Notes under the pieces: generated by a model | What the model was told of the DNA's origin: nothing | What the model saw: only the letters and a program-made list of their open reading frames with translations | Database searches by the model: none | Made by a program: the position numbers and the translations under genes | Sequence record: PZ445521.1 | Source of the DNA: a phage | Reading direction: 5' to 3' (one strand) | Length of the DNA stretch: 64,000 bases | Shown here: positions 1 through 64,000 of the stretch, piece after piece | Layout: each line of letters begins with the position of its first letter | How positions within the stretch are numbered: the stretch's first letter is position 1

Positions 1-229
1 CACAGCGAATTTTACCAAGAATCAAAGTTTTTAATTCATATGTATCTCCAGTAAAAAAGTTAGTTAACATTATTTTCCAAGAGAAATCATCAGAAGGACC
101 TTCAGGAGTCATACAATCTACAAATTCAAATTGTTCTTTATATAAATGCCACTGAAGTTCTTTAGTTTCGATAGCTTTATAGCCGTCGTGATCTTTACCT
201 TTGATGTATGAGTTAAGATTGATTTTCAT
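1..229 (-). CDS. hypothetical protein, N-terminal part only (gene runs off window start)
   Basis: ATG at 229..227 with upstream AGGAG-like RBS; open frame MKINLNSYIKGKDHDGYKAIETKELQW... continues to position 1. Confidence 0.5.
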   Translation of the reverse strand, partial: MKINLNSYIKGKDHDGYKAIETKELQWHLYKEQFEFVDCMTPEGPSDDFSWKIMLTNFFTGDTYELKTLILGKIRC

Positions 230-310
230 TTTATTCTCCTTTGTTTGTGTAAAATAATACTATCACAAAGGAACCATACTGTAAACAACTTTGTGCAATC
301 TTTGGAAAAT

Positions 311-334
311 AAAAAAGGACTCCCGAAGGAGTCC
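311..334 (-). terminator. C(UUCG)G stem-loop / rho-independent terminator
   Basis: Inverted repeat ggactcc-cgaa-ggagtcc at 317..334 preceded by A6 on plus strand, i.e. hairpin plus U6 on the minus-strand transcript. Confidence 0.6.
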
Positions 335-339
335 TCAAC

Positions 340-558
340 TTATGCTTTCTGCTTACCAAAACGAGAAGCATCATCTCGAAGAACCGCACGTGCTCGGCGC
401 ATGATCTTCTCAACAGTTTGATTGATACGAGAGTTCGACCCACGCTTGTAACCAGCGCGTTTAGAATCACCAACTTTCTTTTCAACTGCTTTCTTTGCTT
501 TAACTTGTTTTGCCATTATAAATTCTCTTTTAAATGAAAATGCAGGACTTATTGGCAT
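340..558 (-). CDS. small basic (Lys/Arg-rich) protein; alternative start at 516 (MAKQVKAKK...)
   Basis: ORF track; two in-frame ATGs (558, 516); the 558 start would overlap the upstream ORF by 10 nt. Confidence 0.5.
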   Translation of the reverse strand: MPISPAFSFKREFIMAKQVKAKKAVEKKVGDSKRAGYKRGSNSRINQTVEKIMRRARAVLRDDASRFGKQKA

Positions 559-737
559 TGCCTGCGCAAGCCCTCAAAGGGGTACTTAGGTTTTGAATAT
601 TTACCGACAGGATAACCATAAACCTCGTCATCATACCACCAAGACTTACACAGATAACACTTTTCTGACGCATGATAGTAACATTCAAGAGGTACACCGT
701 AAAACTGCCGGGGTCTTAAAACTATAATGATTCGCAA
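549..737 (-). CDS. hypothetical Cys-rich small protein (62 aa)
   Basis: ORF track; same strand as neighbours. Confidence 0.45.
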   Translation of the reverse strand: MRIIIVLRPRQFYGVPLECYYHASEKCYLCKSWWYDDEVYGYPVGKYSKPKYPFEGLRRQCQ

Positions 738-805
738 ATCATTAATCAGACAGTTCGACGGCTCCTCGTTTTAACTTCACACTAAGGCAGTGACTCTCCA
801 ATAAA

Positions 806-1054
806 TTACTTCAGTGTTACCACAAAGTGACGAACTGCTTTTCGTGCAGCAGAAGCCAAAGGCTTAGCATATTTAAGTTCATCTTTTTCCTGAAGCTCAG
901 CAGCTAATGCAGTTTGAGCAGGATTCAGATGTTTGAAATAACGCAGGATTTCAAGAGCTTCGGCTTCAACATCAATAGAAGCGCCATAGTTTTCGTGACC
1001 ATTATTCCATGCGTTTCGTTGCAGTTCAAGAGCGTGTTGTAATTGTTTAATCAT
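806..1054 (-). CDS. rIII: lysis-inhibition accessory protein rIII
   Basis: 82-aa ORF directly downstream of gene 31, matching T4 rIII size and position. Confidence 0.75.
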   Translation of the reverse strand: MIKQLQHALELQRNAWNNGHENYGASIDVEAEALEILRYFKHLNPAQTALAAELQEKDELKYAKPLASAARKAVRHFVVTLK

Positions 1055-1193
1055 TTAAAAATTCTCGTTAGAGATTAAAACTCGGTAGTCACGTTCTTCT
1101 GAATTTCATCTTCTTTCGACAGATCTCTCAGTTGTAGACTACCACATAGAATTGTTCGGTTAACTTATTATTCCGACACCCAATTCATATTAT

Positions 1194-1201
1194 TATTTAT
1201 A
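1194..1201 (-). promoter_or_regulatory. possible late promoter (TATAAATA on minus strand)
   Basis: Plus-strand tatttata = reverse complement of TATAAATA, about 140 nt upstream of rIII. Confidence 0.3.
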
Positions 1202-1537
1202 TCACTTATAAAGACACGGAATAGCTTTATAGTGACAGGTAACGAATTTTTGTTTAATTTCTTTTGGCTGCTTAAGACCCAGAGCTACAAAAGGATGCGG
1301 AACATTTCGAATTTGACCAACTGGAAGAGAAGTCAAATCACCAACTTCGCAGAAACCTTCAGGAACATCAGGACCGACAGAGTGAACTACACACAGTTCA
1401 GGAACTTCACCTTGAACACGTTTACCGATGATAAGTCCTGATTCTGTAACTTCTTCATCACCGGCTTGTGCAGGTTCAGAAACTAAAATAACATATTCAC
1501 CGACAGCACGAATTGGTAGCTGTTGTACTTCAGACAT
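1202..1537 (-). CDS. 31: gp31 co-chaperonin (GroES-like) for capsid protein folding
   Basis: 111-aa [33 protein letters not shown]... matches T4 gp31 length and sequence as recalled. Confidence 0.9.
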
Positions 1538-1593
1538 CGTTTTTCCTTTTTGTTAACAGATGAATTAATAATAACAAATAATTCTTAAAGCAT

Positions 1594-1902
1594 TTATTTA
1601 CCAATAAATTGAAGCAAATGCTCAGCTTTCATACCATTAACAGAAATCAATTTGTCAATAGAAAAACCTCGCCACTCGCCAAGCTCAACATCAAATACTG
1701 GAATCATATCAGTAGATTCTTTCCGAGCAGATTCAGTCAATTTACCAGTTTGCATGGTTGGCATAAAGTCCGCATCACGAGTGCCTTTCATAGTACGAAT
1801 AGTACCATCAGACTTTTCAAAAACTACGTTTGAAATACCCATGGACAATTTAGTTTTCAAAATTTCACGAATTGCTACTTTTTGTTCAGTCGTCAGTTTC
1901 AT
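1594..1902 (-). CDS. hypothetical protein (31.1 position)
   Basis: ORF track; position between 31 and cd. Confidence 0.55.
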   Translation of the reverse strand: MKLTTEQKVAIREILKTKLSMGISNVVFEKSDGTIRTMKGTRDADFMPTMQTGKLTESARKESTDMIPVFDVELGEWRGFSIDKLISVNGMKAEHLLQFIGK

Positions 1903-2139
1903 TTATTTACCTATTACAGTTTTAATATGAGTTGTTCCACGTTCTTTAAGAGTGGAAAGCAATTTTTGGCATTTTTCTAAATCAGATTTCCAACTATACG
2001 GCCTATCAATACAAACCCATTCTGACTTATAATACTGTTTCCATTTAGAGAAAAAATACTTCTTATACTCTACAGCAAATGAAATGTTCTCGTTAGAATA
2101 AGAACTAATTGCTGTGAGCTGTACCAAACGAAATTTCAT
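1903..2139 (-). CDS. hypothetical protein (31.2 position)
   Basis: ORF track; 1-nt overlap with cd. Confidence 0.5.
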   Translation of the reverse strand: MKFRLVQLTAISSYSNENISFAVEYKKYFFSKWKQYYKSEWVCIDRPYSWKSDLEKCQKLLSTLKERGTTHIKTVIGK

Positions 2140-2720
2140 TATTCACCACAGAATTCGTTGATATTTTCCCAGTTTAACTTATTCAAGTTTTTCTTAGGAA
2201 CATTAAACACTTCAATACCTGCATTTCGCAGAATATCATCCCAGCCAGGTTTATTTTTATCGTATGTTTCACAATAAACCAGCTTTTTAATTCCAGATTG
2301 AGCTATCGCTTTTGCACAATCTGGGCAAGGAGAAAGTGTTACATACATAGTAGCACCTTCAATAGAAGAACCATTTCGTGCAGCAAACAAAATCGCATTT
2401 AGTTCAGCGTGAATTTCATTTTTAGACGACCATTCAGAGTGAGCGCTACGGTGTTCTTTCGCCAAGACAAAACGATCAGTTGAACCAAACGATACGCATT
2501 CAGGCTTATGACCTTGAATGATAGTATGTTTAGGCTTGTTCAACAACCAGCCTTGTTCAGCAGCATAATCACAGCAATTCACACCACCAGCAGGTGAACC
2601 ATTATATCCGGTAGAAATAATACGTCCATTCTTTTCAATTACTGCTCCTACCTTCCAGGAGCAGCATTTTGATTCTTGCGATACTAAATATGCAATTTGA
2701 AGTACTGTACTCGCTTTCAT
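2139..2720 (-). CDS. cd: dCMP deaminase
   Basis: 193-aa ORF with zinc-binding HAE...PCxxC deaminase motifs (HAELNAI, SPCPDCAKAI). Confidence 0.9.
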   Translation of the reverse strand: MKASTVLQIAYLVSQESKCCSWKVGAVIEKNGRIISTGYNGSPAGGVNCCDYAAEQGWLLNKPKHTIIQGHKPECVSFGSTDRFVLAKEHRSAHSEWSSKNEIHAELNAILFAARNGSSIEGATMYVTLSPCPDCAKAIAQSGIKKLVYCETYDKNKPGWDDILRNAGIEVFNVPKKNLNKLNWENINEFCGE

Positions 2721-3055
2721 TTCATAATCACCAGATAAGCAGATTTAGCAGTTTCTACACGATAAATTTCGTGACGAAGTTTAGTTATACTTTTAATAAC
2801 AGAACTAATTATATTCTGCCCATCTTTAAAGCGGTTTTTCTTATCAATAAAAATTGCGCCAACCAGCTTTTTGTGAAGCTCAACTGGATACTTCGTCACA
2901 ATAATAGCATCATACACAGAAGGATGAATACTATTCACTAGAGTGTCATTCATTAAAGTTATTCTAATGAACTGTGCTGTTTCAGAGTCAAGCGCTCTAT
3001 GATCGCCAGTATCATTTTCAAGACAATTATCAATTATATCAGTTAAATTCATCAT
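2717..3055 (-). CDS. hypothetical protein (cd.1 position)
   Basis: ORF track; 4-nt overlap with cd. Confidence 0.5.
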   Translation of the reverse strand: MMNLTDIIDNCLENDTGDHRALDSETAQFIRITLMNDTLVNSIHPSVYDAIIVTKYPVELHKKLVGAIFIDKKNRFKDGQNIISSVIKSITKLRHEIYRVETAKSAYLVIMK

Positions 3056-3288
3056 AGTACGCCATACACCCTTTGTGCTTCAACTAATCCATCAAAATCC
3101 AATTTGAGATGTGTTATTTGGTCACCATCACCTGGATTCACAATTACTAATACTGAACGAGGAGTTTCGGTAATAACGCGAACCGATGTTTCTGGAAATC
3201 GTTCAGAAACCTTATTTACCAATTCCTGAGCAAATAGTTTAACTTTTTCTTGGAATTCTTTAACAGTAATTGGTTTTTCACTTAGCAT
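3052..3288 (-). CDS. hypothetical protein (cd.2 position)
   Basis: ORF track; 4-nt overlap upstream. Confidence 0.5.
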   Translation of the reverse strand: MLSEKPITVKEFQEKVKLFAQELVNKVSERFPETSVRVITETPRSVLVIVNPGDGDQITHLKLDFDGLVEAQRVYGVL

Positions 3289-3318
3289 TTTGTTTTCCTC
3301 ATTTGTTTCGGTAGAGCT

Positions 3319-3348
3319 ATAATATCACAACTCTACCACAAAGTAAAC
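3319..3348 (-). promoter_or_regulatory. T4-type early promoter (GTTTAC -35, 18-nt spacer, TATTAT -10)
   Basis: Minus strand reads GTTTACtttgtggtagagttgtgaTATTAT in the 64-nt gap upstream of ORF starting at 3288. Confidence 0.55.
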
Positions 3349-3352
3349 TATA

Positions 3353-3628
3353 TTAAATTGCTTTGAATTCTGATGTCTGCGATTCAAAACGAATATCACC
3401 TTTGATGACTAACTCAGCGTCAAGACCGAATACGACAATGATATGCGCGGAACCTGGATACAGCGTAATGGCAATAGAATCCACCTGGTCTGGAAGCAAA
3501 GTGTTCAATACATGAGTCACTTGAGCATGAATTCGAAGCTCGGCTGCGTTATCAAGCTTTTCAAACATATTATTAGCAATAATTTGGCTAAACACTACTT
3601 CTACGATTTTAGAATAAGTCGGAAACAT
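3353..3628 (-). CDS. hypothetical protein (cd.3 position)
   Basis: ORF track. Confidence 0.5.
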   Translation of the reverse strand: MFPTYSKIVEVVFSQIIANNMFEKLDNAAELRIHAQVTHVLNTLLPDQVDSIAITLYPGSAHIIVVFGLDAELVIKGDIRFESQTSEFKAI

Positions 3629-3630
3629 AT

Positions 3631-3831
3631 TTACCTCACATAATTTTCTTCAAGCCAATCAATAACATCTAACGCATTATCAAAAGTTGAACCATCTACT
3701 TTGTCTTCTGTTTCATAATCAAGAACATCTAAGCCTACTCTTCCATTAACAATAGGCCATAAACAAAATAAATATTTCTTTTCTTTTTCAATTTTATCAC
3801 AAAGTTGATAAATCTTTTCTATGTTATTCAT
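3631..3831 (-). CDS. hypothetical protein (cd.4 position)
   Basis: ORF track. Confidence 0.5.
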   Translation of the reverse strand: MNNIEKIYQLCDKIEKEKKYLFCLWPIVNGRVGLDVLDYETEDKVDGSTFDNALDVIDWLEENYVR

Positions 3832-4020
3832 AAGTTTTCCATGGTAAAGGCAGTTTAGTTTTCTTTACTGTTAGTTCAACATCAGGATTCTTTTCTCTTA
3901 ATTTAAGGCATTCCTCCCAAGCTCTGATTTCACTAGTGAATACACAAAATTGCCCATTACTAGTACCAACTAAACCACTATTTACAATAACAATAGACCA
4001 AGTTTCATGATGCCACGCCA

Positions 4021-4021
<1 letters not shown>
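3824..4021 (-). CDS. hypothetical protein (cd.5 position); start trimmed to internal ATG at 4021
   Basis: ORF track 3824..4051; internal Met gives TAATG junction with pseT stop. Confidence 0.45.
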
Positions 4022-5246
<1,225 letters not shown>

Positions 5247-5249
5247 TTA

Positions 5250-5474
5250 TTATTTCTCAACCAATGATTGAATATAATCATGCAGGTCTTTAGATGCTTT
5301 ACCCCACTTATTTTGGTATTCATTTTTAAGATTAGCACGTGATTGAGCTAATAAAACATCATTAGTTGGAGGTAAAGATTCTAACCGCTGAATCTGGCGT
5401 CCATAAATCATTGCAGCCATCTCGGATTCATAAATCAATCCTTTGAGATGTTCAAATTGATGCCATGAAATCAT
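5250..5474 (-). CDS. hypothetical protein
   Basis: ORF track; 4-nt overlap with next ORF. Confidence 0.5.
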   Translation of the reverse strand: MISWHQFEHLKGLIYESEMAAMIYGRQIQRLESLPPTNDVLLAQSRANLKNEYQNKWGKASKDLHDYIQSLVEK

Positions 5475-5770
5475 TTACATTTATCCTCTTTTAACTCTTG
5501 ACGATAATAACATATCATAGTTTTCTGGTCATGTACATATCGTTTTACATCATTAAGCCAAATACGAAATTCCTGGGAATCTTCAAATGGCATACCGACC
5601 CAAGCTTTACCATCGATAACTTTAACTTGCCAAGATAGTTTAGCTTCATCATATGACTTTATTTGTACAGGCCAATTAGGATGAACTGTTTCTTTCTTTA
5701 CTTCTAGAGGCTTTGTCGAACAACCAACTAGAAGACCAATAGATAATATTACTGCTGATAGTTTAATCAT
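5471..5770 (-). CDS. putative outer-membrane spanin (lipoprotein; T4 pseT.2-like)
   Basis: N-terminus MIKLSAVILSIGLLVGC has signal peptide and LVGC lipobox; adjacent to TM/coiled-coil partner. Confidence 0.6.
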   Translation of the reverse strand: MIKLSAVILSIGLLVGCSTKPLEVKKETVHPNWPVQIKSYDEAKLSWQVKVIDGKAWVGMPFEDSQEFRIWLNDVKRYVHDQKTMICYYRQELKEDKCK

Positions 5771-6120
5771 TTAGAAAGGTCCTGGATGTCTTCTGCGAAC
5801 TTGTTGAAGGAGTTGTTGATTTGTTTTTCAACCAATCCTGGCTTACGAGCCACCACATCCGCCTTCTTTGCATCTTTGCGCAGTTTTTCATTTTCACGCT
5901 CAATAGCAGCAATTGCCTCACGATTTTTATTATTCATCGCATCAATATAATTATACTGAATTCGCAAATTATTTAATGCTAAGGCGTTTTCATTGGCCGT
6001 TTTTGTAATTTCAGTAACTGATGTTTCTAATCTTTCTACCTTATTTTTTAAAATAATAGATGTTCCACCAAATACTATTACAAGTAATAGCAAACCTGCT
6101 GTCGTATTACTTAATTGCAT
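5767..6120 (-). CDS. putative inner-membrane spanin (T4 pseT.3-like)
   Basis: N-terminal TM helix (AGLLLLVIVFGG) followed by coiled-coil-like sequence; ATGA overlap with lipoprotein ORF. Confidence 0.6.
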   Translation of the reverse strand: MQLSNTTAGLLLLVIVFGGTSIILKNKVERLETSVTEITKTANENALALNNLRIQYNYIDAMNNKNREAIAAIERENEKLRKDAKKADVVARKPGLVEKQINNSFNKFAEDIQDLSK

Positions 6121-6617
6121 AAAGTTTTAATAACCTCTATAATATCGTCTTGAGAAAGACCGTTAATTAAAATATGATGTTCCGCCGGAGATTTAGAAAT
6201 TTTAAAGCATGCCGCAACATCTTCTGCCATATCCGATGCGCTACGATTTGGATTACTAATTCCAAGACGATGTTTTCCCGTTAAAGGATTAACGATAATA
6301 TAGCATTTACAGCTATTGATATGAACATTAGGTTGAGTCTGATTAATGAACACTTCACAATCATACTTAGCGAGTTGATTTTCTAAAAAGACTTTCATCT
6401 CCTCAACTGCATCAGGAAGCATATCACGGGCTTGCTCAAGACGACGATTTCGATATTCTTTAATGGTCGTTTTCCGCTTGACTTGCTTAGCTAAATCTTT
6501 CTTAAGATCGGTGATATATCCAACTCGCCGATTTCCTTTAAATACAGAAATCCCATCTGTAGTATCACCGTATGCTTCAACGACCATTTCAGTAGTAATA
6601 AGCTGCAAATCCATCAT
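6111..6617 (-). CDS. alc: Alc, transcription terminator on cytosine-containing DNA
   Basis: 167/168-aa ORF between pseT cluster and rnlA, as in T4. Confidence 0.8.
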   Translation of the reverse strand: MMDLQLITTEMVVEAYGDTTDGISVFKGNRRVGYITDLKKDLAKQVKRKTTIKEYRNRRLEQARDMLPDAVEEMKVFLENQLAKYDCEVFINQTQPNVHINSCKCYIIVNPLTGKHRLGISNPNRSASDMAEDVAACFKISKSPAEHHILINGLSQDDIIEVIKTLCN

Positions 6618-6645
6618 AAAGTCCTCATGTTATGTTAGTAAGACT

Positions 6646-6675
6646 ACTATAACACAACACGAGGGACTTGTAAAC
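6646..6675 (-). promoter_or_regulatory. T4-type early promoter upstream of alc
   Basis: Minus strand GTTTACaagtccctcgtgttgtgtTATAGT. Confidence 0.5.
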
Positions 6676-6678
6676 AAC

Positions 6679-8266
<1,588 letters not shown>

Positions 8267-8293
8267 AATAAAATGGGCCTTGCGGCCCACTCC

Positions 8294-9472
8294 TTAAAAG
8301 TATTTTTTAAAACTCATCATAACTTTATCATCAACATCATTATCAATCTGTGCAACAAGGTAAGATGACAGTTCTACTTCTTGTGGCGCGGATTGAACAT
8401 TATCAGAATTAAGATATTCACGAATCCAAGGATATGGATGTTTAACCGGAGCATCGGTAATCGGGCATGGAAGACCACAATGTTTCATACGAGATACAGT
8501 TAAGTAATCAATAAAGCTCCACATGCTATTTGTATTTAATCCAGGAACATCGCCATCTTTAAATAAATGAACTGCCCAATCTTTTTCTTGGCGGTTAACT
8601 TCCATGAAAATATCAACTGCTTCTTGTTCACACTCTTGAGCAATTTTAACCCATTCATCGCCATCAGTGCCAAGTTGAAGTTGACGAATAATATATTGAG
8701 TGCCTTTAAGGTGAAGCTGCTCATCACGTGCAATGAACTTCATAATCTTGGCATTACCTTCCATGATTTCCATGTTCTTATGGAAGTTAAAGGTACATGC
8801 GAAAGATACATAAAAACGAATAGCTTCCAATGCGTTGATTACATGCAAACAGAGGTAAAGAGATTTCATTAGCTCATGCTTCCAATACGTCTCATGCTCA
8901 ATAGCATCTTCAATAACGTCTTCGTCTGCATTAATTTCTTTTTGGTATTCGATATCAGCTTTAGCGTTTTCCCAATAACGAGTTTTAATCAGAACATCAT
9001 CATAATAACGTCCAATGGATTCAGCACGTTTCATAATAGCTTCATCTAATACAATTTCATCAAATACCTTCGATGGATCAGTATAAAGATTTCGCATGAT
9101 ATGTGTATATGAACGGCTGTGAATAGTTTCACTAAAAGTCCACGTAGCAACCCATGTATCAAGGCTTGGGTCTGAAATTAATGACATAAGTACAGCAGAC
9201 GGCGCACGACCCTGAATGCTATCCAAAAGTGATTGATACTTCAGGTTATTAGTAAAAATATTCTGCTGATACTGAGGAAGTTTATTAAATTGTGCAGCAT
9301 CCATCATCAAGTTTACTTCTTCAGGACGCCAGAAAAATGATAATTGCTTTTCAGTCAAATCTTCAAAAACTTTATGGCGTTGAATATCATAACGCGCAAT
9401 ACCAAGACCTGAACCGAAGAACATAGGTTCTTTTAAAACATCAACTGGATTTGTATTAAAAACTGTGCTCAT
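8294..9472 (-). CDS. nrdB: ribonucleotide reductase small subunit, uninterrupted (no intron)
   Basis: 392-aa continuous ORF with diiron-tyrosyl radical motifs; matches T4 NrdB as recalled. Confidence 0.9.
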   Translation of the reverse strand: MSTVFNTNPVDVLKEPMFFGSGLGIARYDIQRHKVFEDLTEKQLSFFWRPEEVNLMMDAAQFNKLPQYQQNIFTNNLKYQSLLDSIQGRAPSAVLMSLISDPSLDTWVATWTFSETIHSRSYTHIMRNLYTDPSKVFDEIVLDEAIMKRAESIGRYYDDVLIKTRYWENAKADIEYQKEINADEDVIEDAIEHETYWKHELMKSLYLCLHVINALEAIRFYVSFACTFNFHKNMEIMEGNAKIMKFIARDEQLHLKGTQYIIRQLQLGTDGDEWVKIAQECEQEAVDIFMEVNRQEKDWAVHLFKDGDVPGLNTNSMWSFIDYLTVSRMKHCGLPCPITDAPVKHPYPWIREYLNSDNVQSAPQEVELSSYLVAQIDNDVDDKVMMSFKKYF

Positions 9473-9523
9473 AAATTTTCCGCTTAGTTAATAGTTGGTG
9501 ACTCGTCCGTGAGTCAAATTATA

Positions 9524-11788
9524 TCATAATTTACAGGATGAACAATCTTCAGCTTTTGGAGTTTCTATTTCATAATCATCAGTACCAGAACCATCGCGGG
9601 TATTATGATAATAGAAATTTTTTCCGCCAAAATACCAAAAATACAAAAGGTCATCAATCATTATTGACATTGGAACCTTGCCTTTAGGGAAGATTTGGGG
9701 GTCATAGTATGTATTCGCCGAAGCTGATTGACAAACCCATTTCAGCATAATAGCTACCTGCGTAAGATAAGGTTTATTACCTTTCTTAGCTAATTTCCAT
9801 GTATAGTCGTAAAGGTCTATGTTATGCTCAATATTGGGCACGACTTGATTAAAGGAGCCCTCTTTTGATTCTTTAACAGAGACTGGTCCACGTGGAGGCT
9901 CGATACCGTTTGTACTGTTAGAAACTTGGGAAGATGACTCACATGGCATAAGTGCTGATAATGTGCTATTACGGATGCCAAAGAGCTTAAGGTCTTCCCG
10001 CAGCGACGACCAGTCACAAACGTATTTTGGAGCTGCGATTTGGTCAATCTTTTTATTGTACCAGTCGATAGGTAATTCGCCTCGAGACCAACGAGTGTCT
10101 GAATAATATTCGCAAGGTCCTTTTTCTTTGGCGAGCTTAATGGATGCTTTAATGAGTCCATACTGTAATCTCTCAAATAGTTCATGTGTTAAATCGTTAG
10201 CATCTTCATAAGAAGCAAAGTTACTTGCCAGCCAAGCTGCATAGTTAGTAACACCTACACCAAGGTTTCGACGCTTTTTAGCTTTTTCTGCTTCAGGAAC
10301 TGGATATCCTTGGTAATCCAAAAGATTATCAAGAGCACGAACTTGAACTTCTGCCAATTCATTAATTTTATCTTGGTCTTGCCAATCAAAGTTATCCAGC
10401 ACAAATGCAGATAATGTACACAATCCAATTTCAGCATCAGGACTATTCACATCATTTGTTGGAATAGCAATTTCACAGCACAAGTTGCTCTGACGAATAG
10501 GTGCCTTTTCACGAATAAATGGCGTATAGTTATTCGTATTATCAATGAACTGCACATAAATCCTTGCTGTTCCTGAGCGTTCAGTCATGAGCAATTCAAA
10601 TAGTTCACGGGCTTTAATGCGCTTTTTACGAATATTAGGGTCTTTTTCTGCTGCTTCGTATAATTCACGGAAACGGTCTTGGTCTTTAAAATAAGAATAA
10701 TAAAGCTCGCCACCCATTTCATGCGGACTGAACAAAGTAATGTAATCATTCTTTCCAAAACGTTCCATCATTAGATCATTCAGTTGAACACCATAATCCA
10801 TATGACGGATACGGTTTTCTTCTACACCTTTGTTATTTTTCAAAACGAGAAGATTTTCAACTTCCAAATGCCAAATAGGATAATAAGCAGTAGCAGCGCC
10901 GCCACGAATTCCACCCTGTGAGCATGATTTAACAGCAGTCTGAAAATGTTTCCAAAAAGGAATAACACCAGTATGGCGTACTTCACCCATGCCAATCTTA
11001 GAACCTTCGGCACGAATCATACCAACGTTAATACCAATTCCAGCGCGTTTGGAGATATATTCAACAATTGAAGCAGAAGCCTTATTGATAGACTTTAATG
11101 AATCACCTGCCTCAATAACAACGCATGAACTAAACTGCCGAGTTGGAGTACGGCAACCAGCCATAATAGGAGTTGGTAATGAAATCTGTCGAGTAGATAC
11201 TGCTTCATAAAAACGAATAACGTGTTTTAATCTATCAACAGGTTCATCTTGATGCAATGCCATTCCAATAGTCATAAATGCAAACTGTGGAGTTTCATAA
11301 ATTTGACCAGTGGTTTTATCTTTAACTAGATATTTTTCTTTTAATTGCATCGCCCCGGAATAAGTAAATTCCATATCCCGCTCATGCTTAATTTTTGATT
11401 CTAAAAATGTAATTTCTTCGGCAGAATATTTTGACAACAGTTCAGGGTCATATTTACCTTCATTTACACAGTAAGAAATATGGTCAATAAATGAACGTGG
11501 TTCATACTGCCCGTAAACATGCTTACGAAGAGCGAACATTAAACAGCGTGCAGCTACATATTGGTAATCAGGCTCTTCAACTGAAATAGAATTCGCAGCA
11601 GCCTTAATTACAATGGTTTGAATGTCATCAGTGGTCATTCCATCACGGAGATATGATTTAATATTTTCATATAATTCATAAGGATCTACAGATGTTCCTT
11701 CAGCTGCCCAAGATAAAACTTTAATAATTTTTTGCGGGTCAAAGCTCTGAGAAACACCACTACTTTTGATAACATTAATTAATTGCAT
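9524..11788 (-). CDS. nrdA: ribonucleotide reductase large subunit
   Basis: 754-aa ORF, ATP-cone N-terminus, NLCCEI catalytic motif. Confidence 0.9.
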   Translation of the reverse strand: MQLINVIKSSGVSQSFDPQKIIKVLSWAAEGTSVDPYELYENIKSYLRDGMTTDDIQTIVIKAAANSISVEEPDYQYVAARCLMFALRKHVYGQYEPRSFIDHISYCVNEGKYDPELLSKYSAEEITFLESKIKHERDMEFTYSGAMQLKEKYLVKDKTTGQIYETPQFAFMTIGMALHQDEPVDRLKHVIRFYEAVSTRQISLPTPIMAGCRTPTRQFSSCVVIEAGDSLKSINKASASIVEYISKRAGIGINVGMIRAEGSKIGMGEVRHTGVIPFWKHFQTAVKSCSQGGIRGGAATAYYPIWHLEVENLLVLKNNKGVEENRIRHMDYGVQLNDLMMERFGKNDYITLFSPHEMGGELYYSYFKDQDRFRELYEAAEKDPNIRKKRIKARELFELLMTERSGTARIYVQFIDNTNNYTPFIREKAPIRQSNLCCEIAIPTNDVNSPDAEIGLCTLSAFVLDNFDWQDQDKINELAEVQVRALDNLLDYQGYPVPEAEKAKKRRNLGVGVTNYAAWLASNFASYEDANDLTHELFERLQYGLIKASIKLAKEKGPCEYYSDTRWSRGELPIDWYNKKIDQIAAPKYVCDWSSLREDLKLFGIRNSTLSALMPCESSSQVSNSTNGIEPPRGPVSVKESKEGSFNQVVPNIEHNIDLYDYTWKLAKKGNKPYLTQVAIMLKWVCQSASANTYYDPQIFPKGKVPMSIMIDDLLYFWYFGGKNFYYHNTRDGSGTDDYEIETPKAEDCSSCKL

Positions 11789-12105
11789 AAGTCCTCAACT
11801 TGAAAATCGTCTTTAAACACTCGGTTAACTATATGAGCTATTATATCACCATGACACGGCTTTGGTTTACATGTGCATCCTAGCCTCATTCCACGTAAAG
11901 GCTCTAAATGTGCTTTAGTTATTTCTCCGGATTTAATTCGACGTATAAAATCTTTTTTGAATAATTCAATGGCAGCCTCCCGGCTGCCAGCATCTTTACC
12001 GACGTAATTTCCCCAAAATGTACCACGGTGAATATTAACATCAAAGTCGGATTTATATTTATTCACTACTCGGCATAGACGGCCCACGCTGGAATAATTC
12101 GTCAT
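11779..12105 (-). CDS. hypothetical protein with CxC-x4-CH motif (nrdA.1 position)
   Basis: ORF track; [12 protein letters not shown] motif. Confidence 0.5.
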
Positions 12106-12322
12106 ATTGTTTTTCCGTTAAAACAGTAATATCGTAGTAACAGTCAGAAGAAGTTTTAACTGTGGAAATTTTATTATCAAAATACTCACGAGTCATTTTA
12201 TGAGTATAATATTTTTTACCATAAATGATAATAGGCTGTTCTGGTCCTGGAACTTCTAACTCGCTTGGGTTAGGAAGTGTAAAAAGAACAACGCCAGAAG
12301 TATCTTTAAATCGTAAAATCAT
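12059..12322 (-). CDS. hypothetical protein (nrdA.2 position)
   Basis: ORF track. Confidence 0.45.
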
Positions 12323-13179
12323 ATTGCCATTTTCCCTTTAATTGCTGGATGCGATTCATAATTTTCAAGGATAAAATCTTTCGGTTTCATGTATTCAGTT
12401 AACCAGTAAAGCTGTGTTTCGGTGTCACAATTTCCAAACTCTATAGGCCAATCAATTTTAAGTTCACATAGTTCTTTAGGCTCACGACGTAAAATTTCTT
12501 TACATTGCTCAGTATGATTCATATAGATGTGAGTATTACCACCAGAAAATATCAAATCTCCTGGGATAAGATTACACATCTTAGCCACAATATGCGTCAA
12601 GGCAGCGTACGAGGCAATGTTGAATGGCAATCCCAAGAAAACATCTACACTTCTTTGGTACCATTGTAAATCAAGATAACCATTACGCACATTAAACTGA
12701 TAGAACATATGACAGGGCGGTAATGCCATTTGATTGATTTCAGCTGGATTCCATGCTGAAACGATTTGACGTCGATCAGTTGGTAATTTTTTAATACGAT
12801 CAATAGTTTCAACTAATTGATCCACACCACCGAAATCACGCCATTGTTTACCGTATATAGGACCAAGTTCACCACTATGATATCCTAGGTCTTTAGCCTG
12901 GTTTTCATAGTTATCGTCCCAAATAGTTTTGCCTTGAATAAGACTACCATGAGTGCGAAGACGTAAATCATTAACATTGGTAGAACCGGAAATAAACCAT
13001 AAAAGCTCAGCAATGCATGCATTCCAGGCGAGCTTCTTAGTTGTTACTGCAGGAAAACCTTTACTTAAATCCCAGCGTAATTTAGTACCGAACAAAGCAA
13101 TTGTTCCTGTGCCCGTTCGGTCATCGGTTTCATAGCCATTTTCAAAAATGTCTTTAATTAAATCTTGGTATTGTTTCAT
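12319..13179 (-). CDS. td: thymidylate synthase, uninterrupted (no intron)
   Basis: 286-aa continuous ORF; PPCH active-site motif; matches T4 Td exon-joined length. Confidence 0.9.
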
Positions 13180-13224
13180 TTAGTACCTTATATAAATTAT
13201 AATACATTTTATGAAGCTAAATAA

Positions 13225-13572
13225 TCAATACGGTTTAGCATCAAATTTTCTCTCAATTTCAGGCGTGAAATATAATTCTTTACCGCGTTTGGAAAAGCGA
13301 CCAATAATATGATAATTATTCTCATCAAACGTGATATTACCAATATCCATAGCTTTCAACCAAATATCGATATTTCTATCCAACTTTATGTCAAAATTCC
13401 AATACGGAGAACTATTACCGAAAATACTGCAAGCGGATTCAGTAAAACAACTACTATAAATCTTATCTTTAGGAACTACTAATTGATAGACACCTTTAAT
13501 AAACTGAGGACCCTGCCATTTTGGTTGTTTCGTGTCTTTTTCTAATAGAATAGGGTAATAATTAAAATTCAT
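13225..13572 (-). CDS. hypothetical protein inserted between frd and td
   Basis: ORF track, 115 aa; frd and td are adjacent in T4 as I recall. Confidence 0.5.
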   Translation of the reverse strand: MNFNYYPILLEKDTKQPKWQGPQFIKGVYQLVVPKDKIYSSCFTESACSIFGNSSPYWNFDIKLDRNIDIWLKAMDIGNITFDENNYHIIGRFSKRGKELYFTPEIERKFDAKPY

Positions 13573-13591
13573 ATTTCCGCCACGCGTTATT

Positions 13592-14418
<827 letters not shown>

Positions 14419-14429
14419 ATTATCTCCTA

Positions 14430-14762
14430 TTAAAAAGGATCAGGAACATATCCGCTAGCTTTAATCATTTTAATTAACGTTAACATTCCTTTGTTAACTG
14501 CTCGTGAGATTTCATCAAAAACTTCATCACTAAAAAGTTCTAACACGCCCTTCTGAACTTTTAATTTACAGCCAACAATTTCTTCATCGCCTATAGTAAA
14601 TTCATTACCACCAATTCCACCGAAAAACTTAATTACACCAGTTAACTGTCTTCCACGAGAATATGGGTCGTGTGATAAAGTAATATGAGTCACCCCGGGT
14701 ACAGTTTTAAATTGGCAGCGAATATTTACTTGTGAAATTCCAGTTACATGAATGTCAGACAT
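14430..14762 (-). CDS. hypothetical protein (frd-32 cluster)
   Basis: ORF track. Confidence 0.5.
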   Translation of the reverse strand: MSDIHVTGISQVNIRCQFKTVPGVTHITLSHDPYSRGRQLTGVIKFFGGIGGNEFTIGDEEIVGCKLKVQKGVLELFSDEVFDEISRAVNKGMLTLIKMIKASGYVPDPF

Positions 14763-14772
14763 AATATTTTCC

Positions 14773-15015
14773 TCAAATAGACTTTTTCACAATTTTCCAA
14801 TCAGCTTTAAACTGATCGACGTCAGAGTGATAAATCCAAAATCCTGCGCTTTCACCGTCTTCATAAAGCGGACACCCATCACATTCATCTTCCCATCCCA
14901 TGCCACGTAAAAGGTGTTCAGCTTTTTCAACAAGTTCAGAATCTTTACCGATGATATTAAAATACCATTTACCTCTAACTTCCGAATCTTTGATGCTCTG
15001 ACGTTGTAATCTCAT
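14773..15015 (-). CDS. hypothetical protein (frd-32 cluster)
   Basis: ORF track. Confidence 0.5.
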   Translation of the reverse strand: MRLQRQSIKDSEVRGKWYFNIIGKDSELVEKAEHLLRGMGWEDECDGCPLYEDGESAGFWIYHSDVDQFKADWKIVKKSI

Positions 15016-15073
15016 TTTATTCTCCTCAAGTTGATAAGGCTATAGTATCATTACCATAGCCCGTTGTAAACAA

Positions 15074-15334
15074 TTATTTTTGAATTTTATCGAGCCACTT
15101 ACCAGGCTTAATCATTTCTTTAGTAGCCTTTTCCATACTTCTGAACTTGACCAATAGAGGATAGGTATCGACACCCATAACTAAACTGGTTACAAGACTG
15201 TGTTCACCTACAAGCCATAACGAATACGTTTGAATACCGAGCCCGTAATTTCTGTCTTTATGGACCCGTACACCCATCACTTCAAATTTCTCACTAGCTT
15301 TTTCTACCGCATCCAGGAAATCATCTTTAGTCAT
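15074..15334 (-). CDS. hypothetical protein (frd-32 cluster); start trimmed to internal ATG
   Basis: ORF track 15074..15376; internal Met avoids 40-nt overlap. Confidence 0.45.
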   Translation of the reverse strand: MTKDDFLDAVEKASEKFEVMGVRVHKDRNYGLGIQTYSLWLVGEHSLVTSLVMGVDTYPLLVKFRSMEKATKEMIKPGKWLDKIQK

Positions 15335-15335
15335 A

Positions 15336-15716
15336 TTAGGCCTTAAAAGTTTTTCGCAAAAGTTCAATGATTTCATCTACATTGTTTTCATCTACAATGC
15401 AGTGAATTTTTGTTACGCCAGAAACCTTGTCTTTGACTTCATCTTCTTCAGAAGTCGGTTCTTTATACTCACGAAAACAATGAAATTCATCTTCGCAAAT
15501 TTCTAAAAGTCTATCTTTGAGGTAAAAATGCTTTCCATTTGCGCATTCAATGTGTTTTACTGCTTTATATCCATTAGCGACGGAAACTTCTTTAACTTCA
15601 AACCATCCGCCATTATCTCGAATAGCTTTAACGATTGATGAATTAGAACGTGGGCTATAATTAATAAATGTATCAATAAGTCTTGGAACAAGTTCATACT
15701 TTTTGCCAATATACAT
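15336..15716 (-). CDS. hypothetical protein (frd-32 cluster)
   Basis: ORF track, 126 aa. Confidence 0.5.
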   Translation of the reverse strand: MYIGKKYELVPRLIDTFINYSPRSNSSIVKAIRDNGGWFEVKEVSVANGYKAVKHIECANGKHFYLKDRLLEICEDEFHCFREYKEPTSEEDEVKDKVSGVTKIHCIVDENNVDEIIELLRKTFKA

Positions 15717-15760
15717 TATGTTTTCCTCATTTTAACGGGGCTGTAATAGCCCCTTAATAA

Positions 15761-16012
15761 TTATTGTTCAATCAGTCCCATGTAAAATTCTGCGTCTTCA
15801 GAATCCATGCCGTCACAATACTCATTAGCCATAAAGCGGGTGAGGTCTTCAAGAGGACCTTCAATGACAATAGAAAAATTGCAATAATTGGGATCATCGT
15901 GAATACTTGTGATACTAAGCTCAGGATAACGATTACGAATAATTTCTTCAATATATTCAAAATCAACGATGTCAATATCAACTTTAGCCATATTATTTTC
16001 CTCTTTAATCAT
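15761..16012 (-). CDS. hypothetical acidic protein (frd-32 cluster)
   Basis: ORF track; first gene downstream of the promoter at 16035..16064. Confidence 0.5.
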
Positions 16013-16034
16013 CAGCAGTATTGCCGATAGTTGT

Positions 16035-16064
16035 ATAGTACCACAGTCCTTGTGGTATGTAAAC
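16035..16064 (-). promoter_or_regulatory. T4-type early promoter (GTTTAC / TACTAT, 18-nt spacer)
   Basis: Minus strand GTTTACataccacaaggactgtggTACTAT; cassette near-identical to 37408..37458. Confidence 0.6.
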
Positions 16065-16086
16065 TGTTTTGTGAAAAAATTTTTGA

Positions 16087-16114
16087 AATAAAAAAGGGGA
16101 CCCTAGAGGTCCCC
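16087..16114 (-). terminator. rho-independent terminator downstream of gene 32
   Basis: ggggacc-ctaga-ggtcccc hairpin preceded by A-run on plus strand (U-run after hairpin on minus transcript). Confidence 0.65.
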
Positions 16115-16136
16115 AATTAATTAGTAATATAATCTA

Positions 16137-17045
16137 TTAAAGGTCATTCAAAAGGTCATCCAGGTCCGTGTCATCAGCACTAGATGAACTACCAGAGCTT
16201 GAGCTCATAAAATCATCTTCAGTTTTTGTATTAAAGTCATCAACATTGAATGCATCCAAATCATCAGCAACTTTATCAGCTTTCTTAGCAGCAGTTGCAG
16301 CAGCACTGCCCATCACAGCAGTTCCCATAACTTGACCGAATTTAGTGCTCAGTTCTTCAAATGATTTGAATTTATCTTTAGAAGTCATTTCAGAAAGATC
16401 AACCATTTGTTCGAACAGTTCTTTCTGGAAAGATTCATCGTCAATGTTTGGAATCGCAGATTGATTCAGGAATTTAGATTCATCGTAGTTACTAAATCCA
16501 GAAACTTGTTTAACTTTCAGTACAAAGTTAGCACCTTCCCACGGACAAGTTACATCAACCGGAGTTTCACCCATTTCAACATCAACTGCAATCATTGCAT
16601 TGATTTTATCCCAGATTTTCTTACCGAAACGGTATTTAAATACTTTACCTTCGTTTTCTGGAGCAGCTGGGTCTTTTACTACAAGAATGTTAGCCCAGTA
16701 AGAAGTTTTACGTTTAACAAGACTGTACTCTTTATTGTCAGTGTTGTACAGATCATTTTTACTGATGTATTGACATACTGGGCAAGAATCGTAATCACCG
16801 TGGGTAGATGAGCATGTTTCGATATACCATTTACCATTTTTCTTGAAACCGTGATTTACAAGAAGTGCGAATGGTGCTTGTTCATCATTTTTAGACGGAA
16901 GAAAACGAATTACTGCTTGACCGTTACCCGCATTGTCGAGTTTCAGTTTCCACTCGCCTTTATCTTCAGAAGAAAAACCACCTTTATTTCCAGCCAGTTT
17001 AGCCATTTGTGCAGCGAGTTCAGCAGTAGATTTACGTTTAAACAT
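16137..17045 (-). CDS. 32: gp32 single-stranded DNA-binding protein
   Basis: 302-aa [53 protein letters not shown]... with acidic Ser/Asp C-tail; matches T4 gp32. Confidence 0.95.
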
Positions 17046-17095
17046 TTTTATTTCCTTTTTAATTTAATTAACAGTTGGTGCTATGACACTTTACC

Positions 17096-17728
17096 TCATA
17101 GCTGGCATAATTCGCAATACTCTGGGTCTTCGAGAGGTATCCAACCCGAGTTGAAATACTTTACCATCGATTTAGCAGTTGTATCAGTTATATTTATATT
17201 ACCTTTAACTCTTCGCCATCCAGGAGTTTTACCGTACAGATTAGAGGATAATAATAACACATAATTCTCGTAAGCAATATGAGATAATTTCCAAGACTCT
17301 ATATTAGCTCGTGATGTTTTCCAAGGTCTGAAATCGTCACGGTTCATATAATTAGCCAATCTCATATGCTCTCTAACTTCCGGGTCTTTAGCTGGGTGAG
17401 TTTCACCACTCACACCAAATCCGCCGCCAGCATATACCAGATTAAAATAGTCTGGATTATCTCTGGCATTTACTTCAAGTTGGTATTTTCGCTCTGCTTC
17501 AATAACATCCAAATCATCATCAATTTGAATTATTTTAACGCTCGGTTTTTGAAGCATTACCGCATTTAAAAATCTTTTTTGTTTACACGAACTCCAGTAT
17601 TCCTTTCCGGAAGAGTCATATATTATTCCGTTCTCAAATGAGCAATTTAATTTACTACCGATATAGTAGTATGGCGGAGTCTTATTTTTGACACGGTCTT
17701 CAAATGTAAACCAATATACTATATTCAT
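17096..17728 (-). CDS. putative seg-like GIY-YIG homing endonuclease (T4 segG position)
   Basis: N-terminus NIVYWFTFEDRVKNKTPPYYYIGSK resembles GIY-x(10-12)-YIG; sits between 32 and 59. Confidence 0.4.
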   Translation of the reverse strand: MNIVYWFTFEDRVKNKTPPYYYIGSKLNCSFENGIIYDSSGKEYWSSCKQKRFLNAVMLQKPSVKIIQIDDDLDVIEAERKYQLEVNARDNPDYFNLVYAGGGFGVSGETHPAKDPEVREHMRLANYMNRDDFRPWKTSRANIESWKLSHIAYENYVLLLSSNLYGKTPGWRRVKGNINITDTTAKSMVKYFNSGWIPLEDPEYCELCQL

Positions 17729-17729
17729 A

Positions 17730-18383
17730 TCAATACTTGCAAGATTTCACAGTTTCAATGAAAACACTTTTAGCTTTCTGCGAATCAATATTTAAAATTT
17801 TTCTATAAGCCTTTAACTTTATAGAATAATTATTCCAGACTAAATTATCAGTCTGTTCATCATGTTTATCGATTATATTTAAAAACGAATCAAGCAAGAT
17901 AAACGTCTCAAACGAAATTATATTCGATTGAAGTAGTTTAAAAATATAACTTGATTGAACTTTTGGATTATATTCAAAAATTTCTTTAAAAGCAGAAACT
18001 TCAACTTTTTTACTAAAATAATAAATGTTGCGAATATCTTCTTCAAACTTAAATTTAATTTGCTTTAAGCGTCCGATATATTCACGATAAAACACAAGTG
18101 CATCAGCGTCAGAGATGTCGCCAATCCAAGCATCTTGGTTAGCAACCAAATTACTTATAAAGATTAAAGCAAGTTCCTTTAATTTATATTTTTCTGATAA
18201 CTTCTGAAAAAAATACTTATCCCTTCGCTTTTGATAAGCGGCATCAGACACCCGCATGCACCAATTATACTTAATAACATCATACTTTCCATTCATATGT
18301 TGTTTTATCATTAAGTATAATTTATAAACTGATTTACCATCAATGTATCTTTCACCACCAGCAGGCATGCGGAGTTTAATCAT
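17730..18383 (-). CDS. 59: gp59 helicase loader
   Basis: 217-aa ORF; length and position match T4 gp59. Confidence 0.85.
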   Translation of the reverse strand: MIKLRMPAGGERYIDGKSVYKLYLMIKQHMNGKYDVIKYNWCMRVSDAAYQKRRDKYFFQKLSEKYKLKELALIFISNLVANQDAWIGDISDADALVFYREYIGRLKQIKFKFEEDIRNIYYFSKKVEVSAFKEIFEYNPKVQSSYIFKLLQSNIISFETFILLDSFLNIIDKHDEQTDNLVWNNYSIKLKAYRKILNIDSQKAKSVFIETVKSCKY

Positions 18384-18718
18384 AGCAGAAAATCTAATGT
18401 ATTAGTTTTTTCACAACGAACAACAGAAGGACGTAAAAGATTTTCGTCAATAGCTTCCGACTGAATTTTTTCAATTATACCCGAAGGAATAAATTTAGCA
18501 AATTGAGTTTCAGGAATAGAGTTTTCTTCCAAGAATGCTGTCGTAGCTTCAAGATAACTCATTCCAAACTCTTCTACCATTTTTTCAATAATAAATCCAT
18601 TTTCTTGACGATCAAGAAGCTTTGCTATTTCATCCTTTTCTTTCTTGATTGAAAGTTCTTTTTCTGAAAGACCGGTCTCATCGACCGGGCGAATATCATT
18701 TAGAGAAAACTGTGTCAT
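18380..18718 (-). CDS. 33: gp33 late-transcription co-activator
   Basis: 112 aa from MTQFSLNDIRPVDETGLSEKE..; track ORF has 3-codon upstream extension. Confidence 0.85.
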   Translation of the reverse strand: MTQFSLNDIRPVDETGLSEKELSIKKEKDEIAKLLDRQENGFIIEKMVEEFGMSYLEATTAFLEENSIPETQFAKFIPSGIIEKIQSEAIDENLLRPSVVRCEKTNTLDFLL

Positions 18719-18965
18719 AAAGTTCAACTACCTCTTCAGTTTCAGCTTCAAACACATCACGGTTATCTTTATGATACAAAGCTAATAGACGATTAAACAT
18801 CTTACCATCAACGCCAAGTTCATCTTTGGCACGAATTCGAATATCTTTAATCAGTTCATTATAACCGGAAATTTTCAGTTTATGATCAGATGCTTCTTTA
18901 ATAAATTTAGCCAAGTCTTCGCCATGGATAGCTTCATCAAATTCAACCATTTCTTTTTTAGCCAT
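18696..18965 (-). CDS. dsbA: DsbA double-stranded DNA-binding protein (late transcription enhancer)
   Basis: 89-aa ORF between rnh and 33. Confidence 0.8.
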   Translation of the reverse strand: MAKKEMVEFDEAIHGEDLAKFIKEASDHKLKISGYNELIKDIRIRAKDELGVDGKMFNRLLALYHKDNRDVFEAETEEVVELYDTVFSK

Positions 18966-18973
18966 TATTCACC

Positions 18974-19891
18974 TCAAAATTCATTAATGCTATTAGTTAA
19001 TTTAGAAAGACCCGCTTTTACAAAATATGAATAAATTTTGCCACGCGGTGGTAATTTATATGAATTATAGTAATTCACAATGTTTGAAGCAATATTATCA
19101 GGAATATAATCAAAATCAATTAGAACTAAATTTTCTTTATATCGATTATATTCAGATTCAGTGAGAAGCACCTTAGCTTGCTCGCGGTCATTAGCAATAG
19201 CTTCAACAATAGAGGTTTTCATTGAAGGAGTTCGTTCACCTTCAACTCTGGTAAACCAAAAGTCAGATCGTACTTTAACTGAAGCAACGTTATCCTTTTT
19301 GTCACCTTTAAGGATTTTAGTCATACAGTCAATTTCAGCAGAACCGCTTTTAATTTTAACCCATTTCTTGTGCATCGGTGACCATTGCTTAACATTTGGG
19401 TATTTATGGAGTTGAGTAAAGTCACCATCCGATGAAATGATTAAAATCTTATGTCCTTCTAAAGAGAACTTTTTAACAAGAACAGCAATATGGTCATCTG
19501 CTTCATACTTATCAATATCCATAACAATGTATGGCATATAAGCTTTCAATTCATCTATAACTTTATGACTGGATTCAAAATAACCTTCCCAGTCCCAAGT
19601 AGATTCTTCTCGTGCTTTTCCACGGTTTTTCTTATAATAATAAGCAAAATCACGACGCCAATATCCAGATTTCGCGTTATCAATACACAGTACAATTTTA
19701 GTGTATCCAAGAGCTTTTGCTTTTTTGACATTAAACTTAATTGAGTTCAATATCAAATGACGAACCATTGATAAATTAATTTTTTCTTTATCTGGAAAGT
19801 TTACCAAAGCAGTTGAAAGCGCAATTTGACTAAAGTCAATTAAGCAGATTCCTTCTTTGTAATCTTTATCCAGCATCATTTCTAAATCCAT
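18974..19891 (-). CDS. rnh: RNase H (5'-3' exonuclease, FEN family)
   Basis: 305 aa from MDLEMMLDKDYKEGICLIDFSQIA..; matches T4 RNase H. Confidence 0.9.
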   Translation of the reverse strand: MDLEMMLDKDYKEGICLIDFSQIALSTALVNFPDKEKINLSMVRHLILNSIKFNVKKAKALGYTKIVLCIDNAKSGYWRRDFAYYYKKNRGKAREESTWDWEGYFESSHKVIDELKAYMPYIVMDIDKYEADDHIAVLVKKFSLEGHKILIISSDGDFTQLHKYPNVKQWSPMHKKWVKIKSGSAEIDCMTKILKGDKKDNVASVKVRSDFWFTRVEGERTPSMKTSIVEAIANDREQAKVLLTESEYNRYKENLVLIDFDYIPDNIASNIVNYYNSYKLPPRGKIYSYFVKAGLSKLTNSINEF

Positions 19892-19953
19892 ATGAACCTC
19901 GTTCAATTAGTGAGATTTCTATTATATACCATCCGAATCTTAAAGTAAACAAG

Positions 19954-19961
19954 TATAAATA
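19954..19961 (+). promoter_or_regulatory. late promoter TATAAATA for gene 34
   Basis: Exact TATAAATA 35 nt upstream of gene 34 ATG. Confidence 0.7.
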
Positions 19962-19995
19962 CTTATTATTGAAAACACAATAGGAGCCCGGGAGA

Positions 19996-22900
19996 ATGGC
20001 CGAGATTAAAAGAAAGTTCAGAGCAGAAGATGGTCTGGACGCAGGTGGCGATAAAATAATCAACGTAGCTTTAGCTGATCGTACCGTAGGAACTGACGGT
20101 GTTAACGTTGATTACTTAATTCAAGAAAACACAGTTCAACAATATGATCCAACTCGTGGATATTTAAAAGATTTTGTAATCATTTATGATAACCGCTTTT
20201 GGGCTGCTATAAATGATATTCCAAAACCAGCAGGAGCTTTTAATAGCGGACGCTGGAGAGCATTACGTACAGATGCTAACTGGATTACGGTTTCATCTGG
20301 TTCATATCAATTAAAATCTGGTGAAGCAATTTCGGTTAACACTGCAGCTGGAAATGACATTACGTTTACTTTACCATCTTCTCCAATTGATGGCGATACT
20401 ATCGTTCTCCAAGATATTGGAGGAAAACCTGGAGTTAACCAAGTTTTAATTGTAGCTCCAGTGCAAAGTATTGTAAACTTTAGAGGTGAACAGGTACGTT
20501 CAGTACTAATGACTCATCCAAAGTCACAGCTAGTTTTAATTTTTAGTAATCGTCTGTGGCAAATGTATGTTGCTGATTATAGTAGAGAAGCTGTAATTGT
20601 AACACCAGCGAATACTTATCAAGCGCAATCAAATGATTTTATCGTACGTAGATTTACTTCTGCTGCACCAATTAATGTTAAACTTCCAAGATTTGCTAAT
20701 CATGGCGATATTATTAATTTCGTTGATTTAGATAAACTGAATCCACTTTATCATACAATTGTTACTACATACGATGAAACGACTTCAGTACAAGAAGTTG
20801 GAACTCATTCCATTGAAGGCCGTACATCGATTGACGGTTTCTTGATGTTTGATGATAATGAGAAATTGTGGAGATTGTTTGACGGGGATAGTAAAGCACG
20901 TTTACGCATTATAACGACTAATTCTAATATTCGTCCAAACGAAGAAGTTATGGTATTTGGTGCGAATAACGGAACAACTCAAACAATTGAGCTTCAGCTT
21001 CCAACTAATATTTCTGTTGGTGATACTGTTAAAATTTCCATGAATTACATGAGAAAAGGACAAACAGTTAAAATCAAAGCTGCCGGTGAAGATAAAATTG
21101 CTTCTTCAGTTCAATTGCTGCAATTCCCAAAACGTTCAGAATATCCGCCTGAAACTAAATGGGTAACTGTTCAAGAATTAGTTTTTAACGGTGAAACTAA
21201 TTATGTTCCAGTTTTACAGCTTGCTTATATAGAAGATTCTGATGGAAAATACTGGGTTGTACAGCAAAACGTTCCAACTGTAGAAAGAGTAGACTCTTTA
21301 AATGATTCTACTAGAGCAAGATTAGGCGTAATTGCTTTAGCTACACAGGCTCAAGCTAACGTCGATTTAGAAAATTCTCCACAAAAAGAATTAGCAATTA
21401 CTCCAGAAACATTAGCTAACCGTACTGCTACAGAAACTCGTAGAGGTATCGCAAGAATAGCAACTACTGCTCAAGTGAATCAGAACACCACATTCTCTTT
21501 TGCAGATGACCTTATCATCACTCCTAAAAAGCTGAATGAAAGAACAGCTACTGAAACTCGCAGAGGTGTTGCTGAAATTGCTACGCAGCAAGAAACTAAT
21601 ACAGGAACCGATGATACTACAATCATCACTCCTAAAAAGCTTCAAGCTCGTCAAGGTTCTGAATCATTATCTGGTATTGTAACTTTTGTATCTACTGCAG
21701 GTGCTACTCCAGCTTCTAGCCGTGAATTAAATGGTACGAATGTTTATAATAAAAACACTAATAATTTAGTTGTTTCACCTAAAGCTTTGGATCAGTATAA
21801 AGCTACTCCAACACAGCAAGGTGCAGTAATTTTAGCAGTTGAAAGTGAAGTAATTGCTGGACAAAGTCAGGAAGGATGGGCAAATGCGGTTGTAACGCCA
21901 GAAACGTTACATAAAAAGACATCAACTGATGCAAGAATTGGTTTAATTGAAATTGCTACGCAAAGTGAAGTTAATACAGGAACTGATTATACTCGTGCAG
22001 TCACTCCTAAAACTTTAAATGACCGTAGAGCAACTGAAAGTTTAAGTGGTATAGCTGAAATTGCTACACAGGTTGAATTCGACGCAGGCGTCGACGATAC
22101 TCGTATCTCTACACCATTAAAAATTAAAACCAGATTTAATAGTACTGATCGTACTTCTGTTGTTGCTCTATCTGGATTAGTTGAATCAGGAACTCTCTGG
22201 GACCATTATACCCTTAATATTCTTGAAGCAAATGAGACACAGCGTGGTACACTTCGTGTAGCTACACAGGTCGAAGCTGCTGCAGGAACATTAGATAATG
22301 TTTTAATAACTCCTAAAAAGCTTTTAGGTACTAAATCTACCGAATCGCAAGAAGGTGTTATTAAAGTTGCAACTCAGTCTGAAACTGTAGCTGGAACGTC
22401 AGCAAATACTGCTGTATCTCCAAAAAATTTAAAATGGATTGCGCAGAGTGAACCAACTTGGGCAGCTACTACTGCGATAAGGGGCTTTGTTAAAACTTCA
22501 TCTGGTTCAATTACATTCGTTGGTAATGATACAGTCGGTTCTACCCAAGATTTAGAACTGTATGAGAAAAATAGCTATGCGGTATCACCATATGAATTAA
22601 ACCGTGTATTAGCAAATTATTTACCGTTAAAAGCAAAAGCTGCTGATACAAATTTATTGGATGGTCTAGATTCATCTCAGTTCATTCGTAGGGATATTGC
22701 ACAGACGGTTAATGGTTCACTAACCTTAACCCAACAAACGAATCTGAGTGCCCCTCTTGTATCATCTAGTACTGCTACGTTTGGTGGTTCAGTTTCGGCA
22801 AATAGTACATTAACTATTTCTAATACTGGAACTGCAACTCGTCTGATTTTTGAGAAAGGACCTCAAACTGGAACTAACCCAGCACAGACGATGACTATTA

Positions 22901-23865
22901 GAGTTTGGGGAAATCAGTTTGGCGGCGGTTCAGATACAACACGTTCTACTGTATTTGAAGTTGGTGATGAAACATCTAATCACTTTTATTCTCAACGTAA
23001 TAAAGCTGGTAATATTACGTTTAGCATTAATGGTACTGTGATGCCAATAAATGTTAATGCTTCGGGTTCTTTAAATGCGAATGGCGTTGCAACATTTGGT
23101 AGTTCAGTTACAGCCAATGGTGAATTCATCAGCAAGTCTGCAAATGCTTTTAGAGCAATAAACGGTGATTATGGGTTCTTTATTCGCAATGATGCTGCTA
23201 ACACCTATTTTATGCTTACTGCATCGGGTGATCAGACTGGCGGATTTAATGGATTACGTCCTTTGTCTATTAACAATGCATCTGGTCAAGTAACGATCGG
23301 TGAAAGCTTAATCATTGCTAAAGGTGCTACTATAAATTCAGGTGGTTTGACTGTTAACTCGAGAATTCGTTCTCAGGGTACTAAAACATCTGATTTATAT
23401 ACCCGTGCACCAACATCTGATACGGTAGGATTCTGGTCAATTGATATTAACGATTCAGCTACTTATAACCAGTTCCCGGGTTATTTTAAAATGGTTGAAA
23501 AAACTAATGAAGTGACTGGACTTCCGTACTTAGAACGTGGCGAAGAAGTTAAATCTCCTGGTACACTGACACAGTTTGGTAACACACTTGATTCGCTTTA
23601 CCAAGATTGGATTACTTATCCAACGACACCAGAAGCGCGTACCACTCGCTGGACACGTACATGGCAGAAAACCAAAAACTCTTGGTCAAGTTTTGTTCAG
23701 GTATTTGACGGAGGTAACCCTCCTCAACCATCTGATATCGGTGCTTTACCATCTGATAATGCTACAATGGGGAATCTTACTATTCGTGATTTCTTACGAA
23801 TTGGTAATGTTCGCATTATTCCTGACCCAGTGAATAAAACGGTTAAATTTGAATGGGTTGAATAA
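19996..23865 (+). CDS. 34: gp34 long tail fiber proximal subunit
   Basis: 1289-aa ORF MAEIKRKFRAEDGLDAGGDKIINVAL...; internal (I)TPKKL/RGxAxIAT repeats. Confidence 0.95.
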   Translation: MAEIKRKFRAEDGLDAGGDKIINVALADRTVGTDGVNVDYLIQENTVQQYDPTRGYLKDFVIIYDNRFWAAINDIPKPAGAFNSGRWRALRTDANWITVSSGSYQLKSGEAISVNTAAGNDITFTLPSSPIDGDTIVLQDIGGKPGVNQVLIVAPVQSIVNFRGEQVRSVLMTHPKSQLVLIFSNRLWQMYVADYSREAVIVTPANTYQAQSNDFIVRRFTSAAPINVKLPRFANHGDIINFVDLDKLNPLYHTIVTTYDETTSVQEVGTHSIEGRTSIDGFLMFDDNEKLWRLFDGDSKARLRIITTNSNIRPNEEVMVFGANNGTTQTIELQLPTNISVGDTVKISMNYMRKGQTVKIKAAGEDKIASSVQLLQFPKRSEYPPETKWVTVQELVFNGETNYVPVLQLAYIEDSDGKYWVVQQNVPTVERVDSLNDSTRARLGVIALATQAQANVDLENSPQKELAITPETLANRTATETRRGIARIATTAQVNQNTTFSFADDLIITPKKLNERTATETRRGVAEIATQQETNTGTDDTTIITPKKLQARQGSESLSGIVTFVSTAGATPASSRELNGTNVYNKNTNNLVVSPKALDQYKATPTQQGAVILAVESEVIAGQSQEGWANAVVTPETLHKKTSTDARIGLIEIATQSEVNTGTDYTRAVTPKTLNDRRATESLSGIAEIATQVEFDAGVDDTRISTPLKIKTRFNSTDRTSVVALSGLVESGTLWDHYTLNILEANETQRGTLRVATQVEAAAGTLDNVLITPKKLLGTKSTESQEGVIKVATQSETVAGTSANTAVSPKNLKWIAQSEPTWAATTAIRGFVKTSSGSITFVGNDTVGSTQDLELYEKNSYAVSPYELNRVLANYLPLKAKAADTNLLDGLDSSQFIRRDIAQTVNGSLTLTQQTNLSAPLVSSSTATFGGSVSANSTLTISNTGTATRLIFEKGPQTGTNPAQTMTIRVWGNQFGGGSDTTRSTVFEVGDETSNHFYSQRNKAGNITFSINGTVMPINVNASGSLNANGVATFGSSVTANGEFISKSANAFRAINGDYGFFIRNDAANTYFMLTASGDQTGGFNGLRPLSINNASGQVTIGESLIIAKGATINSGGLTVNSRIRSQGTKTSDLYTRAPTSDTVGFWSIDINDSATYNQFPGYFKMVEKTNEVTGLPYLERGEEVKSPGTLTQFGNTLDSLYQDWITYPTTPEARTTRWTRTWQKTKNSWSSFVQVFDGGNPPQPSDIGALPSDNATMGNLTIRDFLRIGNVRIIPDPVNKTVKFEWVE

Positions 23866-23873
23866 GAGGTATT

Positions 23874-24989
23874 ATGGAAAAATTTATGGCAGAGTTTGGA
23901 CAAGGATATGTCCAAACGCCATTTTTATCGGAAAGCAATTCAGTAAGATATAAAATAAGCATAGCGGGTTCTTGCCCGCTTTCTACAGCAGGACCATACG
24001 TTAAATTTCAGGATAATCCTGTAGGAAGTCAAACATTTAGCGCAGGCCTTCATTTAAGAGTTTTTGACCCTTCCACCGGAGCATTAGTTGATAGTAAATC
24101 ATATGCTTTTTCGACTTCAAATGATACTACATCAGCTGCCTTTGTTAGTTTCATGAATTCTTTGACGAATAATCGAATTGTTGCTATATTAACTAACGGA
24201 AAGGTTAATTTTCCTCCTGAAGTAGTATCTTGGTTAAGAATCGCCGGAACGTCTGCTTTTCCATCTGACTCTATATTGTCAAGATTCGACGTATCATATG
24301 CTGCTTTTTATACTTCTTCTAAAAGAGCTATTGCATTAGAGCATGTTAAACTGAGTAATAGAAAAAGCACAGATGATTATCAAACTATTTTAGATGTTGT
24401 ATTTGACAGTTTAGAAGACGTCGGAGCTACCGGGTTTCCAAGAAGAACGTATGAAAGCGTTGAGCAATTCATGTCAGCGGTTGGTGGAACTAATAACGAA
24501 ATTGCGCGTCTACCAACTTCAGCTGCTATAAGTAAACTCTCTGATTATAATTTAATTCCTGGTGACGTTCTTTATCTTAAAGCCCAGTTATATGCTGATG
24601 CCGATTTACTTGCTCTTGGAACAACAAATATATCTATCCGTTTTTATAATGCATCTAACGGATATATTTCCTCGACACAAGCTGAGTTTACTGGACAAGC
24701 TGGGTCTTGGGAATTAAAGGAAGATTATGTAGTTGTTCCAGAAAATGCAGTTGGATTTACGATATATGCACAAAGAACTGCTCAAGCGGGACAAGGCGGT
24801 ATGCGAAATTTAAGCTTTTCTGAAGTATCAAGAAATGGCGGAATTTCAAAACCCGCTGAATTTGGCGTCAACGGCATTCGTGTTAATTATATCTGTGAAT
24901 CTGCTTCACCTCCGGATATAATGGTACTTCCTACACAAGCATCGTCTAAAACTGGTAAAGTGTTTGGGCAAGAATTTAGAGAAGTATAA
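23874..24989 (+). CDS. 35: gp35 long tail fiber hinge connector
   Basis: 371-aa ORF immediately after 34. Confidence 0.9.
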   Translation: MEKFMAEFGQGYVQTPFLSESNSVRYKISIAGSCPLSTAGPYVKFQDNPVGSQTFSAGLHLRVFDPSTGALVDSKSYAFSTSNDTTSAAFVSFMNSLTNNRIVAILTNGKVNFPPEVVSWLRIAGTSAFPSDSILSRFDVSYAAFYTSSKRAIALEHVKLSNRKSTDDYQTILDVVFDSLEDVGATGFPRRTYESVEQFMSAVGGTNNEIARLPTSAAISKLSDYNLIPGDVLYLKAQLYADADLLALGTTNISIRFYNASNGYISSTQAEFTGQAGSWELKEDYVVVPENAVGFTIYAQRTAQAGQGGMRNLSFSEVSRNGGISKPAEFGVNGIRVNYICESASPPDIMVLPTQASSKTGKVFGQEFREV

Positions 24990-24994
24990 ATTGA

Positions 24995-25017
24995 GGGAGC
25001 CTTCGGGTTCCCTTTTT
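24995..25017 (+). terminator. rho-independent terminator after gene 35
   Basis: gggagcc-ttcg-ggttccc hairpin followed by TTTTT. Confidence 0.65.
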
Positions 25018-25020
25018 CTT

Positions 25021-25028
25021 TATAAATA
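25021..25028 (+). promoter_or_regulatory. late promoter TATAAATA for gene 36
   Basis: Exact TATAAATA 24 nt upstream of gene 36 ATG. Confidence 0.7.
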
Positions 25029-25051
25029 CTATTAAAATAAAGGGGCATACA

Positions 25052-25717
25052 ATGGCTGATTTAAAAGTAGGTTCAACAACTGGAGGCTCTGTCATTTGGC
25101 ATCAAGGAAATTTTCCATTGAATCCGGCCGGTGACGATGTACTCTATAAATCATTTAAAATATATTCAGAATATAACAAACCACAAGCTGCAGATAACGA
25201 TTTCGTTTCTAAAGCTAACGGTGGTACTTATGCATCAAAGGTAACATTTAATGCTGGTGTTCAAGTACCATATGCTATAAACAATACAAACCAAAGTGGT
25301 ATTTATCCTGGTAATGGAGATGCAGCTACTTTTGTTACAGCAAATATTGATATTGTTTCATGGTATGGCGTAGGATTTAAATCATCACAAGGATCTGCCG
25401 GTAGAACTGTAGTAATTAATACACGCAATGGTGATATTAGCACAAAAGGTGTTGTGTCGGCAGCTGGTCAAGTAAGAAGTGATGCGGCTGCTCCTATAGC
25501 AGCGAATGACCTTACTAGAAAGGACTATGTTGATGGAGCAATAAATACTGTTACAACAAATGCAAACTCTAGAGTGTTACGATCTGGTGACACTATGACG
25601 GGAAACTTAACCGCACCAAACTTTTTCTCGCAGAATCCTGCATCTCAACCTTCACATGTTCCACGATTTGACCAAATCGTAATTAAGGATTCTGTTCAAG
25701 ATTTCGGCTATTATTAA
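25052..25717 (+). CDS. 36: gp36 long tail fiber distal connector
   Basis: 221-aa ORF. Confidence 0.9.
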   Translation: MADLKVGSTTGGSVIWHQGNFPLNPAGDDVLYKSFKIYSEYNKPQAADNDFVSKANGGTYASKVTFNAGVQVPYAINNTNQSGIYPGNGDAATFVTANIDIVSWYGVGFKSSQGSAGRTVVINTRNGDISTKGVVSAAGQVRSDAAAPIAANDLTRKDYVDGAINTVTTNANSRVLRSGDTMTGNLTAPNFFSQNPASQPSHVPRFDQIVIKDSVQDFGYY

Positions 25718-25725
25718 GAGGACTT

Positions 25726-28700
25726 ATGGCTACTTTAAAACAAATACAATTTAAAAGAAGCAAAACCGCAGGTGCACGTCCTGCTGCTTCAGTATTAGCC
25801 GAAGGTGAATTGGCTATAAATTTAAAAGATAGAACAATTTTTACTAAAGACGATTCAGGAAATATCATTGACTTAAGCATTTCCGCTGGCGGTAATATCA
25901 GTGGTAATATCACTCAAACTGGTGATTATACACAGACTGGAAAATTTAATTTAATTGGCCCGCAGATTATAGCAAGTGGTGGATATATTGAGTTTAATTA
26001 TCGTACTACTGGAAGTGGGGCTTGGTCCGGTCAACACACTGCAAAGGCTCCAATTTTTGTAGATTTAAGCTCAGCTACTTCCACATCTGAATATAATCCT
26101 ATAATTAAACAGCGCTTTAAAGATGGAACTTTTTCATTAGGTACTTTAGTTTCTGAAGGTTCGTTGAAGATTCATTATATTGATGAAACTGGTCAATCTA
26201 AATATTGGACATTTGCGCGCTCAGGTAATTTTCAAGTTGATTCTGGTAATTTATTAGTATCTGGTGGGTATTTAGTCGCTCAGAGTAATATTGAAACAAG
26301 AACAGGTTCTTTGATTGGTCCATCTGTTGTAACTAAAAATATTTCATTTGATACGAAAGCGTTTGGACAATACGATTCGCAGTCATTAGTTCAATATGTT
26401 TATCCTGGAACTGGTGAAACAAACGGAATTAATTACCTTCGTAAATTCCGTGCAAAATCTGGTGGTACGATTTATCATGAATTAGCTTCTGCACAAACCG
26501 GAAAAAGTGATGAACTGTCTTGGTGGACCGGTAATACAGCCGTTAATAAACAAATGGGCCTTCGCAATGATGGGTCTTTAGTGTTGCGACGCTCACTCGC
26601 AATTGGTACAATTACAACAGATGAAAACATTAATAATTACGGCTCAACTGGAGCAATGGGTGAATGCTATATAGTCATTGGAGATGCCGCAACTGGTGTA
26701 TCATATAAAAGATCTGGTGTATATGATTTAGTTGCTAATGGTCTTTCTATCGCGTCTATTACTCCTGACAGTTTCCGTAGTACTCGTAAAGCATTATTTG
26801 GACGTTCAGAAGACCAAGGCGGAACATGGAATATGCCTGGAACGAACGCCGCGTTTTTATCGGTTCAAACACAGGCTGATGAAAACACTGCTGGAGACGG
26901 TCAAACCCATATTGGATATAACTCTGGCGGTAAAATGAACCACTATTTCCGTGGTAAAGGAAAAACTAATATTAATACTCAAGAAGGCATGGAAGTTAAC
27001 CCGGGTATTTTGAAATTGGTAACTGGCTCTAATAATGTAATGTTTTATGCTGATGGCGGTATTACATCTGTTAAGCAGCTTTCAATATATAACGGCATAT
27101 ATTTAGCAGCTAATAATTCTACTGCTGGGCTAACATTCGCTCCAACTACTACAATTGATGGCACTAAGCAAATTTTGTGGGAAGGCGGTACTCGTGCTGG
27201 TCAGAATAAAAGCTATGTAACTGTTAAAGCATGGGGTAATTCATTTAACGCATCTGGCGATCGTAATCGTGAAACGGTTTTTGAAGTAGCTGATGGACAA
27301 GGATATTATTTTTATTCACAGCGTGTGGCTCCAAGTGGCTCTGAAACTACTGGGCCTGTTGTAACCCAGTTCAATGGACAAGTTAATGCTAGAGGAAGTA
27401 TTATTACTGACGGAAGTTTTAAAGTTAATGGATTAAGCACTTTAGTCGGTAATGTTACCATGTCTAATGGTTTGTTTGTTCAAGGTGGTTCTTCTATTAC
27501 AGGCCAAGTAAAAATTGGTGGAACAGCAGATGCATTAAGAATTTGGAATGCTGAATACGGGGCTATTTTCCGTCGTTCTGAAGATAAGCTTTATATTATT
27601 CCAACTCCGCAGAATGCTGGTGAATCAGGTGGTATTTCTAATTTACGTCCGTTCTATATTACATTAAGTACTGGTAAAGTTTCCATGGATCATGATGTAG
27701 ATATCGGCGGCGGTAGATTTAAAGTAGAAGTGGCTGGAACTACGGCTGGTCAACGTATTATAGTTAATGCAGCGAGCGATGCTATTAGAATAAATGCTCC
27801 AACACAAGAGTCTTCTAACTTCATTCAAGGACGTAAGGCTGATGTGAATAAATGGTATTTGGGTATTGGCGATGGCGGCAACGTCGTTCGTATGCACAGC
27901 TACACATATTCACATGGTATTGCATTAAATTCTGATTCTGTCGATATTACTAAGCCTCTTAAAGTCGGAAACGCCCAACTAGGAACTGACGGTAATATTA
28001 CCAATGGTTCAGGAAACTTTGCCAACTTAAATACCACGTTAAATCGTAAAGTTAATTCTGGATTTATTACTTATGGAGCAACCTCTGGATGGTATAAGTT
28101 TGCAACTGTAACAATGCCACAATCCACTTCAACAGTCTTCTTTAAAATAGTTGGAGGTTCTGGATTTAATAGCGGATTATTCACACAATGTAATATTGCT
28201 GAAATTGTTTTACGTACTAGTAATGAAAGACCTGCTGACTTAAATGCTGCATTATACACAAGAACAATTGGAGCTGCATTTAAAGATATTGCAGTTAATA
28301 ACGTCTCTGGAGATACATATGACATTTATGTTTCTGCTGGAACATATTGTAATCAATTAGCTTGTGAGTGGTCATGTACCGAAAATGCTACTGTTAGTGT
28401 TATTGGTATTAACTCATCTACACAATCACCTGTAGATGCTCTTCCAGATACAGCAGTTAACGGTCAAGTTGCTAATGTTCTTAATAACTTGGTTGATCGC
28501 GGTAAAGTTAAGCGTTATGAAGCCGATTCTGAAATAGCTATTAATAGCCCAACCGGTATTCGTATCAGAAGCAATGGCGATAAAACTGGTTCTGTGGCTA
28601 CAATGTTACGAAATGATGGCGGTAGTTTTTATATTCTGTTTACAGATAAAAATGCCACCGATGGCGCAGCAACTGTTAATGGTGATTGGAATAGTAAACG

Positions 28701-29487
28701 TCCTTTCGCAATTAACTTAACAACCGGCGAAGTGATGATGAATAATGGCATAGCTGTTCGCAGCGCTGCTTTATTCTATAATAGCATAAACGTCAAAGAT
28801 AATGGTTCTATTAACTTTGATAAATCAGGTGCTAACCCGAGAAATATGAGAATATTTCATGCTGGCGATGCTTCTCGCGGTAACCGTATTGAAATTGCCG
28901 ATGAAACTAACTATATTGCTTACTTTGAAAAAACTCCAGGTGGAGCTAACCGCTTTGTAGTAAATAATGCTACTGTGGCTGGTGTTAATCAAATGAATTC
29001 ATTTGGTATTAACATCAATAACGCACTTGGTGGAAACAGTATAGCATTTGGTGATAATGACACTGGCATTAAACAATCCGGTGACGGACTTCTTGATATC
29101 ATTACTAACGCCGCACGACGAATGAGATTCCAGACGGGTGACACTTATTCTGACATGAATATAAATGCTCCAAACGTTTATATTCGTTCTGATATTCGTT
29201 TGAAATCTAATTTCAGACCTATTGAAAATGCTCTTGAAAAGGTTGAGCAGCTTGATGGTTTAATCTATGATAAAGCTGACTATATAGGTGGTGAAATTGT
29301 TCAGACTGAAGCAGGTGTTATTGCTCAGAAATTGAACGAAGTATTACCTGAAGCAGTTCGTGAAGTTGAAGATATTAAGGGTAATAAAATACTCACTATT
29401 TCTTCTCAATCCCAGATTGCTCTTCTAGTTGAAGCTGTGAAAACACTTTCTGCTCGTGTAAAAGAACTTGAATCTAAACTTATGTAA
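25726..29487 (+). CDS. 37: gp37 long tail fiber distal subunit (T2-type, 1253 aa)
   Basis: ORF MATLKQIQFKRSKTAGARPAASVLAEGELAINLKD...; followed by separate gp38 adhesin. Confidence 0.9.
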   Translation: MATLKQIQFKRSKTAGARPAASVLAEGELAINLKDRTIFTKDDSGNIIDLSISAGGNISGNITQTGDYTQTGKFNLIGPQIIASGGYIEFNYRTTGSGAWSGQHTAKAPIFVDLSSATSTSEYNPIIKQRFKDGTFSLGTLVSEGSLKIHYIDETGQSKYWTFARSGNFQVDSGNLLVSGGYLVAQSNIETRTGSLIGPSVVTKNISFDTKAFGQYDSQSLVQYVYPGTGETNGINYLRKFRAKSGGTIYHELASAQTGKSDELSWWTGNTAVNKQMGLRNDGSLVLRRSLAIGTITTDENINNYGSTGAMGECYIVIGDAATGVSYKRSGVYDLVANGLSIASITPDSFRSTRKALFGRSEDQGGTWNMPGTNAAFLSVQTQADENTAGDGQTHIGYNSGGKMNHYFRGKGKTNINTQEGMEVNPGILKLVTGSNNVMFYADGGITSVKQLSIYNGIYLAANNSTAGLTFAPTTTIDGTKQILWEGGTRAGQNKSYVTVKAWGNSFNASGDRNRETVFEVADGQGYYFYSQRVAPSGSETTGPVVTQFNGQVNARGSIITDGSFKVNGLSTLVGNVTMSNGLFVQGGSSITGQVKIGGTADALRIWNAEYGAIFRRSEDKLYIIPTPQNAGESGGISNLRPFYITLSTGKVSMDHDVDIGGGRFKVEVAGTTAGQRIIVNAASDAIRINAPTQESSNFIQGRKADVNKWYLGIGDGGNVVRMHSYTYSHGIALNSDSVDITKPLKVGNAQLGTDGNITNGSGNFANLNTTLNRKVNSGFITYGATSGWYKFATVTMPQSTSTVFFKIVGGSGFNSGLFTQCNIAEIVLRTSNERPADLNAALYTRTIGAAFKDIAVNNVSGDTYDIYVSAGTYCNQLACEWSCTENATVSVIGINSSTQSPVDALPDTAVNGQVANVLNNLVDRGKVKRYEADSEIAINSPTGIRIRSNGDKTGSVATMLRNDGGSFYILFTDKNATDGAATVNGDWNSKRPFAINLTTGEVMMNNGIAVRSAALFYNSINVKDNGSINFDKSGANPRNMRIFHAGDASRGNRIEIADETNYIAYFEKTPGGANRFVVNNATVAGVNQMNSFGININNALGGNSIAFGDNDTGIKQSGDGLLDIITNAARRMRFQTGDTYSDMNINAPNVYIRSDIRLKSNFRPIENALEKVEQLDGLIYDKADYIGGEIVQTEAGVIAQKLNEVLPEAVREVEDIKGNKILTISSQSQIALLVEAVKTLSARVKELESKLM

Positions 29488-29488
29488 A

Positions 29489-29517
29489 AGAGGGCTTCGG
29501 CCCTCTAAGGATTTTTT
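29489..29517 (+). promoter_or_regulatory. UUCG stem-loop between 37 and 38 overlapping gene 38 RBS region
   Basis: agagggc-ttcg-gccctct hairpin then aaggatttttt; ATG of 38 at 29519. Confidence 0.5.
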
Positions 29518-29518
29518 A

Positions 29519-30304
29519 ATGGCAATTGTAGGTGTTCCTGGCTGGATTGGTGAATCTGCCGTGAATGAAACTGGACAACGTTGGATGGATGCTGCAATGA
29601 GAGCAGTCCGTGTTTCAGTTCCCGGTTGGATGAGCTCAATGGCCGGACAATCTAAAGAAGTATATTATAGCATTGGTGCTAGTAATTCTTATAATAAAGA
29701 TACATTAATAAACTGGATAAAAGCACAAGGGTCCACGCCTGTTGTTATTACTATTACAGGAAATATTGTTTCTCAATCTACTGGTGTTCCATGCTTAGAT
29801 TTTCCTAGCTCATTAACTAATGCATACGTGACACTTAATATCAATTCAGGCGTGCATGTTTGGGGCCGTGGCGGGAATGGCGGAAATAACTCTGCAGGTG
29901 GAGCAGGAGGAACTGCAATAAATAATGGAATTGGAACTAGATTGCGTATTAACAACAATGGTGTTATCGCAGGAGGCGGTGGCGGCGGTGGCGGCGGATA
30001 TTATTCTCCTTTTTCACAAATGAAATTGACTTTTGGCGGTGGCGGCGGTCGTCCATTTGGTGCTGCTGGCGGGTCTGCTAATATGGAACAGGGCGCTACT
30101 GCTGGTACTATTTCTGCACCTGGTAAAGGGTCTGTCAATGGTATCTATAATGGCGGGAATGGCGGTGATGCTGGTGCCGCAGGTGGTAAATGTAATATTC
30201 GTGGGCAAGGATCAGAATATAACGGCGGTGCGGCTGGTAAAGCTGTTACTGGTAATGCTCCAACTTGGACTAAGGTTGGTACAATATATGGTTCAAGAGT
30301 ATAA
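29519..30304 (+). CDS. 38: gp38 tail fiber adhesin with glycine-rich motifs (T2/T6 type)
   Basis: 261 aa from MAIVGVPGWIGESAVNETGQRW.. with GGGGGGGGGYY and GGGGGRPFGAAGG glycine-rich blocks; track ORF has 17-codon upstream extension. Confidence 0.85.
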   Translation: MAIVGVPGWIGESAVNETGQRWMDAAMRAVRVSVPGWMSSMAGQSKEVYYSIGASNSYNKDTLINWIKAQGSTPVVITITGNIVSQSTGVPCLDFPSSLTNAYVTLNINSGVHVWGRGGNGGNNSAGGAGGTAINNGIGTRLRINNNGVIAGGGGGGGGGYYSPFSQMKLTFGGGGGRPFGAAGGSANMEQGATAGTISAPGKGSVNGIYNGGNGGDAGAAGGKCNIRGQGSEYNGGAAGKAVTGNAPTWTKVGTIYGSRV

Positions 30305-30336
30305 TTTTTGAATAAATATCCTTAAAAGGAGGGTCT

Positions 30337-30993
30337 ATGGCAGCACCTAGAATATCATTTTCGCCCTCTGATATTCTATTTGGTGTTCTAGATCGCTTGT
30401 TCAAAGATAACGCTACCGGGAAAGTTCTTGCTTCCCGGGTAGCTGTCGTAATTCTTTTATTTATGATGGCGATTGTTTGGTATAGGGGAGATAGTTTCTT
30501 TGAGTACTATAAGCAATCAAAGTATGAAACATACAGTGAAATTATTGAAAAGGAAAGAAATGCACGCTTTGAATCTGTCGCCCTGGAACAACTCCAGATA
30601 GTTCATATATCATCTGAGGCAGACTTTAGTGCGGTGTATTCTTTCCGCCCTAAAAACTTAAACTATTTTGTTGATATTATAGCATATGAAGGAAAATTAC
30701 CTTCAACAATAAGTGAAAAATCACTTGGAGGATATCCTGTTGACAAAACTATGGATGAATATGCAGTCCATTTAAATGGACGTCATTATTATTCTGACTC
30801 AAAATTTGCTTTTTTACCAACTAAAAAGCCTACTCCCGAAATAAACTACATGTACAGTTGTCCATATTTTAATTTGGATAATATCTATGCTGGAACGATA
30901 ACCATGTACTGGTATAGAAATGATCATATAAGTAATGACCGCCTTGAATCAATATGTGCTCAGGCGGCCAGAATATTAGGAAGGGCTAAATAA
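30337..30993 (+). CDS. t: holin T
   Basis: 218-aa ORF with single N-proximal TM (VAVVILLFMMAIVWY) and large C-terminal domain. Confidence 0.9.
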   Translation: MAAPRISFSPSDILFGVLDRLFKDNATGKVLASRVAVVILLFMMAIVWYRGDSFFEYYKQSKYETYSEIIEKERNARFESVALEQLQIVHISSEADFSAVYSFRPKNLNYFVDIIAYEGKLPSTISEKSLGGYPVDKTMDEYAVHLNGRHYYSDSKFAFLPTKKPTPEINYMYSCPYFNLDNIYAGTITMYWYRNDHISNDRLESICAQAARILGRAK

Positions 30994-31266
30994 TTATTTG
31001 TTCGTATACATCTCTAGATATCGATATACACCCTCAAAACCCTCGTTGAATTCGTCGATGAGGGTTTTCTTATCTTCTTGAGTTAATTCAGAAACAATTT
31101 TACGGAATGAATTCTGATTTAACTTTCTACCTTCATGCGTTACTCCAATCTCATTCAGAAATGCAATAAAATTAGCACGATTCTCAACAATATCTTCTCT
31201 GGAAAATTTAATTAAAATAGACGCAACAGTAATAATTTCACGAACTGTATCAATGTTTTTATTCAT
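30994..31266 (-). CDS. asiA: AsiA anti-sigma70 factor
   Basis: 90-aa ORF MNKNIDTVREIITVASILIKFSREDIVENRANFIAFLNEIGVTHEGRKL... matches T4 AsiA. Confidence 0.95.
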   Translation of the reverse strand: MNKNIDTVREIITVASILIKFSREDIVENRANFIAFLNEIGVTHEGRKLNQNSFRKIVSELTQEDKKTLIDEFNEGFEGVYRYLEMYTNK

Positions 31267-31278
31267 TAACTATACCAC

Positions 31279-31431
31279 TCAATTAGTTGACTTTGTTATA
31301 ATATCATCAGACGCTTGATTTGTAAACTGGTCTGTGTTATTTTCTTCAAAAATTTTTTCTACGAATTCTTTGAACGACTCACGTTCCTGAGCTACATTAT
31401 GCTCGATTACCTTTTCAAGATTATGACTCAT
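31279..31431 (-). CDS. hypothetical small protein (50 aa), not in ORF track
   Basis: ATG overlapping arn stop (ATGA); MSHNLEKVIEHNVAQERESFKEFVEKIFEENNTDQFTNQASDDIITKSTN. Confidence 0.45.
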   Translation of the reverse strand: MSHNLEKVIEHNVAQERESFKEFVEKIFEENNTDQFTNQASDDIITKSTN

Positions 31432-31706
31432 TCGAAATAATCTTCAATTTCATAATCATGGACATAAATCATTATAGTTTTTAATACATCATCAATACTT
31501 TTTCCTGGAGCTGGAATTACGTAAAAATACCCTGCTTTTGAGAGGTCTTTATAAGTTCCAATCAAGAAATCATTATTCTCAAGATGTAGTTCTTCAACTA
31601 ATTCATTAACAATTGAGTGGTATAAATTTGGTAGAAACTTATATAGCTTTTCTAGAATATCAATTTTGATTGTATATTGAACCACAGACTGAGAATCAAT
31701 AATCAT
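31428..31706 (-). CDS. arn: Arn anti-restriction protein (McrBC inhibitor)
   Basis: 92-aa acidic ORF adjacent to asiA as in T4. Confidence 0.8.
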   Translation of the reverse strand: MIIDSQSVVQYTIKIDILEKLYKFLPNLYHSIVNELVEELHLENNDFLIGTYKDLSKAGYFYVIPAPGKSIDDVLKTIMIYVHDYEIEDYFE

Positions 31707-31789
31707 AGACCTTCCCCTTATGTTTCTGTTTGCGATTAGATTCTTTAAACGCTTTCTTCTTATCCTTATGAACAGAAGCTTTATTGAAA

Positions 31790-32008
31790 TTATGTTTTGC
31801 GACTAAATTGTTCATAGTGCTGAATTACCTCTCTCAAACATTTGCATGTGAATGAAAACTTTTTAGCTACACCACATTCAAATATATGTTCTCTTAAATC
31901 GTGTGTATCCGTATATCCCATCTCAACAATAAAATGCCGTATTAGATTTTTATCTTTATCATTGAGATAATTAAAATAATCAGATTTTGAATTAATTTCC
32001 CTGGCCAA
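31790..32008 (-). CDS. hypothetical protein (arn-motA cluster)
   Basis: ORF track. Confidence 0.45.
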   Translation of the reverse strand: MAREINSKSDYFNYLNDKDKNLIRHFIVEMGYTDTHDLREHIFECGVAKKFSFTCKCLREVIQHYEQFSRKT

Positions 32009-32288
32009 ATTGAATCACCTTCAGTTGACGTTTTAATTCTTTTATCATTTCTTCGTTCATCGCAATATAAAGATCGCGTAAAGCAGGTTTTAGCATGTCA
32101 TTTATTATAGAACTAAATGGACATACATAATCTTTTCCTACGAGCTTTTTGGTGAATTCCATATCACAGAACTTAAATCCCGGCTCATTGGTATAAATTC
32201 CCCAATTAGTTGACATCATTTTATTGGCATATTCTAGTGCCTGGATTTGATTCATAATTCCATCAATTTGAAACTTTTTAATATTCAT
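31992..32288 (-). CDS. hypothetical protein (arn-motA cluster)
   Basis: ORF track. Confidence 0.5.
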   Translation of the reverse strand: MNIKKFQIDGIMNQIQALEYANKMMSTNWGIYTNEPGFKFCDMEFTKKLVGKDYVCPFSSIINDMLKPALRDLYIAMNEEMIKELKRQLKVIQFGQGN

Positions 32289-32749
32289 TAGTAAAGGTCC
32301 TCAGAGTAAAGTTCTTTTTCACTACCACCACGTTCAATACGTACTTGTCCAGCGTAAGTTGCAATAATCATTGCTTCTTCGCGAGTCCAATAATTACTAT
32401 ATTGGTCAATAAATCCTTGGTCATCATCACAAACTTGCTGAGTAACTAATTGGGGTTTAACTACATCTAAAACTGCTGCCATATCTTTAGAATAATGACG
32501 AGCACCTGGAATAATAAGAGTTCGTCCATCTTTTAATTTAAAACGGTTGGCTGCACAGACAATTCGTCGTTGATACTTTTGATTTTCATCCCAGTACGCA
32601 GTCTGCCAACAAATTTCAGGAACTTCTTTCAGAATATCTTCTTCTGTGCATTTATAACCATGTGCTTTAAACTTTTGAACAAGACTTTCTGGAGTTTCAC
32701 GAGATAAAGGAACATTCAGCATTTTTAAACGATTAATAAATGGGTTCAT
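32288..32749 (-). CDS. hypothetical protein (arn-motA cluster)
   Basis: ORF track, 153 aa. Confidence 0.5.
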
Positions 32750-33075
32750 TTAAACCATCCTTTAATACGTTGCCACAAAGTTTTCTGCTGAGCTTTGTTA
32801 ACGCCAATTGAGCGAATAACCGGTTGAGATTCCTGGAATTCTTTATAATCGGCAAGGTAAATTTCGTAAGCTGCATCTGTAAAGGAACTTATCGCTGCCA
32901 TGAAATTATTGCGAATACCTACTGGAGCATCTTTACTTTCACGAATAATCATGTATTTACCAGTCTTAATCTTTACAATAGTTCCAAGATAAGCTCCATG
33001 ATACCAGATGTCCCACCCCTCTTGAGTGGGTTCTGCGCAACGACGAAGTTCATTGACAATTTCTAACTTGTTCAT
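32746..33075 (-). CDS. hypothetical protein (arn-motA cluster)
   Basis: ORF track. Confidence 0.5.
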
Positions 33076-33085
33076 TATTTATTCC

Positions 33086-33721
33086 TCACAGTTCAGATGC
33101 TACAGTGATTACAGCTTCAATGTTTTCTGCCGAGCGTTTAATGTCAAGATACACATTACCGTTTTTAGCGATTTTACATGACATTCCGATGTCAGTAAAT
33201 TTCTGAATATGATGTTCCATCATTTTGTATCCAAAAATTCGCATATTTCCATTGTTGTTAATTTCAAAATTACGAATTCCGTGGGTGCGTTTTTCTAAAA
33301 TAGCGAGATAGTTACTGCGGTAAGTTTCAACCTTTTTAAGAACAAATCCATTTTCATCTAAAAGTTTTAACATGAGGTCTTTATCTTCTTCCATATCAGA
33401 AGTAATCTCGCGAGCTTTACGAGTTGCTCGTTTTTTCAGTAGTTCCGGAGCATTTTCCTGTGCGTATAAAGTTGCTGCGTTTGAAATAATATCTTGCGCT
33501 TCGCCTGTGATGATTAATCCATCACCTGATTTCTCTACCAGGCCTTTTTTGATCAATACCCCAATATTACTATTAACTACTGCGTTACCTAAATCTGGAT
33601 GCACCTCACGAACTTCTGCAGCTGTAATGAAATCTTTCTTAGCAATAGTAATTAAAATCGCAGCAGTTTTTTCATTCAGAACATCGTTAGAAGCTTTGAT
33701 GATGTAAGTTACTTTAGACAT
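33086..33721 (-). CDS. motA: MotA middle-transcription activator
   Basis: 211-aa ORF MSKVTYIIKASNDVLNEKTAAILITIAKKDFITAAEVREV... matches T4 MotA. Confidence 0.9.
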   Translation of the reverse strand: MSKVTYIIKASNDVLNEKTAAILITIAKKDFITAAEVREVHPDLGNAVVNSNIGVLIKKGLVEKSGDGLIITGEAQDIISNAATLYAQENAPELLKKRATRKAREITSDMEEDKDLMLKLLDENGFVLKKVETYRSNYLAILEKRTHGIRNFEINNNGNMRIFGYKMMEHHIQKFTDIGMSCKIAKNGNVYLDIKRSAENIEAVITVASEL

Positions 33722-33762
33722 TTTCTAATCTCCGTAATTCTGTATCAGTAGTTGATAGTTGT

Positions 33763-33792
33763 ATAGTACCACAGTATGCTTTGGTTGTAAAC
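33763..33792 (-). promoter_or_regulatory. T4-type early promoter upstream of motA
   Basis: Minus strand GTTTAC-N18-TACTAT; shares the gatagttgtatagtaccaca cassette core with 16026.. and 37408.. Confidence 0.55.
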
Positions 33793-33816
33793 CGTTTTGT
33801 GAAAAAAATTTTAAAA

Positions 33817-33843
33817 TAAAAAAGGGAGAGCCTCGGCTCTCCC
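33817..33843 (-). terminator. stem-loop terminator after small ORF downstream of gene 52
   Basis: gggagagcc-tc-ggctctccc hairpin with flanking A-run on plus strand. Confidence 0.55.
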
Positions 33844-33848
33844 TAAAA

Positions 33849-33998
33849 TTACTGCATGACTGTGATAACTGTCATGATAACACGTTGAATGCCGAACGCA
33901 AGAAGACCTCCTGCTACGGCTGGAACAACACCTACCCCCGCTAGTAAAATGCCGCCAGATACTAATGCTGCGCTTGTAATACCTATAAATGGACTCAT
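33849..33998 (-). CDS. small membrane protein (49 aa), not in ORF track
   Basis: ATGA overlap with gene 52 stop; RBS GAGGAAA; MSPFIGITSAALVSGGILLAGVGVVPAVAGGLLAFGIQRVIMTVITVMQ. Confidence 0.5.
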   Translation of the reverse strand: MSPFIGITSAALVSGGILLAGVGVVPAVAGGLLAFGIQRVIMTVITVMQ

Positions 33999-35323
33999 TT
34001 GATTTCCTCTAAATCTTTAGTGTATTCTGTAACTACATCAGTAGTTTTCCAATATTCGTTTTCTTCTTTCTTAGCTTTAGCTTCTTCAGCAAGTTTCTTT
34101 GCTTCGTCGGAAGTCATATGAAAAATATTCATTCCGACTAGTTTATCAACATAAGAAGAATACATATCAATTTTAGAAAGTTCTTCGGTCAGTTCTTTGC
34201 GAGTTTTACCCTGTACAACGATTTCACCTGAAATTACTTTCTTAATGAAATGTGCCTTGGCAAAGGCTAAACGAAATGCTGATTCAGTTTCTTTGATTTT
34301 GTTATCAATTCGTTTTTGGACATAAGTTTTACGAACTTCAACGAAGTCTTTGATTAAATCAACTACGTTATCGTAAACTTGTAGCTTTCCTTTCTCATTA
34401 ATAACGGTAATATTTTGGGAACGACGCTCAATCAACCCGAAGTCTTTCATAATTTTCGCGTGACGTTCTTCTTCGTTATCGCTCAAAGCGTATTCTTTGC
34501 GGAATTTAACTTTAAAGCCAAAACCATGCTCACCACAAGCATCATCCCATGTAATGAAGCCTTTATCTTCAAGTGGGTCTAAGATTTTACTCACATAAGT
34601 TTCACGATCATACTTATACGGAATCTCAGTGATGTGCATTTGAGTTCGTGAAGTAAACTTATATGTTCCACGAATTTCATATTGTCCATCAATTTCAACG
34701 ACTTCACCACGAAATTCTGGGAATTCTACCTTCGGTTTAGTTACTTTCTTTCCTTGAAGAGCTTGTAGTACAGCTTTCTTGACAGAAGAAACACTATGAG
34801 GAAGAATGTAAGTTGCATAACCAGTTGCAATACCGGAAACGCCATTAAGAAGAACAGTAGGAATAATAGGCAAATAGAAAGCAGGCGGAATGTGTTCTTT
34901 ATCTTGATGTACCGGAGCATACTCAGTATCTTTATATACACTATAGAAATTTTTACTTACACGAGCAAAAATATAACGACTTGCTGCTGCTTTTTGGACA
35001 GTACGAGAACCAAAGTTTCCTTGACCATCTAACAGAGGAAAGTTATTATTCCAAGTGTTAGCCATCAAAGCACCTGCGTCTTGCGCAGAGTTTTCACCAT
35101 GATGATATCCAAGGTCCGCTACACCACCTGCAATAGAAGCGAGTTTGTGAAACTTATCTTTATTTCCTCGTGCCAAATCAAGAGCTCGAGCAATAACAAA
35201 TCGTTGAACTGGCTTAAATCCATCAATCATATTTGGAATAGCACGATTTTCAACCGTGTACATAGCATAAGCCAATGCTTCATTATCAATGATACTTTTT
35301 AAATCGCGATTATTCAGTTGCAT
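33995..35323 (-). CDS. 52: gp52 DNA topoisomerase II medium subunit
   Basis: 442-aa ORF MQLNNRDLKSIIDNEALAYAMYTVENRAIPNMIDGFKPVQRF.. (GyrA-like). Confidence 0.9.
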   Translation of the reverse strand: MQLNNRDLKSIIDNEALAYAMYTVENRAIPNMIDGFKPVQRFVIARALDLARGNKDKFHKLASIAGGVADLGYHHGENSAQDAGALMANTWNNNFPLLDGQGNFGSRTVQKAAASRYIFARVSKNFYSVYKDTEYAPVHQDKEHIPPAFYLPIIPTVLLNGVSGIATGYATYILPHSVSSVKKAVLQALQGKKVTKPKVEFPEFRGEVVEIDGQYEIRGTYKFTSRTQMHITEIPYKYDRETYVSKILDPLEDKGFITWDDACGEHGFGFKVKFRKEYALSDNEEERHAKIMKDFGLIERRSQNITVINEKGKLQVYDNVVDLIKDFVEVRKTYVQKRIDNKIKETESAFRLAFAKAHFIKKVISGEIVVQGKTRKELTEELSKIDMYSSYVDKLVGMNIFHMTSDEAKKLAEEAKAKKEENEYWKTTDVVTEYTKDLEEIK

Positions 35324-35327
35324 AAAT

Positions 35328-35468
35328 TTACCATACTAGTGAATGTAGTGCCATAATAACATCAGAAATGAAAAGCACGACTTGAATTAATCCGAACATT
35401 ACTCCATAATATAGTGCTACTAATAAAGTAGCAAGGGCTAATGAATAGCCCAAGATTTTCTTAATCAT
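35328..35468 (-). CDS. small hydrophobic protein (46 aa), not in ORF track
   Basis: ATG overlapping ac stop; MIKKILGYSLALATLLVALYYGVMFGLIQVVLFISDVIMALHSLVW; stop 4 nt before gene 52 ATG. Confidence 0.5.
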   Translation of the reverse strand: MIKKILGYSLALATLLVALYYGVMFGLIQVVLFISDVIMALHSLVW

Positions 35469-35619
35469 TAGTAGATAACAACACAAATGTTAAATATGCA
35501 CACATACCCTGAGCTAAAGCTTGCGAAAACACACTGCTGGCATCAATACAGATAGTTAAAACACATGCTACTATCCAACAAATAAATGAAATAACTCCTA
35601 ATAATTTTGCAATATTCAT
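35461..35619 (-). CDS. ac: putative Ac (acridine sensitivity) membrane protein, 52 codons
   Basis: MNIAKLLGVISFICWIVACVLTICIDASSVFSQALAQGMCAYLTFVLLSTND; located between stp and 52 as in T4; RBS GAGGAAAA. Confidence 0.55.
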   Translation of the reverse strand: MNIAKLLGVISFICWIVACVLTICIDASSVFSQALAQGMCAYLTFVLLSTND

Positions 35620-35626
35620 ATTTTCC

Positions 35627-35707
35627 TCACTGGAGTCCGAAGACGCCTTTGGTTTTAAGATTGTTACGATAGAACTGCATCACGTGTTCGTTGTGGAAAT
35701 TACTCAT
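35627..35707 (-). CDS. stp: Stp peptide (26 aa), modulator of host EcoprrI restriction / PrrC anticodon nuclease
   Basis: [26 protein letters not shown] matches T4 Stp as recalled (one difference); ATG overlaps ndd stop. Confidence 0.75.
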
Positions 35708-36165
35708 TAATATGCCTGTAAAACAAATTTAAAGTTATCAGCCAACATACGGTTCATTTCTTCAAGTGTTTGATACTCAGAATGATGATTACGAGTAAAC
35801 GCCAAAGCTAACTGACCTTTACCAAATCCCGTCGTCAGAGGTTTCATCTTAGAAGCAGGCAGATAAAACACTGTGTATGGAACATTGTTATTTGCAATAG
35901 TACGCGCAAGTTGAGACCGGCGTTGACGAATATGACTTAAAACCGCACTGAATCCTTGCTTAGAACGCTGATTACCTACATAAAATCGTGCTGACACACA
36001 TGGATTACTAAATGGACGACCATCTAATTTACTTACTAAAAAGTAAAATCCAGGTTTAGATAAAATGTCTTTATGCGGAGTTCCCAAAAACCATTCACCG
36101 CCCTTGATTGTGCCAATAACAGTAGCGCCTGCATTATTCAGATCAGTAACAGTCATGTATTTCAT
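35707..36165 (-). CDS. ndd: Ndd nucleoid disruption protein
   Basis: 152 codons from [26 protein letters not shown].. with GAGGAAA RBS; track ORF extends 16 codons upstream. Confidence 0.85.
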
Positions 36166-36225
36166 ATTAATTTCCTCTAAATTATTTTCTACTCCAAGGC
36201 CGCATGAATACACACGGCCATTAAA

Positions 36226-36441
36226 TTACTCGTCGCAGTCGACGCTCAATTCCCAGAATTCTTCTACGGTATAAGTTTCAGTATCATTTTCAATACAGAA
36301 ACGTTCATTACTGTTATTTGCTAAAGTAGCGTTAACTGTCATTTTCTCGCTAGTGCTCTTAAGAGGTGAAATACGAATTAACTGATCACCATTATCTAAA
36401 CAAAAAATTTCACCAACTTTTACATCTTTAAAGCTTTTCAT
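36226..36441 (-). CDS. hypothetical protein (ndd-denB cluster)
   Basis: ORF track. Confidence 0.5.
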   Translation of the reverse strand: MKSFKDVKVGEIFCLDNGDQLIRISPLKSTSEKMTVNATLANNSNERFCIENDTETYTVEEFWELSVDCDE

Positions 36442-36449
36442 AATTCACC

Positions 36450-36560
36450 TCAAGGAGTATAAAATCCAAATGCAGTTGTTGACCATCCCATCCAATATGG
36501 GAAATTTGCACCAATGTAAAACATAAGAATATAAAACCAACCGCTCAGCAAATTCATCAT
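36450..36560 (-). CDS. tiny membrane protein (36 aa), not in ORF track
   Basis: MMNLLSGWFYILMFYIGANFPYWMGWSTTAFGFYTP; ATGA-type overlap upstream. Confidence 0.4.
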   Translation of the reverse strand: MMNLLSGWFYILMFYIGANFPYWMGWSTTAFGFYTP

Positions 36561-36754
36561 TTTACACCGTTCCAAATTGTTTCAACCACAGATTTTAAAC
36601 CATTTTGATGAATATCCATTCCGACTACTGCCATCAAATAGATTCCAACTACAACTGAACCTAAGGCAAAAATCAGCATGAAAATGAATAAAGCCGGAAA
36701 AATATTATCGAAAAACCATTCAATAAATGTAAAAGCACTGCGTTTACGCTTCAT
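36557..36754 (-). CDS. small membrane protein (65 aa); start trimmed to ATG with GAGGAAAA RBS
   Basis: ORF track 36557..36775; internal Met at 36754 has good RBS and avoids overlap. Confidence 0.5.
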   Translation of the reverse strand: MKRKRSAFTFIEWFFDNIFPALFIFMLIFALGSVVVGIYLMAVVGMDIHQNGLKSVVETIWNGVK

Positions 36755-36761
36755 ATTTTCC

Positions 36762-36875
36762 TCACATAAATCCAAAGTAAACGTTTAATACATCAATCAT
36801 TAAAACGATTGGGAATATACTCAAAACTATTAGTATTATAACTACATTCCATATAGCTTTAACAATCTTTTTCAT
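36762..36875 (-). CDS. tiny membrane protein (37 aa)
   Basis: MKKIVKAIWNVVIILIVLSIFPIVLMIDVLNVYFGFM with GGAGG RBS; track ORF 36762..37010 extends through upstream promoter. Confidence 0.5.
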   Translation of the reverse strand: MKKIVKAIWNVVIILIVLSIFPIVLMIDVLNVYFGFM

Positions 36876-36940
36876 TTTCTGTTCCTCCGTAGTTGATAGG
36901 GTAATAGTACCACGGAAGAACAGTCTTGTAAACAACTTTT

Positions 36941-37039
36941 TTAAAAATATTCGTAATAAATGTGAATACCAATCACTACTGCCGAAACTTGTGCAACCAA
37001 CCATGCACACGCAATAAGTACAGAATTCAAAATTTTCAT
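36941..37039 (-). CDS. tiny membrane protein (32 aa), not in ORF track
   Basis: MKILNSVLIACAWLVAQVSAVVIGIHIYYEYF; ATGA overlap with next ORF. Confidence 0.4.
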   Translation of the reverse strand: MKILNSVLIACAWLVAQVSAVVIGIHIYYEYF

Positions 37040-37122
37040 AATAACCTCATCACAAAAGTAAATGTTAAACAAATTACTGGAATACTAATTAACCAAACAA
37101 AACACCACCATAATGAACTCAT
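37036..37122 (-). CDS. tiny membrane protein (28 aa), not in ORF track
   Basis: MSSLWWCFVWLISIPVICLTFTFVMRLL; ATGA overlap with upstream ORF stop. Confidence 0.4.
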   Translation of the reverse strand: MSSLWWCFVWLISIPVICLTFTFVMRLL

Positions 37123-37382
37123 AGTTCAATCTCAGCGATTTTCATTTCACTACTATTAATAGCCGCTTTAAGACTATCTGAAAGAATTACATTCCAGTGG
37201 TCATTCATATGACCATTAACTAAGCGTGTAATTTCTTCAGGAGTTGAAAAATAAGGCTGATCAGACTCCCAATGCGATAATCCTAAGCGAGTATAAATCA
37301 TGCCTTCATCATCGCTAGAATATTCAACTGACACAAACTCATCAGTTATTTTATGTTTAGCGTAATAAAATTTAAATTTCAT
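37119..37382 (-). CDS. hypothetical protein (87 aa); start trimmed to ATG after GGAG RBS
   Basis: Track ORF 37119..37484 reads through the promoter cassette; internal Met MKFKFYYAKHK has ggagaataaaATG context. Confidence 0.5.
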   Translation of the reverse strand: MKFKFYYAKHKITDEFVSVEYSSDDEGMIYTRLGLSHWESDQPYFSTPEEITRLVNGHMNDHWNVILSDSLKAAINSSEMKIAEIEL

Positions 37383-37416
37383 TTTATTCTCCAAATCCGT
37401 ATCAGTTGATAGTTGT

Positions 37417-37446
37417 ATAGTACCACGGTCCTTGTGGTATGTAAAC
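37417..37446 (-). promoter_or_regulatory. T4-type early promoter (GTTTAC-N18-TACTAT)
   Basis: Cassette 37408..37458 is about 50/51 identical to 16026..16076. Confidence 0.6.
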
Positions 37447-37465
37447 TGTTTTGTGAAATTTTTTT

Positions 37466-38023
37466 TTAAATGGAAAGATACCATCCGTTGTAGTTGCTTT
37501 TTCTTACAACCTTACGAAGGTCTTCTCTGTCACCGATGAACTTCGGAGTGTACTGGATGACACCTGGATGAATTTCTTTAGTGTTGAATATAATTATACA
37601 GTCAGCGACTTGATGATTTAGAATGGGCCCTAGATTTATTCCAGAACCGTATGGATACTCTCCGCTGCATCCTGTTGTTACAGAAATCCAACGTGAGTCA
37701 GTTTGGTGTGTCTTAACTTCTACACGAAGCCCGCAGTATCTTGGATGCGCCAATACATCCCATGCGTATGTATACGGGTCATTAACATCCTCTTGGCCTT
37801 TATTGACATATCCGCTTAGCCAATCTGCTACAAAAAATTCTGCGTACACAGCGATACGACATCTTTCAATAACTTCTGCTTTATCCTGGTTCGGGTTTTG
37901 TTTTAAAGAGTATCTTGCTGTATCAGCAATTTTGACCTTCATTTCACTAGTCAAGTCACTGTTCGATAGGGTAAATGTCGGAATCTGAAATAGTCTCTGT
38001 AAACCCGGATTCGTTTTCTGCAT
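37466..38023 (-). CDS. denB: endonuclease IV
   Basis: 185-aa ORF located beside rIIB as in T4. Confidence 0.8.
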   Translation of the reverse strand: MQKTNPGLQRLFQIPTFTLSNSDLTSEMKVKIADTARYSLKQNPNQDKAEVIERCRIAVYAEFFVADWLSGYVNKGQEDVNDPYTYAWDVLAHPRYCGLRVEVKTHQTDSRWISVTTGCSGEYPYGSGINLGPILNHQVADCIIIFNTKEIHPGVIQYTPKFIGDREDLRKVVRKSNYNGWYLSI

Positions 38024-38285
38024 TTAGACTTTCCTTTTTACCGCTGAGATAAGCGTTATATACTTTAAGAGTGCCATAATAAATTCGGTCATTTTCATCT
38101 AAAGACTCGCGGTCAAGTTCATCGAGCTCCTTTTTATCCATGACTATAACATCATTACAGTAAAGAAACCCAAGTTTTTCGTGACCAAACTCAAATTTAT
38201 TACAGTACACAATATTAGCGTGATGATTTCCGTGCAGTTTAATCTCTTTTATGTCGGAATCACCGATATTCATACAATAAATCAT
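37956..38285 (-). CDS. hypothetical protein overlapping denB 5' end
   Basis: ORF track 109 aa; 68-nt out-of-frame overlap with denB start. Confidence 0.4.
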   Translation of the reverse strand: MIYCMNIGDSDIKEIKLHGNHHANIVYCNKFEFGHEKLGFLYCNDVIVMDKKELDELDRESLDENDRIYYGTLKVYNAYLSGKKESLNAENESGFTETISDSDIYPIEQ

Positions 38286-38304
38286 AATTTTTCCTTAAAA
38301 CAAA

Positions 38305-38318
38305 AGGGCCGAAGCCCT
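38305..38318 (-). promoter_or_regulatory. C(UUCG)G intercistronic stem-loop
   Basis: agggc-cgaa-gccct (UUCG loop on minus transcript) between stop of 38324..38518 ORF and RBS of next gene. Confidence 0.55.
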
Positions 38319-38323
38319 TTATT

Positions 38324-38518
38324 TTACTTGAATTGTGCAATTCTTTTCTCTAGACATTCAGCATAAGATTTCATTGAGATGAACTGTGAAAGCAGCAGTT
38401 CTTGCTCAACTGCACTAACTGTTAGAAACTTTGCGCTTTCTAAAAATTTACTCAGTGCATTAATTTTGAGCATTAATTGATCGTATTCTTCTTTTACTCG
38501 TGCTTGATAACCTAACAT
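38324..38518 (-). CDS. hypothetical coiled-coil-like small protein
   Basis: ORF track; flanked by two identical stem-loops. Confidence 0.5.
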   Translation of the reverse strand: MLGYQARVKEEYDQLMLKINALSKFLESAKFLTVSAVEQELLLSQFISMKSYAECLEKRIAQFK

Positions 38519-38533
38519 AATTTTCCTTAGTTA

Positions 38534-38547
38534 AGGGCCGAAGCCCT
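38534..38547 (-). promoter_or_regulatory. C(UUCG)G intercistronic stem-loop after rIIB
   Basis: Second copy of agggccgaagccct immediately 3' of rIIB stop. Confidence 0.55.
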
Positions 38548-39485
38548 TATTTAAATTGTTCAGTAACGTCTTCAACTACTTCGTATTGGCAGGTACGCAT
38601 TTTAGCATCGTTGTAATCAATCGGAATTGATACTACATCACGCGGATGTACTTTAACTTTTACGACTCGGCTGGTTGAACTGCCAAAGTGACGAATATAA
38701 GATTTAGAACACACATGCAGACCACGAGAACAAGTTTGTGTATCATCGTCATTCACACGAGTACGTGGCATTTTAACTACTTTACCCGGACTGTTATCAA
38801 AGGTGTTTGAGTGACAGTCAAAGTAATTGCTGCGAACTACTTTCCAAGCATAGAAGTAACCATCTTCTGTAATTTCAATATCGTTTGCTACCAAGAAATC
38901 AAAGAGTCGAGATACCGCTTTTTGGCTTGGGTTTTCCAGCAGATTTTCCAAGAACGGAAAATAAAATTCAAAGTTTTCGCCTTTTTCCATCGAATCAAGA
39001 ATACGATCAACTAAACCAGACCGCAATTCAATATTTTGATAGAACAAGCTTCCACCTTCAATTCGAACATCGCCGGAAATATATTTTTCAACAGCGCGAC
39101 GAACATTAATTTTTTGTGCAGCTTCTTCCAGCCTATCCGCTACAAGCAGATTAAGAATTTCCTGGAAGTTTGAATGAGTATTAGGAGTTGCGTTATAAGT
39201 TACACCGTCAACAGTAATTGAAATGAATTTTTTAGATGCATTCCAAATAATGTCAGATTTAGCAACTGGAGCAATAACTGCATCGCTATTAACTTTAACT
39301 GTAATATCACCGCTAATAGTAACTTTAGAGCGTTTAGCTTCTTCAGCATTTTTCAAAACACGACGGATTGTGTCAACCGATACATCCTTCCAATAAGCTA
39401 ATTCCTGTTGGGTATAATTACCACTTGAATACAGTTTAACAATTTCAGCTTGTTCGTTTTTGGTCAGGCATTTAATATTGTACAT
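38547..39485 (-). CDS. rIIB: rIIB membrane-associated protein
   Basis: 312-aa ORF MYNIKCLTKNEQAEIVKLYSSGNYTQQELAYW.. Confidence 0.9.
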   Translation of the reverse strand: MYNIKCLTKNEQAEIVKLYSSGNYTQQELAYWKDVSVDTIRRVLKNAEEAKRSKVTISGDITVKVNSDAVIAPVAKSDIIWNASKKFISITVDGVTYNATPNTHSNFQEILNLLVADRLEEAAQKINVRRAVEKYISGDVRIEGGSLFYQNIELRSGLVDRILDSMEKGENFEFYFPFLENLLENPSQKAVSRLFDFLVANDIEITEDGYFYAWKVVRSNYFDCHSNTFDNSPGKVVKMPRTRVNDDDTQTCSRGLHVCSKSYIRHFGSSTSRVVKVKVHPRDVVSIPIDYNDAKMRTCQYEVVEDVTEQFK

Positions 39486-39496
39486 AATTTTCCTTA

Positions 39497-41674
39497 TTAG
39501 GCCGCAAGGGCCTTCATAGTTTTAGCGATTTGGGAAACTTCATCATCACTTAAAGAGTTGCGATAACCGATGAAGTCGGAAACAATACGGAATTTCTTGG
39601 TAAACTCAGCAACCATTTTATCACTATTTTTTGAAGCATTACGTGATAATTCATCAAAAAGATTAGTTACCGTCCAGATGTCATGACCGATGGTATCTTT
39701 TCCACCATTAAAATATACACCGCGCAATGAACTAACTATATTAGCGAGTCGTGTATATTCTTCAGAAACTTCATCTGTACTGAAGTACTTCATCATAAAA
39801 TCTAGTTCAGGATGCTTGATAATTTTATCAATATATCGTTGAGCTGAACTTGAATAACCTACATACTTATCATAATCTACATCATCAAAAGCATCTACAT
39901 ATAAATCACGCAAAGCTTCAAAAATACATTGGCACTGACCAAGCTCTTTTACCTTTTTCTGCAAAAGCGGACGAATAACATAAAATTCATTAATGCCAAT
40001 AAGATTAGCCATACGAATCAAAATATTCATAGATGGATGACAAAGCGATGTAGTACCATCCATAGAGAAAATATCAGAACGATGCATATACGCTACATAA
40101 CCAGTAATTTCATCTGCTTCTGACGTAAGTGTAAATAGTTCCTCTTTTTCCCAGCGCCCGTCTTTAATTTCAAACTTAAATGCTGTAGCAGCTTTAGGAC
40201 GAGGAGCTTTACTTTTAACTACCTTTGGAATATAACTTTTTACTAAAGCTTCAATTTCTGACAAATAGTGAATGTTAACTTCATCACTTTCAAACATCGC
40301 CATAATATCAGGGAGTAAATCAATCTGCGATTCTACTTCCGGATTAATAAACAGAAGACGCTCATTGTGATGAATATTTAAAGTGTTATTAAATTCACTA
40401 TCATCTAACGCATGTGCTAATCCACGGACAATATTAACACGATTTTTAATATTATCAATAACGATATTAATTTTTGTTGTATTAATACCAAACAGACGAT
40501 AACTTGATGCAACGGCTGAAGTTTCATGACTTTGCTTAATACGCTTCAGTCGAGGGTCAAGATTTACTTCATACACAACCCCTGCATTGCATAGCTTACT
40601 GTCAGGTTCAAACATGCTCTGCATTTTCTTATATGACAGATTTTTAGTCGTGAATTTGACTGAATTACTAATCATATAATCTCGAGCAGAATACCCCATC
40701 TTCATCAATTCACGATATGTATGACGAGGAGATGTAGATTCTTTAAATCGTTTTACATCTTCATTAAATGCTTTCTCACTGAGTTCTTTAACTCGTTCAA
40801 TAATATTTTTACGAGTACGATCATCAAGTGAAAGAGCCTCACGAGATGGAGCAATATCCAGTGAACCCATTGGAAACTTAATGTAATTCACTTCATTGCG
40901 AATGCTTAGCCAGTTACGGTCTCTAATAACACCATCGATAGGATAAACGATACCGCCGTAGATAGCATATAATCCACCACGATCTGGCCAGTATCTTTCT
41001 GGATTTACACCGTAATAATCATCAAAATCCGGAAAATAATCAATTTCGCGGTCAAGACCATTAATGATAGCCAAATCTTTGAATGGTCGCATGATATAAG
41101 AAACTTCATAAGCAAAGTTTCTAAAGTCTTTTTCTTCAACTGGAACTACGATTTCAATACCAGTTTTATCATCTGGACCCATTTCTTTTACGAATGTAGG
41201 TTTAATTTGTGGACCATCGCCATCCATGTAAGCTACATAACCACGAATTTCACCTTTATGATACGAAGTAATACTAAATGTATCAGTATAACTAAACGGA
41301 GATTTAGAACCTAAACCAAATCCGCCAATGAAATCGTTAGATTCAGCCTTAGATGAACTGAAGTATGAATTATACAAACCAGGAGAATTATCATCACCTT
41401 GAATATCAAAATCACTCATACCCGGACCAAAATCTCGACAAACAAATCGTGGGTCTAAACGTCCAGGAACTTGTATGATAAATTTTTCAGGATTTCCATT
41501 AAGTGCATGGGCATCAATCATGTTAGTAATCAATTCACGGACTACTGCGCGAATCTTGTTTGTATACAAATCAGATGACAGAATTTTAAATACTTTAGGA
41601 TTTGCTGCGATGCTAAATGCTTTTGATTTAGAACCATTACCAAGAATTGTTTCTTTTTCAGTGGTGATAATCAT
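39497..41674 (-). CDS. rIIA: rIIA protein (GHKL ATPase-like)
   Basis: 725-aa ORF. Confidence 0.9.
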
Positions 41675-41684
41675 AATTTCCTCA

Positions 41685-41888
41685 TTAATTCATATTACGC
41701 TTAATAACTTCAGCAACTTCTAGTAGTTCATCTTTAGTTGCAGTGTCGGATTGAATTTTATCTCTAATATCTTTAAAGCGGTTTTTAAATTCTTCGGCTT
41801 CTCCCATATCGAAAAAGCGTTGAATGATTCTATATTCTCGATGAACTGCTTTATCAAAAAGTTCTAAATTTACTTTATATGATTTCAT
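41685..41888 (-). CDS. hypothetical protein (rIIA.1 position)
   Basis: ORF track; early promoter-like GTTTAC..TGGTATAAT just upstream at about 41895..41930. Confidence 0.55.
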
Positions 41889-41942
41889 TTCAATATCCTC
41901 ATTTGCCCAATTAATTATACCACATCCTTGTGGTAAAGTAAA

Positions 41943-43763
41943 CTACTGGCTCATCCATTCTTTACGAAGGTCAGCATTATCTCCCATGAGCATTTCAAAA
42001 AGCTCTTTCCAGTTCTCAGGAAGTTTAACAACATCATATACTGGATTTTGAATCATCTCACGATATTCAGATTTTTCCAAAGAGCCAAGTCCCTTAATAT
42101 AACGGATGCTATGTTTAGGTAGAGCATCTTTGGCACTCTCATATTCAGCGACTGTATAAAACCATTCTTGTTTTTTACCGACCTGAGCGATGATTACAGG
42201 AGTTTTGACAAAGCGAATTCGTCCTTGCTCAAACAATTCTGGCCAATTACTAAAAAACCCGAGCAGAGAAGGATAAATGCTTCCTAGACCATCATGGTCA
42301 GCATCGGTCATAATAGCAATATTATGATAATTCAAGTTTTCAGCTTTTTCACCAAGAACTAATCCAGTGATTGCGCAAATATCAAACAGTTCTTTGTTTT
42401 TAAGCATATCAGCATATGACATACCCCAACTGTTGAGAACTTTACCACGCAATGGATAACCACCATGAAGTTCTTTATCACGAACATCAATAAGATATCC
42501 GATAGCAGAATCACCCTCAGTCAAGAAAAGAGTAGTATCAGCATCTTTACCACAAAGATTCGCTTTGATATGTTTATGAACCTTAGCTTTAGAAGCCTTT
42601 TTAGCTGCTTTAGTTTCTGCTGCTTTTTCTGCTGCCAATTTACGGGCCAAGGCAGCTTCAATAATCGGCATTAAAATTGCTTCATTATTTAGAATAGCGC
42701 GTGAAATCTTTTTAGCATCAAGTTGAATATGACTACGAATTTCACCAAAAGGAGAAGTAAGTCGTTCTTTAGTTTGAGAATCAAATCGCATGTTTTTCAT
42801 ATCACGGACAAACATAACGATAGTCAAACATTCTTTAACGCGTGCTTTAGTTACATCAATTTTGAACTTACGTTTGATTTGTGGAATAAGGTCTTCACAA
42901 ATATCATCCATAACACAGTCAATGTGATGGCCACCATTCTTAGTGTGAATGTTATTCACATAAGTTAATTGGCGAAATCCATCCGGTGAACGACCAACCG
43001 CAATAGAACAATTTTCTTGTTCTTGAACAATAGCATGTTCATCATACTGTCGTGCATATTTCTTAAAATTGCCCTGAACCTTTTTACCATTAAAGGTAAA
43101 TTGAATATCAGGATAAACAACAGCAAGTGTCTGGAGACGATCTAGTGTAATGTCAAGATAAACTTGGGACAGCTCATTAGTTTCAAATGACATAAAATCA
43201 GGAATGAAAGTAACACGGGTTCCTTTCCATTTTCCTGGAATAGTTTCCCATGATTTATTTTCCATGCCATTTGAACAACGAACTACAATATTATTTTGAC
43301 CATCGCCAGTTTCACCGACAAACATCACAGAAAAAATGTTAGTTAAACTAGAACCAACACCATTCATACCACCGGTGACACGTTCTTTATCATCACCGAA
43401 GTTACCACCCGCTTTTGGAATAGTCCAAGCAGCAACTGGACCAGGAATTTCTTCACCGGTAGGTGTTTTAACCATCGCTTGTGGAATACCGCGACCGTTA
43501 TCTTCAACTGTTACCTGATTATTTTTAATGGTAACATTAATTTTATTCGCGAATTTAAACTTAGTACGAATACCTTCATCGACTGAGTTATCGATAATTT
43601 CATCAATAAGCTTAACAAGACCAGGTACATACTGAACACTTTCCCATTTACCAAACAGAAAGCGCTCATGCATTTCATTAGCAGAAGAGCCAATATACAT
43701 GCCGCTACGCTTTTTGATATGTTCAATATCGCTCAGAATTTTAATTTCATTCTTAATCATCAC
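41943..43763 (-). CDS. 39: DNA topoisomerase II large subunit, unsplit (39 and 60 equivalents in one ORF)
   Basis: 606-aa continuous GyrB-like ORF (GHKL ATPase N-terminus, Toprim region). Confidence 0.9.
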   Translation of the reverse strand: MMIKNEIKILSDIEHIKKRSGMYIGSSANEMHERFLFGKWESVQYVPGLVKLIDEIIDNSVDEGIRTKFKFANKINVTIKNNQVTVEDNGRGIPQAMVKTPTGEEIPGPVAAWTIPKAGGNFGDDKERVTGGMNGVGSSLTNIFSVMFVGETGDGQNNIVVRCSNGMENKSWETIPGKWKGTRVTFIPDFMSFETNELSQVYLDITLDRLQTLAVVYPDIQFTFNGKKVQGNFKKYARQYDEHAIVQEQENCSIAVGRSPDGFRQLTYVNNIHTKNGGHHIDCVMDDICEDLIPQIKRKFKIDVTKARVKECLTIVMFVRDMKNMRFDSQTKERLTSPFGEIRSHIQLDAKKISRAILNNEAILMPIIEAALARKLAAEKAAETKAAKKASKAKVHKHIKANLCGKDADTTLFLTEGDSAIGYLIDVRDKELHGGYPLRGKVLNSWGMSYADMLKNKELFDICAITGLVLGEKAENLNYHNIAIMTDADHDGLGSIYPSLLGFFSNWPELFEQGRIRFVKTPVIIAQVGKKQEWFYTVAEYESAKDALPKHSIRYIKGLGSLEKSEYREMIQNPVYDVVKLPENWKELFEMLMGDNADLRKEWMSQ

Positions 43764-43813
43764 TTATCCTCGTTTGGTTTCGGGAATATTATACTCCAGT
43801 AATCATAAAGCTA

Positions 43814-43829
43814 AAGGCCCGAAGGCCTT
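43814..43829 (-). promoter_or_regulatory. C(UUCG)G stem-loop downstream of lipoprotein ORF
   Basis: aaggcc-cgaa-ggcctt immediately after stop at 43831. Confidence 0.5.
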
Positions 43830-43830
43830 T

Positions 43831-44100
43831 TTATTTAAAACGAATAGTTGAATCCTTAAAGAACAGCCCAGAACATACTGTTCCTTCTACTTTCTGCCCG
43901 GTAGGTCCAACAGCACGAAATCCAGTATGTTGGAAATCATTTTCAGAGCAACCGAACCAGTTATATCCAGTGATTTCAATATTCGTAAAACCACTCGATG
44001 ATAAAATTTTAGTTGCATTATCAGCATCAGTACATCCTACTAAAGATACTGCTAATACTAATGCTGCGATAGAACGATTAACATATTTCATAATTTTCAC
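43831..44100 (-). CDS. putative lipoprotein (39.1 position)
   Basis: Signal peptide with LVGC lipobox (MKIMKYVNRSIAALVLAVSLVGC). Confidence 0.55.
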   Translation of the reverse strand: MKIMKYVNRSIAALVLAVSLVGCTDADNATKILSSSGFTNIEITGYNWFGCSENDFQHTGFRAVGPTGQKVEGTVCSGLFFKDSTIRFK

Positions 44101-44468
44101 TTAAATTTAATGGCTTGAAGGAGACTAATAATTCTTAAACGGCTTCTTTCATCTTTAACTGTAAAAGAAAGAGGATCGCCAGATTTCATAGTGATAGTGC
44201 ATTCAAAATCAAAATCTTCGGAAACTTCTTTGAAGAAGTCAAATTCTTCATCATAAATTAGAACATTACTCTGACAACTATGAAGAATTTTTCCATCATT
44301 TCCAGATGCTGTACTAATCATTGTAACATTATGACCTTTCATATCTTCAACGATAAATTCACTAGTCAATATTACAGCATTAATAGAACTATTCCTATTA
44401 CTAGCAGAAAGTAGATATTTCTGTTCTTCACCTTCACGAATGCGATATTTCTTACCAATTTTAAACAT
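44097..44468 (-). CDS. hypothetical protein (39.2 position)
   Basis: ORF track. Confidence 0.5.
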   Translation of the reverse strand: MFKIGKKYRIREGEEQKYLLSASNRNSSINAVILTSEFIVEDMKGHNVTMISTASGNDGKILHSCQSNVLIYDEEFDFFKEVSEDFDFECTITMKSGDPLSFTVKDERSRLRIISLLQAIKFK

Positions 44469-44470
44469 AA

Positions 44471-44647
44471 TTACCCTTTAAGTAAGTCGTAAAAACCACC
44501 ATTCACATGCTTAGGAGCAGAAGGCCGACGAGTAGACAAACGATGACATTTAGGGCAAACATCATTTTCTCGTTCAGAAATCTTTTTAATTTTTTCATAT
44601 TCATGCCCGCAATCTTCGGATTGGCATTTATAATCATACATTGGCAT
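44471..44647 (-). CDS. small zinc-ribbon protein (58 aa), not in ORF track
   Basis: MPMYDYKCQSEDCGHEYEKIKKISERENDVCPKCHRL.. with CxxC...CPKC. Confidence 0.5.
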   Translation of the reverse strand: MPMYDYKCQSEDCGHEYEKIKKISERENDVCPKCHRLSTRRPSAPKHVNGGFYDLLKG

Positions 44648-44649
44648 AA

Positions 44650-45075
44650 TTATTCCTTAAAGTGTGCTTTCAACATTTGATACAAGGACCATGCCTGTTC
44701 ATTATTTTCAATAGTAACTTTCATGACAGGAAATTCTGTGAAATCTTCTATTTGTTCTTGCTCTTTCTCTTCCTGCTCTTGCTCTTCAGCTGCCTGGTAT
44801 GGATTTTCAACTTCATCAAAGAATTCAGCTTCGCTAGTAGAAAGCCAAATAAAATCTTCATCCAAAATATCTTTACCGGAGGATAATGCCAATCTTCCAG
44901 TAGATGACATAATTTTAGTTGGACGACCAAGATAGTCAATATCTATAACTTTAAAAGGTTCCATACCTAAACGTCGTGCATAAATTCCGTTTTCAGTATG
45001 GTCTTTAATAAAAGCTTCTTGAGCTTGTTTATTTTTAAATTGATACCATTTATTAACTTCAAATCTAATAGCCAT
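44650..45075 (-). CDS. goF: acidic protein, possibly GoF (comC-alpha) homolog
   Basis: 141-aa ORF in the T4 goF position; assignment by size and synteny only. Confidence 0.45.
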
Positions 45076-45290
45076 TAATAAATTTCCTTCCAGTAAGTTG
45101 TACCGTCTTCAGTGATTTCACGGAATACACCGTAAATCGGTTGTTTATCACCAACCTTTTCATACACATAAACCGAAGTCAAGTGAGTAAACTTGATGGT
45201 GTGTTCCTTTTGAACTACTACCAAATCTGGATTGAATAATACATCTTCAAATTCGTCATTAGTGCAGTTCTGAACAATTTTACGTTTCAT
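45075..45290 (-). CDS. cef: possible Cef (tRNA processing modifier) homolog
   Basis: 71-aa ORF in T4 cef position; assignment by size and synteny only. Confidence 0.45.
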
Positions 45291-45303
45291 TACAATTTCC
45301 TCA

Positions 45304-45573
45304 TTAATTGAACAGTGGAGCGATGCGTTTCAGAAGAGTAGCAGCACCTTTGGCAAATTTTACATCATGAAAAACAGTTTCTTCTTCCGTTACAACACGA
45401 GCTTTAATGTTTTCACAATCCCAATTTTTGCGAACAATCTTCAAAAGCTGCAGTAAATCTTTACATTCAGCAATATCAATAACACATCCACGAGAATCTT
45501 CCATTATCGCACGATAACCGTAAGCCATACCATAATCATTAAAAGATTGCTCGATGATAATTAAGTTTTCCAT
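45304..45573 (-). CDS. hypothetical protein; start trimmed to ATG (track start is TTG)
   Basis: ggagaataaaATG context identical to the 37382 start. Confidence 0.5.
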   Translation of the reverse strand: MENLIIIEQSFNDYGMAYGYRAIMEDSRGCVIDIAECKDLLQLLKIVRKNWDCENIKARVVTEEETVFHDVKFAKGAATLLKRIAPLFN

Positions 45574-45670
45574 TTTATTCTCCAAGTTATTTTCTGTATC
45601 AGTAGTTGATATTGATATAGTACCATAATCAACTACTGATGTATATAGTTTTATGAAAAAATTTTAAACT

Positions 45671-46162
45671 TTATGCATAGCGAGCTTTGCTGTAGTGTTT
45701 AATCCAACTTTCAGGAATGACTTTGTATGTTCCTAAAAATACCGCGTTGTATAACTTAACGCCATCTTCTACCCATTGATCGGTAATGTATGCACACATA
45801 GCGCGAGTACGGTTAACAACACCTTCCTCACCTTCAGTAAATTCAAACTCATAAGGAGCAACGAACTTGATAGCTTGACCGAGTTTCCACTTAAAGTCTA
45901 CACCTACATGCGAAGTATCAATCGTTTCAATTCCTTTAGCGGGAACAGCTTTCAAAAACGCAGGCTCAAGAAATTTCCATCGAACATAACCAAACTGAGG
46001 TTTAGACATTCCATCTTTAGGAATGATACGCACTTTTACTTCAGAATCTTCATCTTTAACACCATGTTTAAGCTGAATGCTTACGACTTCAACCAATTTT
46101 CCTGCTGCCTTAGAACGGGATTTATCAGATACACGAGCAATTTCACCGATATTAATATTCAT
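45671..46162 (-). CDS. motB: MotB-like protein
   Basis: 163-aa ORF in T4 motB position. Confidence 0.6.
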   Translation of the reverse strand: MNINIGEIARVSDKSRSKAAGKLVEVVSIQLKHGVKDEDSEVKVRIIPKDGMSKPQFGYVRWKFLEPAFLKAVPAKGIETIDTSHVGVDFKWKLGQAIKFVAPYEFEFTEGEEGVVNRTRAMCAYITDQWVEDGVKLYNAVFLGTYKVIPESWIKHYSKARYA

Positions 46163-46235
46163 AATTATCTCTCACTTGTTAAAAAGATTTTATACTCCAC
46201 AGGACCATTATACTCTGGTCCCAAGAGTTTGTAAA

Positions 46236-46739
46236 CTAGCTTACACGAACATTAATCACTGCGCTACGAGGAACTACAGAGTATTCTCCAGCATGAACTA
46301 CGTTCAGAAGTTCAACGCCATCTTCAATCCACTGGTCAGTTACCCAACCACCGACCGGATTCGCGAATGGACGACGAATGTAAACCGCCTTACACAACAA
46401 ATCAGTCGGGTCTTCAATTTTTTCAACTGGTGCCACATACATAGAAACTAAATCCATATCAATATGGAATTTTTCCTGTTCTTCTTTTTCAATTTCTGTC
46501 AATAGACTAAAATCTTTTTCATAAATAATAAGCGATGACACCATTCCATAATAGTTTCTAATTTCAATATACATCATGCCGATAAGAATTCCGCTATTAA
46601 CACTAATAACAGTAAAAGGATATCCGCCAGTTAAAGCAAGAAGTTCACAAAACTTATTATGAGCTGTATTAGACAGTACCGGAAAATTCTTAATTTCATC
46701 AAATTTTTTCAATTGATAAACAGCATTATTTTTAATCAT
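46236..46739 (-). CDS. hypothetical protein, paralog of the MotB-like C-terminal domain
   Basis: Shares DQW(V/I)EDGV(K/E)L.N.V..G.Y.V.P motif with 45671..46162. Confidence 0.55.
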   Translation of the reverse strand: MIKNNAVYQLKKFDEIKNFPVLSNTAHNKFCELLALTGGYPFTVISVNSGILIGMMYIEIRNYYGMVSSLIIYEKDFSLLTEIEKEEQEKFHIDMDLVSMYVAPVEKIEDPTDLLCKAVYIRRPFANPVGGWVTDQWIEDGVELLNVVHAGEYSVVPRSAVINVRVS

Positions 46740-46749
46740 AATTTTCTCT

Positions 46750-47253
46750 TTAATCTAAGGTAATAAAGCCTTTTAGTTCGGCATGAGATTTGCGGAACAT
46801 TACTTGATGCCCGCCAACGATAACTTGGTCATCTGGTACTTCGTATACAGCAAGATAAAATCCTTTAGAAGCTAATTCTTCACGCTCTTCTCGTGTGAAC
46901 CATCTCATCATATCATATTCGCTAGCGAAAGCAAAATGATAAAGAGCTATAAACCATCCTGGAATATAGTGATCTACGCCTACATATTCTTCTTTCTCAA
47001 AATTAGTATTAATTGCTATATTAGCATTTTTAACTAATAATTTGTCTTCATGCGGCACAGGAATTCTTTTATTATCATTACTATGATGCATAAAATTGGG
47101 TCTGTCATAACCTACGCGTAATAACCACTCTTCACTCCATGAATCTATTATACTCCTGTACGGAGTTATTTGAACACAAAGATCTCGACGTATTGTTATA
47201 GCATCTTCATAATTAAGAATACTAAACGATGATTCAACACGATAAATTTTCAT
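46750..47253 (-). CDS. hypothetical protein
   Basis: ORF track, 167 aa. Confidence 0.5.
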   Translation of the reverse strand: MKIYRVESSFSILNYEDAITIRRDLCVQITPYRSIIDSWSEEWLLRVGYDRPNFMHHSNDNKRIPVPHEDKLLVKNANIAINTNFEKEEYVGVDHYIPGWFIALYHFAFASEYDMMRWFTREEREELASKGFYLAVYEVPDDQVIVGGHQVMFRKSHAELKGFITLD

Positions 47254-47316
47254 TTTATTATCCTCAGTAGCTATGGTGTTATAATACCATAACTAACCGA
47301 GGAAGTAAACAACTTT

Positions 47317-48000
47317 TTATCGTTTTGTTGGAAGAGATAGAGGATCGCACTCTTCCTCTGACGGAGCATCTTCAAGACCCATAGCATAGCGCAAAGCATA
47401 CTTCATCATCAGGATGTCTTTCGCACAGTCATGAATAGAATCATGCGCAACGAATCCATCTAAAGTTCCTTTTGGAAGAGGACACGTGGTCATATCACGA
47501 ACAAGGAGAAGTGCTTCAATTCTGGTACGAATATCACGCTGATTCCAAAATTTACAAGGTTCTAACTTAAATGTATCAAGCTCATTCTCGGAAACGCCGT
47601 TAAGACGTTGAATATCGCGAATGAGATCGACTAAAATTGGAAAATCAAAAGACATTCCACGGCACCAGCCTTGAGATTTCCAAGGATCGATATTATGCGC
47701 ATTGATGTAATCATTAAATTTTGCAATACCATCGATAGTGCTTACATCTTCATCTGATGGCGCAATATTTTTTCGAGCTTCAGGAGATTGATTCTTCCAC
47801 CATTCGATAGTGCTTTTAGTAAAAAGACGATGTCCTTTTTGGCTTTTTAAATCAAATTTGATTTTAATGCCACGTGAAACTAATTCATCAAATGTTTCAA
47901 CGACTTCTGGATTAGGGTCAAAAGCAATTACAGCCAAATCAATAACAGCTGCTTTTTCACCGCTTCCCATTGTTTCAAAATCTATAATAAAATCAAACAT
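47317..48000 (-). CDS. dexA: exonuclease A (DnaQ-like 3'-5' exonuclease)
   Basis: 227-aa ORF MFDFIIDFETMGSGEKAAVIDLAVIAF.. (DEDD exo motif). Confidence 0.85.
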   Translation of the reverse strand: MFDFIIDFETMGSGEKAAVIDLAVIAFDPNPEVVETFDELVSRGIKIKFDLKSQKGHRLFTKSTIEWWKNQSPEARKNIAPSDEDVSTIDGIAKFNDYINAHNIDPWKSQGWCRGMSFDFPILVDLIRDIQRLNGVSENELDTFKLEPCKFWNQRDIRTRIEALLLVRDMTTCPLPKGTLDGFVAHDSIHDCAKDILMMKYALRYAMGLEDAPSEEECDPLSLPTKR

Positions 48001-48275
48001 TAAATTTTCCTTGCTAAATCGCGAATTTGACCTACAGTATAATCTTGGATATAAACTTTATTAATAGGCTCATCAATAAATTTTGCCATAGATTCAATAT
48101 CTTTTTGTATCTCTTCAAGACTGTATACTATCTTTAAAGCTTTTTCGCGAATAGTAATATTTTCAGGACTAGAATTTTCCTCAATGACAGCTTTAACATT
48201 TGTCATAAGAGATTTAAACTGATGCAAACTTAATTCAATCATTAATAACCGCCTTATAAAGATGGCTAATTTCAC
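48000..48275 (-). CDS. hypothetical small protein (paralog array member 1)
   Basis: ORF track; shares LEEI(Q/E)(K/R)D...DY(T/V)(V/L)G(Q/E)I motif with next ORF. Confidence 0.45.
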   Translation of the reverse strand: MKLAIFIRRLLMIELSLHQFKSLMTNVKAVIEENSSPENITIREKALKIVYSLEEIQKDIESMAKFIDEPINKVYIQDYTVGQIRDLARKI

Positions 48276-48495
48276 CTAAAACATAATCACTGATTGTGAC
48301 AGTTTTCACTTCACCACAAAAGAATTCTAACGCAATTAAATCTCGTTCAATTTCTTCTAATTGAAGCATTAACTTGCCAGATTCAATTTTTACATTTCTA
48401 CGATTTTTACTATAAGCTATTTCATAAATTTCGCTCACTTTATCTTGAAGCAGATAAAACTGGTCTTTAGTTATTTCCACGAATAGCTTCCTCAA
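48235..48495 (-). CDS. hypothetical small protein (paralog array member 2)
   Basis: ORF track. Confidence 0.45.
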   Translation of the reverse strand: MRKLFVEITKDQFYLLQDKVSEIYEIAYSKNRRNVKIESGKLMLQLEEIERDLIALEFFCGEVKTVTISDYVLGEISHLYKAVIND

Positions 48496-48727
48496 ATTTA
48501 ATTAGTAATTTACAGACACTTTCATCTAGTGTAATTACCGTATCTGTATTACTGTGATATGATTGTTTTTCAATTCGTTTAATTGCTAATATAGTATCAC
48601 TTATAAGATAAAGCTTATGAAGGAGCTCAGCTCCTGTTACCATAACATCGAGATTATCTTGCTTATTAGTATGCTTCCTTATACCATCTATTAGACGATT
48701 TAAATATTTTGAATTAATGTTAATCAT
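48467..48727 (-). CDS. hypothetical small protein (paralog array member 3)
   Basis: ORF track. Confidence 0.45.
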   Translation of the reverse strand: MININSKYLNRLIDGIRKHTNKQDNLDVMVTGAELLHKLYLISDTILAIKRIEKQSYHSNTDTVITLDESVCKLLIKFEEAIRGNN

Positions 48728-48733
48728 ATAGCC

Positions 48734-50053
48734 TCACACATAAAACACATCATAACGACCACGTGTTACACCAACATAAAGAAGCTGCTGAGCTAGTTCA
48801 GCATCTGCATAATGAATACAAGGCGTATAAATGAAAGCACGGTCTACAGACATACCCTGGGCTTTATGGAATGTTGATGCAGGAAGTGCTTTCACTTTAC
48901 TAAACTGTGATTTAGCATCCCAAAAATCACTCCACGGAGCCTTTCCGCCTTTATTCCAATTTTTATAAGTTTCTGCCGTTTTACCTAAAAACAGGTTAAA
49001 CTTATATAGCTCTTCATCAGATGAAATTATTTTAATCTTTTCACGATAATATTCATCATCGCCGTAAGTTTCTACTGTTAAATCCCAATGACGAATTAAG
49101 TATTCTCCAGGAACACCACGAGCTTTAACAAACGTTGATGTATACTCTGCTTCTATAATACGAACTAATTGTCCATTATTAAAAATAATTTCTGATACCG
49201 GTTTTCCGTCAATTTTATACGTTTTAATTAACGGTTCTTGCATTACAATAATTTCACCGACAATAAAGTCTTTATCAGTTTCAAAAATCTTTTTGCGAAT
49301 AATATTGTTTAACTTATCAACAGATTTATTCGTAAATGCCATTACGCGATTTTCAAACAAATCATCTAATGATTTTACGATTGAAAAATAATTTACCATA
49401 AAATCACGTAAAGCGGTATCACCAGTAAATCCACGTACTCCATGCCCGTCAACAACTTTATCATAAATCCACTTACCGTTGCGAACATCAGTAGCTACAT
49501 CAATAATAGGAGCATTACTGCGTTTAACTTCAGTAAGTTCACACTGATAAAAATCTTTGTGTGTAAAGAATGGACTGATATAAGCAGTATTTTCTCCTGG
49601 GTCAACAGGTCTAATTTGCTTATTATCGCCTATTCCAATTATAGTACACCACGGTGGAATAGTTGAAAGCAAAATTTTGAAGAGCTTTCTATCATACATT
49701 GACACTTCGTCGCAGATTAATACCCTGCATTTAGCTAAATCTGGTACTTCCTTCTGTTCAAAAAGAACGTTTTCTTCATACGTAACTGGGTTAATTTTAA
49801 GAATACTGTGAATAGTACTCGCTTCTTTCCCTGACAGTTTTGAAAGAATCTTTTTAGCTGCATGAGTAGGAGCTGCTAAAATAATACCAGTTTCACCCGT
49901 AGATATTAAAGCTTCAATGATGAATTTTGTAAGAGTAGTCTTACCAGTACCAGCAGGTCCATTAATAGTTACATGATGTTTCTTTTCTTTAATAGCCCTC
50001 ATAACGATGTTAAAGGCATTTTTCTGGCCTTCTGTCAAATCATCAAATGTCAT
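48734..50053 (-). CDS. dda: Dda DNA helicase (SF1)
   Basis: 439-aa ORF with Walker A GPAGTGKTT; matches T4 Dda. Confidence 0.9.
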   Translation of the reverse strand: MTFDDLTEGQKNAFNIVMRAIKEKKHHVTINGPAGTGKTTLTKFIIEALISTGETGIILAAPTHAAKKILSKLSGKEASTIHSILKINPVTYEENVLFEQKEVPDLAKCRVLICDEVSMYDRKLFKILLSTIPPWCTIIGIGDNKQIRPVDPGENTAYISPFFTHKDFYQCELTEVKRSNAPIIDVATDVRNGKWIYDKVVDGHGVRGFTGDTALRDFMVNYFSIVKSLDDLFENRVMAFTNKSVDKLNNIIRKKIFETDKDFIVGEIIVMQEPLIKTYKIDGKPVSEIIFNNGQLVRIIEAEYTSTFVKARGVPGEYLIRHWDLTVETYGDDEYYREKIKIISSDEELYKFNLFLGKTAETYKNWNKGGKAPWSDFWDAKSQFSKVKALPASTFHKAQGMSVDRAFIYTPCIHYADAELAQQLLYVGVTRGRYDVFYV

Positions 50054-50361
50054 CGGAAAGTCCCTGCAATTGGAATACTAACAATACGCCCAGTATCTAG
50101 AATTCGTTGATATAATCTTTGTGTATCTACATCAGGCTTAACATGTTTAACTTCTATTTTATTAAACCAAAACTTGCGTGGAGTCTCAACTAGTCTTGGA
50201 ATTCCCATACCTAAAGCTAGTTTATATTGGTCTTTGAGAGTAGTAAAAACTCTATCAGCAATCTCTCTTTCAAAAAACACAGCAGGACGATGTTCATCAA
50301 GTGGAACTGGCGCCGTAAATCCGTCTTTGTCTCGGTAAACTATCGCGTATACATAAACCAT
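50050..50361 (-). CDS. hypothetical protein (dda.1 position)
   Basis: ORF track; ATGA overlap with dda. Confidence 0.5.
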   Translation of the reverse strand: MVYVYAIVYRDKDGFTAPVPLDEHRPAVFFEREIADRVFTTLKDQYKLALGMGIPRLVETPRKFWFNKIEVKHVKPDVDTQRLYQRILDTGRIVSIPIAGTFR

Positions 50362-50362
50362 A

Positions 50363-51109
50363 TTATCCTCGGATAAGTTTAAACATTGAACAATTTAGCG
50401 GGTATCCTCTTTTCAGTTTAAGTTTATCAATAAAAGACAAATTTTGATACCGCTCTACACCTTGAATAATTTTATCACACATATCATATTGCATTTCTGC
50501 TTCTGACAGCTTTTTCACAATTTTCCAATCCGAGCCTTTAAGAAGAACGTTCAATTTAACAACTTCAGCGCCTTCTGCTATGCGAGAACCATCAATACGT
50601 GCTTTAAGTGCTATAATCCTTAGCTTAATGTCAGAGGTCTGTTTTGATTTAGAAAGCTGAGAAATGTGTTCAATTCGGTTTTCACGTTTTTTCTGTATAG
50701 CTTTAATTTGATTATAAGTCTTTTTGATTTTAGCCCATTTCTTTTCATCTAAATTTAGTTTATGAACTTTTTTCGCAGATGAACGACCAATTCGCAAAGC
50801 AAACAAATCACGTTTTTCAATTAACTCCTCTAAAGTATAATCAGAACGAAATGTATTATACTTTTTCTTTACTGCAATAACATTCCCTTTAATGTATCCA
50901 ATGTTATTATCAAAACGTTCTAATGATAATTTCTCTCCTTCAATACGATTATCAAAAGGTTCTCCTGAATAGGCACAAACTTTTTGATCTAAAATATTCT
51001 TAATGTAATTGAAGTCTAAGTTAAAATCTTTAGAACGTCTTTTTGCAGATGCCTGAGTGTGCTCTAAACGACGTTTAATTTTACGAATTTGATTATTAGA
51101 CAGTTTCAT
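50363..51109 (-). CDS. srd: possible Srd homolog
   Basis: 248-aa basic ORF in the T4 srd position; synteny and size only. Confidence 0.45.
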   Translation of the reverse strand: MKLSNNQIRKIKRRLEHTQASAKRRSKDFNLDFNYIKNILDQKVCAYSGEPFDNRIEGEKLSLERFDNNIGYIKGNVIAVKKKYNTFRSDYTLEELIEKRDLFALRIGRSSAKKVHKLNLDEKKWAKIKKTYNQIKAIQKKRENRIEHISQLSKSKQTSDIKLRIIALKARIDGSRIAEGAEVVKLNVLLKGSDWKIVKKLSEAEMQYDMCDKIIQGVERYQNLSFIDKLKLKRGYPLNCSMFKLIRG

Positions 51110-51229
51110 ATTTTCTCACATCTTACGGACGATTGACTACTATATTATAACATTTTTACCTTGGCTTGTAAACAATTTTATGAAAAATGCTTCAAAAATT
51201 TCATGGTATAATGAATCTAAGTCCTTCCG

Positions 51230-51832
51230 TTATAGATTAAATCCTTCAAAATCAAGAGTATAGATAGTATATGTTGAATACTTTTTATACTCATATCTAT
51301 CTGCAATTCTAAATACACTTCCAGCTGGTATCATTACTTCTTGTTCATCTGAAACTAATTCCATATTACGATAACGATGGCTATCCGGAAACTTAAAGTT
51401 TGGATTGTATTCTTTACAGCGTAGAGCTTTTATAGCATACTCCTGGAAATTGAATACCATAGGAGCTTTGAATTCAAAAATAACTTGTGTGTTATACTCT
51501 AAACCAGAAGCAAAATGTAGAGCTATATTTTTATCATATGAAGCTGATACTACTTTATCAAATGTAATAATATCAATTCCTTGATTTAACACCTGCTTAG
51601 TCTCAGCTGGAACACCTCTCCAAAGAGGTTTATCGTTTGGAACCAAACGAGATTTGATTATTTCATTTAACCAAGAATGATCGTCTGGTTTATTAGTAAT
51701 ACAATGAATTAAAAGTTCAATTTCAGATAAATTAAACCCTTCAGAAAGTAATTCTTCACGAATAGAAGCACGCACCGATGCATCCATTGATTTTATTTTA
51801 AAATCTTTTAGTTGCATTACTGAGTATTTCAT
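51230..51832 (-). CDS. modA: ADP-ribosyltransferase ModA
   Basis: 200-aa ORF with R...S-x-S/T...EQE ART motif (EQEVMIPAG). Confidence 0.7.
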   Translation of the reverse strand: MKYSVMQLKDFKIKSMDASVRASIREELLSEGFNLSEIELLIHCITNKPDDHSWLNEIIKSRLVPNDKPLWRGVPAETKQVLNQGIDIITFDKVVSASYDKNIALHFASGLEYNTQVIFEFKAPMVFNFQEYAIKALRCKEYNPNFKFPDSHRYRNMELVSDEQEVMIPAGSVFRIADRYEYKKYSTYTIYTLDFEGFNL

Positions 51833-52452
51833 TCAACTACCTCAATATCATAAACTTTAAATGTTCCAAATGAATCGTGTAATTTTTCTTTTGAAATAGA
51901 AGTTATTCTATACTTTCCAATTGGAATCATCCATTCTTGTTCACGCACAATCATCATTAAGTTATCAGTACGCTCTGAATCTAGCCCATCAGTATCTTCA
52001 TACGTGTACTTAAACTCAGTATTAGGAGAAGAAAGTATAATATCGCTGATATGGTCAGAATAATTAAAAGCTTTATTAGTTTTTAAGCGAAGTATTATTT
52101 TAGTAAAATATTCAGCGTAAGAAAAAGAACATGCTGTGAGCAAACTAGTAGTAAATGAATCTACTCTATTCGTTGAAAACACTTCTCCAACTTGTAAATC
52201 TTTAATAAGTTCTTCTGTTGATTTTGATATACCACGATATAACTGATAAGGTGATTTAGTTAAATGCTTTTTAATGATTTTATTCAACTGCCGATGAAGA
52301 GCTTCATTCTTTTTGGCTTCCATACATTGCCAAAGAACTGACTGCTCAAAGTCAGTAAATTTTTCACAGACCTTTTTATACATATCATATTGAAAATCGA
52401 CGCTTTCAGCTTTTATAGATAACTGTTCAACATCTGCAAGATTAATAATCAT
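51829..52452 (-). CDS. modB: ADP-ribosyltransferase ModB
   Basis: 207-aa ORF with EQE motif (REQEWMIPIG); ATGA overlap with modA. Confidence 0.7.
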   Translation of the reverse strand: MIINLADVEQLSIKAESVDFQYDMYKKVCEKFTDFEQSVLWQCMEAKKNEALHRQLNKIIKKHLTKSPYQLYRGISKSTEELIKDLQVGEVFSTNRVDSFTTSLLTACSFSYAEYFTKIILRLKTNKAFNYSDHISDIILSSPNTEFKYTYEDTDGLDSERTDNLMMIVREQEWMIPIGKYRITSISKEKLHDSFGTFKVYDIEVVE

Positions 52453-52519
52453 GATAGCCTCCGTATACTTCAGAAGCTATCATATCATCGTTAGAAAGGA
52501 AAGTAAACAACTTTTTGAA

Positions 52520-52702
52520 TTATTTTGCCCAGGGAGCCCAGGGCGGAGGGTCAAGATGGTATGAAGCTAGTTCTTCTAGAAGAGCATCTGGGGCTTCAAT
52601 TCCATAATTCTGTAATACTATACGGTACTCTTTCTTATAATCACTGGAATCATTCTGGTTATTCGTAGAATGATTATCTTCTAACATCTCAAATAAATCC
52701 AT
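52520..52702 (-). CDS. hypothetical small acidic protein
   Basis: ORF track. Confidence 0.45.
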   Translation of the reverse strand: MDLFEMLEDNHSTNNQNDSSDYKKEYRIVLQNYGIEAPDALLEELASYHLDPPPWAPWAK

Positions 52703-52710
52703 ATTAATTC

Positions 52711-53181
52711 CTAGCGATAAAAACCAAATTGACGATTAGCTTCAATAATCTTTCTTTCTTCTTCGGACATTCTCCAGCGTAGTCCAACGTCAAAATGAGC
52801 CCAGACCATCTTAACAAATGCATTTATATCTTTAATATCTTCAATAATGAATGTTTTACTTTTAAAAGGCTGACTCGCTAATTTAACTTTATCATCTTCA
52901 AACAGGTCAAAAAGACCATATTCATGAGCTCTTTTATAGCCTTTAATAGTTAAAGCTTCAGAAGAAGAAAATGGTGAATCTGTATTCTGCAAAATATCTT
53001 CAGTATGCTTTATAATTAGAATAATATTTTCTGGATATTTTCTTTCTTTTATATCTTTAATTAAAATATCCGGATTTTCTGCTAAAGGAATAATTAATGA
53101 GCATTTTTTATCAAGTGTATTTACTGATTTACCTTCTTTAGACATAAATTCTATTGAATAATGTTTTGCTACTTCAATCAT
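52711..53181 (-). CDS. hypothetical protein
   Basis: ORF track, 156 aa. Confidence 0.5.
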
Positions 53182-53334
53182 GGGATTTCCTTTTGCCTAC
53201 TAATGGACCATCGGGAATTTTGTTTTCCTGGATATATTTCTCATTTTCTTCCATCATTTTACTGCCAATTTTAAGAAGCAAATCCAGTGCTTCATTTGCT
53301 TTAGCTTTAGCCTCTTCCAGCGTCATATCTTTGT

Positions 53335-53538
53335 TCACGATTTATCCCCATAGATGTCTCTCATCAATTTAAGCGCTGAGCGTTCTAATTTCTTTTCTTT
53401 CTCAGCACTAATCATTGATTTCATCCATTCTTCCGATTCGTTCTGCATTTCTTTATTTGCTTGTTCAACCCAACCATCATCAATGTACATTGAGTTTGGT
53501 CTATTGAACCATTCAAGAATCTTCTTGAGAGCTTTCAT
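53335..53538 (-). CDS. hypothetical small protein
   Basis: ORF track. Confidence 0.45.
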
Positions 53539-54010
53539 TTATTTTACCTAAAACAATAGTAGGAGCATTGTCAAATTTATGAATTTTTAGCAAATTTGGA
53601 TTTAAATTATTCCATAAAGAGGTAATAAAATATGATAGCGCACTTTCGTCCGTAATTATAAATTTATTTCCTTTATCTATTTTCCAATCATATATTGAAT
53701 CATATGAATAGAAGGATAACGGTTTATTATTATAATATGCTTCAGCAACATCAATATAGTTAGATTTAGTAAATGCTTGAATTGCCATAAATGGAGAATT
53801 TTGTACAGTTTCAATAATTCCGATCTTTTTAAGTTTTATTTCAACATCTTCTGGAATTGGCATTGAAATAAAATCTTCTACTAGATACATGTTATTGTCA
53901 TATCTTTTATCAATCATTACTGCTACGGTAATTGGAACATCCTTGACAAACGCCATACTAATGCTATTGATAGACATTTCAAACAAAATTGCTTCCATAA
54001 TTTTCCTCAA
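53513..54010 (-). CDS. hypothetical protein
   Basis: ORF track, 165 aa. Confidence 0.5.
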
Positions 54011-54348
54011 TCACAAGATGTAGATGAACAACTAGAATCACAAGAACTTCCACATGAATCGCCCGTCCATACATAAACAGGAACATTAGTATCATATGAA
54101 TCAGAACTAGACTGTGTTTTCTGTGTGTTAGATGATGTAGTAGGTACTGACCAGCGCCAAGGATTTTTATAATATTCTTGGGCTTCTTCATAAGTCATAG
54201 TAACTGCTTCTACTGTTCCATCTCCCATATAAACATATTCAACTACAGTTAAAGGAAGGTAGTCATTTGAAATAGGAACTACACCTTCCCCAGGAGTCGT
54301 AGAGAAAAAATCCGTAAAGAAACTTTTAAACCAGTTAAAGATAAACAT
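54007..54348 (-). CDS. hypothetical protein with Cys/Ser-rich C-terminus
   Basis: C-terminal [19 protein letters not shown]; hydrophobic N-terminus. Confidence 0.5.
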
Positions 54349-54554
54349 TACAAAAAGCCTCTTTTGAATTCGACTTGCTTTTCACCATAATCATATCGAA
54401 TCTCTGCATTAAATTCGACAGAACCATCTGCGTACATCATAAATGAATGCACAACAACTTCTGTAGACCATGGTTGCAATTCATATTTCTTCATTACATG
54501 TCGTGAAATGATAATATCTAAATCTTCATTCGGTTTAATCCAACGATTTAACAT
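54348..54554 (-). CDS. hypothetical small protein
   Basis: ORF track; early promoter GTTTAC..TGGTATAAT upstream at about 54575..54612. Confidence 0.5.
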   Translation of the reverse strand: MLNRWIKPNEDLDIIISRHVMKKYELQPWSTEVVVHSFMMYADGSVEFNAEIRYDYGEKQVEFKRGFL

Positions 54555-54620
54555 AGTGCTCTCCTCTATAAGATAATTCTATTATACCATACTCATTTTG
54601 GAAAGTAAACCGTTTAAATG

Positions 54621-54647
54621 AAAAAAAAAGGACTCCCGAAGGAGTCC
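54621..54647 (-). terminator. C(UUCG)G stem-loop terminator downstream of soc
   Basis: Same 18-nt hairpin ggactcccgaaggagtcc as at 317..334, preceded by A9. Confidence 0.6.
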
Positions 54648-54653
54648 TTGAAT

Positions 54654-54899
54654 TTATTCACCAGTTACTTTCCACAAATCTTCATTTGCAGCAATCCATT
54701 CAGTACGTTGATTTTCTTCATATACTGTAGAATATGCTGCTTTTTCTGAAGGGAATGTCTGGTAATGAGCTCCAGAAATTTTGTGAACGTCAGAATAAAG
54801 AGGGAAAGCTACGGAAATTTCCTTTCCTTCAATTTTCTTATTTCCATCTAATTTCTGCTCAAATGTTTTGATATTAACATAACCGCGAGTACTAGCCAT
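54654..54899 (-). CDS. soc: Soc small outer capsid protein
   Basis: 80/81-aa ORF MASTRGYVNIKTFEQKLDGNKKIEGKEISVAFPLYSDVHKISGAHYQTF.. matches T4 Soc as recalled. Confidence 0.85.
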   Translation of the reverse strand: MASTRGYVNIKTFEQKLDGNKKIEGKEISVAFPLYSDVHKISGAHYQTFPSEKAAYSTVYEENQRTEWIAANEDLWKVTGE

Positions 54900-54929
54900 G
54901 TAATTCTCCTTTTATTTAAATTACATGAT

Positions 54930-54937
54930 TATTTATA
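54930..54937 (-). promoter_or_regulatory. late promoter TATAAATA upstream of soc
   Basis: Plus-strand tatttata about 30 nt upstream of soc ATG. Confidence 0.6.
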
Positions 54938-54982
54938 ATAAATTCTCGCGGCTTTTAAGTCGTCGTTTAAATAAACGAGCTA

Positions 54983-55501
54983 TTAATAGCCTCGATCTTG
55001 ACGTGCGAAATTTTCGGCATTTTTCAGATAATAAAGTTTAAAGATTTCCTCAGCTGACATTCCAAGAGCAATAAATTTATTCATAAAAAAGTGAAATTGG
55101 TCAATCAGTTCAAATTTAATTTCAAGCTGATCTTCAGGAGATAAGTCTTGAATTTTCTTGGATTGCATTTCAGAATAACGTTTCTTCCAAGGTTTCCATA
55201 CGGCAGAAGCTTCTTTTTCACCATTACTCATACCACCAAGAGAAGTATATAGCTCGCGAGTTTCATCTGCGATATAATCGTCTTGGTTTCGCAGCCAAGC
55301 AAGAACTTCTCCTGCGGTTTCAAGTGAATCAGGATGACGATTTGTTTCTGGCTTATCATTAGCCAAACGAATCTGTAAAGACCGCTGCATATCAAGCATA
55401 ACCTGCAATGGGTCTTTTTCATCACCGAGAATATCCCAGTATTCATTTTGAGCTTTATCAACACCTTCGATCAAATGAGCGCATTCATTAAAGTGAGCCA
55501 T
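54983..55501 (-). CDS. 56: dCTP/dUTP pyrophosphatase (gp56)
   Basis: 172 codons from MAHFNECAHLIEGVDKAQNEYWD.. with AGGAAA RBS; track ORF has 31-codon upstream extension. Confidence 0.8.
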   Translation of the reverse strand: MAHFNECAHLIEGVDKAQNEYWDILGDEKDPLQVMLDMQRSLQIRLANDKPETNRHPDSLETAGEVLAWLRNQDDYIADETRELYTSLGGMSNGEKEASAVWKPWKKRYSEMQSKKIQDLSPEDQLEIKFELIDQFHFFMNKFIALGMSAEEIFKLYYLKNAENFARQDRGY

Positions 55502-55572
55502 TATTTTTCCTTTCAATTCATGGGTTAGTAGATTAATTATACAATAAATATATAAAGCAATAAGGAGGACAT

Positions 55573-55773
55573 ATGGTACAAAAATTAATGGCACTTGTTG
55601 ATGCCATAAAAGGTAATAAGAAACGTATAGCTTTTACTATTTCTGCTATGGTAGGAATTTTACTCTGGAACTTTATTCTATCACCTGTTGCGATTGCACA
55701 TGGTATTAATATTCCAGTAGTTACTCTTGATACATTCGTAGATTTAGCATTTGCTTTAGTTGGGTTAATTTAA
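55573..55773 (+). CDS. small two-TM membrane protein on the opposite strand to flanking early genes
   Basis: Strong RBS AAGGAGG 5 nt before ATG; MVQKLMALVDAIKGNKKRIAFTISAMVGILLWNFILSPVAIAHGINIPVVTLDTFVDLAFALVGLI; 4-nt convergent overlap with gene 61. Confidence 0.5.
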   Translation: MVQKLMALVDAIKGNKKRIAFTISAMVGILLWNFILSPVAIAHGINIPVVTLDTFVDLAFALVGLI

Positions 55774-56798
55774 ATCTTGGCATATTTAGATAGCCGCATT
55801 TTAGCCATCAACCCCTGGGCAATATTATTTTTCATATATTCCATAATTTGTTCAGTGGTTGCACCTTCCTTTCTAATCATATCATTAACATCTTTTGATT
55901 TCCAGGGAGATTTATCCCAAAACATAACCCTTTCTCCTGCATCAACTAATTTAGTCATTCGCTTAATAGTGTCAGGATGACGAGGTTCATTATCTAAAAC
56001 CCACACACGTCTATCTTTAAATGGAACAACTTCTAGGTCTAATTGACCACCCGTAATAGCTATACCATTTTCAATAAAAAGTGAATCTATAGGTCCTTCT
56101 AGAACATATACATCACCATCTTTAACTCGTTCTACTCCATAGATTTTTGTTGCCTCAGGATAAGCTTTGATGGTGATATATTTTTGAGGAGCATCTTTCT
56201 TTAATGCACGTCCTTGAAAAGACTCAGCTTTTCCATTAGCATTATAAATTGGAATAACAAGACGAGGCTCAGAAATTTCCTTTTTATATGTTCCCGGTGC
56301 TATACTATTAACTAATTTAGGCCATTCGGTTGTAAACCAAAGATATTTCCATTTATCCTTTGGAATACAACGAGCTTTTACGTATTTTATAATTGGATGG
56401 TCTTCCGCCAGTTTATCTAATCTAACACATGACGGAAGAGATTTAATTATTTTCTTCTCAGGTTGTTTAGGAAGTTCTTTAGGTTTTTCTACTGGACGAC
56501 TTTTACCTTTTTCTTTTCTTATTTCAAAGATATACTCACGATATAAATCAGGTTCAAACTCCTTTAAATATATTCCGATTGGTGCATGATAGTTACAGTT
56601 ATAACAATGAATATTTCCTTCATTATTATCGCCATAATACCATCCACGAGCTTTATTCTGGTCGGTTTTTGAATCTCCACAAACAGGGCATCTAAACCGT
56701 AATTTAAAAGTTGAACTATTATTTACTTGTGTGAATTTAGGTAAATGGGCTAATGCACGATACGCAAACTCATTATCAATCCAAGGTATTGATGACAT
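55770..56798 (-). CDS. 61: gp61 DNA primase
   Basis: 342-aa ORF with N-terminal zinc ribbon (CPVCGDS...CYNCNYH) and Toprim domain. Confidence 0.9.
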   Translation of the reverse strand: MSSIPWIDNEFAYRALAHLPKFTQVNNSSTFKLRFRCPVCGDSKTDQNKARGWYYGDNNEGNIHCYNCNYHAPIGIYLKEFEPDLYREYIFEIRKEKGKSRPVEKPKELPKQPEKKIIKSLPSCVRLDKLAEDHPIIKYVKARCIPKDKWKYLWFTTEWPKLVNSIAPGTYKKEISEPRLVIPIYNANGKAESFQGRALKKDAPQKYITIKAYPEATKIYGVERVKDGDVYVLEGPIDSLFIENGIAITGGQLDLEVVPFKDRRVWVLDNEPRHPDTIKRMTKLVDAGERVMFWDKSPWKSKDVNDMIRKEGATTEQIMEYMKNNIAQGLMAKMRLSKYAKI

Positions 56799-56800
56799 TT

Positions 56801-56965
56801 TTACTCTTCTTTTTCTTTAGATTCCTCTTTTTTCTTTTTAGGAATCTGTTCAGGACCTTTATTTACTACAGCACCTGATGTTGTTCCAGTAGAGATATTT
56901 TCAGGATTACCACCTGAATCTCCAGCAACCATATCTTCTTTAATAAATTCTTTATATGTTTTCAT
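56801..56965 (-). CDS. hypothetical small Lys/Glu-rich protein (54 aa), not in ORF track
   Basis: MKTYKEFIKEDMVAGDSGGNPENISTGTTSGAVVNKGPEQIPKKKKEESKEKEE; stop 2 nt before gene 61 ATG. Confidence 0.45.
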   Translation of the reverse strand: MKTYKEFIKEDMVAGDSGGNPENISTGTTSGAVVNKGPEQIPKKKKEESKEKEE

Positions 56966-56966
56966 A

Positions 56967-57323
56967 TTAACCTCTATTCATAAAAGCATTAAAAATTTGG
57001 TCATCAATAGATGGCGCAGTAATATTTTCTGCATCATTTAGCAAATCATTAATTTCATCGGATAGCATAACACATGTACCTTTATTTCCTGTAATTGTTA
57101 CTGCACAATTACGAACGTTTTCTTTATCAAATTTTAGGTTAATATTTTCGTAGTGAAAATCCTTTAATGCCGAATATATCTTTAAAATGAAATTGTCTTT
57201 TACTACAATAAACCCAACCTCACTATTAAAACGCGGTTCATGGAAACTGTAATAAACCTTTTCATCTATAAAATCGTATGAAATTTTTTCCATTTTTAAA
57301 TATGAAAATTCAGAACTATACAT
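56967..57323 (-). CDS. hypothetical protein, single-domain member of a VKDN / SIDDQIFNAFMN family (61.1 position)
   Basis: 118 aa; C-terminus SIDDQIFNAFMNRG shared with next ORF. Confidence 0.55.
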   Translation of the reverse strand: MYSSEFSYLKMEKISYDFIDEKVYYSFHEPRFNSEVGFIVVKDNFILKIYSALKDFHYENINLKFDKENVRNCAVTITGNKGTCVMLSDEINDLLNDAENITAPSIDDQIFNAFMNRG

Positions 57324-57324
57324 A

Positions 57325-57957
57325 TTAACCTTTATTCATAAAAGCATTAAAAATTTGATCGTCAATAGAAACTTTTACTTTAGGCTGTTCTTCAAACGGT
57401 AATTCATATCCACATATTACAATTTTGTGATCGATACCAAAATACACAGAAGCAATATTATTAATATTATTTTCAGTGAAATCTAAATCAACATCAATAT
57501 CTTTTTGACTAACGCTCAAAGGATAATTAATACGAATAATTCGATTATCTTTAACAAAGATTCCACCGACATACTCTGTGCTGCGTTTAAAGTTTACACG
57601 TTTCCTAAATGAAAAATATTCAGGTTCTTTATGGGCTCGACTCATAGGGCTTAAAGTGTATTCCGAATATGAAATATCAAATCCTACACCTTCAATATGA
57701 GCCAAAGTATCATGATTAAACCAATTATAATCGTATGCCAAATCCATTAAATTGTAATATGTGAAAGGCACCGGATTAACATCATATGTTGTACCTTTAA
57801 AATCTGCCCAGGCAACGATTTCGTTATCTTTAACAATTACAAAAATTGTGCCAATAAGATATCCACGGTTATTTTCATCAGGTGTTATATTATAACATTG
57901 TGCATCAGGAAATTTACCGTATTTAAACGGTGGATTTTTGTGCATATAATAAATCAT
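57325..57957 (-). CDS. hypothetical protein with two copies of the VKDN domain (61.2 position)
   Basis: 210 aa; internal repeats IFVIVKDNEIVAW / GIFVKDNRIIRI; C-terminus SIDDQIFNAFMNKG. Confidence 0.55.
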   Translation of the reverse strand: MIYYMHKNPPFKYGKFPDAQCYNITPDENNRGYLIGTIFVIVKDNEIVAWADFKGTTYDVNPVPFTYYNLMDLAYDYNWFNHDTLAHIEGVGFDISYSEYTLSPMSRAHKEPEYFSFRKRVNFKRSTEYVGGIFVKDNRIIRINYPLSVSQKDIDVDLDFTENNINNIASVYFGIDHKIVICGYELPFEEQPKVKVSIDDQIFNAFMNKG

Positions 57958-57958
57958 A

Positions 57959-58252
57959 TTATTCGCCTGTGATTTCGGTTACGATATTTTTGTTATTAAA
58001 GTTTTTATCGCAATACAGAACATAATTATACTGCATTACACCACCAGACTTAAGTTGTTTTTGCACTTCAGCTTTCATTTCAGGACGATCGCGCTCAACG
58101 ATATTCATAATATCCGCTTCAATTTGAGTTTCAACTTCAGTCTGATCTGCAGTCATAGACCATTCACACAAATCTTTATCATATCCTGCCATAGCAGGCT
58201 GAGCAGCACAAGAAGCCAAAGTAAAAATTGTAGCAAAAATAAATTTTTTCAT
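57959..58252 (-). CDS. sp: Spackle periplasmic protein (superinfection exclusion / lysozyme inhibitor)
   Basis: 97-aa ORF with signal peptide MKKFIFATIFTLASCAAQPAMA. Confidence 0.8.
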   Translation of the reverse strand: MKKFIFATIFTLASCAAQPAMAGYDKDLCEWSMTADQTEVETQIEADIMNIVERDRPEMKAEVQKQLKSGGVMQYNYVLYCDKNFNNKNIVTEITGE

Positions 58253-58312
58253 GATAATCTCCTCAGTAGTTTATGTTTATATAGTATCTCAATTTCCAAC
58301 AAAAGTAAACAG

Positions 58313-58570
58313 CTATTTTAAAACTTCTGCGTAATCACATGTTACAAACTGTTTCTCTAGCTTAACGATTTTACGAAAATACCTTTTATACTGACGAATC
58401 TGCCTCTTCGTAGGACGTACAGCAAACTTAATAAATTCCACTCGACCAAATGGAGGACTTTCTTCTGCTGGAATATCTAGCACCAATTCCCACGTATCTG
58501 CAATAAGTGCTTTGAATTGAGTATTTTTCCTGACGTTATACGGAGTAGGTTTAAATAAAACAATATGCAT
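58313..58570 (-). CDS. hypothetical basic protein (61.4 position)
   Basis: 85-aa ORF adjacent to dmd. Confidence 0.5.
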   Translation of the reverse strand: MHIVLFKPTPYNVRKNTQFKALIADTWELVLDIPAEESPPFGRVEFIKFAVRPTKRQIRQYKRYFRKIVKLEKQFVTCDYAEVLK

Positions 58571-58571
58571 A

Positions 58572-58754
58572 TTATCCTCGGCAATCTACTTCACATACTT
58601 TCTTGTCATCAATGAAAGCTTTAACTAATGCTTTATTAACTTCAGCATATTGAGTAGTAGCCCATTGAACGTCATCTTTCATCATTGTGGTTTCTTTAGT
58701 AAACATGCTTTCATTCTTAAACCACCCCATAAAAACTACCTTTACCAATTCCAT
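58572..58754 (-). CDS. dmd: Dmd, inhibitor of host RnlA/LsoA toxins
   Basis: 60-aa ORF MELVKVVFMGWFKNESMFTKETTMMKDDVQWATTQYAEVNKALVKAFIDDKKVCEVDCRG matches T4 Dmd as recalled. Confidence 0.85.
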   Translation of the reverse strand: MELVKVVFMGWFKNESMFTKETTMMKDDVQWATTQYAEVNKALVKAFIDDKKVCEVDCRG

Positions 58755-58812
58755 AACAATCTCCTCATTTAACCAACAAGACTACTATACCATAGTCTCG
58801 TCAGCTTGTAAA

Positions 58813-60240
58813 CTAAAATTTTAATTCATTCGCCAAAGCATCTAACTGAGCTCGAGTGGATTCATTTCTTTGATAGCGATTCTGCTCAGCCTGAATCTGT
58901 TGTGAACCTGCTACTTCACTCACTTCAGTTGGAGTAGAATCTTGTTCGATTTCTACCCATTTCTGATTTCCCTTTTGAACACCCATCAAAAACTTATTCC
59001 ATTTATTTTTATCACCATATCGTGATTTGATTTGCTTAATGAGTTGTTGTTCAGCAGCTGCTAACTCCTCGGTTTCAATGACCGCAAGCATAAAATCGGC
59101 TGTTGCTGGAAGACCGGCAGATTCTGCAATATCGCTCATGTTAACATCGGAAGAGTCCCAAGCTTGTTTACCAACCTGTGCTGCAGTCCAAAGAACAGTT
59201 TCGGTTTCAACAGCAAGAGCACGCAATTCCTCTGCAATAGCTTTAACAGTTGTGTAACTATTTTCTGAATAAACTCTAATGCGGCAAGATTTACAAATAC
59301 CCAGATAGTCGACAATAATGATTGTTGGAACAAAATTCTTCTTAAGCTTCAATTCGTTTAAAAGTGATCGAAATGTATTAGCATCTGCTCCACCAGTAGG
59401 ATACTGTTTAACGATTAAACGACCGAGAGTAGATTTCTCGCGCCATTTTTCCATTTTTCCTTTATACTCAGCGTAAGAAATATGCCCATCATCAATGTCA
59501 TCAAGAGAAACATCAAGCATGTTAGCGTCAATACGCTTAGCACAGACTTCTTCTGCCATTTCCATGGAAATGTAAAGAACATTATGTCCGAGCTGTAAAT
59601 AATCTGCCGCTAATGAACACAATCCTAATGATTTACCAACGTTAACGCCAGCCATTAAAACGTTCAGTGTTCCAGTTTCAGCTCCGCCTTTAGTAATTTT
59701 GTTTAGAATTCTGAGTTTAAATGGAACCTTACGAGCTTTATTCATATAAGATAGCCAACGCGCTTCATAGTCATCCATCCAATCATGACCAACGTAGCTA
59801 TCAAATGAAATTGATAATGCTTGGCGCATGATGTCAGGAATAGCACCTACATCTGGCATTTTCTTATTTCGTTTTTCCGGAGGAAGCTCAGCATTAGTTT
59901 GAATTTCGATTATTTTAGACGTAGCATTAAACATCGCCCTTTGCTGAACATATTTTTCTGTTTCTTTTACTAACCAGCTGTGGTCTTCTGGAGAATCAGC
60001 CAGTTTTGAAATAAGTGTTTTTACACCAGAATATTCTGTTTCAGTAAATGAACTATTTTCTAATGCAACATTTAATGCATTAATAGATGGAACGCTATGA
60101 TACTCATTAACATGAGATTTAATTAATTTGAATGTATTTTTAGCTGGACCACTTTCAAAATATTCTGAATCCATATATGGCCAAACTTTTGAAAAATAAG
60201 CTTGATCAAATATAAGATGAGAAAGAATAATTTCTACCAC
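58813..60240 (-). CDS. 41: gp41 replicative DNA helicase (DnaB-like)
   Basis: 475-aa ORF with Walker A GVNVGKS. Confidence 0.9.
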   Translation of the reverse strand: MVEIILSHLIFDQAYFSKVWPYMDSEYFESGPAKNTFKLIKSHVNEYHSVPSINALNVALENSSFTETEYSGVKTLISKLADSPEDHSWLVKETEKYVQQRAMFNATSKIIEIQTNAELPPEKRNKKMPDVGAIPDIMRQALSISFDSYVGHDWMDDYEARWLSYMNKARKVPFKLRILNKITKGGAETGTLNVLMAGVNVGKSLGLCSLAADYLQLGHNVLYISMEMAEEVCAKRIDANMLDVSLDDIDDGHISYAEYKGKMEKWREKSTLGRLIVKQYPTGGADANTFRSLLNELKLKKNFVPTIIIVDYLGICKSCRIRVYSENSYTTVKAIAEELRALAVETETVLWTAAQVGKQAWDSSDVNMSDIAESAGLPATADFMLAVIETEELAAAEQQLIKQIKSRYGDKNKWNKFLMGVQKGNQKWVEIEQDSTPTEVSEVAGSQQIQAEQNRYQRNESTRAQLDALANELKF

Positions 60241-60249
60241 ACTTACTCC

Positions 60250-60612
60250 TTAAAAGAATTTAAACTTTTTCTTTGACCTTTTATTAAATGCATCTTGTAG
60301 TTGCATTGTAATACATTTTTCTACATGAGGAGCTAACTCAGCTTTTCTTTCTTGGTCAAGAACAGCAAAGTCCATTACAACCTTTCCATCAACCCAATCC
60401 AGTTTTGTTACATACACTATATGTGTAGAACCATCTTCTAGTTTAATGACAATCTCCTGGATAACATTTTCCATGGCAGATTTAATTATCTTAAGAGACT
60501 CATTAAAAAGACGTTCTTTTCTTTCTTCTTCCCCCTCCGAAGAGGGGGATTCATCGATAATTTCTAGATCTAAATCTAAATCATCTTTATTCATTAAATT
60601 CTTCCATATCAC
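60250..60612 (-). CDS. 40: gp40 head vertex assembly chaperone (alternative start at 60594)
   Basis: 120-aa ORF between 41 and uvsX as in T4. Confidence 0.7.
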   Translation of the reverse strand: MIWKNLMNKDDLDLDLEIIDESPSSEGEEERKERLFNESLKIIKSAMENVIQEIVIKLEDGSTHIVYVTKLDWVDGKVVMDFAVLDQERKAELAPHVEKCITMQLQDAFNKRSKKKFKFF

Positions 60613-61768
60613 TTAACTGTTCGAGGTCAGTTTCTAAATCAGCTGCTGATTTACTTTTACTTTCTGGAGATTTAAATTTTTCAACCTTTGAGTTAATCAA
60701 TTCATCAACTTCAGCTTCAACAATTTCATTACTATCAATAGCACCTAACTGATAAGCACGTTTAATAGCATCTCGGAATGGTTGATGCTTAAATAAAGGA
60801 CCCCAGAATGTAGTGCAGTTGGTATCTTTTGCACGCCAAGATTTTTCTTCGCGAATCATCTCGCCGGTTTCTTCATCAAGAAATTCACGAGCATACCAGC
60901 CATTTTTAGGTTTTACCACGAATCCTAATTCTAGAGCCATATCTAACAATCCAGAATAAGGATCGATACCACCGTCAAATTTAACATCAATAAAGAATTT
61001 ACTTTTTTCTTTAACGGTACGAGATTTTTCTACATTTAGAACAAATTGATACCCCTGAAGATCAGAACCATCTTTAATCTGACGCTTACCGATAATGAAT
61101 ACGGTATCAGCCGAATACATTACGCCTGTACCACCTGTCATCACGGTTTTACTAAACATTTCAATTGTTTCAATTGTATGATTAACCGCAACACATGGAA
61201 TATTTTTAATGCTAAAGTAAGGAGTAACAATACGGAATAATGACTTCAGTGATTTAGCACGAGTCATATCTGCCACAGATTTTTCATTCAAGGCATCTTC
61301 CGTTTCTTTCTTAGAAGCCATATTACCGATTGAGTCGATGAATACAATAACTTTTTCACCGCGCTCAATAGCTTCAAGCTGATTCACCATATCAATTTTC
61401 AGCTGTTCAACTGACTGGATTGGCGTATGAATTACTCGTTCCGGGTCAACTCCCATGGATCGTAAATAAGCTGGAGTAATACCAAATTCACTATCATAGA
61501 ATAGACAAACCGCGTCAGGATATTTGTTCAAATATGCCGCAACCATAGTCAAAGACATATTTGATTTAAAGTGTTTAGAAGGCCCTGCGAAAATAGTTAA
61601 ACCAGACTGCATACCGCCATCAATCGCGCCAGAAATAGCAATATTAAGCATTGGGATTTTTGTACGGATTACATCCTTTTCATTAAAGAATTTAGATGTA
61701 GTCAGTTCAGCAGTCATTTTAGAAGTGGAAGCTTTAATCAAACGGGATTTTAAATCTGCAATAGACAT
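60587..61768 (-). CDS. uvsX: UvsX recombinase (RecA-like)
   Basis: 393-aa ORF MSIADLKSRLIKASTSKMTAELTTSKFFNEKDVIRTKIPMLNIA.. matches T4 UvsX. Confidence 0.9.
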   Translation of the reverse strand: MSIADLKSRLIKASTSKMTAELTTSKFFNEKDVIRTKIPMLNIAISGAIDGGMQSGLTIFAGPSKHFKSNMSLTMVAAYLNKYPDAVCLFYDSEFGITPAYLRSMGVDPERVIHTPIQSVEQLKIDMVNQLEAIERGEKVIVFIDSIGNMASKKETEDALNEKSVADMTRAKSLKSLFRIVTPYFSIKNIPCVAVNHTIETIEMFSKTVMTGGTGVMYSADTVFIIGKRQIKDGSDLQGYQFVLNVEKSRTVKEKSKFFIDVKFDGGIDPYSGLLDMALELGFVVKPKNGWYAREFLDEETGEMIREEKSWRAKDTNCTTFWGPLFKHQPFRDAIKRAYQLGAIDSNEIVEAEVDELINSKVEKFKSPESKSKSAADLETDLEQLSDMEEFNE

Positions 61769-61845
61769 TCATTTTTTCCATAGGCATCATTATATTTTCC
61801 TCACTGGTTAAAGATAGAGTAATTATAACACAATAAATTTAGGCA

Positions 61846-62694
61846 TTAATCAACTGCTATTGGATGAATAGCATTAAACTTATGAAATGCTTCTGATTTT
61901 TCTTTACGTGAAACACACATGCGAAGAACCTTTAATGGCTCGTCTTCTTCACCCAACGATTTTCGTTTTTCAATATTCGATGTTTTCCAACGAGCTTGCT
62001 CTGGAAACTCTCTATTGATTTGCTCAAGCGCTCTATTATGTTTAGAATTACTACGAATTGAACTGCACCCGCCAGGAGCTTGTGCTTTTCCAGATACAAC
62101 CAGATATTTGAACAAGGCCAAATGCGGATAACCTTGATTAATTAAATTGAGAAATGCATACATATCTTCGCACAAATCAATTTTTCCATACCCAATTTGT
62201 TCTGTCGTAAGTTTTCCAAGGTCATACCATGTATTCGTGAATCCATATGAATTTTCACGATAATTACCCCAAGATGAAGTAATTTTAAAAATTGGTAGAC
62301 GAGCATGGCCATGATAATACCCGCAATCCATGGCATCTTCGACGTATTGAATCAATTCATAGAACTGTTCACGGGTTAATTGATTGACTTTATCTACACA
62401 ACGACGGTCATCTCTTTTTCGCATTGAACTCATACGAATAGTAGTATCATCGTCAATCATCCAGATTCGTTGACCTGCATACATATCAGTAATTGCTTTA
62501 CGAGTACCAGCAATTCCATTTACATCGTCAGGAATAGTTATAATTTTAGCTCTAGACCCATAGGCATCATAATAAGCTTTTTCTTCATGTTCACGCACTA
62601 CAATATGGGGTTCATAATTAGTCGGAAACATATCAAGGGCAGAAACTGCCCCGACACGCTGATAACTTGGAATTACGAATTGAATCATTTCCAC
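61846..62694 (-). CDS. putative glycosyltransferase with DxD motif in the beta-gt locus (not T4 beta-gt)
   Basis: 282-aa ORF with WMIDDDTT; sits between uvsX and 42. Confidence 0.5.
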   Translation of the reverse strand: MEMIQFVIPSYQRVGAVSALDMFPTNYEPHIVVREHEEKAYYDAYGSRAKIITIPDDVNGIAGTRKAITDMYAGQRIWMIDDDTTIRMSSMRKRDDRRCVDKVNQLTREQFYELIQYVEDAMDCGYYHGHARLPIFKITSSWGNYRENSYGFTNTWYDLGKLTTEQIGYGKIDLCEDMYAFLNLINQGYPHLALFKYLVVSGKAQAPGGCSSIRSNSKHNRALEQINREFPEQARWKTSNIEKRKSLGEEDEPLKVLRMCVSRKEKSEAFHKFNAIHPIAVD

Positions 62695-63425
62695 TCACCT
62701 TTATAGTCTTTTTTCACAATATGAGTTTCGCCAGTATTCCACCAATGATCAACCAAGTAAAAATGACGAGAATATACATGAAGACTTCCAACATTCCATA
62801 TAATAGAACCTGCTTTATACTGACGAGTTGAATCGCCTGCATTCAAATCAGATACTAATTTATCTAATACGTATTTTTGCCATGCATAATCATTACGGAA
62901 TCCGAAGACCACGTCATTTGAGCGCATGCTTACTACTGCATTGACTTTCTTATCACGAATCAGGTACTGTACTGTATTAGTACACATGAAATCTGACATA
63001 CCATCTTTATTGTAGTCAAATTGCATGGATGGACGAGTATAAATCATGATACCACGCCGAGAATCAGGATTTTGACCAAGTTCAGCTAAACACATATCAT
63101 ACTGGGCATAGTTATCTTCTGACCAAATAGCCCAACCATAATTCGAGTTAATTTCGCCTTTAGAAGATGCTACCTGCTGCCAAATCTTTGGTGTTTCACC
63201 TGGAATATCTTTAACAAACAAGCTCTTAGATTTATACCATTCAAGTTCGCGCTGAATGTATTCATCATTAAGAGCACCAAAAATAAACGGTTCATCTGCT
63301 ACAAATGATGCGCCAATAATTTCAATAGTTTTAACACCAGTTTTATCAACTACGAAATCTTTTTCTTTTAATGCAAGCCCCAAATGAAGACGGATTTCTT
63401 CAACTGTCATAGAGTCACTAATCAT
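62685..63425 (-). CDS. 42: dCMP hydroxymethylase
   Basis: 246-aa thymidylate-synthase-fold ORF. Confidence 0.85.
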   Translation of the reverse strand: MISDSMTVEEIRLHLGLALKEKDFVVDKTGVKTIEIIGASFVADEPFIFGALNDEYIQRELEWYKSKSLFVKDIPGETPKIWQQVASSKGEINSNYGWAIWSEDNYAQYDMCLAELGQNPDSRRGIMIYTRPSMQFDYNKDGMSDFMCTNTVQYLIRDKKVNAVVSMRSNDVVFGFRNDYAWQKYVLDKLVSDLNAGDSTRQYKAGSIIWNVGSLHVYSRHFYLVDHWWNTGETHIVKKDYKGEWK

Positions 63426-63432
63426 TTAAACC

Positions 63433-63582
63433 TCAATTGATACATTCATATTTAACTTGTAACAGTAATAAACCCCAACCTAAAATAATAGTTGGAATCA
63501 TAAGAGGAACCGTTACACTATAGTATATACTTATTATAATCATCAAGATTAAAAGCAACACTGTTATAATTTTGCTTTTCAT
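63433..63582 (-). CDS. small membrane protein (49 aa), not in ORF track (imm.1 position)
   Basis: MKSKIITVLLLILMIIISIYYSVTVPLMIPTIILGWGLLLLQVKYECIN; ATGA overlap with imm stop. Confidence 0.45.
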   Translation of the reverse strand: MKSKIITVLLLILMIIISIYYSVTVPLMIPTIILGWGLLLLQVKYECIN

Positions 63583-63830
63583 TCCTTATCTCTGATGATA
63601 ATTACCTGATTTGGTTGTGCAGACTTTTTAGTTTCACCCGCAATTGACCAAATAAATGTAATAAACCAACCAATAATTGACCAGTTAAACAGTAAAGATG
63701 TGAAAAAGATTCCTACTGTCGATTTTGACCCACGCATCAAAGCAATAAACCATGGAAGCATGTATATAATAATAGCCAACACACCTGAAACTAAAACCAT
63801 AAAAATTGAACCTGCTACTAAAGTTTCCAT
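63579..63830 (-). CDS. imm: Imm superinfection immunity membrane protein
   Basis: 83-aa two-TM ORF. Confidence 0.8.
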   Translation of the reverse strand: METLVAGSIFMVLVSGVLAIIIYMLPWFIALMRGSKSTVGIFFTSLLFNWSIIGWFITFIWSIAGETKKSAQPNQVIIIRDKE

Positions 63831-63841
63831 ATTTTCCTCAC

Positions 63842-64000
63842 TTAGTCAAATTTTTTACGCATGAATTATAAGAATTCACTACATACTCCATCGGAGCATT
63901 TTTACCAGTACGCCATTGGTAATTATTGGCCCAATTAGCCCAAAGCTCGGCGCAGTAGTTTTCAATTTTTTCTTCGCGTGTAATTACATCCGAATTACGA
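63842..64000 (-). CDS. 43: 3' end of DNA polymerase gene 43 (partial)
   Basis: Open minus-strand frame from window end to stop at 63842, in the T4 position upstream of imm. Confidence 0.5.

Follow-up and report, generated by a model that had tools for sequence, protein, structure and literature searches.

In bacteriophage T4, the Stp peptide inhibits restriction by EcoprrI and in doing so activates the anticodon nuclease PrrC, which is otherwise latent and held by this type IC restriction enzyme; restriction by EcoprrI and EcoR124I is blocked by Stp, while that by type IA enzymes is not (PMC3014915, PMC1484252). The cleaved tRNA-Lys is mended by the T4 polynucleotide kinase and RNA ligase 1 (PMC3014915, PMC1484252), the pseT product healing the ends cut by PrrC and the rnlA product resealing them (PMC3014915). 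The N-terminal 18 residues of Stp are almost absolutely conserved and the rest is polymorphic, the Stp suppressor mutations, which cause loss of function, cluster at residues 4-14, and loss of the 8 C-terminal codons lowers both Stp activities only moderately (PMC3014915). Both type IC inhibition and PrrC activation are known for the T4 peptide only, which carries Arg at residue 25 (PMC3014915).

The genes beside stp in T4 are less fully described. Loss of ac results in resistance to acriflavine, and expression of ac sensitises E. coli (bioRxiv 10.1101/2025.06.30.662393). In the mechanism proposed for Ac, which comes from a single 2025 preprint, the protein becomes inserted into the membrane and stops efflux by AcrAB-TolC (bioRxiv 10.1101/2025.06.30.662393; cited in PMC13250531). 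The viable T4 deletion saDelta9 removes the whole block from 52.1 to denB (PMC6071114) and gives half the normal burst, with phosphatidylglycerol synthesis no longer stimulated (PMC6071114). It was in T4 mRNA that hairpins with UUCG tetraloops, which are extra-stable, were discovered (Tuerk et al. 1988, summarised in PMC4371310).

The DNA analysed here, referred to as the window, is a stretch of 64,000 nucleotides from a phage (PZ445521.1). Judged from the sequence, the phage is of the T4 type and belongs to the genus Tequatrovirus. The T4 proteins from pseT through rIIB are collinear with the window at 94-100% identity. The region considered is the 380 bp at 35328-35707, where the DNA aligns with that of T4 and RB27 at 99% identity, and over 701 bases around it there is 100% identity to both Shigella phage JK38 (MK962755, Tequatrovirus zeezee23) and Escherichia phage vB_Eco_QOTSP (OY720014), with hundreds of other T4-like phages 98-99% identical to the same 701 bases.

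In the ORF listing, the minus strand of this region carries three consecutive small ORFs, while the plus strand has only ORFs of 21-22 codons. The upstream neighbour is ndd (35707..36165, minus strand), encoding a nucleoid disruption protein 98% identical to T4 Ndd, and the downstream neighbour is gene 52 (33995..35323, minus strand), encoding a topoisomerase II medium subunit 99.3% identical to T4 gp52. A sequence-only reading of this DNA had recovered by hand translation a 26-aa frame called Stp, a 52-codon membrane protein in the ac position, and a 46-aa hydrophobic peptide; their sequences, lengths, and coordinates are borne out by the listing. These are stp (35627..35707, minus strand; ATG, 26 aa and a TGA stop), ac (35461..35619, minus strand; ATG, 52 aa, MNIAKLLGVISFICWIVACVLTICIDASSVFSQALAQGMCAYLTFVLLSTND), and 52.1 (35328..35468, minus strand; conserved ATG at 35468, 46 aa, MIKKILGYSLALATLLVALYYGVMFGLIQVVLFISDVIMALHSLVW). 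The order and spacing are those of the T4 reference, ndd, stp (81 bp), ac (156 bp), 52.1 (141 bp), and 52, and the annotation of RB27 has the same gene order as T4. In keeping with Tevenvirinae synteny, stp comes immediately after ndd and before ac. We are highly confident that the 380 bp would be the three known small early genes stp, ac, and 52.1 of a T4-type phage, with their activities taken from the T4 literature, and we infer that the three peptides are translated in the PZ445521.1 phage.

The sequence-only reading had also joined all of the genes by overlapping start and stop codons, which holds at two of the junctions and fails at the other two. The start of stp overlaps the stop of ndd by 1 nt (TAATG), and ac and 52.1 overlap by 8 nt (ATGATTAA). 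Between stp and ac there is instead a 7-nt spacer (TGA-GGAAAAT-ATG), with the GAGGA ribosome-binding site of ac (35624-35628, minus strand) straddling the stp stop codon, and between 52.1 and gene 52 there is a 4-nt spacer (TAA-ATTT-ATG). Since 52.1 lacks a ribosome-binding site and starts at an ATG within the last codons of ac, its translation is probably coupled to that of ac.

Alignment with T4 stp and ac, which had been put forward as the check on these assignments, supports them. Stp is identical to T4 Stp (NP_049878) at 25/26 residues; residues 1-24 are identical and R25L is the sole difference, so that the N-proximal 18 residues, including residues 4-14, are intact. It scores 71.3 bits against the Pfam family PF08133, 'Anticodon nuclease activator family' (Pfam cutoff 25 bits), its residues 1-26 aligning to positions 1-26 of the model. 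It also matches phrog_6763 (E=4.3e-20), and it is hydrophilic (GRAVY -0.72). The role that had been ascribed to it, interference with EcoprrI and consequent release of PrrC, agrees with the T4 literature (PMC3014915, PMC1484252). All 51/51 residues of T4 Ac (NP_049877) are present in the window Ac, with one inserted Thr before the C-terminal ND (LLSTND vs LLSND), a 52-aa form common to RB27, SfPhi01, PhiZZ23, and JK38. The assignment of the 52-codon frame to ac is upheld by a match to phrog_2501 (E=3.7e-25) and by its hydrophobicity (GRAVY 1.42, maximum 19-residue hydropathy 2.74), although a Pfam search of Ac gave no family, and it is annotated 'acridine resistance protein' in JK38, QOTSP, RB27, and T4. 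The 46-aa hydrophobic peptide, left unnamed before, is the product of T4 gene 52.1, being identical to T4 gp52.1 (NP_049876) at 45/46 residues, with A14T common to RB27 and SfPhi01. It matches PF24129 (DUF7396) at 81.9 bits over residues 1-46/46 (Pfam cutoff 27 bits) and phrog_3595, and its GRAVY is 1.68.

Open frames of 26-52 codons often arise by chance in AT-rich DNA, and the ORF listing gives 52.1 as 35328..35486, a 52-aa frame with a TTG start to which the ATG at 35468 is internal. This would allow that at least one of the three is open by accident, or that 52.1 starts at TTG 35486, possibilities to which we give next to no credence. The genes were compared codon by codon with progressively more distant relatives, and synonymous and non-synonymous differences were counted for the annotated reading frame as well as for both frames shifted from it. 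In the annotated frames of all three genes the differences are mainly synonymous, and in the shifted frames nearly all are non-synonymous: 6 synonymous and 5 non-synonymous for stp against P896 (1/11 and 0/12 when shifted), 6 and 0 for ac against SfPhi01 (0/6 and 1/5), and 16 and 7 for 52.1 against ECML-359 (3/20 and 2/21). The comparison of ac with ECML-359 was uninformative, the two being too diverged for an ungapped comparison. The frame-specific synonymous bias in each gene, the full-length Pfam and PHROG matches, and the tiling of the entire 380 bp by three genes on one strand all stand against chance. The ATG start and 46-aa length of 52.1 are kept in T4, T2, SfPhi01, ECML-359, and P896, and the TTG-extended 52-aa version was rejected, as the family model and all homologs begin at the ATG. 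The pattern of codon differences indicates that purifying selection acts on each of the three frames. Together with the identities to the T4 peptides, the bias marks the genes as real and more than chance.

The sequence-only reading had suggested that T4 Stp has Arg where Leu25 was read, and this is the case: the codon is CTC for Leu25 in the window and CGC for Arg25 in T4, the base at position 35634 being T on the minus strand and G in T4. Among approximately 830 phage records with a Stp-like match, the exact 26-aa peptide with Leu25 is present in 3 (JK38, QOTSP, and JLBYU31), and the bulk of the remainder differ from the window peptide by one residue. Leu25 was found in 0/5 loci in IMG/VR, all of which have Arg, using a pattern degenerate at the Leu/Arg base in the same sequence context, and in 0/16 metagenomic stp loci, using a degenerate N-terminal coding pattern. 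Two haplotypes carry it. In JK38, QOTSP, and the window the sequence is that of PhiZZ23 apart from base 35634, while JLBYU31 is, within stp, the same as T4 apart from the Leu25 base; the informative sites flanking Leu25, 17 nt upstream and 101 nt downstream of it, differ between the haplotypes. This pattern suggests either two independent origins of the allele or a short conversion tract.

The rarity of the allele, the loss of a positive charge, and its possible double origin, on PhiZZ23-like and T4-like backgrounds, might be taken to mean that Leu25 makes a functionally altered Stp, one which keeps anti-restriction but triggers PrrC less, or is retuned to another type IC enzyme. We consider this very unlikely. 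The same residues within the N-proximal 18 serve both activities, and removal of the last 8 codons reduces both moderately (PMC3014915). In an alignment of ten homologs that spans T4 and siphoviruses, hardly any variation is seen at residues 1-18, whereas position 25 is occupied by R, L, F, S, K, N, or E, with some homologs ending at residue 25, and a short conversion tract would also account for the two haplotypes. Leu25 is outside the functionally critical N-proximal 18 residues, and Stp with Leu25 is probably functional. Because it is in a polymorphic and largely dispensable C-terminal tail, the replacement of Arg25 by Leu most likely leaves Stp activity unaffected, although with the allele rare and the charge lost a quantitative effect on Stp is conceivable.

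The same base is also part of an RNA hairpin. In T4, stp codons 21-26 (GGC GTC TTC GGA CGC C) fold into a hairpin with a fully paired 6-bp stem, in which a C-G pair closes a UUCG tetraloop; the hairpin ends 3 nt upstream of the ac ribosome-binding site. In the window (35632..35647, minus strand; GGCGTC-TTCG-GACTCC) the Leu25 base turns a C-G pair of the stem into a C.U mismatch, which is uncompensated, Gly21 remaining GGC. The T4-type GGCGUC-UUCG-GACGCC has a folding energy of -10.0 kcal/mol (z -4.3), as against -4.2 kcal/mol (z -1.4) for the window allele, in which the UUCG loop and its closing pair are present and the stem is interrupted, with 3+2 bp. The hairpin is kept in every other myovirus-type stp examined, those of the T4 group, of the Gaprivervirus phages ECML-359 and P896, and of two diverged metagenomic lineages in which Stp ends GVFGRL; the changes within these conserved hairpins are G.U wobbles or a UUUG loop only. 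In the siphovirus stp genes GVFG is spelled with different codons and the hairpin is absent, as it is from the T2-type tail.

Elsewhere in the window, CTTCGG occurs 31 times, against approximately 13 expected from base composition, and 11 of the sites lie in stems of 4 bp or more, many of them immediately following the ends of genes (rIIB, denB.1, gp37). These stems are classical T4 UUCG hairpins, examples being those at 38549-38532, 38320-38303, 336-315, 54649-54628, and 60549-60530 on the minus strand and at 24993-25014 and 29489-29506 on the plus strand. In the record of phage vB_EcoM-G28 the stp hairpin is annotated as a putative terminator. A canonical intrinsic terminator was rejected for this site, which is followed by AGUGAGGAAAAUAUG with no U-tract and is absent from the terminator scan output.

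It might therefore be asked whether the G-to-T change at 35634 acts at the level of RNA, the weakened hairpin altering mRNA stability, processing, or the translation of ac and 52.1, or perhaps allowing read-through into 52. The size of the fold drop, the uncompensated mismatch on two haplotypes, the retention of the hairpin in all of the myovirus-type genes when siphovirus copies encode the same GVFG without it, the known UUCG hairpins of T4 mRNA (PMC4371310) and their frequency just after gene ends in the window, and the G28 label would be in keeping with this, and it has a small, though not negligible, chance of being correct. No pair in the stem has changed on both sides, so there is no double-sided covariation, and third-position variability inside the hairpin (2/5) is indistinguishable from that outside (11/19); the GVFGR peptide and shared ancestry could thus explain the conservation. 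The stp hairpin has no documented function, it lacks the U-tract of a canonical terminator, and the window allele still folds. An E-value mode Rfam scan of 35100-36300 found no RNA family. Given the covariation and third-position results, selection on the hairpin RNA is possible and is not claimed. A broader proposal, that the change is non-neutral because the base is in a dual-coded peptide and RNA site under selection, possibly independently on two Tequatrovirus haplotypes, is in our view unlikely. If it were true, removal of Arg25 and destabilisation of a conserved hairpin could retune PrrC triggering or the expression of ac and 52.1. A change neutral for Stp activity is the preferred reading, and Leu25 provides a natural variant for probing whether the Stp tail, or the UUCG hairpin embedded there, matters.

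By analogy with T4, the product of stp would be a soluble peptide of 26 residues, which by binding EcoprrI, the type IC complex of the host, would stop restriction of DNA and incidentally unmask the associated PrrC. Cleavage of tRNA-Lys would follow, and the products of pseT and rnlA would then repair the tRNA. Both of these genes are in the window on the minus strand, pseT (polynucleotide kinase/3'-phosphatase) at 4024..4926, with 301/301 residues covered by tblastn at 95.3% identity, and rnlA (RNA ligase 1) at 6682..7803, with 374/374 residues covered at 98.1% identity. By gene content, the phage side of the classical T4 Stp / PrrC / Pnk-Rnl1 circuit is complete. Growth on prr-positive E. 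coli had been put forward as a further check. It would be uninformative for the wild-type phage, as both pseT and rnlA are intact and their products are described as undoing the damage done by PrrC.

The second gene, ac, would, by the same analogy, encode a 52-residue membrane peptide that makes infected cells sensitive to acridines. The slot that it occupies differs between phages. In the T2 record AP018813 (L006) ac has a nonsense codon, Ser11 TCA being TAA, and is ac-null with 52.1 intact downstream. In the Gaprivervirus phage P896 (L009) the slot holds an unrelated 54-aa hydrophobic ORF (MSTVFSFIYMIAVVVL...) between conserved copies of stp and 52.1, and in ECML-359 there is a strongly diverged 51-aa Ac. 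P896 and ECML-359 suggest that the position of ac is a cassette in which one membrane peptide can be exchanged for another.

The 52.1 gene is intact and conserved where ac has the nonsense codon, in T2, and where it is replaced by the unrelated ORF, in P896. Its product is predicted to be a small inner-membrane peptide functionally independent of Ac. It would be a 46-residue, very hydrophobic, highly conserved putative membrane peptide (DUF7396), the function of which is unassigned in T4 also. The small membrane peptides of the 52.1-to-denB block are candidates for the saDelta9 effect, with no link to 52.1 specifically. Inside 52.1, at 35406-35451 on the minus strand, there is a small hairpin (GGGCTATTCATTAGCCC) followed by a promoter-like TTGCTA-17-TATTAT directed toward gene 52, which is not distinguished from chance level; the equivalent positions inside 52.1 of phage vB_EcoM_Lutter are annotated as a terminator and a promoter.

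Downstream of stp on the minus strand of the scanned stretch, a terminator-like site with a good T-run is found only once, after motA.1 (33823..33844, minus strand), as a strong hairpin that has a 9-bp stem with 6 GC pairs and a TTTTTTATTTT tail. This is the probable end of an ndd-stp-ac-52.1-52-motA.1 transcription unit. In a scan of 33800-38700 there were 20 promoter-like sites against 17.1 expected, which is chance level, and therefore no promoter claim is drawn.

There are other differences from T4 in the window. Between ndd.6 and denB an ORF missing in T4 is present at 37119-37484 on the minus strand; from the ATG at 37382 it is 87 aa and matches phrog_2390 (unknown function), and from 37484 instead it is 121 aa and overlaps the 3' end of denB. 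Between denB and denB.1, where T4 has only an 82-bp gap, there is a 109-aa ORF (37956-38285, minus strand; Pfam DUF7418, phrog_2237) that overlaps the start of denB. The long tail-fibre tip is also unlike that of T4, with gp37 at 25726-29487 and gp38 at 29519-30304, both on the plus strand. The window gp37 is 1253 aa, with its first 640 residues only 59% identical to T4 gp37, and after it the place of the T4 gp38 assembly chaperone is taken by a gp38 adhesin of the T2 type, which has glycine-rich repeats (Pfam GP38, Gp38_N).

The stp gene is frequently missed. It is unannotated in the closest records (MK962755, OY720014, OK272473 (JLBYU31), and OP870144/OP870145); the JK38 record has neither stp nor 52.1, and stp is missing from that of QOTSP. 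In most of the 60 top tblastn matches only ndd is listed in the region of the stp match, and several records name ndd 'naphthalene 1,2-dioxygenase', apparently through a mix-up of gene symbols. Homologs of Stp are widespread in siphoviruses of approximately 45-50 kb (Drexlerviridae, Kagunavirus, Akiravirus), and the tblastn matches include 135 Salmonella-phage and 24 Klebsiella-phage records. Here too stp is mostly in stretches without an annotated feature. In the extracted loci, the siphovirus-type stp is at 1501-1578 for Raoultella phage RP180 (L010), where the first 24 residues are those of T4 Stp, and at 1501-1581 for Tls (L011), where it is approximately 1.2 kb upstream of a polynucleotide kinase gene; it is also present in L012, L013 (Salmonella phage Akira), and the metagenome loci L024, L026, L027, and L036. 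In metagenome loci L030 and L025 the stp frame continues past the usual stop to give 74 and 59 aa, appearing in L030 to be fused to the downstream ORF; these long frames could be real fusions or assembly errors.

The genes stp, ac, and 52.1 are known from earlier work, and public databases already contain this very DNA. There is nothing biologically new in this locus, and the finding is correct but ordinary, serving mainly as a quality check. It does demonstrate that reading by hand recovered three real genes below the usual ORF-size cutoffs, and that annotation pipelines evidently drop a well-characterised anti-restriction peptide. The sole oddity is the rare change from Arg25 to Leu in Stp, by the same base that weakens a small RNA hairpin.

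Of the described systems, the locus is closest to that of T4, in which Stp (PF08133 Nuclease_act) has the same 26-aa length, the same location after ndd, and the same TAATG overlap, with Arg25 (CGC) where the window has Leu25 (CTC). T4 Ac is in the same position behind the same GAGGA ribosome-binding site and is likewise hydrophobic, at 51 aa rather than the 52 of the window, and T4 gp52.1 has the same 46 aa, the same 8-nt overlap with ac, and the same 4-nt gap to 52. The C(UUCG)G hairpins of T4 mRNA have exactly the motif seen at the 3' end of T4-type stp, there with a 6-bp stem; that of the window differs from them in its C.U mismatch and in being inside a coding sequence and not between genes. 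The siphovirus Stp, as in phage Tls (YP_001285494), shares the N-terminal M-S-(N/S)-(F/W)-H-N-E-H-(V/I)-M-Q-(F/W)-Y-R, but its gene is in another genomic context, not beside ndd and ac, with different C-terminal tails and without the UUCG hairpin.

Follow-up and report, generated by a model that had tools for sequence, protein, structure and literature searches.

The closest described counterpart of the locus analyzed here is the ndd.1-ndd.6 block of phage T4 (NC_000866, T4p269-T4p275; T4T, HM137666), the RNA of which is classed as early and from which Ndd.1 was detected as an early protein, Ndd.2-Ndd.6 being listed as NA in the T4 proteome table (PMC9697503 supplement). In a CRISPRi-ART screen of T4, ndd.1-ndd.6 were all scored as 'Not Fit', i.e. 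without a knockdown phenotype (PMC11879866 supplement), and our literature search found no paper on ribosome profiling in T4 and none on the function of any ndd.x gene; 10.1101/2024.04.14.589459, a systematic knockout study that had seemed pertinent, concerns another phage. The deletion saΔ9, which removes the region from 52.1 to denB, leaves the phage viable with a yield of 50% and abolishes the post-infection stimulation of phospholipid and phosphatidylglycerol (PG) synthesis (PMC6071114). Reports of the stimulation of PG synthesis go back to 1968-69. It is the only phenotype mapped to this interval, and its mapping has not gone beyond the 3.4 kb of saΔ9. Besides the micro-ORFs, saΔ9 removes 52.1, ac, stp, ndd and denB, so that the lipid phenotype is not assigned to the micro-ORFs themselves, and according to Kutter et al. 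at least two genes should be responsible for it (PMC6071114).

Two further small membrane proteins of T4, Ac (51-52 aa) and gp52.1 (46 aa), are encoded just downstream in the same early block, direction and saΔ9 region. They share the size class and the single hydrophobic span of the ndd peptides, but have no detectable sequence similarity to ndd.x, and Ac provides a precedent for a micro-protein of this block that alters envelope permeability. T4 Imm (83 aa) and Sp (97 aa) are small proteins that are made early, reside in the inner membrane or face the periplasm, and can be dispensed with in single infection; they are larger than the ndd peptides, are encoded elsewhere and have no family match with the ORFs of the ndd block. 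In E. coli, AcrZ, MgrB, MgtS, CydX and KdpF are single-TM peptides of 30-50 aa that bind larger membrane proteins, and such small membrane regulators offer a functional model for the ndd peptides, although there is no homology in NCBIfam or Pfam.

The window, i.e. the whole 64-kb stretch of DNA analyzed here, matches Shigella phage JK38 (Tequatrovirus) with 100% identity. Seven ORFs tile positions 36226-37382 of its minus strand (Table 1), with denB (37466-38023) on one side and ndd (35707-36165) on the other, and 1077 of the 1157 nt (93%) are coding, in agreement with an earlier note on this DNA that had described at least seven tightly packed ORFs between ndd and denB. The length range of 28-72 aa given there was correct at its lower end, but the true maximum is 87 aa, and the '72 aa' product corresponds to a TTG-extended form of the 65-aa ORF. 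As the note had also reported, four of the seven ORFs are below 60 aa, several junctions (orfA/ndd.6, ndd.6/ndd.5 and ndd.2a/3/ndd.2) are ATGA overlaps, and most products are predicted to be single-TM peptides, a TM-like stretch being present in five of the seven (best 19-residue Kyte-Doolittle mean of 2.3-3.1 for four ORFs and of 1.2 for ndd.2). SD sites are good at orfA, ndd.5, ndd.4, ndd.2a/3 and ndd.1 and weak at ndd.6 and ndd.2, and every ORF of the block has either an SD site or a coupling overlap; a lack of translation signals, which the note had named as evidence against its proposal, was found at none of them.

Table 1. Positions of the ORFs and of the predicted promoter and RNA elements in the denB-ndd interval, from upstream to downstream
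Feature	Position	Strand	Description
Early promoter, T4-type	37417..37446	-	GTTTACA-N14-TGG-TACTAT, pattern match; serves orfA-ndd.6-ndd.5
orfA	37119..37382	-	87 aa, soluble; phrog_2390
ndd.6	37036..37122	-	28 aa, predicted single-TM; ATGA-coupled to orfA; phrog_8851 (E=1.6e-17)
ndd.5	36941..37039	-	32 aa, predicted single-TM, N-in; ATGA-coupled to ndd.6, own GAGG SD; phrog_5011 (E=4e-25)
Second early promoter, T4-type	36904..36933	-	Exact pattern match; in the 65-nt ndd.5-ndd.4 spacer; serves ndd.4-ndd.2a/3-ndd.2-ndd.1
ndd.4	36762..36875	-	37 aa, predicted single-TM, KK..K N-terminus, N-in/C-out; GGAGGA SD; phrog_3098 (E=3e-21)
ndd.2a/3	36557..36754	-	65 aa; MKRKRS basic N-terminus, one long hydrophobic span, conserved C-terminal tail GLK.VVE..W.G
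ndd.2	36450..36560	-	35/36 aa, uncharged, aromatic-rich (12 F/W/Y); ATGA over ndd.2a/3 stop; phrog_4135 (E=2e-24)
ndd.1	36226..36441	-	71 aa, acidic, soluble; strong GAGGTGA SD; phrog_2183 (E=4e-38)
RNA hairpin	36198..36219	-	9 bp, GGCCGUGUG-UAUU-CAUGCGGCC; 3' of ndd.1, without U-tract

The JK38 interval is syntenic with T4 ndd.1-ndd.6 at ~97% nucleotide identity, and the order, strand and position between denB and ndd are the same as in the annotated T4, T4T, RB51 and T2 loci, as are the overlaps and the internal early promoter in T4. Amino-acid identity to T4 is 94-100% for ndd.1, ndd.2, ndd.4, ndd.5 and ndd.6, the products of ndd.6 and ndd.1 being identical and those of ndd.5, ndd.4 and ndd.2 each differing by 1-2 residues. 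All seven ORFs also matched PHROG families over their full length in a profile search. Hence the block is the long-annotated set of T4-type ndd.1-ndd.6 early genes plus an orfA cassette, and as a feature it is already known. In the deposited JK38 record ndd.6 is unannotated. The earlier note, for its part, did not recognize the annotated T4 ndd.1-ndd.6 block.

JK38 differs from T4 in the extra 87-aa orfA upstream of ndd.6 and from NC_000866 in the state of the 65-aa gene, which in that reference record is split by a 1-nt deletion, a single G missing at the position matching 36749 of the window, that is absent from JK38 and other T4 isolates. The 65-aa ORF is 100% identical in the T4 isolates OZ209057, HM137666, KJ477685 and LR597660, and on these alignments 'ndd.3' and 'ndd.2a' of the T4 reference are to be read as one gene cut by a 1-nt frameshift, corresponding to ndd.3 of T4T; the seven named ORFs of T4 thus resolve into six real genes plus one lost cassette. 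Among 16 relatives the frame of this gene is intact in 14; in T2 and the reference T4 it is interrupted by a stop or frameshift. Its product matches phrog_2401 and belongs to the Pfam family DUF7248 (PF23906; score 71.9 bits, cutoff 27; residues 6-63 aligned with positions 4-57 of the 58-position profile), and tblastn found it in 657 phage records, among them those of Klebsiella and Aeromonas phages. A HMMER search of the 65-aa protein against 1.84 billion representatives gave eight matches, none of which represents an informative domain fusion: three belong to small relatives (62-76 aa) and a fourth to a 25-aa fragment, and the four long proteins (419-6939 aa) align through no more than the hydrophobic stretch or a 15-residue segment, probably owing to composition.

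Short hydrophobic ORFs are common by chance in this AT-rich DNA: the six frames of the 64 kb contain 50 hydrophobic ATG ORFs of 25-75 aa, eight of them with an SD-like motif; hydrophobicity alone is not above chance, whereas conservation is. Together with the lack of mass-spectrometric detection of Ndd.2-Ndd.6 in T4, the absence of a knockdown phenotype and the disruption of the 65-aa gene in the reference T4 and in T2, this abundance would suit the view that the micro-ORFs are chance hydrophobic frames, or leader ORFs whose peptide is irrelevant. However, shotgun proteomics routinely misses tiny hydrophobic peptides, and the 65-aa gene is intact in the other T4 isolates. Moreover, in the 16 aligned relatives pN/pS of five micro-ORFs was 0.09-0.15 in the coding frame (0.09 for ndd.2a/3, 0.11 for ndd.1, 0.12 for both ndd.5 and ndd.6, and 0.15 for ndd.2) in comparison to ~1 or above out of frame, in either of the two alternatives, and the SD sites or coupling overlaps at every ORF likewise argue against chance frames. 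Intact frames were found by tblastn in about 500-750 genomes, with full-length matches in 494-751 phage records per ORF, and the frames are also intact in the 16 aligned relatives (in 14 of them for ndd.2a/3), which bears out the conservation among relatives and T4-like genomes that the earlier note had proposed as a check. Protein motifs are kept at 45-61% amino-acid identity in Mosigvirus, Dhakavirus, Carettavirus, Marfavirus and an Aeromonas phage, where nucleotide identity across genera is 51-69% and synonymous differences reach up to 0.5-1.0 per site. We therefore regard the chance-frame view as very improbable, and conclude that the micro-ORFs are genuine genes under purifying selection as proteins. 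Opposite-strand coding was considered and rejected: the longest ORF there, of 65 aa (plus strand, 36962-37159), is broken in 14 of 16 relatives, three others are broken in 1, 8 and 10 of the 16 genomes, and the two shortest are still open only because the underlying DNA is conserved.

The individual genes differ in their range, and the ndd genes assort independently across the phylogeny. This diversity was sampled from annotated phage records, an Ndd-anchored search of viral contigs having yielded five loci only. ndd.5 (494 records, every one full length) was found in Tequatrovirus only, while ndd.6 (751 records) is also present in Mosigvirus and Dhakavirus, at 46-54% identity, and in Carettavirus, and its motif MSS..W...W..(S/C)IP.IC..F is kept across genera along with the ATGA coupling. 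ndd.4 (622 records, 621 of them full length) extends to Dhakavirus and Marfavirus, with 61% amino-acid identity to Dhakavirus JS10 and 45% to Klebsiella phage Marfa and with the motif VL.I.PIV..ID kept; its pN/pS is uninformative within Tequatrovirus because there are just six variable sites (pS 0.006), and it is only the cross-genus comparison (pN/pS 0.34-0.37) that points to coding constraint. Both ndd.2 (519 records) and DUF7248 extend to Klebsiella phages, the latter also to an Aeromonas phage. ndd.2 is 49% identical to its Marfa homologue, with the motif GW..F.IG.N.PYW.GWS; its first codon is ATA in 5 of the 16 relatives and its second ATG is invariant, suggesting that the conserved start is probably this second ATG, at 36557. 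For ndd.1, homologues carry the precomputed Pfam assignment PF26909, and the AF2 model was unusable (mean pLDDT 45). Protein homologue searches with orfA or ndd.1 returned near-identical phage proteins only, and no significant paralogy was detected among the seven products, Ac and gp52.1 (best z-score 2.8).

Both putative promoters of the block are exact pattern matches and have the architecture described for early promoters of T4 (PMC2988021; PMC4122927). The pattern GTTTACW-N14-TGN-TAYWAT occurs 17 times in the 64-kb window, always on the minus strand, with 0.13 matches expected, and the two promoter cassettes of the block are 76% identical across ~80 nt and share the leader CTATCAACT. The homologue of the orfA promoter site in phage fPS-90 is annotated as a 'predicted early promoter'. 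Both sites read TTTACA-N17-TACTAT, which fits the PST/T4 Pe consensus TTTACW-N17-TAYWAT (PMC4122927), and similar to PeSL cassettes (Arbiol 2010; Comeau 2014, PMC4122927), of which the exchange of T4 ndd.4/.5 for two different ORFs in PST is an example, they flank small variable ORFs. PeSL cassettes also have an adjacent upstream stem-loop or terminator element, such as the degenerate AGNA-loop-TCNT motif; here terminator calling gave no terminator-like hairpin beside either promoter, and the only clear hairpin of the block lies downstream of ndd.1. This hairpin (MFE of -16.8 kcal/mol for the fold of 36166-36235, z = -2.7 against shuffles) was not among the intrinsic terminators called, and it is possibly an mRNA 3'-end or stability element ahead of ndd.

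orfA is the variable member of the block. It is carried by most Tequatroviruses, missing from T4 and replaced in T2, and its diversity of 0.25-0.37, compared to 0.02-0.07 in its neighbors, makes it hypervariable (pN/pS 0.47). The JK38 allele is 69% identical to a Mosigvirus orfA and 55% identical to that of another Tequatrovirus. The final eight codons of orfA and the ATGA junction to ndd.6 are retained in spite of the deletion in T4 and the replacement in T2. T4 has lost orfA by an in-frame deletion that looks like one between 8-nt AAATGAAA repeats, rather than like promoter-to-promoter recombination of the PeSL type, and the presence/absence and allele swapping of orfA fit cassette exchange.

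Hydropathy and charge, on which alone topology and membrane insertion of the ndd peptides are predicted, suggest that ndd.2a/3 would share the N-in/C-out orientation of ndd.4 and ndd.5, as expected from their basic N-termini, and that ndd.2, which is only moderately hydrophobic (Kyte-Doolittle 1.2), may lie at the membrane interface instead of spanning the bilayer. The 'outer membrane' and 'periplasmic' labels given to some of the T4 products were rejected as unsupported by the sequences, 28-36 aa being too short for outer-membrane barrels. Bacterial lipoproteins require a signal peptide and a lipobox whose Cys lies some 15-35 residues into the protein, and a lipobox check of the formerly 'outer membrane' Ndd.2, Ndd.5 and Ndd.6 found only a lipobox-like L-I-A-C in ndd.5, the Cys of which is residue 11 of 32, and none in ndd.6 or ndd.2. 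In Pfam, NCBIfam and PADLOC none of the seven proteins has a homologue with a known function, and because of this an assignment to envelope modulation rests on class resemblance and genetic neighborhood.

On these grounds we favor, with moderate confidence, a reading in which ndd.1-ndd.6 and orfA of JK38 are independently assorting early genes whose inner-membrane micro-proteins retune the host envelope. Directly after DNA injection, the sigma-70 polymerase of the host would fire the two strong T4-type early promoters and produce two short polycistronic mRNAs, orfA-ndd.6-ndd.5 and ndd.4-ndd.2a/3-ndd.2-ndd.1, on which ribosomes would load at the good SD sites and reach ndd.6 and ndd.2 by termination-reinitiation at the ATGA overlaps. 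The five hydrophobic products (28-65 aa) would then enter the inner membrane as single-span peptides, and each might act in a stoichiometric manner, independently of the others, on an inner-membrane protein of the host or on lipid metabolism, like the 'monkey wrenches' of Kutter, thereby providing conditionally useful accessory functions that would be dispensable on laboratory E. coli. We infer that the five hydrophobic ORFs are translated, that their products insert into the membrane in the predicted topology and act on membrane targets in the host, and that there is a link to lipid synthesis; among the possible activities, the early stimulation of PG synthesis is the most concrete candidate.

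A different role in which the peptides, or the orfA-ndd.6 pair, neutralize or are sensed by a membrane-acting abortive-infection system of the host or a prophage appears unlikely to us, although several observations would suit it. The leftward early block of these genes also includes rIIB, denB, stp and ac, and the neighbors rIIA/rIIB (Rex) and stp (PrrC) work in this manner, rII countering the membrane-depolarizing RexAB (PMC11879866). No phenotype is seen on a defence-poor laboratory host, and the pattern of a hypervariable orfA with alleles shared between genera is typical of arms-race cassettes. However, PADLOC-DB returned no family at E<=1 for any of the seven proteins and Pfam no such match either, an experimental link is not reported, and the micro-peptides are highly conserved under purifying rather than diversifying selection, even the pN/pS of orfA being well below 1. 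Type I toxins (Hok, Ldr, TisB, Ibs, DinQ) were rejected as relatives, with no NCBIfam or Pfam match and with the longest opposite-strand ORF broken as described above; an Rfam search of 35300-38600 for an antisense RNA partner gave no match at E<=1.

The earlier note had suggested superinfection exclusion and lysis timing next to host membrane-protein modulation, which, like exclusion, would suit early expression and a laboratory host in which knockdown has no phenotype. Exclusion, in which the peptides would block injection or periplasmic steps of secondary T-even phages like Imm and Sp, is in line with early expression (T4 RNA class, early promoters), with the predicted inner-membrane location, with a size class near that of Imm and Sp and with knockdowns that show no phenotype in single infection, as expected for a function needed only in superinfection. 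We nevertheless find it quite improbable: only DUF7248 passes the Pfam gathering cutoff in a search at E<=1, the other matches being far below cutoff, at chance level and none to an exclusion family, the PHROG families matched have no known function, and the literature consulted does not report an exclusion effect of interval deletions such as saΔ9. In addition, exclusion by T4 is genetically accounted for by imm and sp, which are located elsewhere in the genome. Least supported of the three is a holin, antiholin or lysis-inhibition accessory that acts in lysis timing. Small single-TM proteins are typical of holins and antiholins, and the 'rapid lysis' locus rIIB is two to three genes upstream, but the promoters are strong early ones, the T4 RNA class is early, and the adjacent genes are denB, ndd, stp and ac instead of endolysin, holin or spanin genes, the block being at a great distance from the lysis genes. 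As there is also no match to a holin or antiholin family in Pfam or PHROG, knockdown has no plaque or fitness phenotype, and saΔ9 was isolated for acridine sensitivity and not for lysis, a role in lysis is hardly credible.

A more specific joint proposal is that ndd.2, ndd.2a/3, ndd.4, ndd.5 or ndd.6 might be the early factor, sought for a long time, by which T4 sustains host phospholipid synthesis and specifically stimulates that of PG, acting through direct binding of an inner-membrane lipid-synthesis enzyme or its regulator, and that orfA together with the coupled, conserved and anchor-like ndd.6 might form a two-part arms-race module against a membrane-associated factor of the host; taken as a whole, this proposal is speculative and rather unlikely to hold. 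By itself, the sequence does not reveal a new type of biology. Micro-proteins by which phages act on the host membrane are poorly understood, and the T4 ORFs have been listed as 'unknown' for some 30 years. The five peptides of 28-65 aa provide a short list of candidates for mapping the stimulation of PG synthesis, and the same list may be used in screens for conditional phenotypes, such as those involving defence systems or envelope stress.

Megablast comparison of the interval 36100-37600 revealed 100% identity over the full length to Shigella phage JK38 (MK962755), a Tequatrovirus, and 90-98% identity to more than 490 further T4-like phages. Every gene of this region lies on the minus strand, and the block between denB and ndd is composed of seven tiled ORFs with a coding share of 1077 of 1157 nt. 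Five of the seven products contain one hydrophobic span each, orfA and ndd.1 being soluble, and three junctions (orfA/ndd.6, ndd.6/ndd.5 and ndd.2a/3/ndd.2) are ATGA overlaps, in agreement with an earlier note on this DNA that described tightly packed tiny ORFs, most of them hydrophobic and several of them joined by such overlaps. The size range of 28-72 aa given there has to be corrected, since the 72-aa ORF is a TTG-extended version of the 65-aa gene ndd.2a/3 and orfA encodes 87 aa.

Features of the denB-ndd region and its surroundings
Feature	Position	Strand	Remarks
109-aa ORF	37956-38285	-	between denB.1 and denB
denB	37466-38023	-	upstream flank of ORF block
T4-type early promoter	37417-37446	-	exact GTTTACW-N14-TGN-TAYWAT
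orfA	37119-37382	-	87 aa, soluble
ndd.6	37036-37122	-	28 aa, hydrophobic span
ndd.5	36941-37039	-	32 aa, hydrophobic span
Second T4-type early promoter	36904-36933	-	exact GTTTACW-N14-TGN-TAYWAT
ndd.4	36762-36875	-	37 aa, hydrophobic span
ndd.2a/3	36557-36754	-	65 aa, hydrophobic span
ndd.2	36450-36560	-	36 aa, hydrophobic span
ndd.1	36226-36441	-	71 aa, soluble
Hairpin	36198-36219	-	9 bp, no U-tract; between ndd.1 and ndd; conserved-looking; followed by GGAG
ndd	35707-36165	-	downstream flank of ORF block
stp	35627-35707	-	26 aa
52.1	35328-35468	-	46 aa

The T4 reference annotation of the same interval lists ndd.1, ndd.2, ndd.2a, ndd.3, ndd.4, ndd.5 and ndd.6. All seven window ORFs matched PHROG families over their full length, the 65-aa ORF passed the Pfam cutoff for DUF7248, and PF26909 is a precomputed assignment on ndd.1 homologues; searches of NCBIfam, PADLOC and Rfam gave no matches for the block. 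The block is the set of known, named T4 genes ndd.1-ndd.6 in a T4 relative and represents no new kind of system. In the T4 record NC_000866, one G is missing (at about 166620) at the equivalent of window position 36749 on the minus strand, in codon 2 of the 65-aa gene, which gives rise to an out-of-frame 26-aa 'Ndd.3', a PHROG singleton, and a 40-aa 'Ndd.2a' starting at the internal Met26. The intact gene is present with 100% identity in four other T4 sequences and is annotated in T4T as a 198-nt ndd.3; in T2 (LC348380) it carries a stop at codon 33. T4 'ndd.3' and 'ndd.2a' are one gene, not two.

In the deposited JK38 record the conserved ORFs ndd.6, stp and 52.1 are unannotated, and ndd.6 is likewise omitted from several other Tequatrovirus records. 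The same record cuts denB to 158 aa, although all 185 codons of the frame, the first 27 among them, align to T4 DenB at 98% identity. The first 68 nt of this frame are overlapped by the 109-aa ORF, which is absent in T4 and occurs in two copies in Sf24.

Hydrophobicity by itself shows no excess over chance in AT-rich DNA: the six frames of the window contain 50 ATG ORFs of 25-75 aa with a TM-like stretch, most of which lie within real genes that are read in another frame, and only 8 of these 50 have an SD-like motif, several of them being real genes. The evolutionary signal is decisive and, as judged from sequence comparison, identifies the ORFs as real genes under purifying selection. When the denB-ndd interval was aligned for 16 Tequatroviruses, the frames of ndd.6, ndd.5, ndd.4, ndd.2 and ndd.1 were unbroken almost everywhere, with two exceptions. 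One metagenomic contig has 2 extra nt where ndd.6 ends, and in fFiEco06 (L015, 2239-2498) ndd.1 is divided into two annotated ORFs by 44 inserted nt that apparently arose by duplication, one of the rare cases of natural disruption of the block. In-frame pN/pS (summed Nei-Gojobori) was 0.12 for ndd.6, 0.12 for ndd.5, 0.09 for ndd.2a/3, 0.15 for ndd.2 and 0.11 for ndd.1, compared with about 0.9 to more than 4 in the two alternative frames. For ndd.4, just six sites vary in this set, so that pN/pS is meaningless there; relative to Dhakavirus JS10 (61% aa identity) and Klebsiella phage Marfa (45%), the motif VL.I.PIV..ID is retained and pN/pS is 0.34-0.37. Full-length copies were found by tblastn across 50,697 phage records for ndd.6 (751), ndd.5 (494), ndd.4 (622), ndd.2a/3 (657) and ndd.2 (519). 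Conservation across T4-like genomes, suggested earlier as a check, was thus borne out by kept frames, by low pN/pS for five ORFs and by these record counts.

Within the 16 genomes, ndd.4 with its leader (36762-36895, minus strand) had a pS of 0.006 versus 0.08-0.18 in adjoining ORFs, and five of the six variable ndd.4 sites were conservative amino acid changes (V/I/A, one A/T); a recent sweep, recombination or overlapping nucleotide-level constraint are candidate causes of the low synonymous variation. Opposite-strand coding was rejected for a 65-aa ORF broken in 14 of 16 genomes; three more such ORFs are broken in 1, 8 and 10 genomes, and the two shortest are open only where the DNA is conserved.

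The early-promoter pattern occurs 17 times in the window, exclusively on the minus strand, compared with an expectation of 0.13. Both sites in the block show the UP/-35/TGn/-10 architecture of T4 early promoters (PMC2988021) and fit the PST/T4 'Pe' consensus TTTACW-N17-TAYWAT (PMC4122927), and in fPS-90 the homologous site carries the annotation 'predicted early promoter'. They suggest two early operons, orfA-ndd.6-ndd.5 and ndd.4-ndd.2a/3-ndd.2-ndd.1, whose promoter cassettes show 76% identity across ~80 nt that take in the leader CTATCAACT. Other minus-strand sites include 16035-16064, almost identical to the orfA promoter, 33763-33792 and 41914-41943. According to the CRISPRi-ART off-target tables, the leaders of ndd.6 and ndd.4 in T4 nearly duplicate those of imm.1 and nrdC.8, which together with the repeated sites suggests that promoter-leader cassettes recur around the genome. 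Good SDs are present at orfA (GGAG), ndd.5 (GAGG), ndd.4 (GGAGGA), ndd.2a/3 (GAGGA) and ndd.1 (GAGGTGA), and weak ones, on ATGA overlaps, at ndd.6 and ndd.2. GGAG lies within the SD of the first gene of each operon; PMC1702504 describes it as the cleavage motif of RegB, which inactivates early T4 mRNAs, and we infer that RegB would cleave at both first-gene SDs. The 70-nt segment containing the hairpin (36166-36235) has an MFE of -16.8 kcal/mol (z -2.7), and the hairpin, instead of ending transcription, may serve in the processing or stability of the mRNA.

The first gene, orfA (phrog_2390), is carried by most Tequatroviruses as well as by Mosigvirus, Dhakavirus and Carettavirus, and is missing from T4, where it was deleted in frame between AAATGAAA repeats. 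An unannotated 8-codon remnant, MKIAEIEL*, is left, which still has its SD and overlaps ndd.6 at ATGA; in T2 the same remnant is preceded by an unrelated ORF of 68 aa. Since the orfA 3' end and the ndd.6 junction are kept despite the hypervariability of orfA and even in phages that have deleted or replaced it, ndd.6 probably depends on translational coupling. Nucleotide diversity of orfA is 0.25-0.37 versus 0.02-0.07 in its neighbours, and its three allele classes are common to several genera. The JK38 allele shares 69% aa identity with a Mosigvirus allele and only 55% with the allele of another Tequatrovirus, indicating probable movement by cassette exchange. A confident AlphaFold model of orfA (pLDDT 86.6) has an alpha/beta fold, for which the structural neighbour search gave none informative.

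The modules are distributed independently: ndd.5 was found only in Tequatrovirus, ndd.6 accompanies orfA in its other three genera, ndd.4 is shared with Dhakavirus and Marfavirus, ndd.2 with Klebsiella phages, Marfavirus among them, and DUF7248 with Klebsiella and Aeromonas phages. No paralogy was detected among the seven products or with the small T4 membrane proteins Ac and gp52.1. This independent assortment speaks for a function of its own for each module and against a single complex of which they would be subunits. Comeau et al. (PMC4122927) reported that T4 ndd.4/.5 are swapped for two different ORFs in PST, an example of promoter-cassette-mediated shuffling.

Basic N-termini and a predicted N-in/C-out topology characterize ndd.4, ndd.5 and ndd.2a/3; the sole charge of ndd.6 is the C-terminal Arg26, and ndd.2 lacks charged residues, is very rich in aromatic ones and has only moderate hydrophobicity. 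Residues 8-11 of ndd.5 form an invariant, lipobox-like L-I-A-C, with the Cys just 11 residues from the N-terminus, and a Mosigvirus 36-aa ORF at the same position has I-A-C too. In T4, ndd.1-ndd.6 belong to the early RNA class, and in the proteome Ndd.1 was detected early and Ndd.2-Ndd.6 are undetected (PMC9697503), as is to be expected of hydrophobic peptides this small. All seven annotated T4 genes, ndd.1 to ndd.6 including ndd.2a, were scored 'Not Fit' by genome-wide CRISPRi-ART, i.e. without a knockdown phenotype in laboratory E. coli (PMC11879866). The T4 deletion saΔ9, which removes 52.1, ac, stp, ndd, ndd.1-ndd.6 and denB, is viable with a yield of ~50%, and the rise in phospholipid synthesis that normally follows infection, above all in that of phosphatidylglycerol, is lost; its authors regarded the ndd.1-6 products as unknown and expected two or more genes behind the lipid effect (PMC6071114).

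The best-supported reading of the block is that of predicted inner-membrane micro-proteins that would adjust the host envelope: immediate-early, independently acting single-span proteins, together with two small soluble ones, would tune envelope physiology and be conditionally useful, yet dispensable in the laboratory. Stimulation of lipid synthesis is the most concrete candidate activity because it is the only phenotype mapped to the interval, albeit to the saΔ9 interval and not to these ORFs. Anti-defence interplay and superinfection exclusion are rival functions, whereas a role in lysis timing and the view that the ORFs are non-functional are among the explanations least compatible with the data. 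The evidence of selection, the recognition of ndd.3/ndd.2a as a single gene, the orfA cassette and what T4 retains of it, the architecture of translational coupling and the independent distribution of the modules are refinements rather than discoveries.

Follow-up and report, generated by a model that had tools for sequence, protein, structure and literature searches.

The question raised by this locus is whether the phage encodes the large subunit of its DNA topoisomerase II in one piece or, as in T4, in two. That gene 39 is unsplit in T2 and T6, whereas T4 has genes 39 and 60 and a translational bypass, was established in the late 1980s and 1990s. The DNA analyzed here is a 64,000-nt stretch of a phage genome (record PZ445521.1), referred to below as the window. 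An earlier note, made from the sequence alone, had described the subunit in the window as a single 606-aa ORF that covers both T4 parts and lacks the bypass element and any associated mobile-endonuclease insertion. Based on the results presented below, this ORF is almost certainly the Tequatrovirus gene 39 in its uninterrupted T2/T6 form. The features of the locus are listed in Table 1.

Table 1. Features of the topoisomerase locus, with positions numbered from the first letter of the window.
Feature	Coordinates	Strand	Basis
Gene 39, uninterrupted large (GyrB/ParE-like) subunit of a T-even DNA topoisomerase II	41943..43760	-	ORF list, start context, Pfam, PHROG 543, PDB, T2/T6 alignment
Gene 39 upstream leader: hairpin AAAGGCC-TTCG-GGCCTTT, TAGCTTTA, 12 nt, TATAAT, GAGGA ribosome-binding site	43764..43832	-	Sequence and hairpin search
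GHKL ATPase core, from EIIDNSVDE (aa 54-62) to the ATP-lid GGMNGVGSS (aa 130-138)	43347..43601	-	Pfam HATPase_c and motif positions
QTK loop QTKERL (aa 329-334), transducer domain	42759..42776	-	Pfam DNA_gyraseB and motif positions
TOPRIM EGDSA motif (aa 415-419), with the putative catalytic glutamate	42504..42518	-	Motif position and alignment to ParE/Topo II TOPRIM
TOPRIM acidic motif DADHDG (aa 486-491), putative DxDxD metal-binding site	42288..42305	-	Codon listing
64-nt 'empty site', about residues 473-494 (A-ENLNYHNIAIMTDADHDG-LGS), including the TOPRIM DxDxD	42279..42342	-	blastn break points (window 42343 = T4T 2367; 42278 = T4T 3474)
Gene 52, medium (GyrA/ParC-like, DNA-cleaving) subunit, 442 aa	33995..35323	-	PDB and PHROG matches

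According to the program-made ORF list, the minus-strand frame at 41943..43763 runs without an internal stop for 606 codons counted from a GTG. The frequency of stop triplets in the window (36% G+C) is 0.066, and therefore the probability of 606 open codons occurring by chance is about 1e-18. The second codon of the ORF, directly after the GTG, is an ATG (43760-43758). The GAGGA sequence ends 6 nt before this ATG and just 3 nt before the GTG. Furthermore, the annotated gene 39 of JK38, T2 and T6, as well as the T6 gp39 chain of PDB 8YLU, starts with ATG (MIKNE...). Because of this spacing and these homologous starts, ATG is preferred over GTG, and the gene 39 product most likely comprises 605 aa. 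The one stop-free frame described in the earlier note was thus found at the same place; the length of 606 aa given there is the mechanical length of the ORF, which differs trivially from the 605 aa counted from ATG.

The 2.6 kb around the ORF shared 100% DNA identity with Shigella phage JK38 (Tequatrovirus) and 95-99% identity with 487 other records of T4-like phages (Tequatrovirus). Judging by the ORF order, gene 39 is located between a 39.1 homologue and rIIA.1/rIIA, and all of these genes lie on one strand; rIIA.1 was matched to Pfam PF24210 (E = 1.4e-33). The gene 39 product (gp39) matched PHROG 543, 'DNA topoisomerase II large subunit', from end to end (E = 1.6e-295). In the Pfam search, gp39 was recognized by HATPase_c (38.4 bits, cut-off 26.4), DNA_gyraseB (51.1 bits, cut-off 27) and TOPRIM_C (30.7 bits, cut-off 29), and the Toprim model PF01751 gave no match in gp39 at E <= 0.001. 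It is worth noting that aa 407-604 can be aligned to the TOPRIM regions of solved ParE and Topo II structures. A TOPRIM domain is assigned to gp39 on the basis of its motifs, the TOPRIM_C match and these alignments. The EGDSA, DADHDG, QTK and ATP-lid motifs are all intact. The gene encodes a GyrB/ParE-like polypeptide of 605 aa, in which a GHKL ATPase is followed by transducer and TOPRIM domains, and its continuous chain is expected to include the stretch GEKAENLNYHNIAIMTDADHDGLGSIYPSLL.

To compare the locus with the split genes, T4 (NC_000866) and T4T (HM137666) were used as references, and in both comparisons the ORF was colinear with gp39 followed by gp60. In protein local alignments, residues 1-473 of the window protein corresponded to residues 1-473 of T4T gp39 with 99.2% identity, and residues 477-605 corresponded to residues 32-160 of T4T gp60 with two substitutions. 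In the window protein, E-N-L (aa 474-476) alone joins the gp39-like and gp60-like parts. The junctions were placed by blastn break points together with these protein alignments. A global MAFFT alignment of the junction was rejected, as it misplaced the left junction and aligned window bases to the cassette interior. Two ungapped DNA matches were obtained, one between window positions 43810-42343 and positions 900-2367 of the T4T locus, and the other between window positions 42278-41892 and T4T positions 3474-3860. Where the window has the 64 nt of the empty site, T4T has 1,106 nt.

The 1,106 nt of T4T comprise a gp39 tail, the gene for MobA, a gp60 head, a recoded 45-nt stretch and a 50-nt gap. 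The T4 gp39 tail of 43 residues (FEEKEDGEW...RKNL) and the T4 gp60 head of about 30 residues (MKFVKIDSS...SSSM) have no counterpart in the window, where the alignments with T4T found neither of them. MobA of T4T is an HNH endonuclease of 272 aa. The recoded stretch of T4T, NYANVAIMTDADHDG, is homologous to NYHNIAIMTDADHDG in the window, with a DNA identity of 73%. The untranslated gap of T4T, TAGCCTTCGGGCTATCTATAGAAATACCTCATAATTAAGAGATTATTGGA, lies between two GGA codons. The published MobA element measures 1097-1106 nt and goes with the loss of a 64-nt region; besides the bypass cassette, it has a homologous region and extensions at the C- and N-termini (bioRxiv 10.1101/2022.08.31.505936). 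The boundaries found between the window and T4T (64 versus 1,106 nt) match this published structure.

In T4, the take-off codon is the GGA encoding the final Gly of DADHDG, whereas the window has GGT there. The codons of the window at this position (GAT GGT CTA GGA AGC, encoding D-G-L-G-S) are continuous and contain no stop. The first 31 nt of the take-off and gap sequence (GGA plus gap nucleotides 1-28) had no match in the window at <=3 mismatches. A tblastn search of all 64 kb with T4T MobA revealed no MobA-like coding sequence in any reading frame (best E = 3.2). Hence the earlier reading of one GyrB-like ORF with neither the bypass element nor the mobile-endonuclease insertion is supported, because the ORF is colinear with both T4 parts and the window contains neither the bypass sequence nor a MobA homologue. 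Translation from the ATG would be conventional and colinear, with no ribosome hop and no subunit rebuilt from the products of two genes. In T4, the MobA cassette interrupts the gene within the part for the TOPRIM domain and introduces the 50-nt gap. On the present reading it never entered this genome, and at a minimum no trace of it is left there.

To assess how common the unsplit state is, phage records were searched with a 303-nt query that runs across the two cassette junctions, and a record was counted as uninterrupted when at least 80% of the query was covered in one place. The junction was uninterrupted in 455 of the 500 matching phage records. In the T4-type records, the match was confined to the portion 3' of the gap. 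The T4 insert was present in 43 records, which included T4 isolates, RB55, RB59, HY01, vB_EcoM_112 and others. Consequently, the unsplit gene 39 is the rule among sequenced Tequatroviruses (about nine out of ten), and T4 is the exception. In the literature, the unsplit gene is regarded as the parental form, and the cassette is seen as a mobile element that has inserted repeatedly (bioRxiv 10.1101/2022.08.31.505936). The feature in the window is a standard, already described T2/T6-type gene 39 and is not unusual.

The 64-nt site of the window differs from that of T2 by one synonymous base (ACC versus ACT). As summarised by Manning & Atkins, T2 was the recipient in a reported MobA-driven transfer (bioRxiv 10.1101/2022.08.31.505936). 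Since the two sites are nearly identical, gene 39 of the window probably offers an empty homing site that is susceptible when a MobA-carrying phage infects the same cell, and the locus could be used as a natural cassette-free recipient in MobA homing experiments. The 3' part of gene 39 (about 390 nt), which lies just downstream of the MobA target, shows a divergence of 0.5-1% among the window phage, T6 and T4T, and the 5' 1.47 kb of the gene shows a divergence of 3-4% among the same three phages. One may imagine that rounds of MobA-initiated repair with co-conversion, recurring in mixed infections, homogenise this 3' flank across Tequatroviruses, cassette-free genomes included. If so, the empty site would carry a population-level footprint of homing, but we consider this scenario very unlikely. 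More simply, the low 3' divergence could stem from purifying selection being stronger there, or from mosaic recombination of the ordinary kind.

The 3' part also bears on the possibility that the single ORF arose by a secondary, 'hit and run' fusion, in which an ancestor with the MobA/bypass cassette and split genes 39 and 60 lost the cassette precisely to give one ORF. For Aeromonas and Campylobacter phage clades, loss of the cassette has been described, after which the genes stayed split or became fused again (bioRxiv 10.1101/2022.08.31.505936), and the final ~390 nt of gene 39 in the window are indeed very close to T4T (2 differences in 387 nt). However, this closeness is not specific to T4, as T6 and T4T, and likewise the window and T6, are equally close to each other there. 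Moreover, the cassette-derived C-terminal extension of gp39 and N-terminal extension of gp60 are both missing from the window, the 45 nt matching the recoded region of the cassette are just 73% identical to T4T, and the 64-nt site, being one base away from that of the cassette-free T2, is T2-like rather than cassette-like. The 455 records likewise suggest that the near relatives have the parental site. Taken together, such a fusion is highly improbable. If recombination with a phage lacking the cassette had restored the site exactly, the sequence would be the same as if the cassette had never been there. The parental, uninterrupted gene 39, which nothing in these results contradicts, is the reading retained here.

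The product of gene 52 (gp52) was identified as the partner of gp39. Its residues 1-442 matched PDB 8ylu_A, 'DNA topoisomerase medium subunit' (E = 1.7e-296), and 8yo3_A (E about 1e-296), and the protein also matched PHROG 551 (E = 1e-220). We suggest that gp39 and gp52, whose genes lie 6.6 kb apart in the same window, would form an A2B2 type IIA topoisomerase. Such an enzyme would make a transient double-strand break in one duplex and, using ATP, carry a second duplex through it, relaxing DNA in phage replication.

Many similar phage records are labelled 'DNA gyrase subunit B' or 'parE', and gp39 contains the Pfam DNA_gyraseB and GHKL domains, so that the ORF might be read as a true GyrB of a supercoiling enzyme. 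Against this, the closest solved relatives of gp39 after the phage enzymes are eukaryotic Topo II alpha/beta (E about 1e-59), followed by ParE of topoisomerase IV (1e-48) and only then by GyrB (1e-36). Gyrase needs a C-terminal DNA-wrapping domain, for which gp52 with its 442 aa is too short. Solved full-length gyrase A is about twice as long as gp52, which has no GyrA-type C-terminal domain, and gp52 matched only the first ~200-375 residues of the solved gyrase A chains. In addition, assays of the T6 enzyme were those of a Topo II that relaxes DNA (PMC11461880). It is thus exceedingly unlikely that the ORF encodes a true gyrase subunit. In view of the similarity ranking and the short gp52, calling the product 'DNA gyrase subunit B' or 'parE' is loose, and by its sequence the enzyme of the window is classed as a relaxing Topo II and not as a gyrase. 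The proper name would be 'DNA topoisomerase II large subunit (gp39, unsplit)', and the names 'Gyrase B', 'parE' and 'hypothetical protein' carried by many records are wrong.

The weakest of the alternatives, an assembly or sequencing artefact that hides a genuine insertion or frameshift, found no evidence in its favour and is scarcely conceivable, because 455 independently deposited records agree on the uninterrupted junction, the independently sequenced T2 and T6 proteins match at all but 3 of 605 columns, and the DNA is 100% identical to that of JK38.

As for the expression of gene 39, its leader contains TAGCTTTA, which we take to resemble the MotA box of T4 middle promoters, and a putative promoter may be proposed there. 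The sigma-70 promoter scan gave 7 sites versus 9.8 in shuffled sequence, so that sigma-70 matches carry no weight alone. An Rfam scan of the whole window and a tRNA scan found nothing, and no structured-RNA element overlapping gene 39 was detected by them.

Among the known systems, cellular type IIA topoisomerases share with gp39 the order of domains (GHKL ATPase, transducer, TOPRIM) and the catalytic motifs. Their alignments (Topo II, ParE and GyrB) span nearly the whole of gp39, yet the sequence relationship is distant. Eukaryotic Topo II is one chain, whereas the phage of the window has the breakage-reunion part on the separate, short gp52. T4 has the same topoisomerase subunit and the same neighbouring genes as the window, and differs in the interrupted junction described above.

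The nearest known system is that of T2 and T6. The alignment proposed in the earlier note, which besides T4 genes 39 and 60 included T2/T6 gene 39, showed that gp39 of T2 and T6 has the same length as that of the window (605 aa), with all but 3 of the 605 columns matching and no gaps. Relative to the T6 gp39 chain of PDB 8YLU (chain C, 8ylu_C), the window protein has a single changed residue, with Q for H at position 525. At the DNA level, T6 gene 39 differs from that of the window at 62 of 1,818 nt; these differences are silent or near-silent only, and no functional difference is apparent. The T6 gp39 (YP_010067157.1) has been expressed and assembled with gp52; the purified T6 Topo II relaxed DNA, and its structure was determined by cryo-EM (PMC11461880). 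In that work, T6 gp39 and gp52 form a heterotetramer that relaxes DNA with ATP (PMC11461880). By analogy with the T6 protein, which is one residue apart, ATP-dependent strand passage and relaxation are predicted for the enzyme of the window. Recent structural and comparative work repeats the contrast between the unsplit T2/T6 gene and the split T4 gene (PMC11461880; bioRxiv 10.1101/2022.08.31.505936). In T2 and T6 the gene 39 junction is uninterrupted, as in the window, and in T2, T6 and JK38 the gene has the same neighbours, with the 39.1 homologue upstream and rIIA.1 and rIIA downstream.

The nucleotide differences between the window and its relatives are distributed unevenly along gene 39 (unsplit large subunit of topoisomerase II), on the two sides of the site occupied by the MobA cassette in T4-type phages. 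In the last ~390 nt, 3′ of this site (41892-42278), the window differs from the cassette-bearing T4T (HM137666) at 2 of 387 nt and from the cassette-free T6 at about 3 nt. The 1.47 kb on the 5′ side (42343-43810) differ from T4T at 60 of 1,468 nt. The same pattern was found between T6 and T4T, where the 3′ part is also less divergent than the 5′ part.

The T4 reference record (NC_000866) deviates from T4T and most other cassette-bearing phages. In this record (locus positions 2971-3767), mobA is interrupted and appears as "60.1" and a 114-nt CDS, whereas MobA is intact (272 aa) in T4T (locus positions 2478-3296) and most other cassette-bearing phages. Residues 1-473 of gp39 in NC_000866 differ from the window at eight positions, including LIR for FDS at 326-328, compared with only four differences in T4T and most other phages with the cassette. 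Mutations of the strain or errors in old sequencing may account for these deviations.

Both flanks of gene 39 carry promoter-like sites. Upstream (43764-43832; the sense strand is the minus strand), the hairpin AAAGGCC-TTCG-GGCCTTT is followed by TAGCTTTA, 12 nt and TATAAT; TAGCTTTA presumably resembles a MotA box. Directly past the stop codon (41914-41942, minus strand) lies the site TTTACT-17-TATAAT, which has 10 of 12 matches and an extended TG. It is also conserved in T4 and probably serves as the early promoter of rIIA.1/rIIA. The coordinates of the neighbouring genes and of the tail fibre block are listed below.

Features around gene 39 and elsewhere in the window
Feature	Window position	Strand	Remarks
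Sole plus-strand block	19996-30993	+	Positive GC skew
rIIA	39497-41674	-	Pfam HATPase_c_3, sub-threshold, residues 43-143
39.1 homologue, 86-89 aa	43831-44100	-	N-terminus MKYVNRSIAALVLAVSLVGCTD
goF paralogue ORF, 123 aa	44097-44468	-	PHROG 622, E = 3.5e-30
goF homologue	44650-45075		Adjacent to 123-aa ORF; also matches PHROG 622

The N-terminus of the 39.1 homologue looks like a lipoprotein signal peptide, including a lipobox cysteine, as judged from its sequence. The label given to the gene in the T2 and T6 records, "XRE family transcriptional regulator", seems to be wrong. The match of rIIA to the GHKL-type ATPase family HATPase_c_3 (22.6 bits, below the cut-off of 25; E = 1.1e-4) falls in the ATPase superfamily of the neighbouring topoisomerase subunit.

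Base 1 of the JK38, T2, T6 and T4 records lies inside the window, with the end of rIIA at 39497, so the window represents the genome in a rotated or circularly permuted form. Neither tRNA genes (tRNA scan) nor Rfam families (Rfam scan) were found in the 64 kb.

The ORFs of the plus-strand block encode 1289, 371, 221, 1253, 278 and 218 aa. Based on their position and on the annotations of matching records, among them "long tail fiber distal subunit" and "tail fiber adhesin Gp38", they probably correspond to long tail fibre genes 34-38 and the holin. Compared with the sizes of the T4 proteins, the long gp37 and the 278-aa gp38 appear to be of the T2/T6 rather than the T4 type.

The 123-aa goF paralogue is placed between the homologues of 39.1 and 39.2. 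No counterpart was found in T4T by blastn, which left a 370-nt gap there; in T2, this position is occupied by a 105-aa ORF.

Follow-up and report, generated by a model that had tools for sequence, protein, structure and literature searches.

The window analysed here is a 64,000-nt stretch of phage DNA (PZ445521.1), which belongs to a Tequatrovirus. Between modB and soc, its minus strand carries seven small genes, whose order and orientation match the feature tables of T4 and Shigella phage JK38. Reading from the soc side, they are mrh.2 (54348..54554, 68 aa; 67/68 residues identical to T4 Mrh.2; phrog_1873, E = 1e-36), mrh.1 (54007..54348, 113 aa; 109/113 identical to T4 Mrh.1; PF23836, DUF7206), the “modulator of rpoH” mrh (53513..53998, 161 aa from its ATG; 157/161 identical to T4 Mrh; PF24070, E = 1e-41), srh (53335..53538, 67 aa; 65/67 identical to T4 Srh; phrog_2441, E = 2e-40), modA.4 (53174..53338, 54 aa from a GTG start; 52/54 identical to T4 ModA.4; phrog_2681, E = 2e-37), the mrh paralogue modA.3 (52711..53181, 156 aa; 148/156 identical to T4 ModA.3; PF24070, E = 1.5e-37) and modA.2 (52520..52702, 60 aa; 60/60 identical to T4 ModA.2; phrog_1647, E = 1e-31). 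An earlier sequence-only reading of this DNA had counted six ORFs. The minus-strand ORFs of 60, 156, 67, 113 and 68 aa that it listed are present at the coordinates given above for modA.2, modA.3, srh, mrh.1 and mrh.2, while modA.4 had been missed, bringing the number to seven. The sixth, of 165 aa (53513-54010), exists as a mechanical ORF opening at a TTG at 54010, but in T4 and JK38 the gene starts 4 codons later and encodes 161 aa.

The interval is 97.3% identical to T4 and 100% identical to JK38 (MK962755.1, also a Tequatrovirus) in a nucleotide comparison of 2301 nt, and the identity with JK38 remains 100% across 7.3 kb around it. The seven genes of T4 (AF158101.6, 13198-15232; first sequenced as GenBank M30001) agree with those of the window in order, strand, length and overlaps, and the two intervals differ by point substitutions only; modA.4 opens with ATG in T4 and with GTG in the window phage. 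All seven products align over their full length with T4 proteins at 93-100% amino acid identity, and all seven have PHROG matches (E from 1e-31 to 1e-58). Each gene is the collinear orthologue of its T4 namesake. The ORFs of the interval are thus the previously annotated T4 early genes modA.2, modA.3, modA.4, srh, mrh, mrh.1 and mrh.2, which makes the finding an ordinary one. Pooled over the seven genes, the comparison with T4 gives pS = 0.089, pN = 0.015 and pN/pS = 0.16; all seven are under purifying selection and, with the PHROG matches as well, are more than chance ORFs.

The sequence-only reading had implied novelty, which by its own account would be refuted if the ORFs proved clearly orthologous to genes annotated in the T4 interval. 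This is what was found, in full: all of the ORFs correspond collinearly to T4 genes at 93-100% identity. Its description of the ORFs as uncharacterised holds for five of the seven in the sense that modA.2, modA.3, modA.4, mrh.1 and mrh.2 are still labelled “hypothetical protein” in the T4 record, but all of them have T4 orthologues. It had recognised neither mrh nor gene 69: mrh is present, with 97.5% of its product identical to T4 Mrh, and gene 69, now segF, is indeed absent. The flanks depart from T4 in that the window phage lacks both segF and dam, and its gene 56 has 79% DNA identity to that of T4. These true absences are what could be said for a set of novel ORFs without T4 counterparts, inserted in this lineage in place of mrh and 69, a reading that is ruled out by T4 orthology at the same positions, by a single collinear 5-kb blastn segment, spanning dda to soc, with 96.7% identity to T4 and by the presence of the same block in 498 phage records with at least 80% query coverage.

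The comparison also exposes problems of annotation. The JK38 record lacks modA.4, although its interval is identical, and modA.2, modA.3 and modA.4 are widely mislabelled as molybdate-binding protein in public records. Incomplete versions of the series soc, mrh.2, mrh.1, (mrh), srh, modA.4, modA.3, modA.2, modB are also found outside T4, namely in the Dhakavirus phages NC-G and VR5, in Enterobacter phage MY742 and in Kanagawavirus PEi20. Both of these Dhakavirus loci retain modA.3 and lack an mrh gene between mrh.1 and srh; in Winklervirus LC53, a homologue of mrh.1 follows soc directly. The neighbours of mrh.1 in the loci examined are mrh.2, mrh, srh, soc and modB.

The genes are tightly packed. 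The mrh.2 stop and the mrh.1 start overlap by 1 base (TAATG), the GTG of modA.4 overlaps the srh stop as GTGA, and the last 26 nt of mrh are shared with srh; an 8-nt overlap and 8-nt gaps complete the arrangement. Upstream, an intrinsic terminator of soc on the minus strand (54628..54649), with a 9-bp G+C-rich stem, a UUCG-type loop and T9, was detected by terminator scanning and folding (-18.9 kcal/mol, z = -4.6), and it sets soc apart from the early unit that follows. Just after this terminator, a T4-type early (sigma-70) promoter match on the minus strand (54581..54609; GTTTACTTTCC, 17-nt spacer, TGGTATAAT) could serve mrh.2 onward. It is the top promoter match of the region, with 10/12 positions and an extended -10 TG. 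Early promoters named Pe12.8 and Pe15.0 were described in PMC6024815, where genes downstream of the early-promoter group are linked to modA, modB, srh and mrh, and we infer that the match at 54581..54609 is Pe15.0. Promoter-like sites show no excess overall (16 found versus 17.8 expected in shuffled sequence), and the promoter and middle-promoter assignments made here are consensus matches. A pattern for MotA-dependent middle promoters has 30 matches in the window versus 14.8 +/- 3.7 expected by chance. Its sole minus-strand match within the interval (TGCTT, 15 nt, TAAAAT; 53256..53280), a candidate middle promoter by consensus match only, lies inside modA.4 and upstream of modA.3.

The downstream border of the unit (52450..52507, minus strand) combines a second early promoter match with a conserved hairpin. 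The promoter match runs from 52507 to 52479 on the minus strand (GTTTACTTTCC, 17 nt, TATGAT), and its -10 element lies in the 5′ arm of the hairpin (about 52450-52490), the 3′ arm of which contains the Shine-Dalgarno sequence and AUG of modB. The hairpin (-22.3 kcal/mol, z = -4.0) is conserved in loci of several Tevenvirinae genera, with 4 pairs changed on both sides. A search of positions 51500-56000 against Rfam gave no match near a gathering score.

Taken together, the interval is best explained, with a probability of roughly 90%, as the T4-type early, non-essential “host-takeover” block of seven small minus-strand genes between soc and modB; for Mrh.1, Mrh.2, ModA.2, ModA.3 and ModA.4, that role is assigned from position and early-promoter context only. 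The block is probably transcribed as a single polycistronic early mRNA, on which neighbouring genes would be translationally coupled. With somewhat less assurance, the conserved hairpin that covers the ribosome-binding site of modB would mask this gene from translation on read-through transcripts. The searchable literature yielded no experiment on Mrh.1, Mrh.2, ModA.2, ModA.3 or ModA.4, and the PADLOC models for defence and anti-defence gave no credible match to the proteins of the interval, a 12-bit match of Mrh.2 to BrxC being judged spurious. As a textbook T4 region, the interval is of modest remaining value.

Both mrh and srh have effects on the late transcription of T4, at 42 °C as well as in mutants of rpoH, the sigma-32 gene (PMC6070864). 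According to Frazier and Mosig (1990), as they are cited in PMC6070864 (also PMC8076793), the expression of late T4 genes in an rpoH mutant is inhibited by Mrh when the temperature is high. The purified protein forms a very large homo-oligomer, a megadalton complex (PMC8076793), and no published cryo-EM structure of Mrh was found in the literature beyond a “data not shown” remark in the same paper. The 161-aa Mrh and the 156-aa ModA.3 both match the Pfam family T4_MRH (PF24070) end to end, with 142.6 and 129.1 bits, respectively, versus a gathering threshold of 24.4. They are distant paralogues (23% identity over 104 aa), and genetics exist for Mrh only. AlphaFold2 modelled Mrh with low confidence (mean pLDDT 45.5) from an alignment of 41 sequences, all at least 75% identical except ModA.3, and sequence searches of the PDB with Mrh, Mrh.1 and ModA.3 returned nothing credible. 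Srh is annotated in T4 as a postulated sigma-32 decoy, and a table of decoys in PMC3594737 offers literature support on function. The likeness of Srh to residues 244-279 of E. coli RpoH is short and weak (32% identity over 38 aa, 22 bits, pairwise E = 7e-4).

The one new detail in the block concerns Mrh.1, whose Cys/Ser tail is, in family alignments, a strictly conserved motif. Mrh.1 matches PF23836 (DUF7206) over all model positions (1-107 of 107) with 101 bits versus a cut-off of 25.6. Single-sequence searches gave 7 (indexed) and 10 (exhaustive) matches, and a profile reached a family of 153 members. With PF23836/phrog_2031, the protein has in common an N-terminal helix, a PGEGxVPI motif, a second motif and an SCD C-terminus. 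Its layout comprises an N-terminal amphipathic helix, a beta-hairpin with a helix, a disordered Ser/Thr linker and the Cys/Ser/Asp tail. AlphaFold2 places helices at residues 3-15 and 53-61 and strands at 34-40 and 46-52, at low confidence (mean pLDDT 57, 70-sequence alignment) with the hairpin and its helix alone reaching 70-80, and predicts a disordered tail (pLDDT <50 at residues 70-109). The start of the protein is Phe-rich, and across the family it forms an amphipathic helix of 10-13 residues (MIxWLKNLFK; muH 0.5-0.64, mean hydrophobicity 0.13-0.5) followed by PGEG. A signal peptide or transmembrane anchor was considered and rejected, since the stretch is amphipathic and too short, about 18 or more uncharged residues, or an n-h-c signal peptide, being expected.

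The tail itself, G96-D113, is encoded at 54010..54063 (minus strand). The sequence-only reading had rightly singled it out as an unusual Cys/Ser-rich C-terminus, and the family alignment and terminal motif show it to be a real and conserved feature. From S98 to the end, the window and T4 are identical. Among 99 full-length relatives from several Tevenvirinae genera, 97 end in C[DG]S..[SG]C[DN], nearly always as ...SCD, and the terminal motif is kept despite 32 different 14-aa tails in these 99 members. Across 70 aligned members, C112 is invariant and S102, C103, D104, S105, S111 and D113 are each conserved in at least 90%. C99 and C107 are confined to the Tequatrovirus type. Within DUF7206, the Tequatrovirus members combine four Cys in the tail with a short linker, whereas two Cys and a longer linker are typical of most other genera.

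Two functions had been proposed for the tail by the sequence-only reading, metal binding and service as a modification substrate, and neither was confirmed. A self-contained four-Cys metal site of the Zn, Fe-S or metallothionein type is suggested by the T4-type pattern, C-x3-C-x3-C-x4-C plus Asp, the Cys positions of which are conserved within Tequatrovirus. Family-wide, however, only C103 and C112 of the four are conserved, most members have exactly two Cys, and the spacing between this pair ranges between 4 and 9 residues, with 6 or 8 in most cases. The tail also lacks CxxC and CxC units, is predicted by AlphaFold to be disordered and lies in a protein for which Pfam and NCBIfam give no metal-binding family match. 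Four conserved Cys/His residues at CxxC/CxC spacing, as expected of a classical site, are therefore not what the alignments show; such a site is poorly supported and unlikely, although a metal site formed between two chains, or a Cys2Asp2 site, could still be accommodated.

Less probable again is a tail without function, that is, low-complexity sequence such as a slippage-prone Ser-rich filler. The linker directly upstream is variable, indel-prone and Ser/Thr-rich, and the predicted disorder would fit such a filler. Nevertheless, no part of Mrh.1 outside the YxYMGDG motif is better conserved than its last residues, their terminal motif is shared by nearly all relatives across several genera, and in the variant P0003 the tail is still in frame after a 51-aa linker insertion. 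Furthermore, because its Ser codons mix TCA, TCT and AGT, the tail is not a DNA microsatellite. The modification hypothesis, in which the tail would be the core peptide of a lanthipeptide-like or azole-like RiPP with the N-terminal domain as its leader, fares worst of the three and is highly improbable. The C-terminus is indeed rich in Ser, Thr and Cys, and the sole hint from the searches is a weak match between TIGR04363, the model for FxLD lanthipeptide precursors, and residues 95-109 (E = 0.011, 15.8 bits), which falls far under the 30-bit cut-off and is compositional; the NCBIfam search of the interval proteins otherwise gave sub-threshold noise only. No modifying enzyme is encoded nearby: the seven proteins of the interval include no dehydratase, cyclase or radical-SAM family, and genes for small hypothetical proteins, ADP-ribosyltransferases, Soc and dCTPase are what surrounds mrh.1 in T4 and the other loci. 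A cleavage motif is not evident either, and a lanthipeptide-like precursor is poorly supported.

The reading that we prefer for Mrh.1, tentatively and well short of probable, is that of a cytoplasmic adaptor. The amphipathic helix and the beta-hairpin domain would serve for docking, either to a host partner or to a membrane surface, and the flexible, Ser-rich and acidic tail would present a conserved C-terminal thiol pair (SCDS...SCD-COOH), which might function in redox chemistry, in sulfur transfer or as part of a shared metal site, or might be a decoy for a host enzyme that acts on tails of this kind. A flexible C-terminal tail with a Cys pair is familiar from the large subunit of class Ia ribonucleotide reductase, in which it shuttles reducing equivalents. 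Mrh.1 resembles it in having a disordered C-terminal tail with a conserved Cys pair a few residues apart, but has no catalytic domain; the analogy concerns the tail mechanism only and claims neither membership nor sequence likeness.

No functional study of Mrh.1 was found in the searchable literature. It is possible, if doubtful, that the near-invariant thiol pair of Mrh.1/DUF7206 (...SCDS-x(3-5)-SCD-COOH), carried on a disordered, acidic and Ser-rich tail next to a small domain for docking, is a functional module of T-even phages in early infection, which would engage a thiol-dependent, sulfur-transfer or metal-dependent enzyme of the host or build a metal or Fe-S site shared with a partner, perhaps Mrh.2, whose translation is probably coupled to that of Mrh.1. 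The conserved motif offers a concrete handle, C103 and C112, for tests of Mrh.1. If the thiol pair does act in this way, it would represent a kind of phage host-takeover device that has so far not been described.

By sequence comparison, the interval between modB and soc (52520-54554) is already known, since all of its genes are annotated in phage T4. A mechanical ORF list of the window reproduced the six minus-strand ORFs proposed by the sequence-only reading (60, 156, 67, 165, 113 and 68 aa) with their coordinates, as well as the start and end sequence of the 113-aa product (54007-54348). The actual count is seven, an ORF of 54 aa at 53174-53338 having been missed, which begins with GTG and overlaps the preceding srh stop as GTGA. 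The 165-aa ORF exists as the longest reading from a TTG, but the annotated start is an ATG four codons later, at 53998, giving 161 aa; this start was taken from the annotation in related phages. When 52400-54700 was compared with GenBank phages by megablast, 541 records were matched, 498 of them over 80% or more of the query, with Shigella phage JK38 as the top match (100% identity) and T4 matching over the full length at 97.3% identity.

The T4 feature table lists, on one strand from modB to soc, modA.2, modA.3, modA.4, srh, mrh, mrh.1 and mrh.2, with gene lengths and overlaps exactly matching those of the window. On the minus strand of the window, residues identical to the T4 products number 60 of 60 for modA.2 (52520-52702), 148 of 156 for modA.3 (52711-53181), 52 of 54 for modA.4 (53174-53338), 65 of 67 for srh (53335-53538), 157 of 161 for mrh (53513-53998), which had wrongly been considered unrecognisable, 109 of 113 for mrh.1 (54007-54348) and 67 of 68 for mrh.2 (54348-54554). 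A PHROGs family was found for all seven genes. In Pfam, Mrh and ModA.3 (23% identity) both belong to PF24070 (T4_MRH) and are therefore paralogues, while Mrh.1 belongs to PF23836 (DUF7206). Given the feature table, the identities and the family searches, each ORF is orthologous to an annotated T4 gene and the supposed novelty of the interval falls away; GenBank M30001 already names mrh.1 and mrh.2. It is nonetheless correct that the function of most of these genes is not characterised, and a literature search found no phage paper naming modA.2, modA.3, modA.4, mrh.1 or mrh.2. Public annotation of the region is uneven: modA.4, which starts with GTG in the window phage and ATG in T4, is missing from the JK38 record although its sequence is 100% identical, and many GenBank records call modA.2, modA.3 and modA.4 [quoted passage not shown], apparently because the gene name is shared with bacterial modA.

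The annotated frames are under purifying selection, because the seven genes pooled against T4 give a pN/pS of 0.16 (pS = 0.089, pN = 0.015). A Shine-Dalgarno-like purine-rich stretch precedes most starts, with a weak one at srh. The genes are tightly packed: mrh.2 and mrh.1 have one base in common (TAATG), the overlap is 8 nt between modA.4 and modA.3 and 26 nt between mrh and srh, and the other gaps are 8 nt. The order soc, mrh.2, mrh.1, (mrh), srh, modA.4, modA.3, modA.2, modB recurs in several phages with some genes missing, being found without mrh in Dhakavirus NC-G and VR5 and kept in part in Enterobacter phage MY742 and Kanagawavirus PEi20. In Winklervirus LC53, an mrh.1 homologue directly follows soc, and every locus examined contains such a homologue.

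From dda to soc, the window and T4 form a single collinear block of 96.7% identity (blastn, 7.3 kb of T4). Beyond it (54900-55800), the window phage has neither segF, a homing endonuclease gene that T4 carries between soc and gene 56, nor dam, which in T4 separates gene 56 from the primase gene; a tblastx search across the 64-kb window matched neither of them. Gene 69, which the sequence-only reading expected nearby but could not recognise, is the old name for what T4 annotation now calls segF, and it is thus truly absent. The soc/56 junction is, on these comparisons, a mosaic boundary, because segF and dam are missing and gene 56 (dCTPase, 54983-55501) has 78.8% DNA identity to T4 versus 96.7% in the flanking dda-soc block. 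Between gene 56 and the primase gene, a 66-aa hydrophobic ORF (55573-55773, plus strand) is annotated in JK38, and small ORFs are annotated at the equivalent position and orientation in NC-G, VR5 and MY742. T4 has 94.7% DNA identity over 55562-55709, yet the examined part of its record (up to 17874) annotates no feature there.

A strong predicted intrinsic terminator lies directly after soc (54649-54628, minus strand; 9-bp stem, T9; -18.9 kcal/mol, z = -4.6). Twenty bases past it is an early promoter match, GTTTACTTTCC-N-TGGTATAAT (54609-54581, minus strand), that scores best in the region, and a second match, in which the -35 GTTTACTTTCC is repeated and followed by TATGAT, lies in front of modB (52507-52479, minus strand), in a scan that as a whole was not enriched (16 sites versus 17.8 expected in shuffled sequence). 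The listed T4 early promoters include Pe12.8 and Pe15.0, and the characterised genes downstream of that group include modA, modB, srh and mrh (PMC6024815). Pe12.8 and Pe15.0 may be the two sites found here, and the seven genes probably form one early polycistronic unit. With TGCTT-N13-15-TANNNT as the MotA-box-plus--10 pattern, 30 matches were counted in the window, twice as many as in shuffles (14.8 +/- 3.7). Candidate sites matching this consensus lie on the minus strand inside modA.4, upstream of modA.3 (53280-53256), and about 35 nt ahead of where gene 56 starts (55536-55559). The T4 record annotates the oriA primer RNA as the transcript of gene 56.

Just outside the interval, an RNA hairpin of 18-19 bp is predicted within 52450-52507 (minus strand; -22.3 kcal/mol, z = -4.0), the 5′ arm of which pairs with the modB Shine-Dalgarno and AUG and includes the proximal early promoter's -10 element. 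This structure is conserved in T4, Dhakavirus VR5 and NC-G, MY742 and PEi20, with both sides changed at 4 pairs. This suggests that read-through from the mrh.2 promoter yields transcripts on which modB translation is masked; those made from the proximal promoter, starting inside the 5′ arm, would leave the modB site open.

The T4 record describes Srh as a “postulated decoy of host sigma 32”. The basis of this label could be reproduced, but weakly: Srh has 32% identity over 38 residues to residues 244-279 of E. coli K-12 RpoH (L008:9930-10784), a short, weak BLASTP match with a pairwise E of 7e-4. In the sigma factor, these residues belong to the C-terminal region 4. Mrh showed no similarity to RpoH. 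An effect of mrh and srh on the late transcription of T4 is described for 42 °C and for certain rpoH mutants (PMC6070864). Mrh, once purified, is reported to elute as a complex of megadalton size, and a 3.3 Å cryo-EM structure was stated as obtained, with the data not displayed (PMC8076793); a sequence search of the PDB found no Mrh structure, and no later paper was found either.

The Cys/Ser tail of Mrh.1 was rightly called unusual, and it is conserved across the family. From S98 to the C-terminus it is identical in T4 and therefore not peculiar to the window phage. In tblastn, 502 phage records carry the protein with an identity of at least 80% to window Mrh.1; their names are those of T4-like (Tequatrovirus-type) phages. 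An exhaustive HMMER search contributed three distant relatives of full length, two of which reached about 775 phage records by tblastn, with hosts including Escherichia, Shigella, Yersinia, Klebsiella, Salmonella, Citrobacter, Enterobacter, Serratia and Edwardsiella. A profile search gave 153 proteins. In a 70-sequence alignment, the N-terminal MIxWLKNLFK helix, PGEGxVPI, one 13-residue motif and the extreme C-terminus are conserved; C112 is invariant, and at least 90% of the sequences retain S102, C103, D104, S105, S111 and D113. Among 99 full-length members, which carry 32 distinct 14-residue tails, 97 terminate in C[DG]S…[SG]C[DN]. No earlier description of this family-wide motif was found.

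The AlphaFold2 model from the family alignment comprises a helix (3-15), a beta-hairpin (34-52) and a second helix (53-61) at pLDDT 70-80, with disorder predicted from residue 70 almost to the C-terminus. With a muH of 0.5-0.64, the N-terminal helix is amphipathic; a membrane span or signal peptide was rejected, the helix being too short and too polar. In P0003, the 164-aa Mrh.1 variant of the Tequatrovirus Escherichia phage 235Ecol030PP, a 51-aa linker insertion leaves the tail in frame. A part of the insertion (…NVGAGALPLNSKKLKE…) is similar to the longer linker seen in the Dhakavirus and Karamvirus types, which makes the short linker of T4 look like the product of a deletion.

Metal binding had been proposed for the tail, and a self-contained four-Cys site is disfavoured: most genera have exactly two Cys, with the extra C99 and C107 confined to the Tequatrovirus type, the spacing of the conserved pair varies (mostly 6 or 8 residues) and CxxC units are absent. 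The tail was also proposed as a modification substrate, but a RiPP precursor is improbable, its sole hint being a compositional 15.8-bit match against a cut-off of 30, with no modifying enzyme nearby. The tail is too conserved to be filler sequence. With these readings disfavoured, what remains is that a small Mrh.1 docking domain would present a tail that is flexible, acidic and rich in Ser and carries a thiol pair at its end. Chemical function of this pair, in redox, persulfide transfer, a shared metal site or as a decoy or trap for a host enzyme, is tentative, with a probability of about 0.25-0.3. The one-base mrh.1/mrh.2 overlap recurs in Dhakavirus, and in MY742 mrh.1 overlaps the ORF at the mrh.2 position by 4 nt, suggesting that Mrh.1 and Mrh.2 may be co-translated and perhaps form a complex. 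The terminal motif of Mrh.1 adds an incremental detail to a domain of unknown function; it is not a new kind of system.

Follow-up and report, generated by a model that had tools for sequence, protein, structure and literature searches.

The window, a 64,000-nt stretch of phage DNA (record PZ445521.1), carries a short open reading frame (ORF) between gene 56, for dCTPase, and gene 61, for DNA primase (Table 1). The frame begins with an ATG at 55573, ends with a TAA at 55771–55773, and specifies a product of 66 aa, MVQKLMALVDAIKGNKKRIAFTISAMVGILLWNFILSPVAIAHGINIPVVTLDTFVDLAFALVGLI. On its upstream side, 70 nt separate the ATG from the start codon of gene 56, which occupies the complementary strand and ends at 55502. 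On its downstream side, the ORF converges with gene 61, and the two stop codons share the sequence TTAA, which leaves codons 1–65 free of any other gene. A preliminary description of this DNA had noted the frame, its 4-nt overlap with gene 61 and a near-perfect ribosome binding site. All of these are present, except that the spacer between AAGGAGG and the ATG measures 4 nt rather than the 5 nt reported. It had also placed every other gene over ~25 kb on the minus strand. For larger ORFs this is the case: the plus-strand late block, comprising the tail-fibre genes and t, stops at 30993, and from 30994 to 64000 all ORFs of at least 90 aa, antisense-nested ones aside, lie on the minus strand.

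Around the ORF, a 651-bp stretch matches Shigella phage JK38 (a Tequatrovirus) with 100% identity, and the JK38 record annotates the identical product as hypothetical protein JK38_00030. For gene 56, the mechanical ORF list gives a 203-aa frame at 54983–55594 (–), which opens with GTG and reaches into the small ORF. We regard this version as a spurious upstream extension; in agreement with the JK38 and T4 annotations, we place the real start at the ATG at 55502 (MAHFNE).

Table 1. Features of the gene 56–61 interval, in window coordinates
Feature	Position	Strand	Basis or remark
Gene 56, dCTPase, divergent neighbour	54983..55502	-	ORF list and annotated relative
Middle promoter of MotA-box type for gene 56: TTGCTTTA, 11 nt, TATAAT	55536..55560	-	Consensus match only
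AATAAATA, –10 element of T4 late-promoter type, A at –13	55543..55550	+	Sequence and motif conservation
Shine–Dalgarno AAGGAGG	55562..55568	+	Sequence; 4 nt (acat) ahead of ATG
CDS, small predicted inner-membrane protein, PHROG 2024 type A	55573..55773	+	ORF list, homology, AlphaFold2 model
Terminator-like hairpin ATGGCATCAACAAGTGCCAT, then T-run TAATTTTTGT	55588..55607	-	Inside the ORF, codons 6–12
TTAA, overlapping stop codons of 66-aa ORF (+) and gene 61 (-)	55770..55773	.	Sequence
Gene 61, DNA primase, convergent neighbour	55770..56798	-	ORF list and annotated relative

Comparative data indicate that the 66-aa ORF is a genuine protein-coding gene, under purifying selection across the T-even phages. 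We pooled differences over six phylogenetically separate within-lineage pairs. In the 66-aa frame, 39.5 synonymous and 25.5 non-synonymous differences were counted, corresponding to a pN/pS of 0.21 (binomial p = 2.8e-10 versus the neutral expectation). This was the lowest value of the six frames, and no stop codon interrupted the frame in any of 14 sequences from four lineages; the five other frames gave pN/pS of 0.34–3.0 and contained 8–103 stops. Substitutions clustered at the third base of plus-frame codons, and length variants differed by whole codons (63, 65 and 66 aa). Between genera, 49–54% aa identity persists even though the DNA has diverged, and the frame is still open where identity falls to 20–50%. 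The Shine–Dalgarno sequence (AGGAG, GGAGG or GAGG) is kept in all 14 lineages compared. Within the window, the plus strand between 30994 and 64000 holds 31 ATG-initiated ORFs of at least 50 aa, and only the 66-aa ORF has AGGAG or GGAGG at the right distance from its start.

These data bear directly on the possibility, raised in the preliminary description, that the frame is spurious. On this reading, conservation would stem from minus-strand signals, namely a terminator of gene 61 and the promoters of dam and 56. Such signals do exist at the locus: the terminator-like hairpin lies within the ORF, ~165 nt past the stop codon of gene 61, and the MotA-type promoter abuts the frame. In addition, the T4 RefSeq record is blank here. 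But the hairpin is kept in Tequatrovirus (T4 and the relative L010) only and is absent in Mosig-, Gapriver- and JS98-like phages, and on this ground we rejected it as the cause of conservation. Nor would minus-strand signals account for the low pN/pS, the excess of third-position substitutions, a frame that stays open at low identity, or a Shine–Dalgarno element that no other plus-strand ORF in 33 kb possesses. We therefore consider a spurious frame extremely improbable.

The gene is widespread. Tblastn located the protein in 693 phage records, T4 and T2 among them, nearly full length and intact in 686 of the 693. The T4 copy (NC_000866 17738..17938, plus strand; 97% aa identity) lies between dam (16846..17625) and 61 (17935..18963). 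The RefSeq version of NC_000866 has no annotation at this position, whereas a re-annotated T4 clone lists a hypothetical protein. A match of the interval to phages in which it is annotated as non-coding had been proposed as an argument against the ORF. Formally, T4 RefSeq is such a match, yet it reflects an omission of annotation and is not evidence that the sequence is non-coding. The gene is likewise missing from the annotation of JS98, VR7, IME08, SP18, SH7 and PEi26. Elsewhere it is mislabeled: UniProt calls the version from phage OE5505 'Holin', and records of some Klebsiella and Escherichia phages give the name 'DNA packaging ATPase' or 'thymidylate synthase'.

Residues 2–66 of the product match positions 1–65 of the 65-position PHROG 2024 profile (E = 4.1e-31). 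Members of this family, which has no assigned function, include JK38_00030, RB55_p033 and VR26 gp031/gp032. The window ORF belongs to it without any distinguishing difference, and synteny is equal in all members examined. As a discovery the gene is thus modest, being already catalogued as a hypothetical protein in PHROG 2024. Type A, to which the window ORF belongs, is shared by Tequatrovirus, Mosigvirus (52% identity) and Gaprivervirus (49%). A diverged paralogue, type B, with ~20% identity to A, was found in 136 further records, from JS98-like phages, Gaprivervirus, Klebsiella T4-like phages, Mosugukvirus and some Kanagawavirus. A third variant, type C, is present in Kosakonia 305, PEi26 and Moon. 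Altogether, the small gene occurs in at least eight genera or groups of Tevenvirinae (Tequatro-, Mosig-, Gapriver-, Dhaka(JS98)-, Mosuguk-, Kanagawa- and Moonvirus, and Klebsiella T4-like phages). At every locus examined it sits between the gene 56 side and gene 61, opposite in strand to gene 61 and convergent with its 3' end, and the TTAA-type 4-nt stop overlap recurs in T4, Mosigvirus, VR26 (second copy), JS98-like phages and Potts1. Two phages carry tandem, diverged paralogues. In VR26 (L005 2495–2901) the order is A then B; in L024, a 173-kb metagenomic phage, it is B then A (2305–2698), and the start of A (2501) falls within the 3' end of B (2305..2508), an overlap of 8 nt.

Outside the T-even group, an exhaustive phmmer search of 1.84 billion representative proteins (eight matches) gave no credible relative. 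Two of the matched proteins, P0032 (1822 aa, 18 matched stretches) and P0036 (1255 aa), had scores inflated by multiple stretches and were judged spurious. P0036 is a repeat protein built of LLWN[FY]TTG...SSPAVANGVVY units, and its likeness to the mid-helix motif GILLWNFILSPVAIAHG of the small protein was judged coincidental.

The other contents of the 56–61 interval are variable. In T4, segF lies between soc and 56, and dam lies between 56 and the small ORF. The preliminary description had correctly placed dam and gene 69 (now named segF) in the soc-56-61 interval of T4 and had seen neither here. Indeed, tblastn of the window revealed no homologue of Dam or SegF (best E = 5). Pairwise comparison shows that homology to T4 breaks off at window position 55541 and resumes at 55562, the first nucleotide of the Shine–Dalgarno element, so that ~900 bp of T4 (dam plus flanks) correspond to 20 bp in the window (55542–55561). 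Across the phages compared, cargo on the gene 56 side ranges from none to dam, dam with a nuclease-like ORF, homing endonucleases, or a MazG-like ORF. Specifically, L010 carries dam and a 186-aa ORF, JS98-like phages an HNH/NUMOD endonuclease, Kosakonia 305 a homing endonuclease, and Potts1, Kanagawavirus and Moonvirus a MazG-like ORF of 94 aa.

The 186-aa ORF of L010 (IMGVR_UViG_2974787500_000001, 1841–2401, minus strand) lies directly upstream of dam, whose start it overlaps with its stop. In Pfam, it matches the DpnII (GATC) restriction endonuclease below threshold (E = 0.0045; 16.8 bits versus a cut-off of 23). The two genes could form a nuclease cassette linked to Dam, here in a T4-like phage.

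With so much cargo exchanged at this hot spot (dam, segF, HNH/NUMOD and other homing endonucleases, the MazG-like ORF), the 66-aa ORF might itself be seen as a recently inserted mobile gene that took the place of dam, and the preliminary description had named 'inserted' as one of two possibilities. We give this next to no likelihood. The ORF and dam coexist in T4 and in L010, the ORF is found in every arrangement examined, and the dam indel lies wholly upstream of the Shine–Dalgarno element. What stays constant in the interval is the small plus-strand gene adjoining gene 61; dam and segF are variable cargo.

We next consider how the gene may be expressed. Upstream of the ORF, as the preliminary description had pointed out, lies an element one base off the late-promoter consensus: AATAAATA, 22 nt from the ATG, agrees with the consensus at 7 of 8 positions. 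In 12 of 14 lineages, the motif NATAAATA occurs 13–22 nt ahead of the ATG, and the neighboring intergenic sequence is unalignable. The exact motif is absent in L022 and Moon, which, like the deviation at –13 in the window, counts against the assignment. Three lineages (Potts1, ZX14 and Kosakonia 305) have a perfect TATAAATA. Moreover, the dam+ allele of T4 and the dam– allele of the window each have their own ATAAATA, derived from non-homologous sequence (window 55541–55562). In T4, the late motif is GATAAATA at NC_000866 17709–17716, which predicts a plus-strand 5' end at ~17,722. No sigma-70-type promoter was found on the plus strand near the ORF. As is characteristic of the T4 late class, a TATAAATA-type element lies about one helical turn upstream of the predicted start, with no –35 element. 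Geiduschek and Kassavetis (PMC2988020) list 50 T4 late promoters, among them 32 perfect ones and 9 with A at –13, the most frequent variant and the one seen here. How strong the variant promoters are in vivo, relative to one another, is described there as an open question.

The core ATAAATA is scarce in the window. Both strands together contain 17 sites, whereas dinucleotide-preserving shuffles contain 37.9 ± 6.0, as would be expected if stray late promoters were selected against. Few of the 17 sites lie within ~35 nt upstream of an ORF with a Shine–Dalgarno element and ATG. Those few precede two late-block ORFs of 1289 aa (gene 34-like) and 221 aa, an ORF of 218 aa (taken to be the holin gene t), soc, and the 66-aa ORF. 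The layout of motif, Shine–Dalgarno and ATG at the 66-aa ORF is that of the late genes 34, t and soc in the same window; for t, AATAAATA is 18 nt from the ATG, and for soc, TATAAATA is 30 nt from it. Unlike soc and t, which are T4 late genes, the 66-aa ORF is opposite in strand to all of its neighbors and ends within the stop codon of an early gene, and its late transcription is a prediction.

Strand itself points the same way. Early and middle transcripts of T4 share one polarity, whereas late transcripts can have either (PMC2988020). Because early and middle transcripts here would have the other polarity, a plus-strand gene at this position would be late only. We infer from these features that the 66-aa ORF is transcribed late, with a predicted start at ~55556. 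The gene would be read by the late (gp55/gp33/gp45-dependent) RNA polymerase alone, the other strand serving early and middle transcription. Transcription would most likely begin ~6 nt downstream of AATAAATA, producing a leader of ~17 nt with a strong Shine–Dalgarno element. The literature on T4 Ribo-seq, TSS data and unannotated ORFs, searched without the TSS table of bioRxiv 10.1101/2024.04.04.588121, yielded no reference to the ORF and no transcript, ribosome-footprint or peptide support for the gene. After residue 18, the protein is predicted to yield a single tryptic fragment, a hydrophobic peptide of 48 residues, and this may be why proteomics could have missed the product.

The putative late promoter is closely interleaved with signals of the opposite strand. 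The spacer of the candidate gene 56 middle promoter is the reverse complement of AATAAATA, so that divergent middle and late promoter signals overlap over ~25 bp (55536–55560), within the region leading into the ORF. The T4 equivalent upstream of gene 56, in the oriA region, consists of TTGCTTA, 12–13 nt, and TATAAT.

At the other end of the gene, the overlap of the stop codons means that the ORF transcript would be complementary to the 3' end of the gene 61 mRNA. It is thus conceivable that the main function is exerted by RNA, with a late antisense transcript down-regulating the primase gene and the ORF being secondary; in T4, this transcript would also oppose read-through into dam. The overlapping stops in most lineages fit such a role, as a plus-strand transcript must enter gene 61 in antisense and a terminator has no room. 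But RNA-level regulation would not explain purifying selection on amino acids, the identity retained between genera, the invariant W–N, P and G residues of the protein, or the universally kept, strong Shine–Dalgarno element. Furthermore, L022 and L024 have, in place of the stop overlap with gene 61, a gap of 9–18 nt with a hairpin terminator, which removes the antisense overlap. The gap and its flanks (L022 2698–2730; L024 2698–2735) form a GC-rich hairpin flanked by T-runs on either side, and from its sequence the structure looks like a bidirectional terminator between convergent genes. Given that two lineages have this hairpin, the antisense overlap seen in the others may be a side effect. 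We find a primarily RNA-level function very unlikely; antisense action could be an extra, rather than the main, effect of the gene.

We turn to the protein, whose hydropathy remains high from residue 17 through the C-terminus and exceeds 1.6 over residues 17–45. AlphaFold2, run on a shallow 29-sequence alignment (Neff about 2.5), returned a model with a mean pLDDT of 82.5 and helices at residues 2–12, 16–42 and 52–63, with a loop at 43–51. The preliminary description had counted two transmembrane segments. The model shows one long helix (16–42), while the C-terminal helix, with 12 residues, is too short to span a bilayer. Net charge is +4 over residues 1–18 and –2 over residues 43–66, and a similar asymmetry is seen in types B and C. 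No basic residue occurs after residue 18. Residues 45–66, predicted as the end of the loop plus the 12-residue helix, are hydrophobic but include D53 and D57, and the C-terminus is FVDLAFALVGLI (...ALVGLI). Together, the model and the charge distribution suggest a single-pass inner-membrane protein oriented N-in, C-out. The short C-terminal helix fits a location at or beyond the outer leaflet, and a two-pass hairpin topology is also possible. A dual start at M1 and M6, like that of lambda S, was considered and rejected: M6 is not conserved outside Tequatrovirus and lacks a Shine–Dalgarno element.

Among 29 diverse members, five residues (M1, W32, N33, P38 and G44) do not vary, and two more (P48 and G64) are almost invariant. 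The invariant Trp–Asn pair in mid-helix, with Pro five residues on, suggests a helix–helix interface. An Asn buried in a membrane helix typically makes helix–helix contacts. Tandem paralogues, as found in VR26 and L024, fit with oligomers.

Searches for known relatives of the protein gave little. In Pfam, the protein and 29 family members had no meaningful match; the best (SSPI, Ldr toxin and Syndecan) had E values of at least 0.03 and involved 1–2 members each. A sequence profile search of the PDB produced only E > 0.4. Foldseek against BFVD and the PDB retrieved family members only, with all else at E > 3 and holins at E > 9. Alignment of the family profile with T4 T, RI and RI.1 by hhalign gave probabilities of <1%.

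The size and hydrophobicity of the protein nonetheless call to mind a component of the lysis module, such as an additional holin or pinholin, an antiholin, or a factor that modulates T-holin/RI lysis inhibition. At ~65–70 aa, hydrophobic and with (here predicted) late expression, it resembles the class II holins or pinholins, exemplified by S68 of phage 21, as well as T4 T, RI and RI.1. It contains the one or more transmembrane domains expected of a holin, in the predicted helix 16–42, and has a late-type promoter whose layout is shared with the T holin gene of the window. One relative, from phage OE5505, is named 'Holin', and the diverged tandem copies in VR26 and L024 recall holin/antiholin pairs. 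Other properties argue against this assignment. Holins typically end in a charged tail. Class II holins have two transmembrane domains (N-in, C-in); the model of this protein predicts one full transmembrane helix, its second hydrophobic segment being the 12-residue helix, although a second pass is conceivable. The ...ALVGLI terminus is not a hydrophilic, highly charged domain. The protein shows no sequence or profile similarity to holin families or to T, RI and RI.1, and no endolysin gene is adjacent. No described holin family was matched by the protein or its relatives, whether in Pfam, by comparison to T4 T, or in Foldseek, and the 'Holin' label is an untested database name. By established genetics, T4 lysis needs t, which implies that this protein is not a sufficient holin. 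Membership in the lysis module appears unlikely to us, and we are similarly doubtful that the protein acts specifically in timing lysis or in lysis inhibition.

Comparison can also be made to the T4 superinfection-exclusion proteins Imm and Sp (gp61.3). Like these, the 66-aa product is predicted to be a small envelope protein, and sp lies only ~2 kb away (58 kb region). However, imm and sp are early genes on the minus strand, whereas the 66-aa gene occupies the late-only strand.

Overall, we think it quite likely that this is a late-read T-even gene for a bitopic inner-membrane microprotein that makes intramembrane contacts during late envelope events. The suggestion of a late-expressed membrane protein in the preliminary description gains comparative support, from selection, the conserved Shine–Dalgarno element, the late motif, and a hydrophobic helix with positive-inside charge. 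In the proposed arrangement, a basic, amphipathic N-terminal helix (net +4) would reside in the cytoplasm. It would be followed by one long transmembrane helix, approximately residues 16–42, bearing the invariant Trp–Asn and Pro, and by an acidic/hydrophobic tail of ~24 residues, with its short helix, on the periplasmic side. Because of the Asn in the membrane helix and the tandem diverged copies in some phages, the protein would be expected to act late in infection by associating with itself or with another membrane protein. The setting would be envelope events, for instance lysis timing or membrane-associated assembly. More speculatively, it may be a late envelope component, shared from T4 to the T4-like phages of Klebsiella, Citrobacter and Edwardsiella, that adjusts the timing of T-holin/RI lysis or aids membrane-associated morphogenesis through the intramembrane Trp–Asn contact, an idea to which we attach rather low probability.

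T4 is among the most thoroughly annotated viruses, and yet its RefSeq record lacks a conserved gene that is under selection, as do other T-even records. The practical value of this work is to fill a gap in the T4 reference annotation; adding the gene would make it visible to omics studies built on that reference. The locus also illustrates neatly how a predicted late gene can be squeezed in next to an early one, where middle and late promoter signals of opposite direction overlap. For the biology of lysis or the envelope in T4, the gene is a cheap knockout target.
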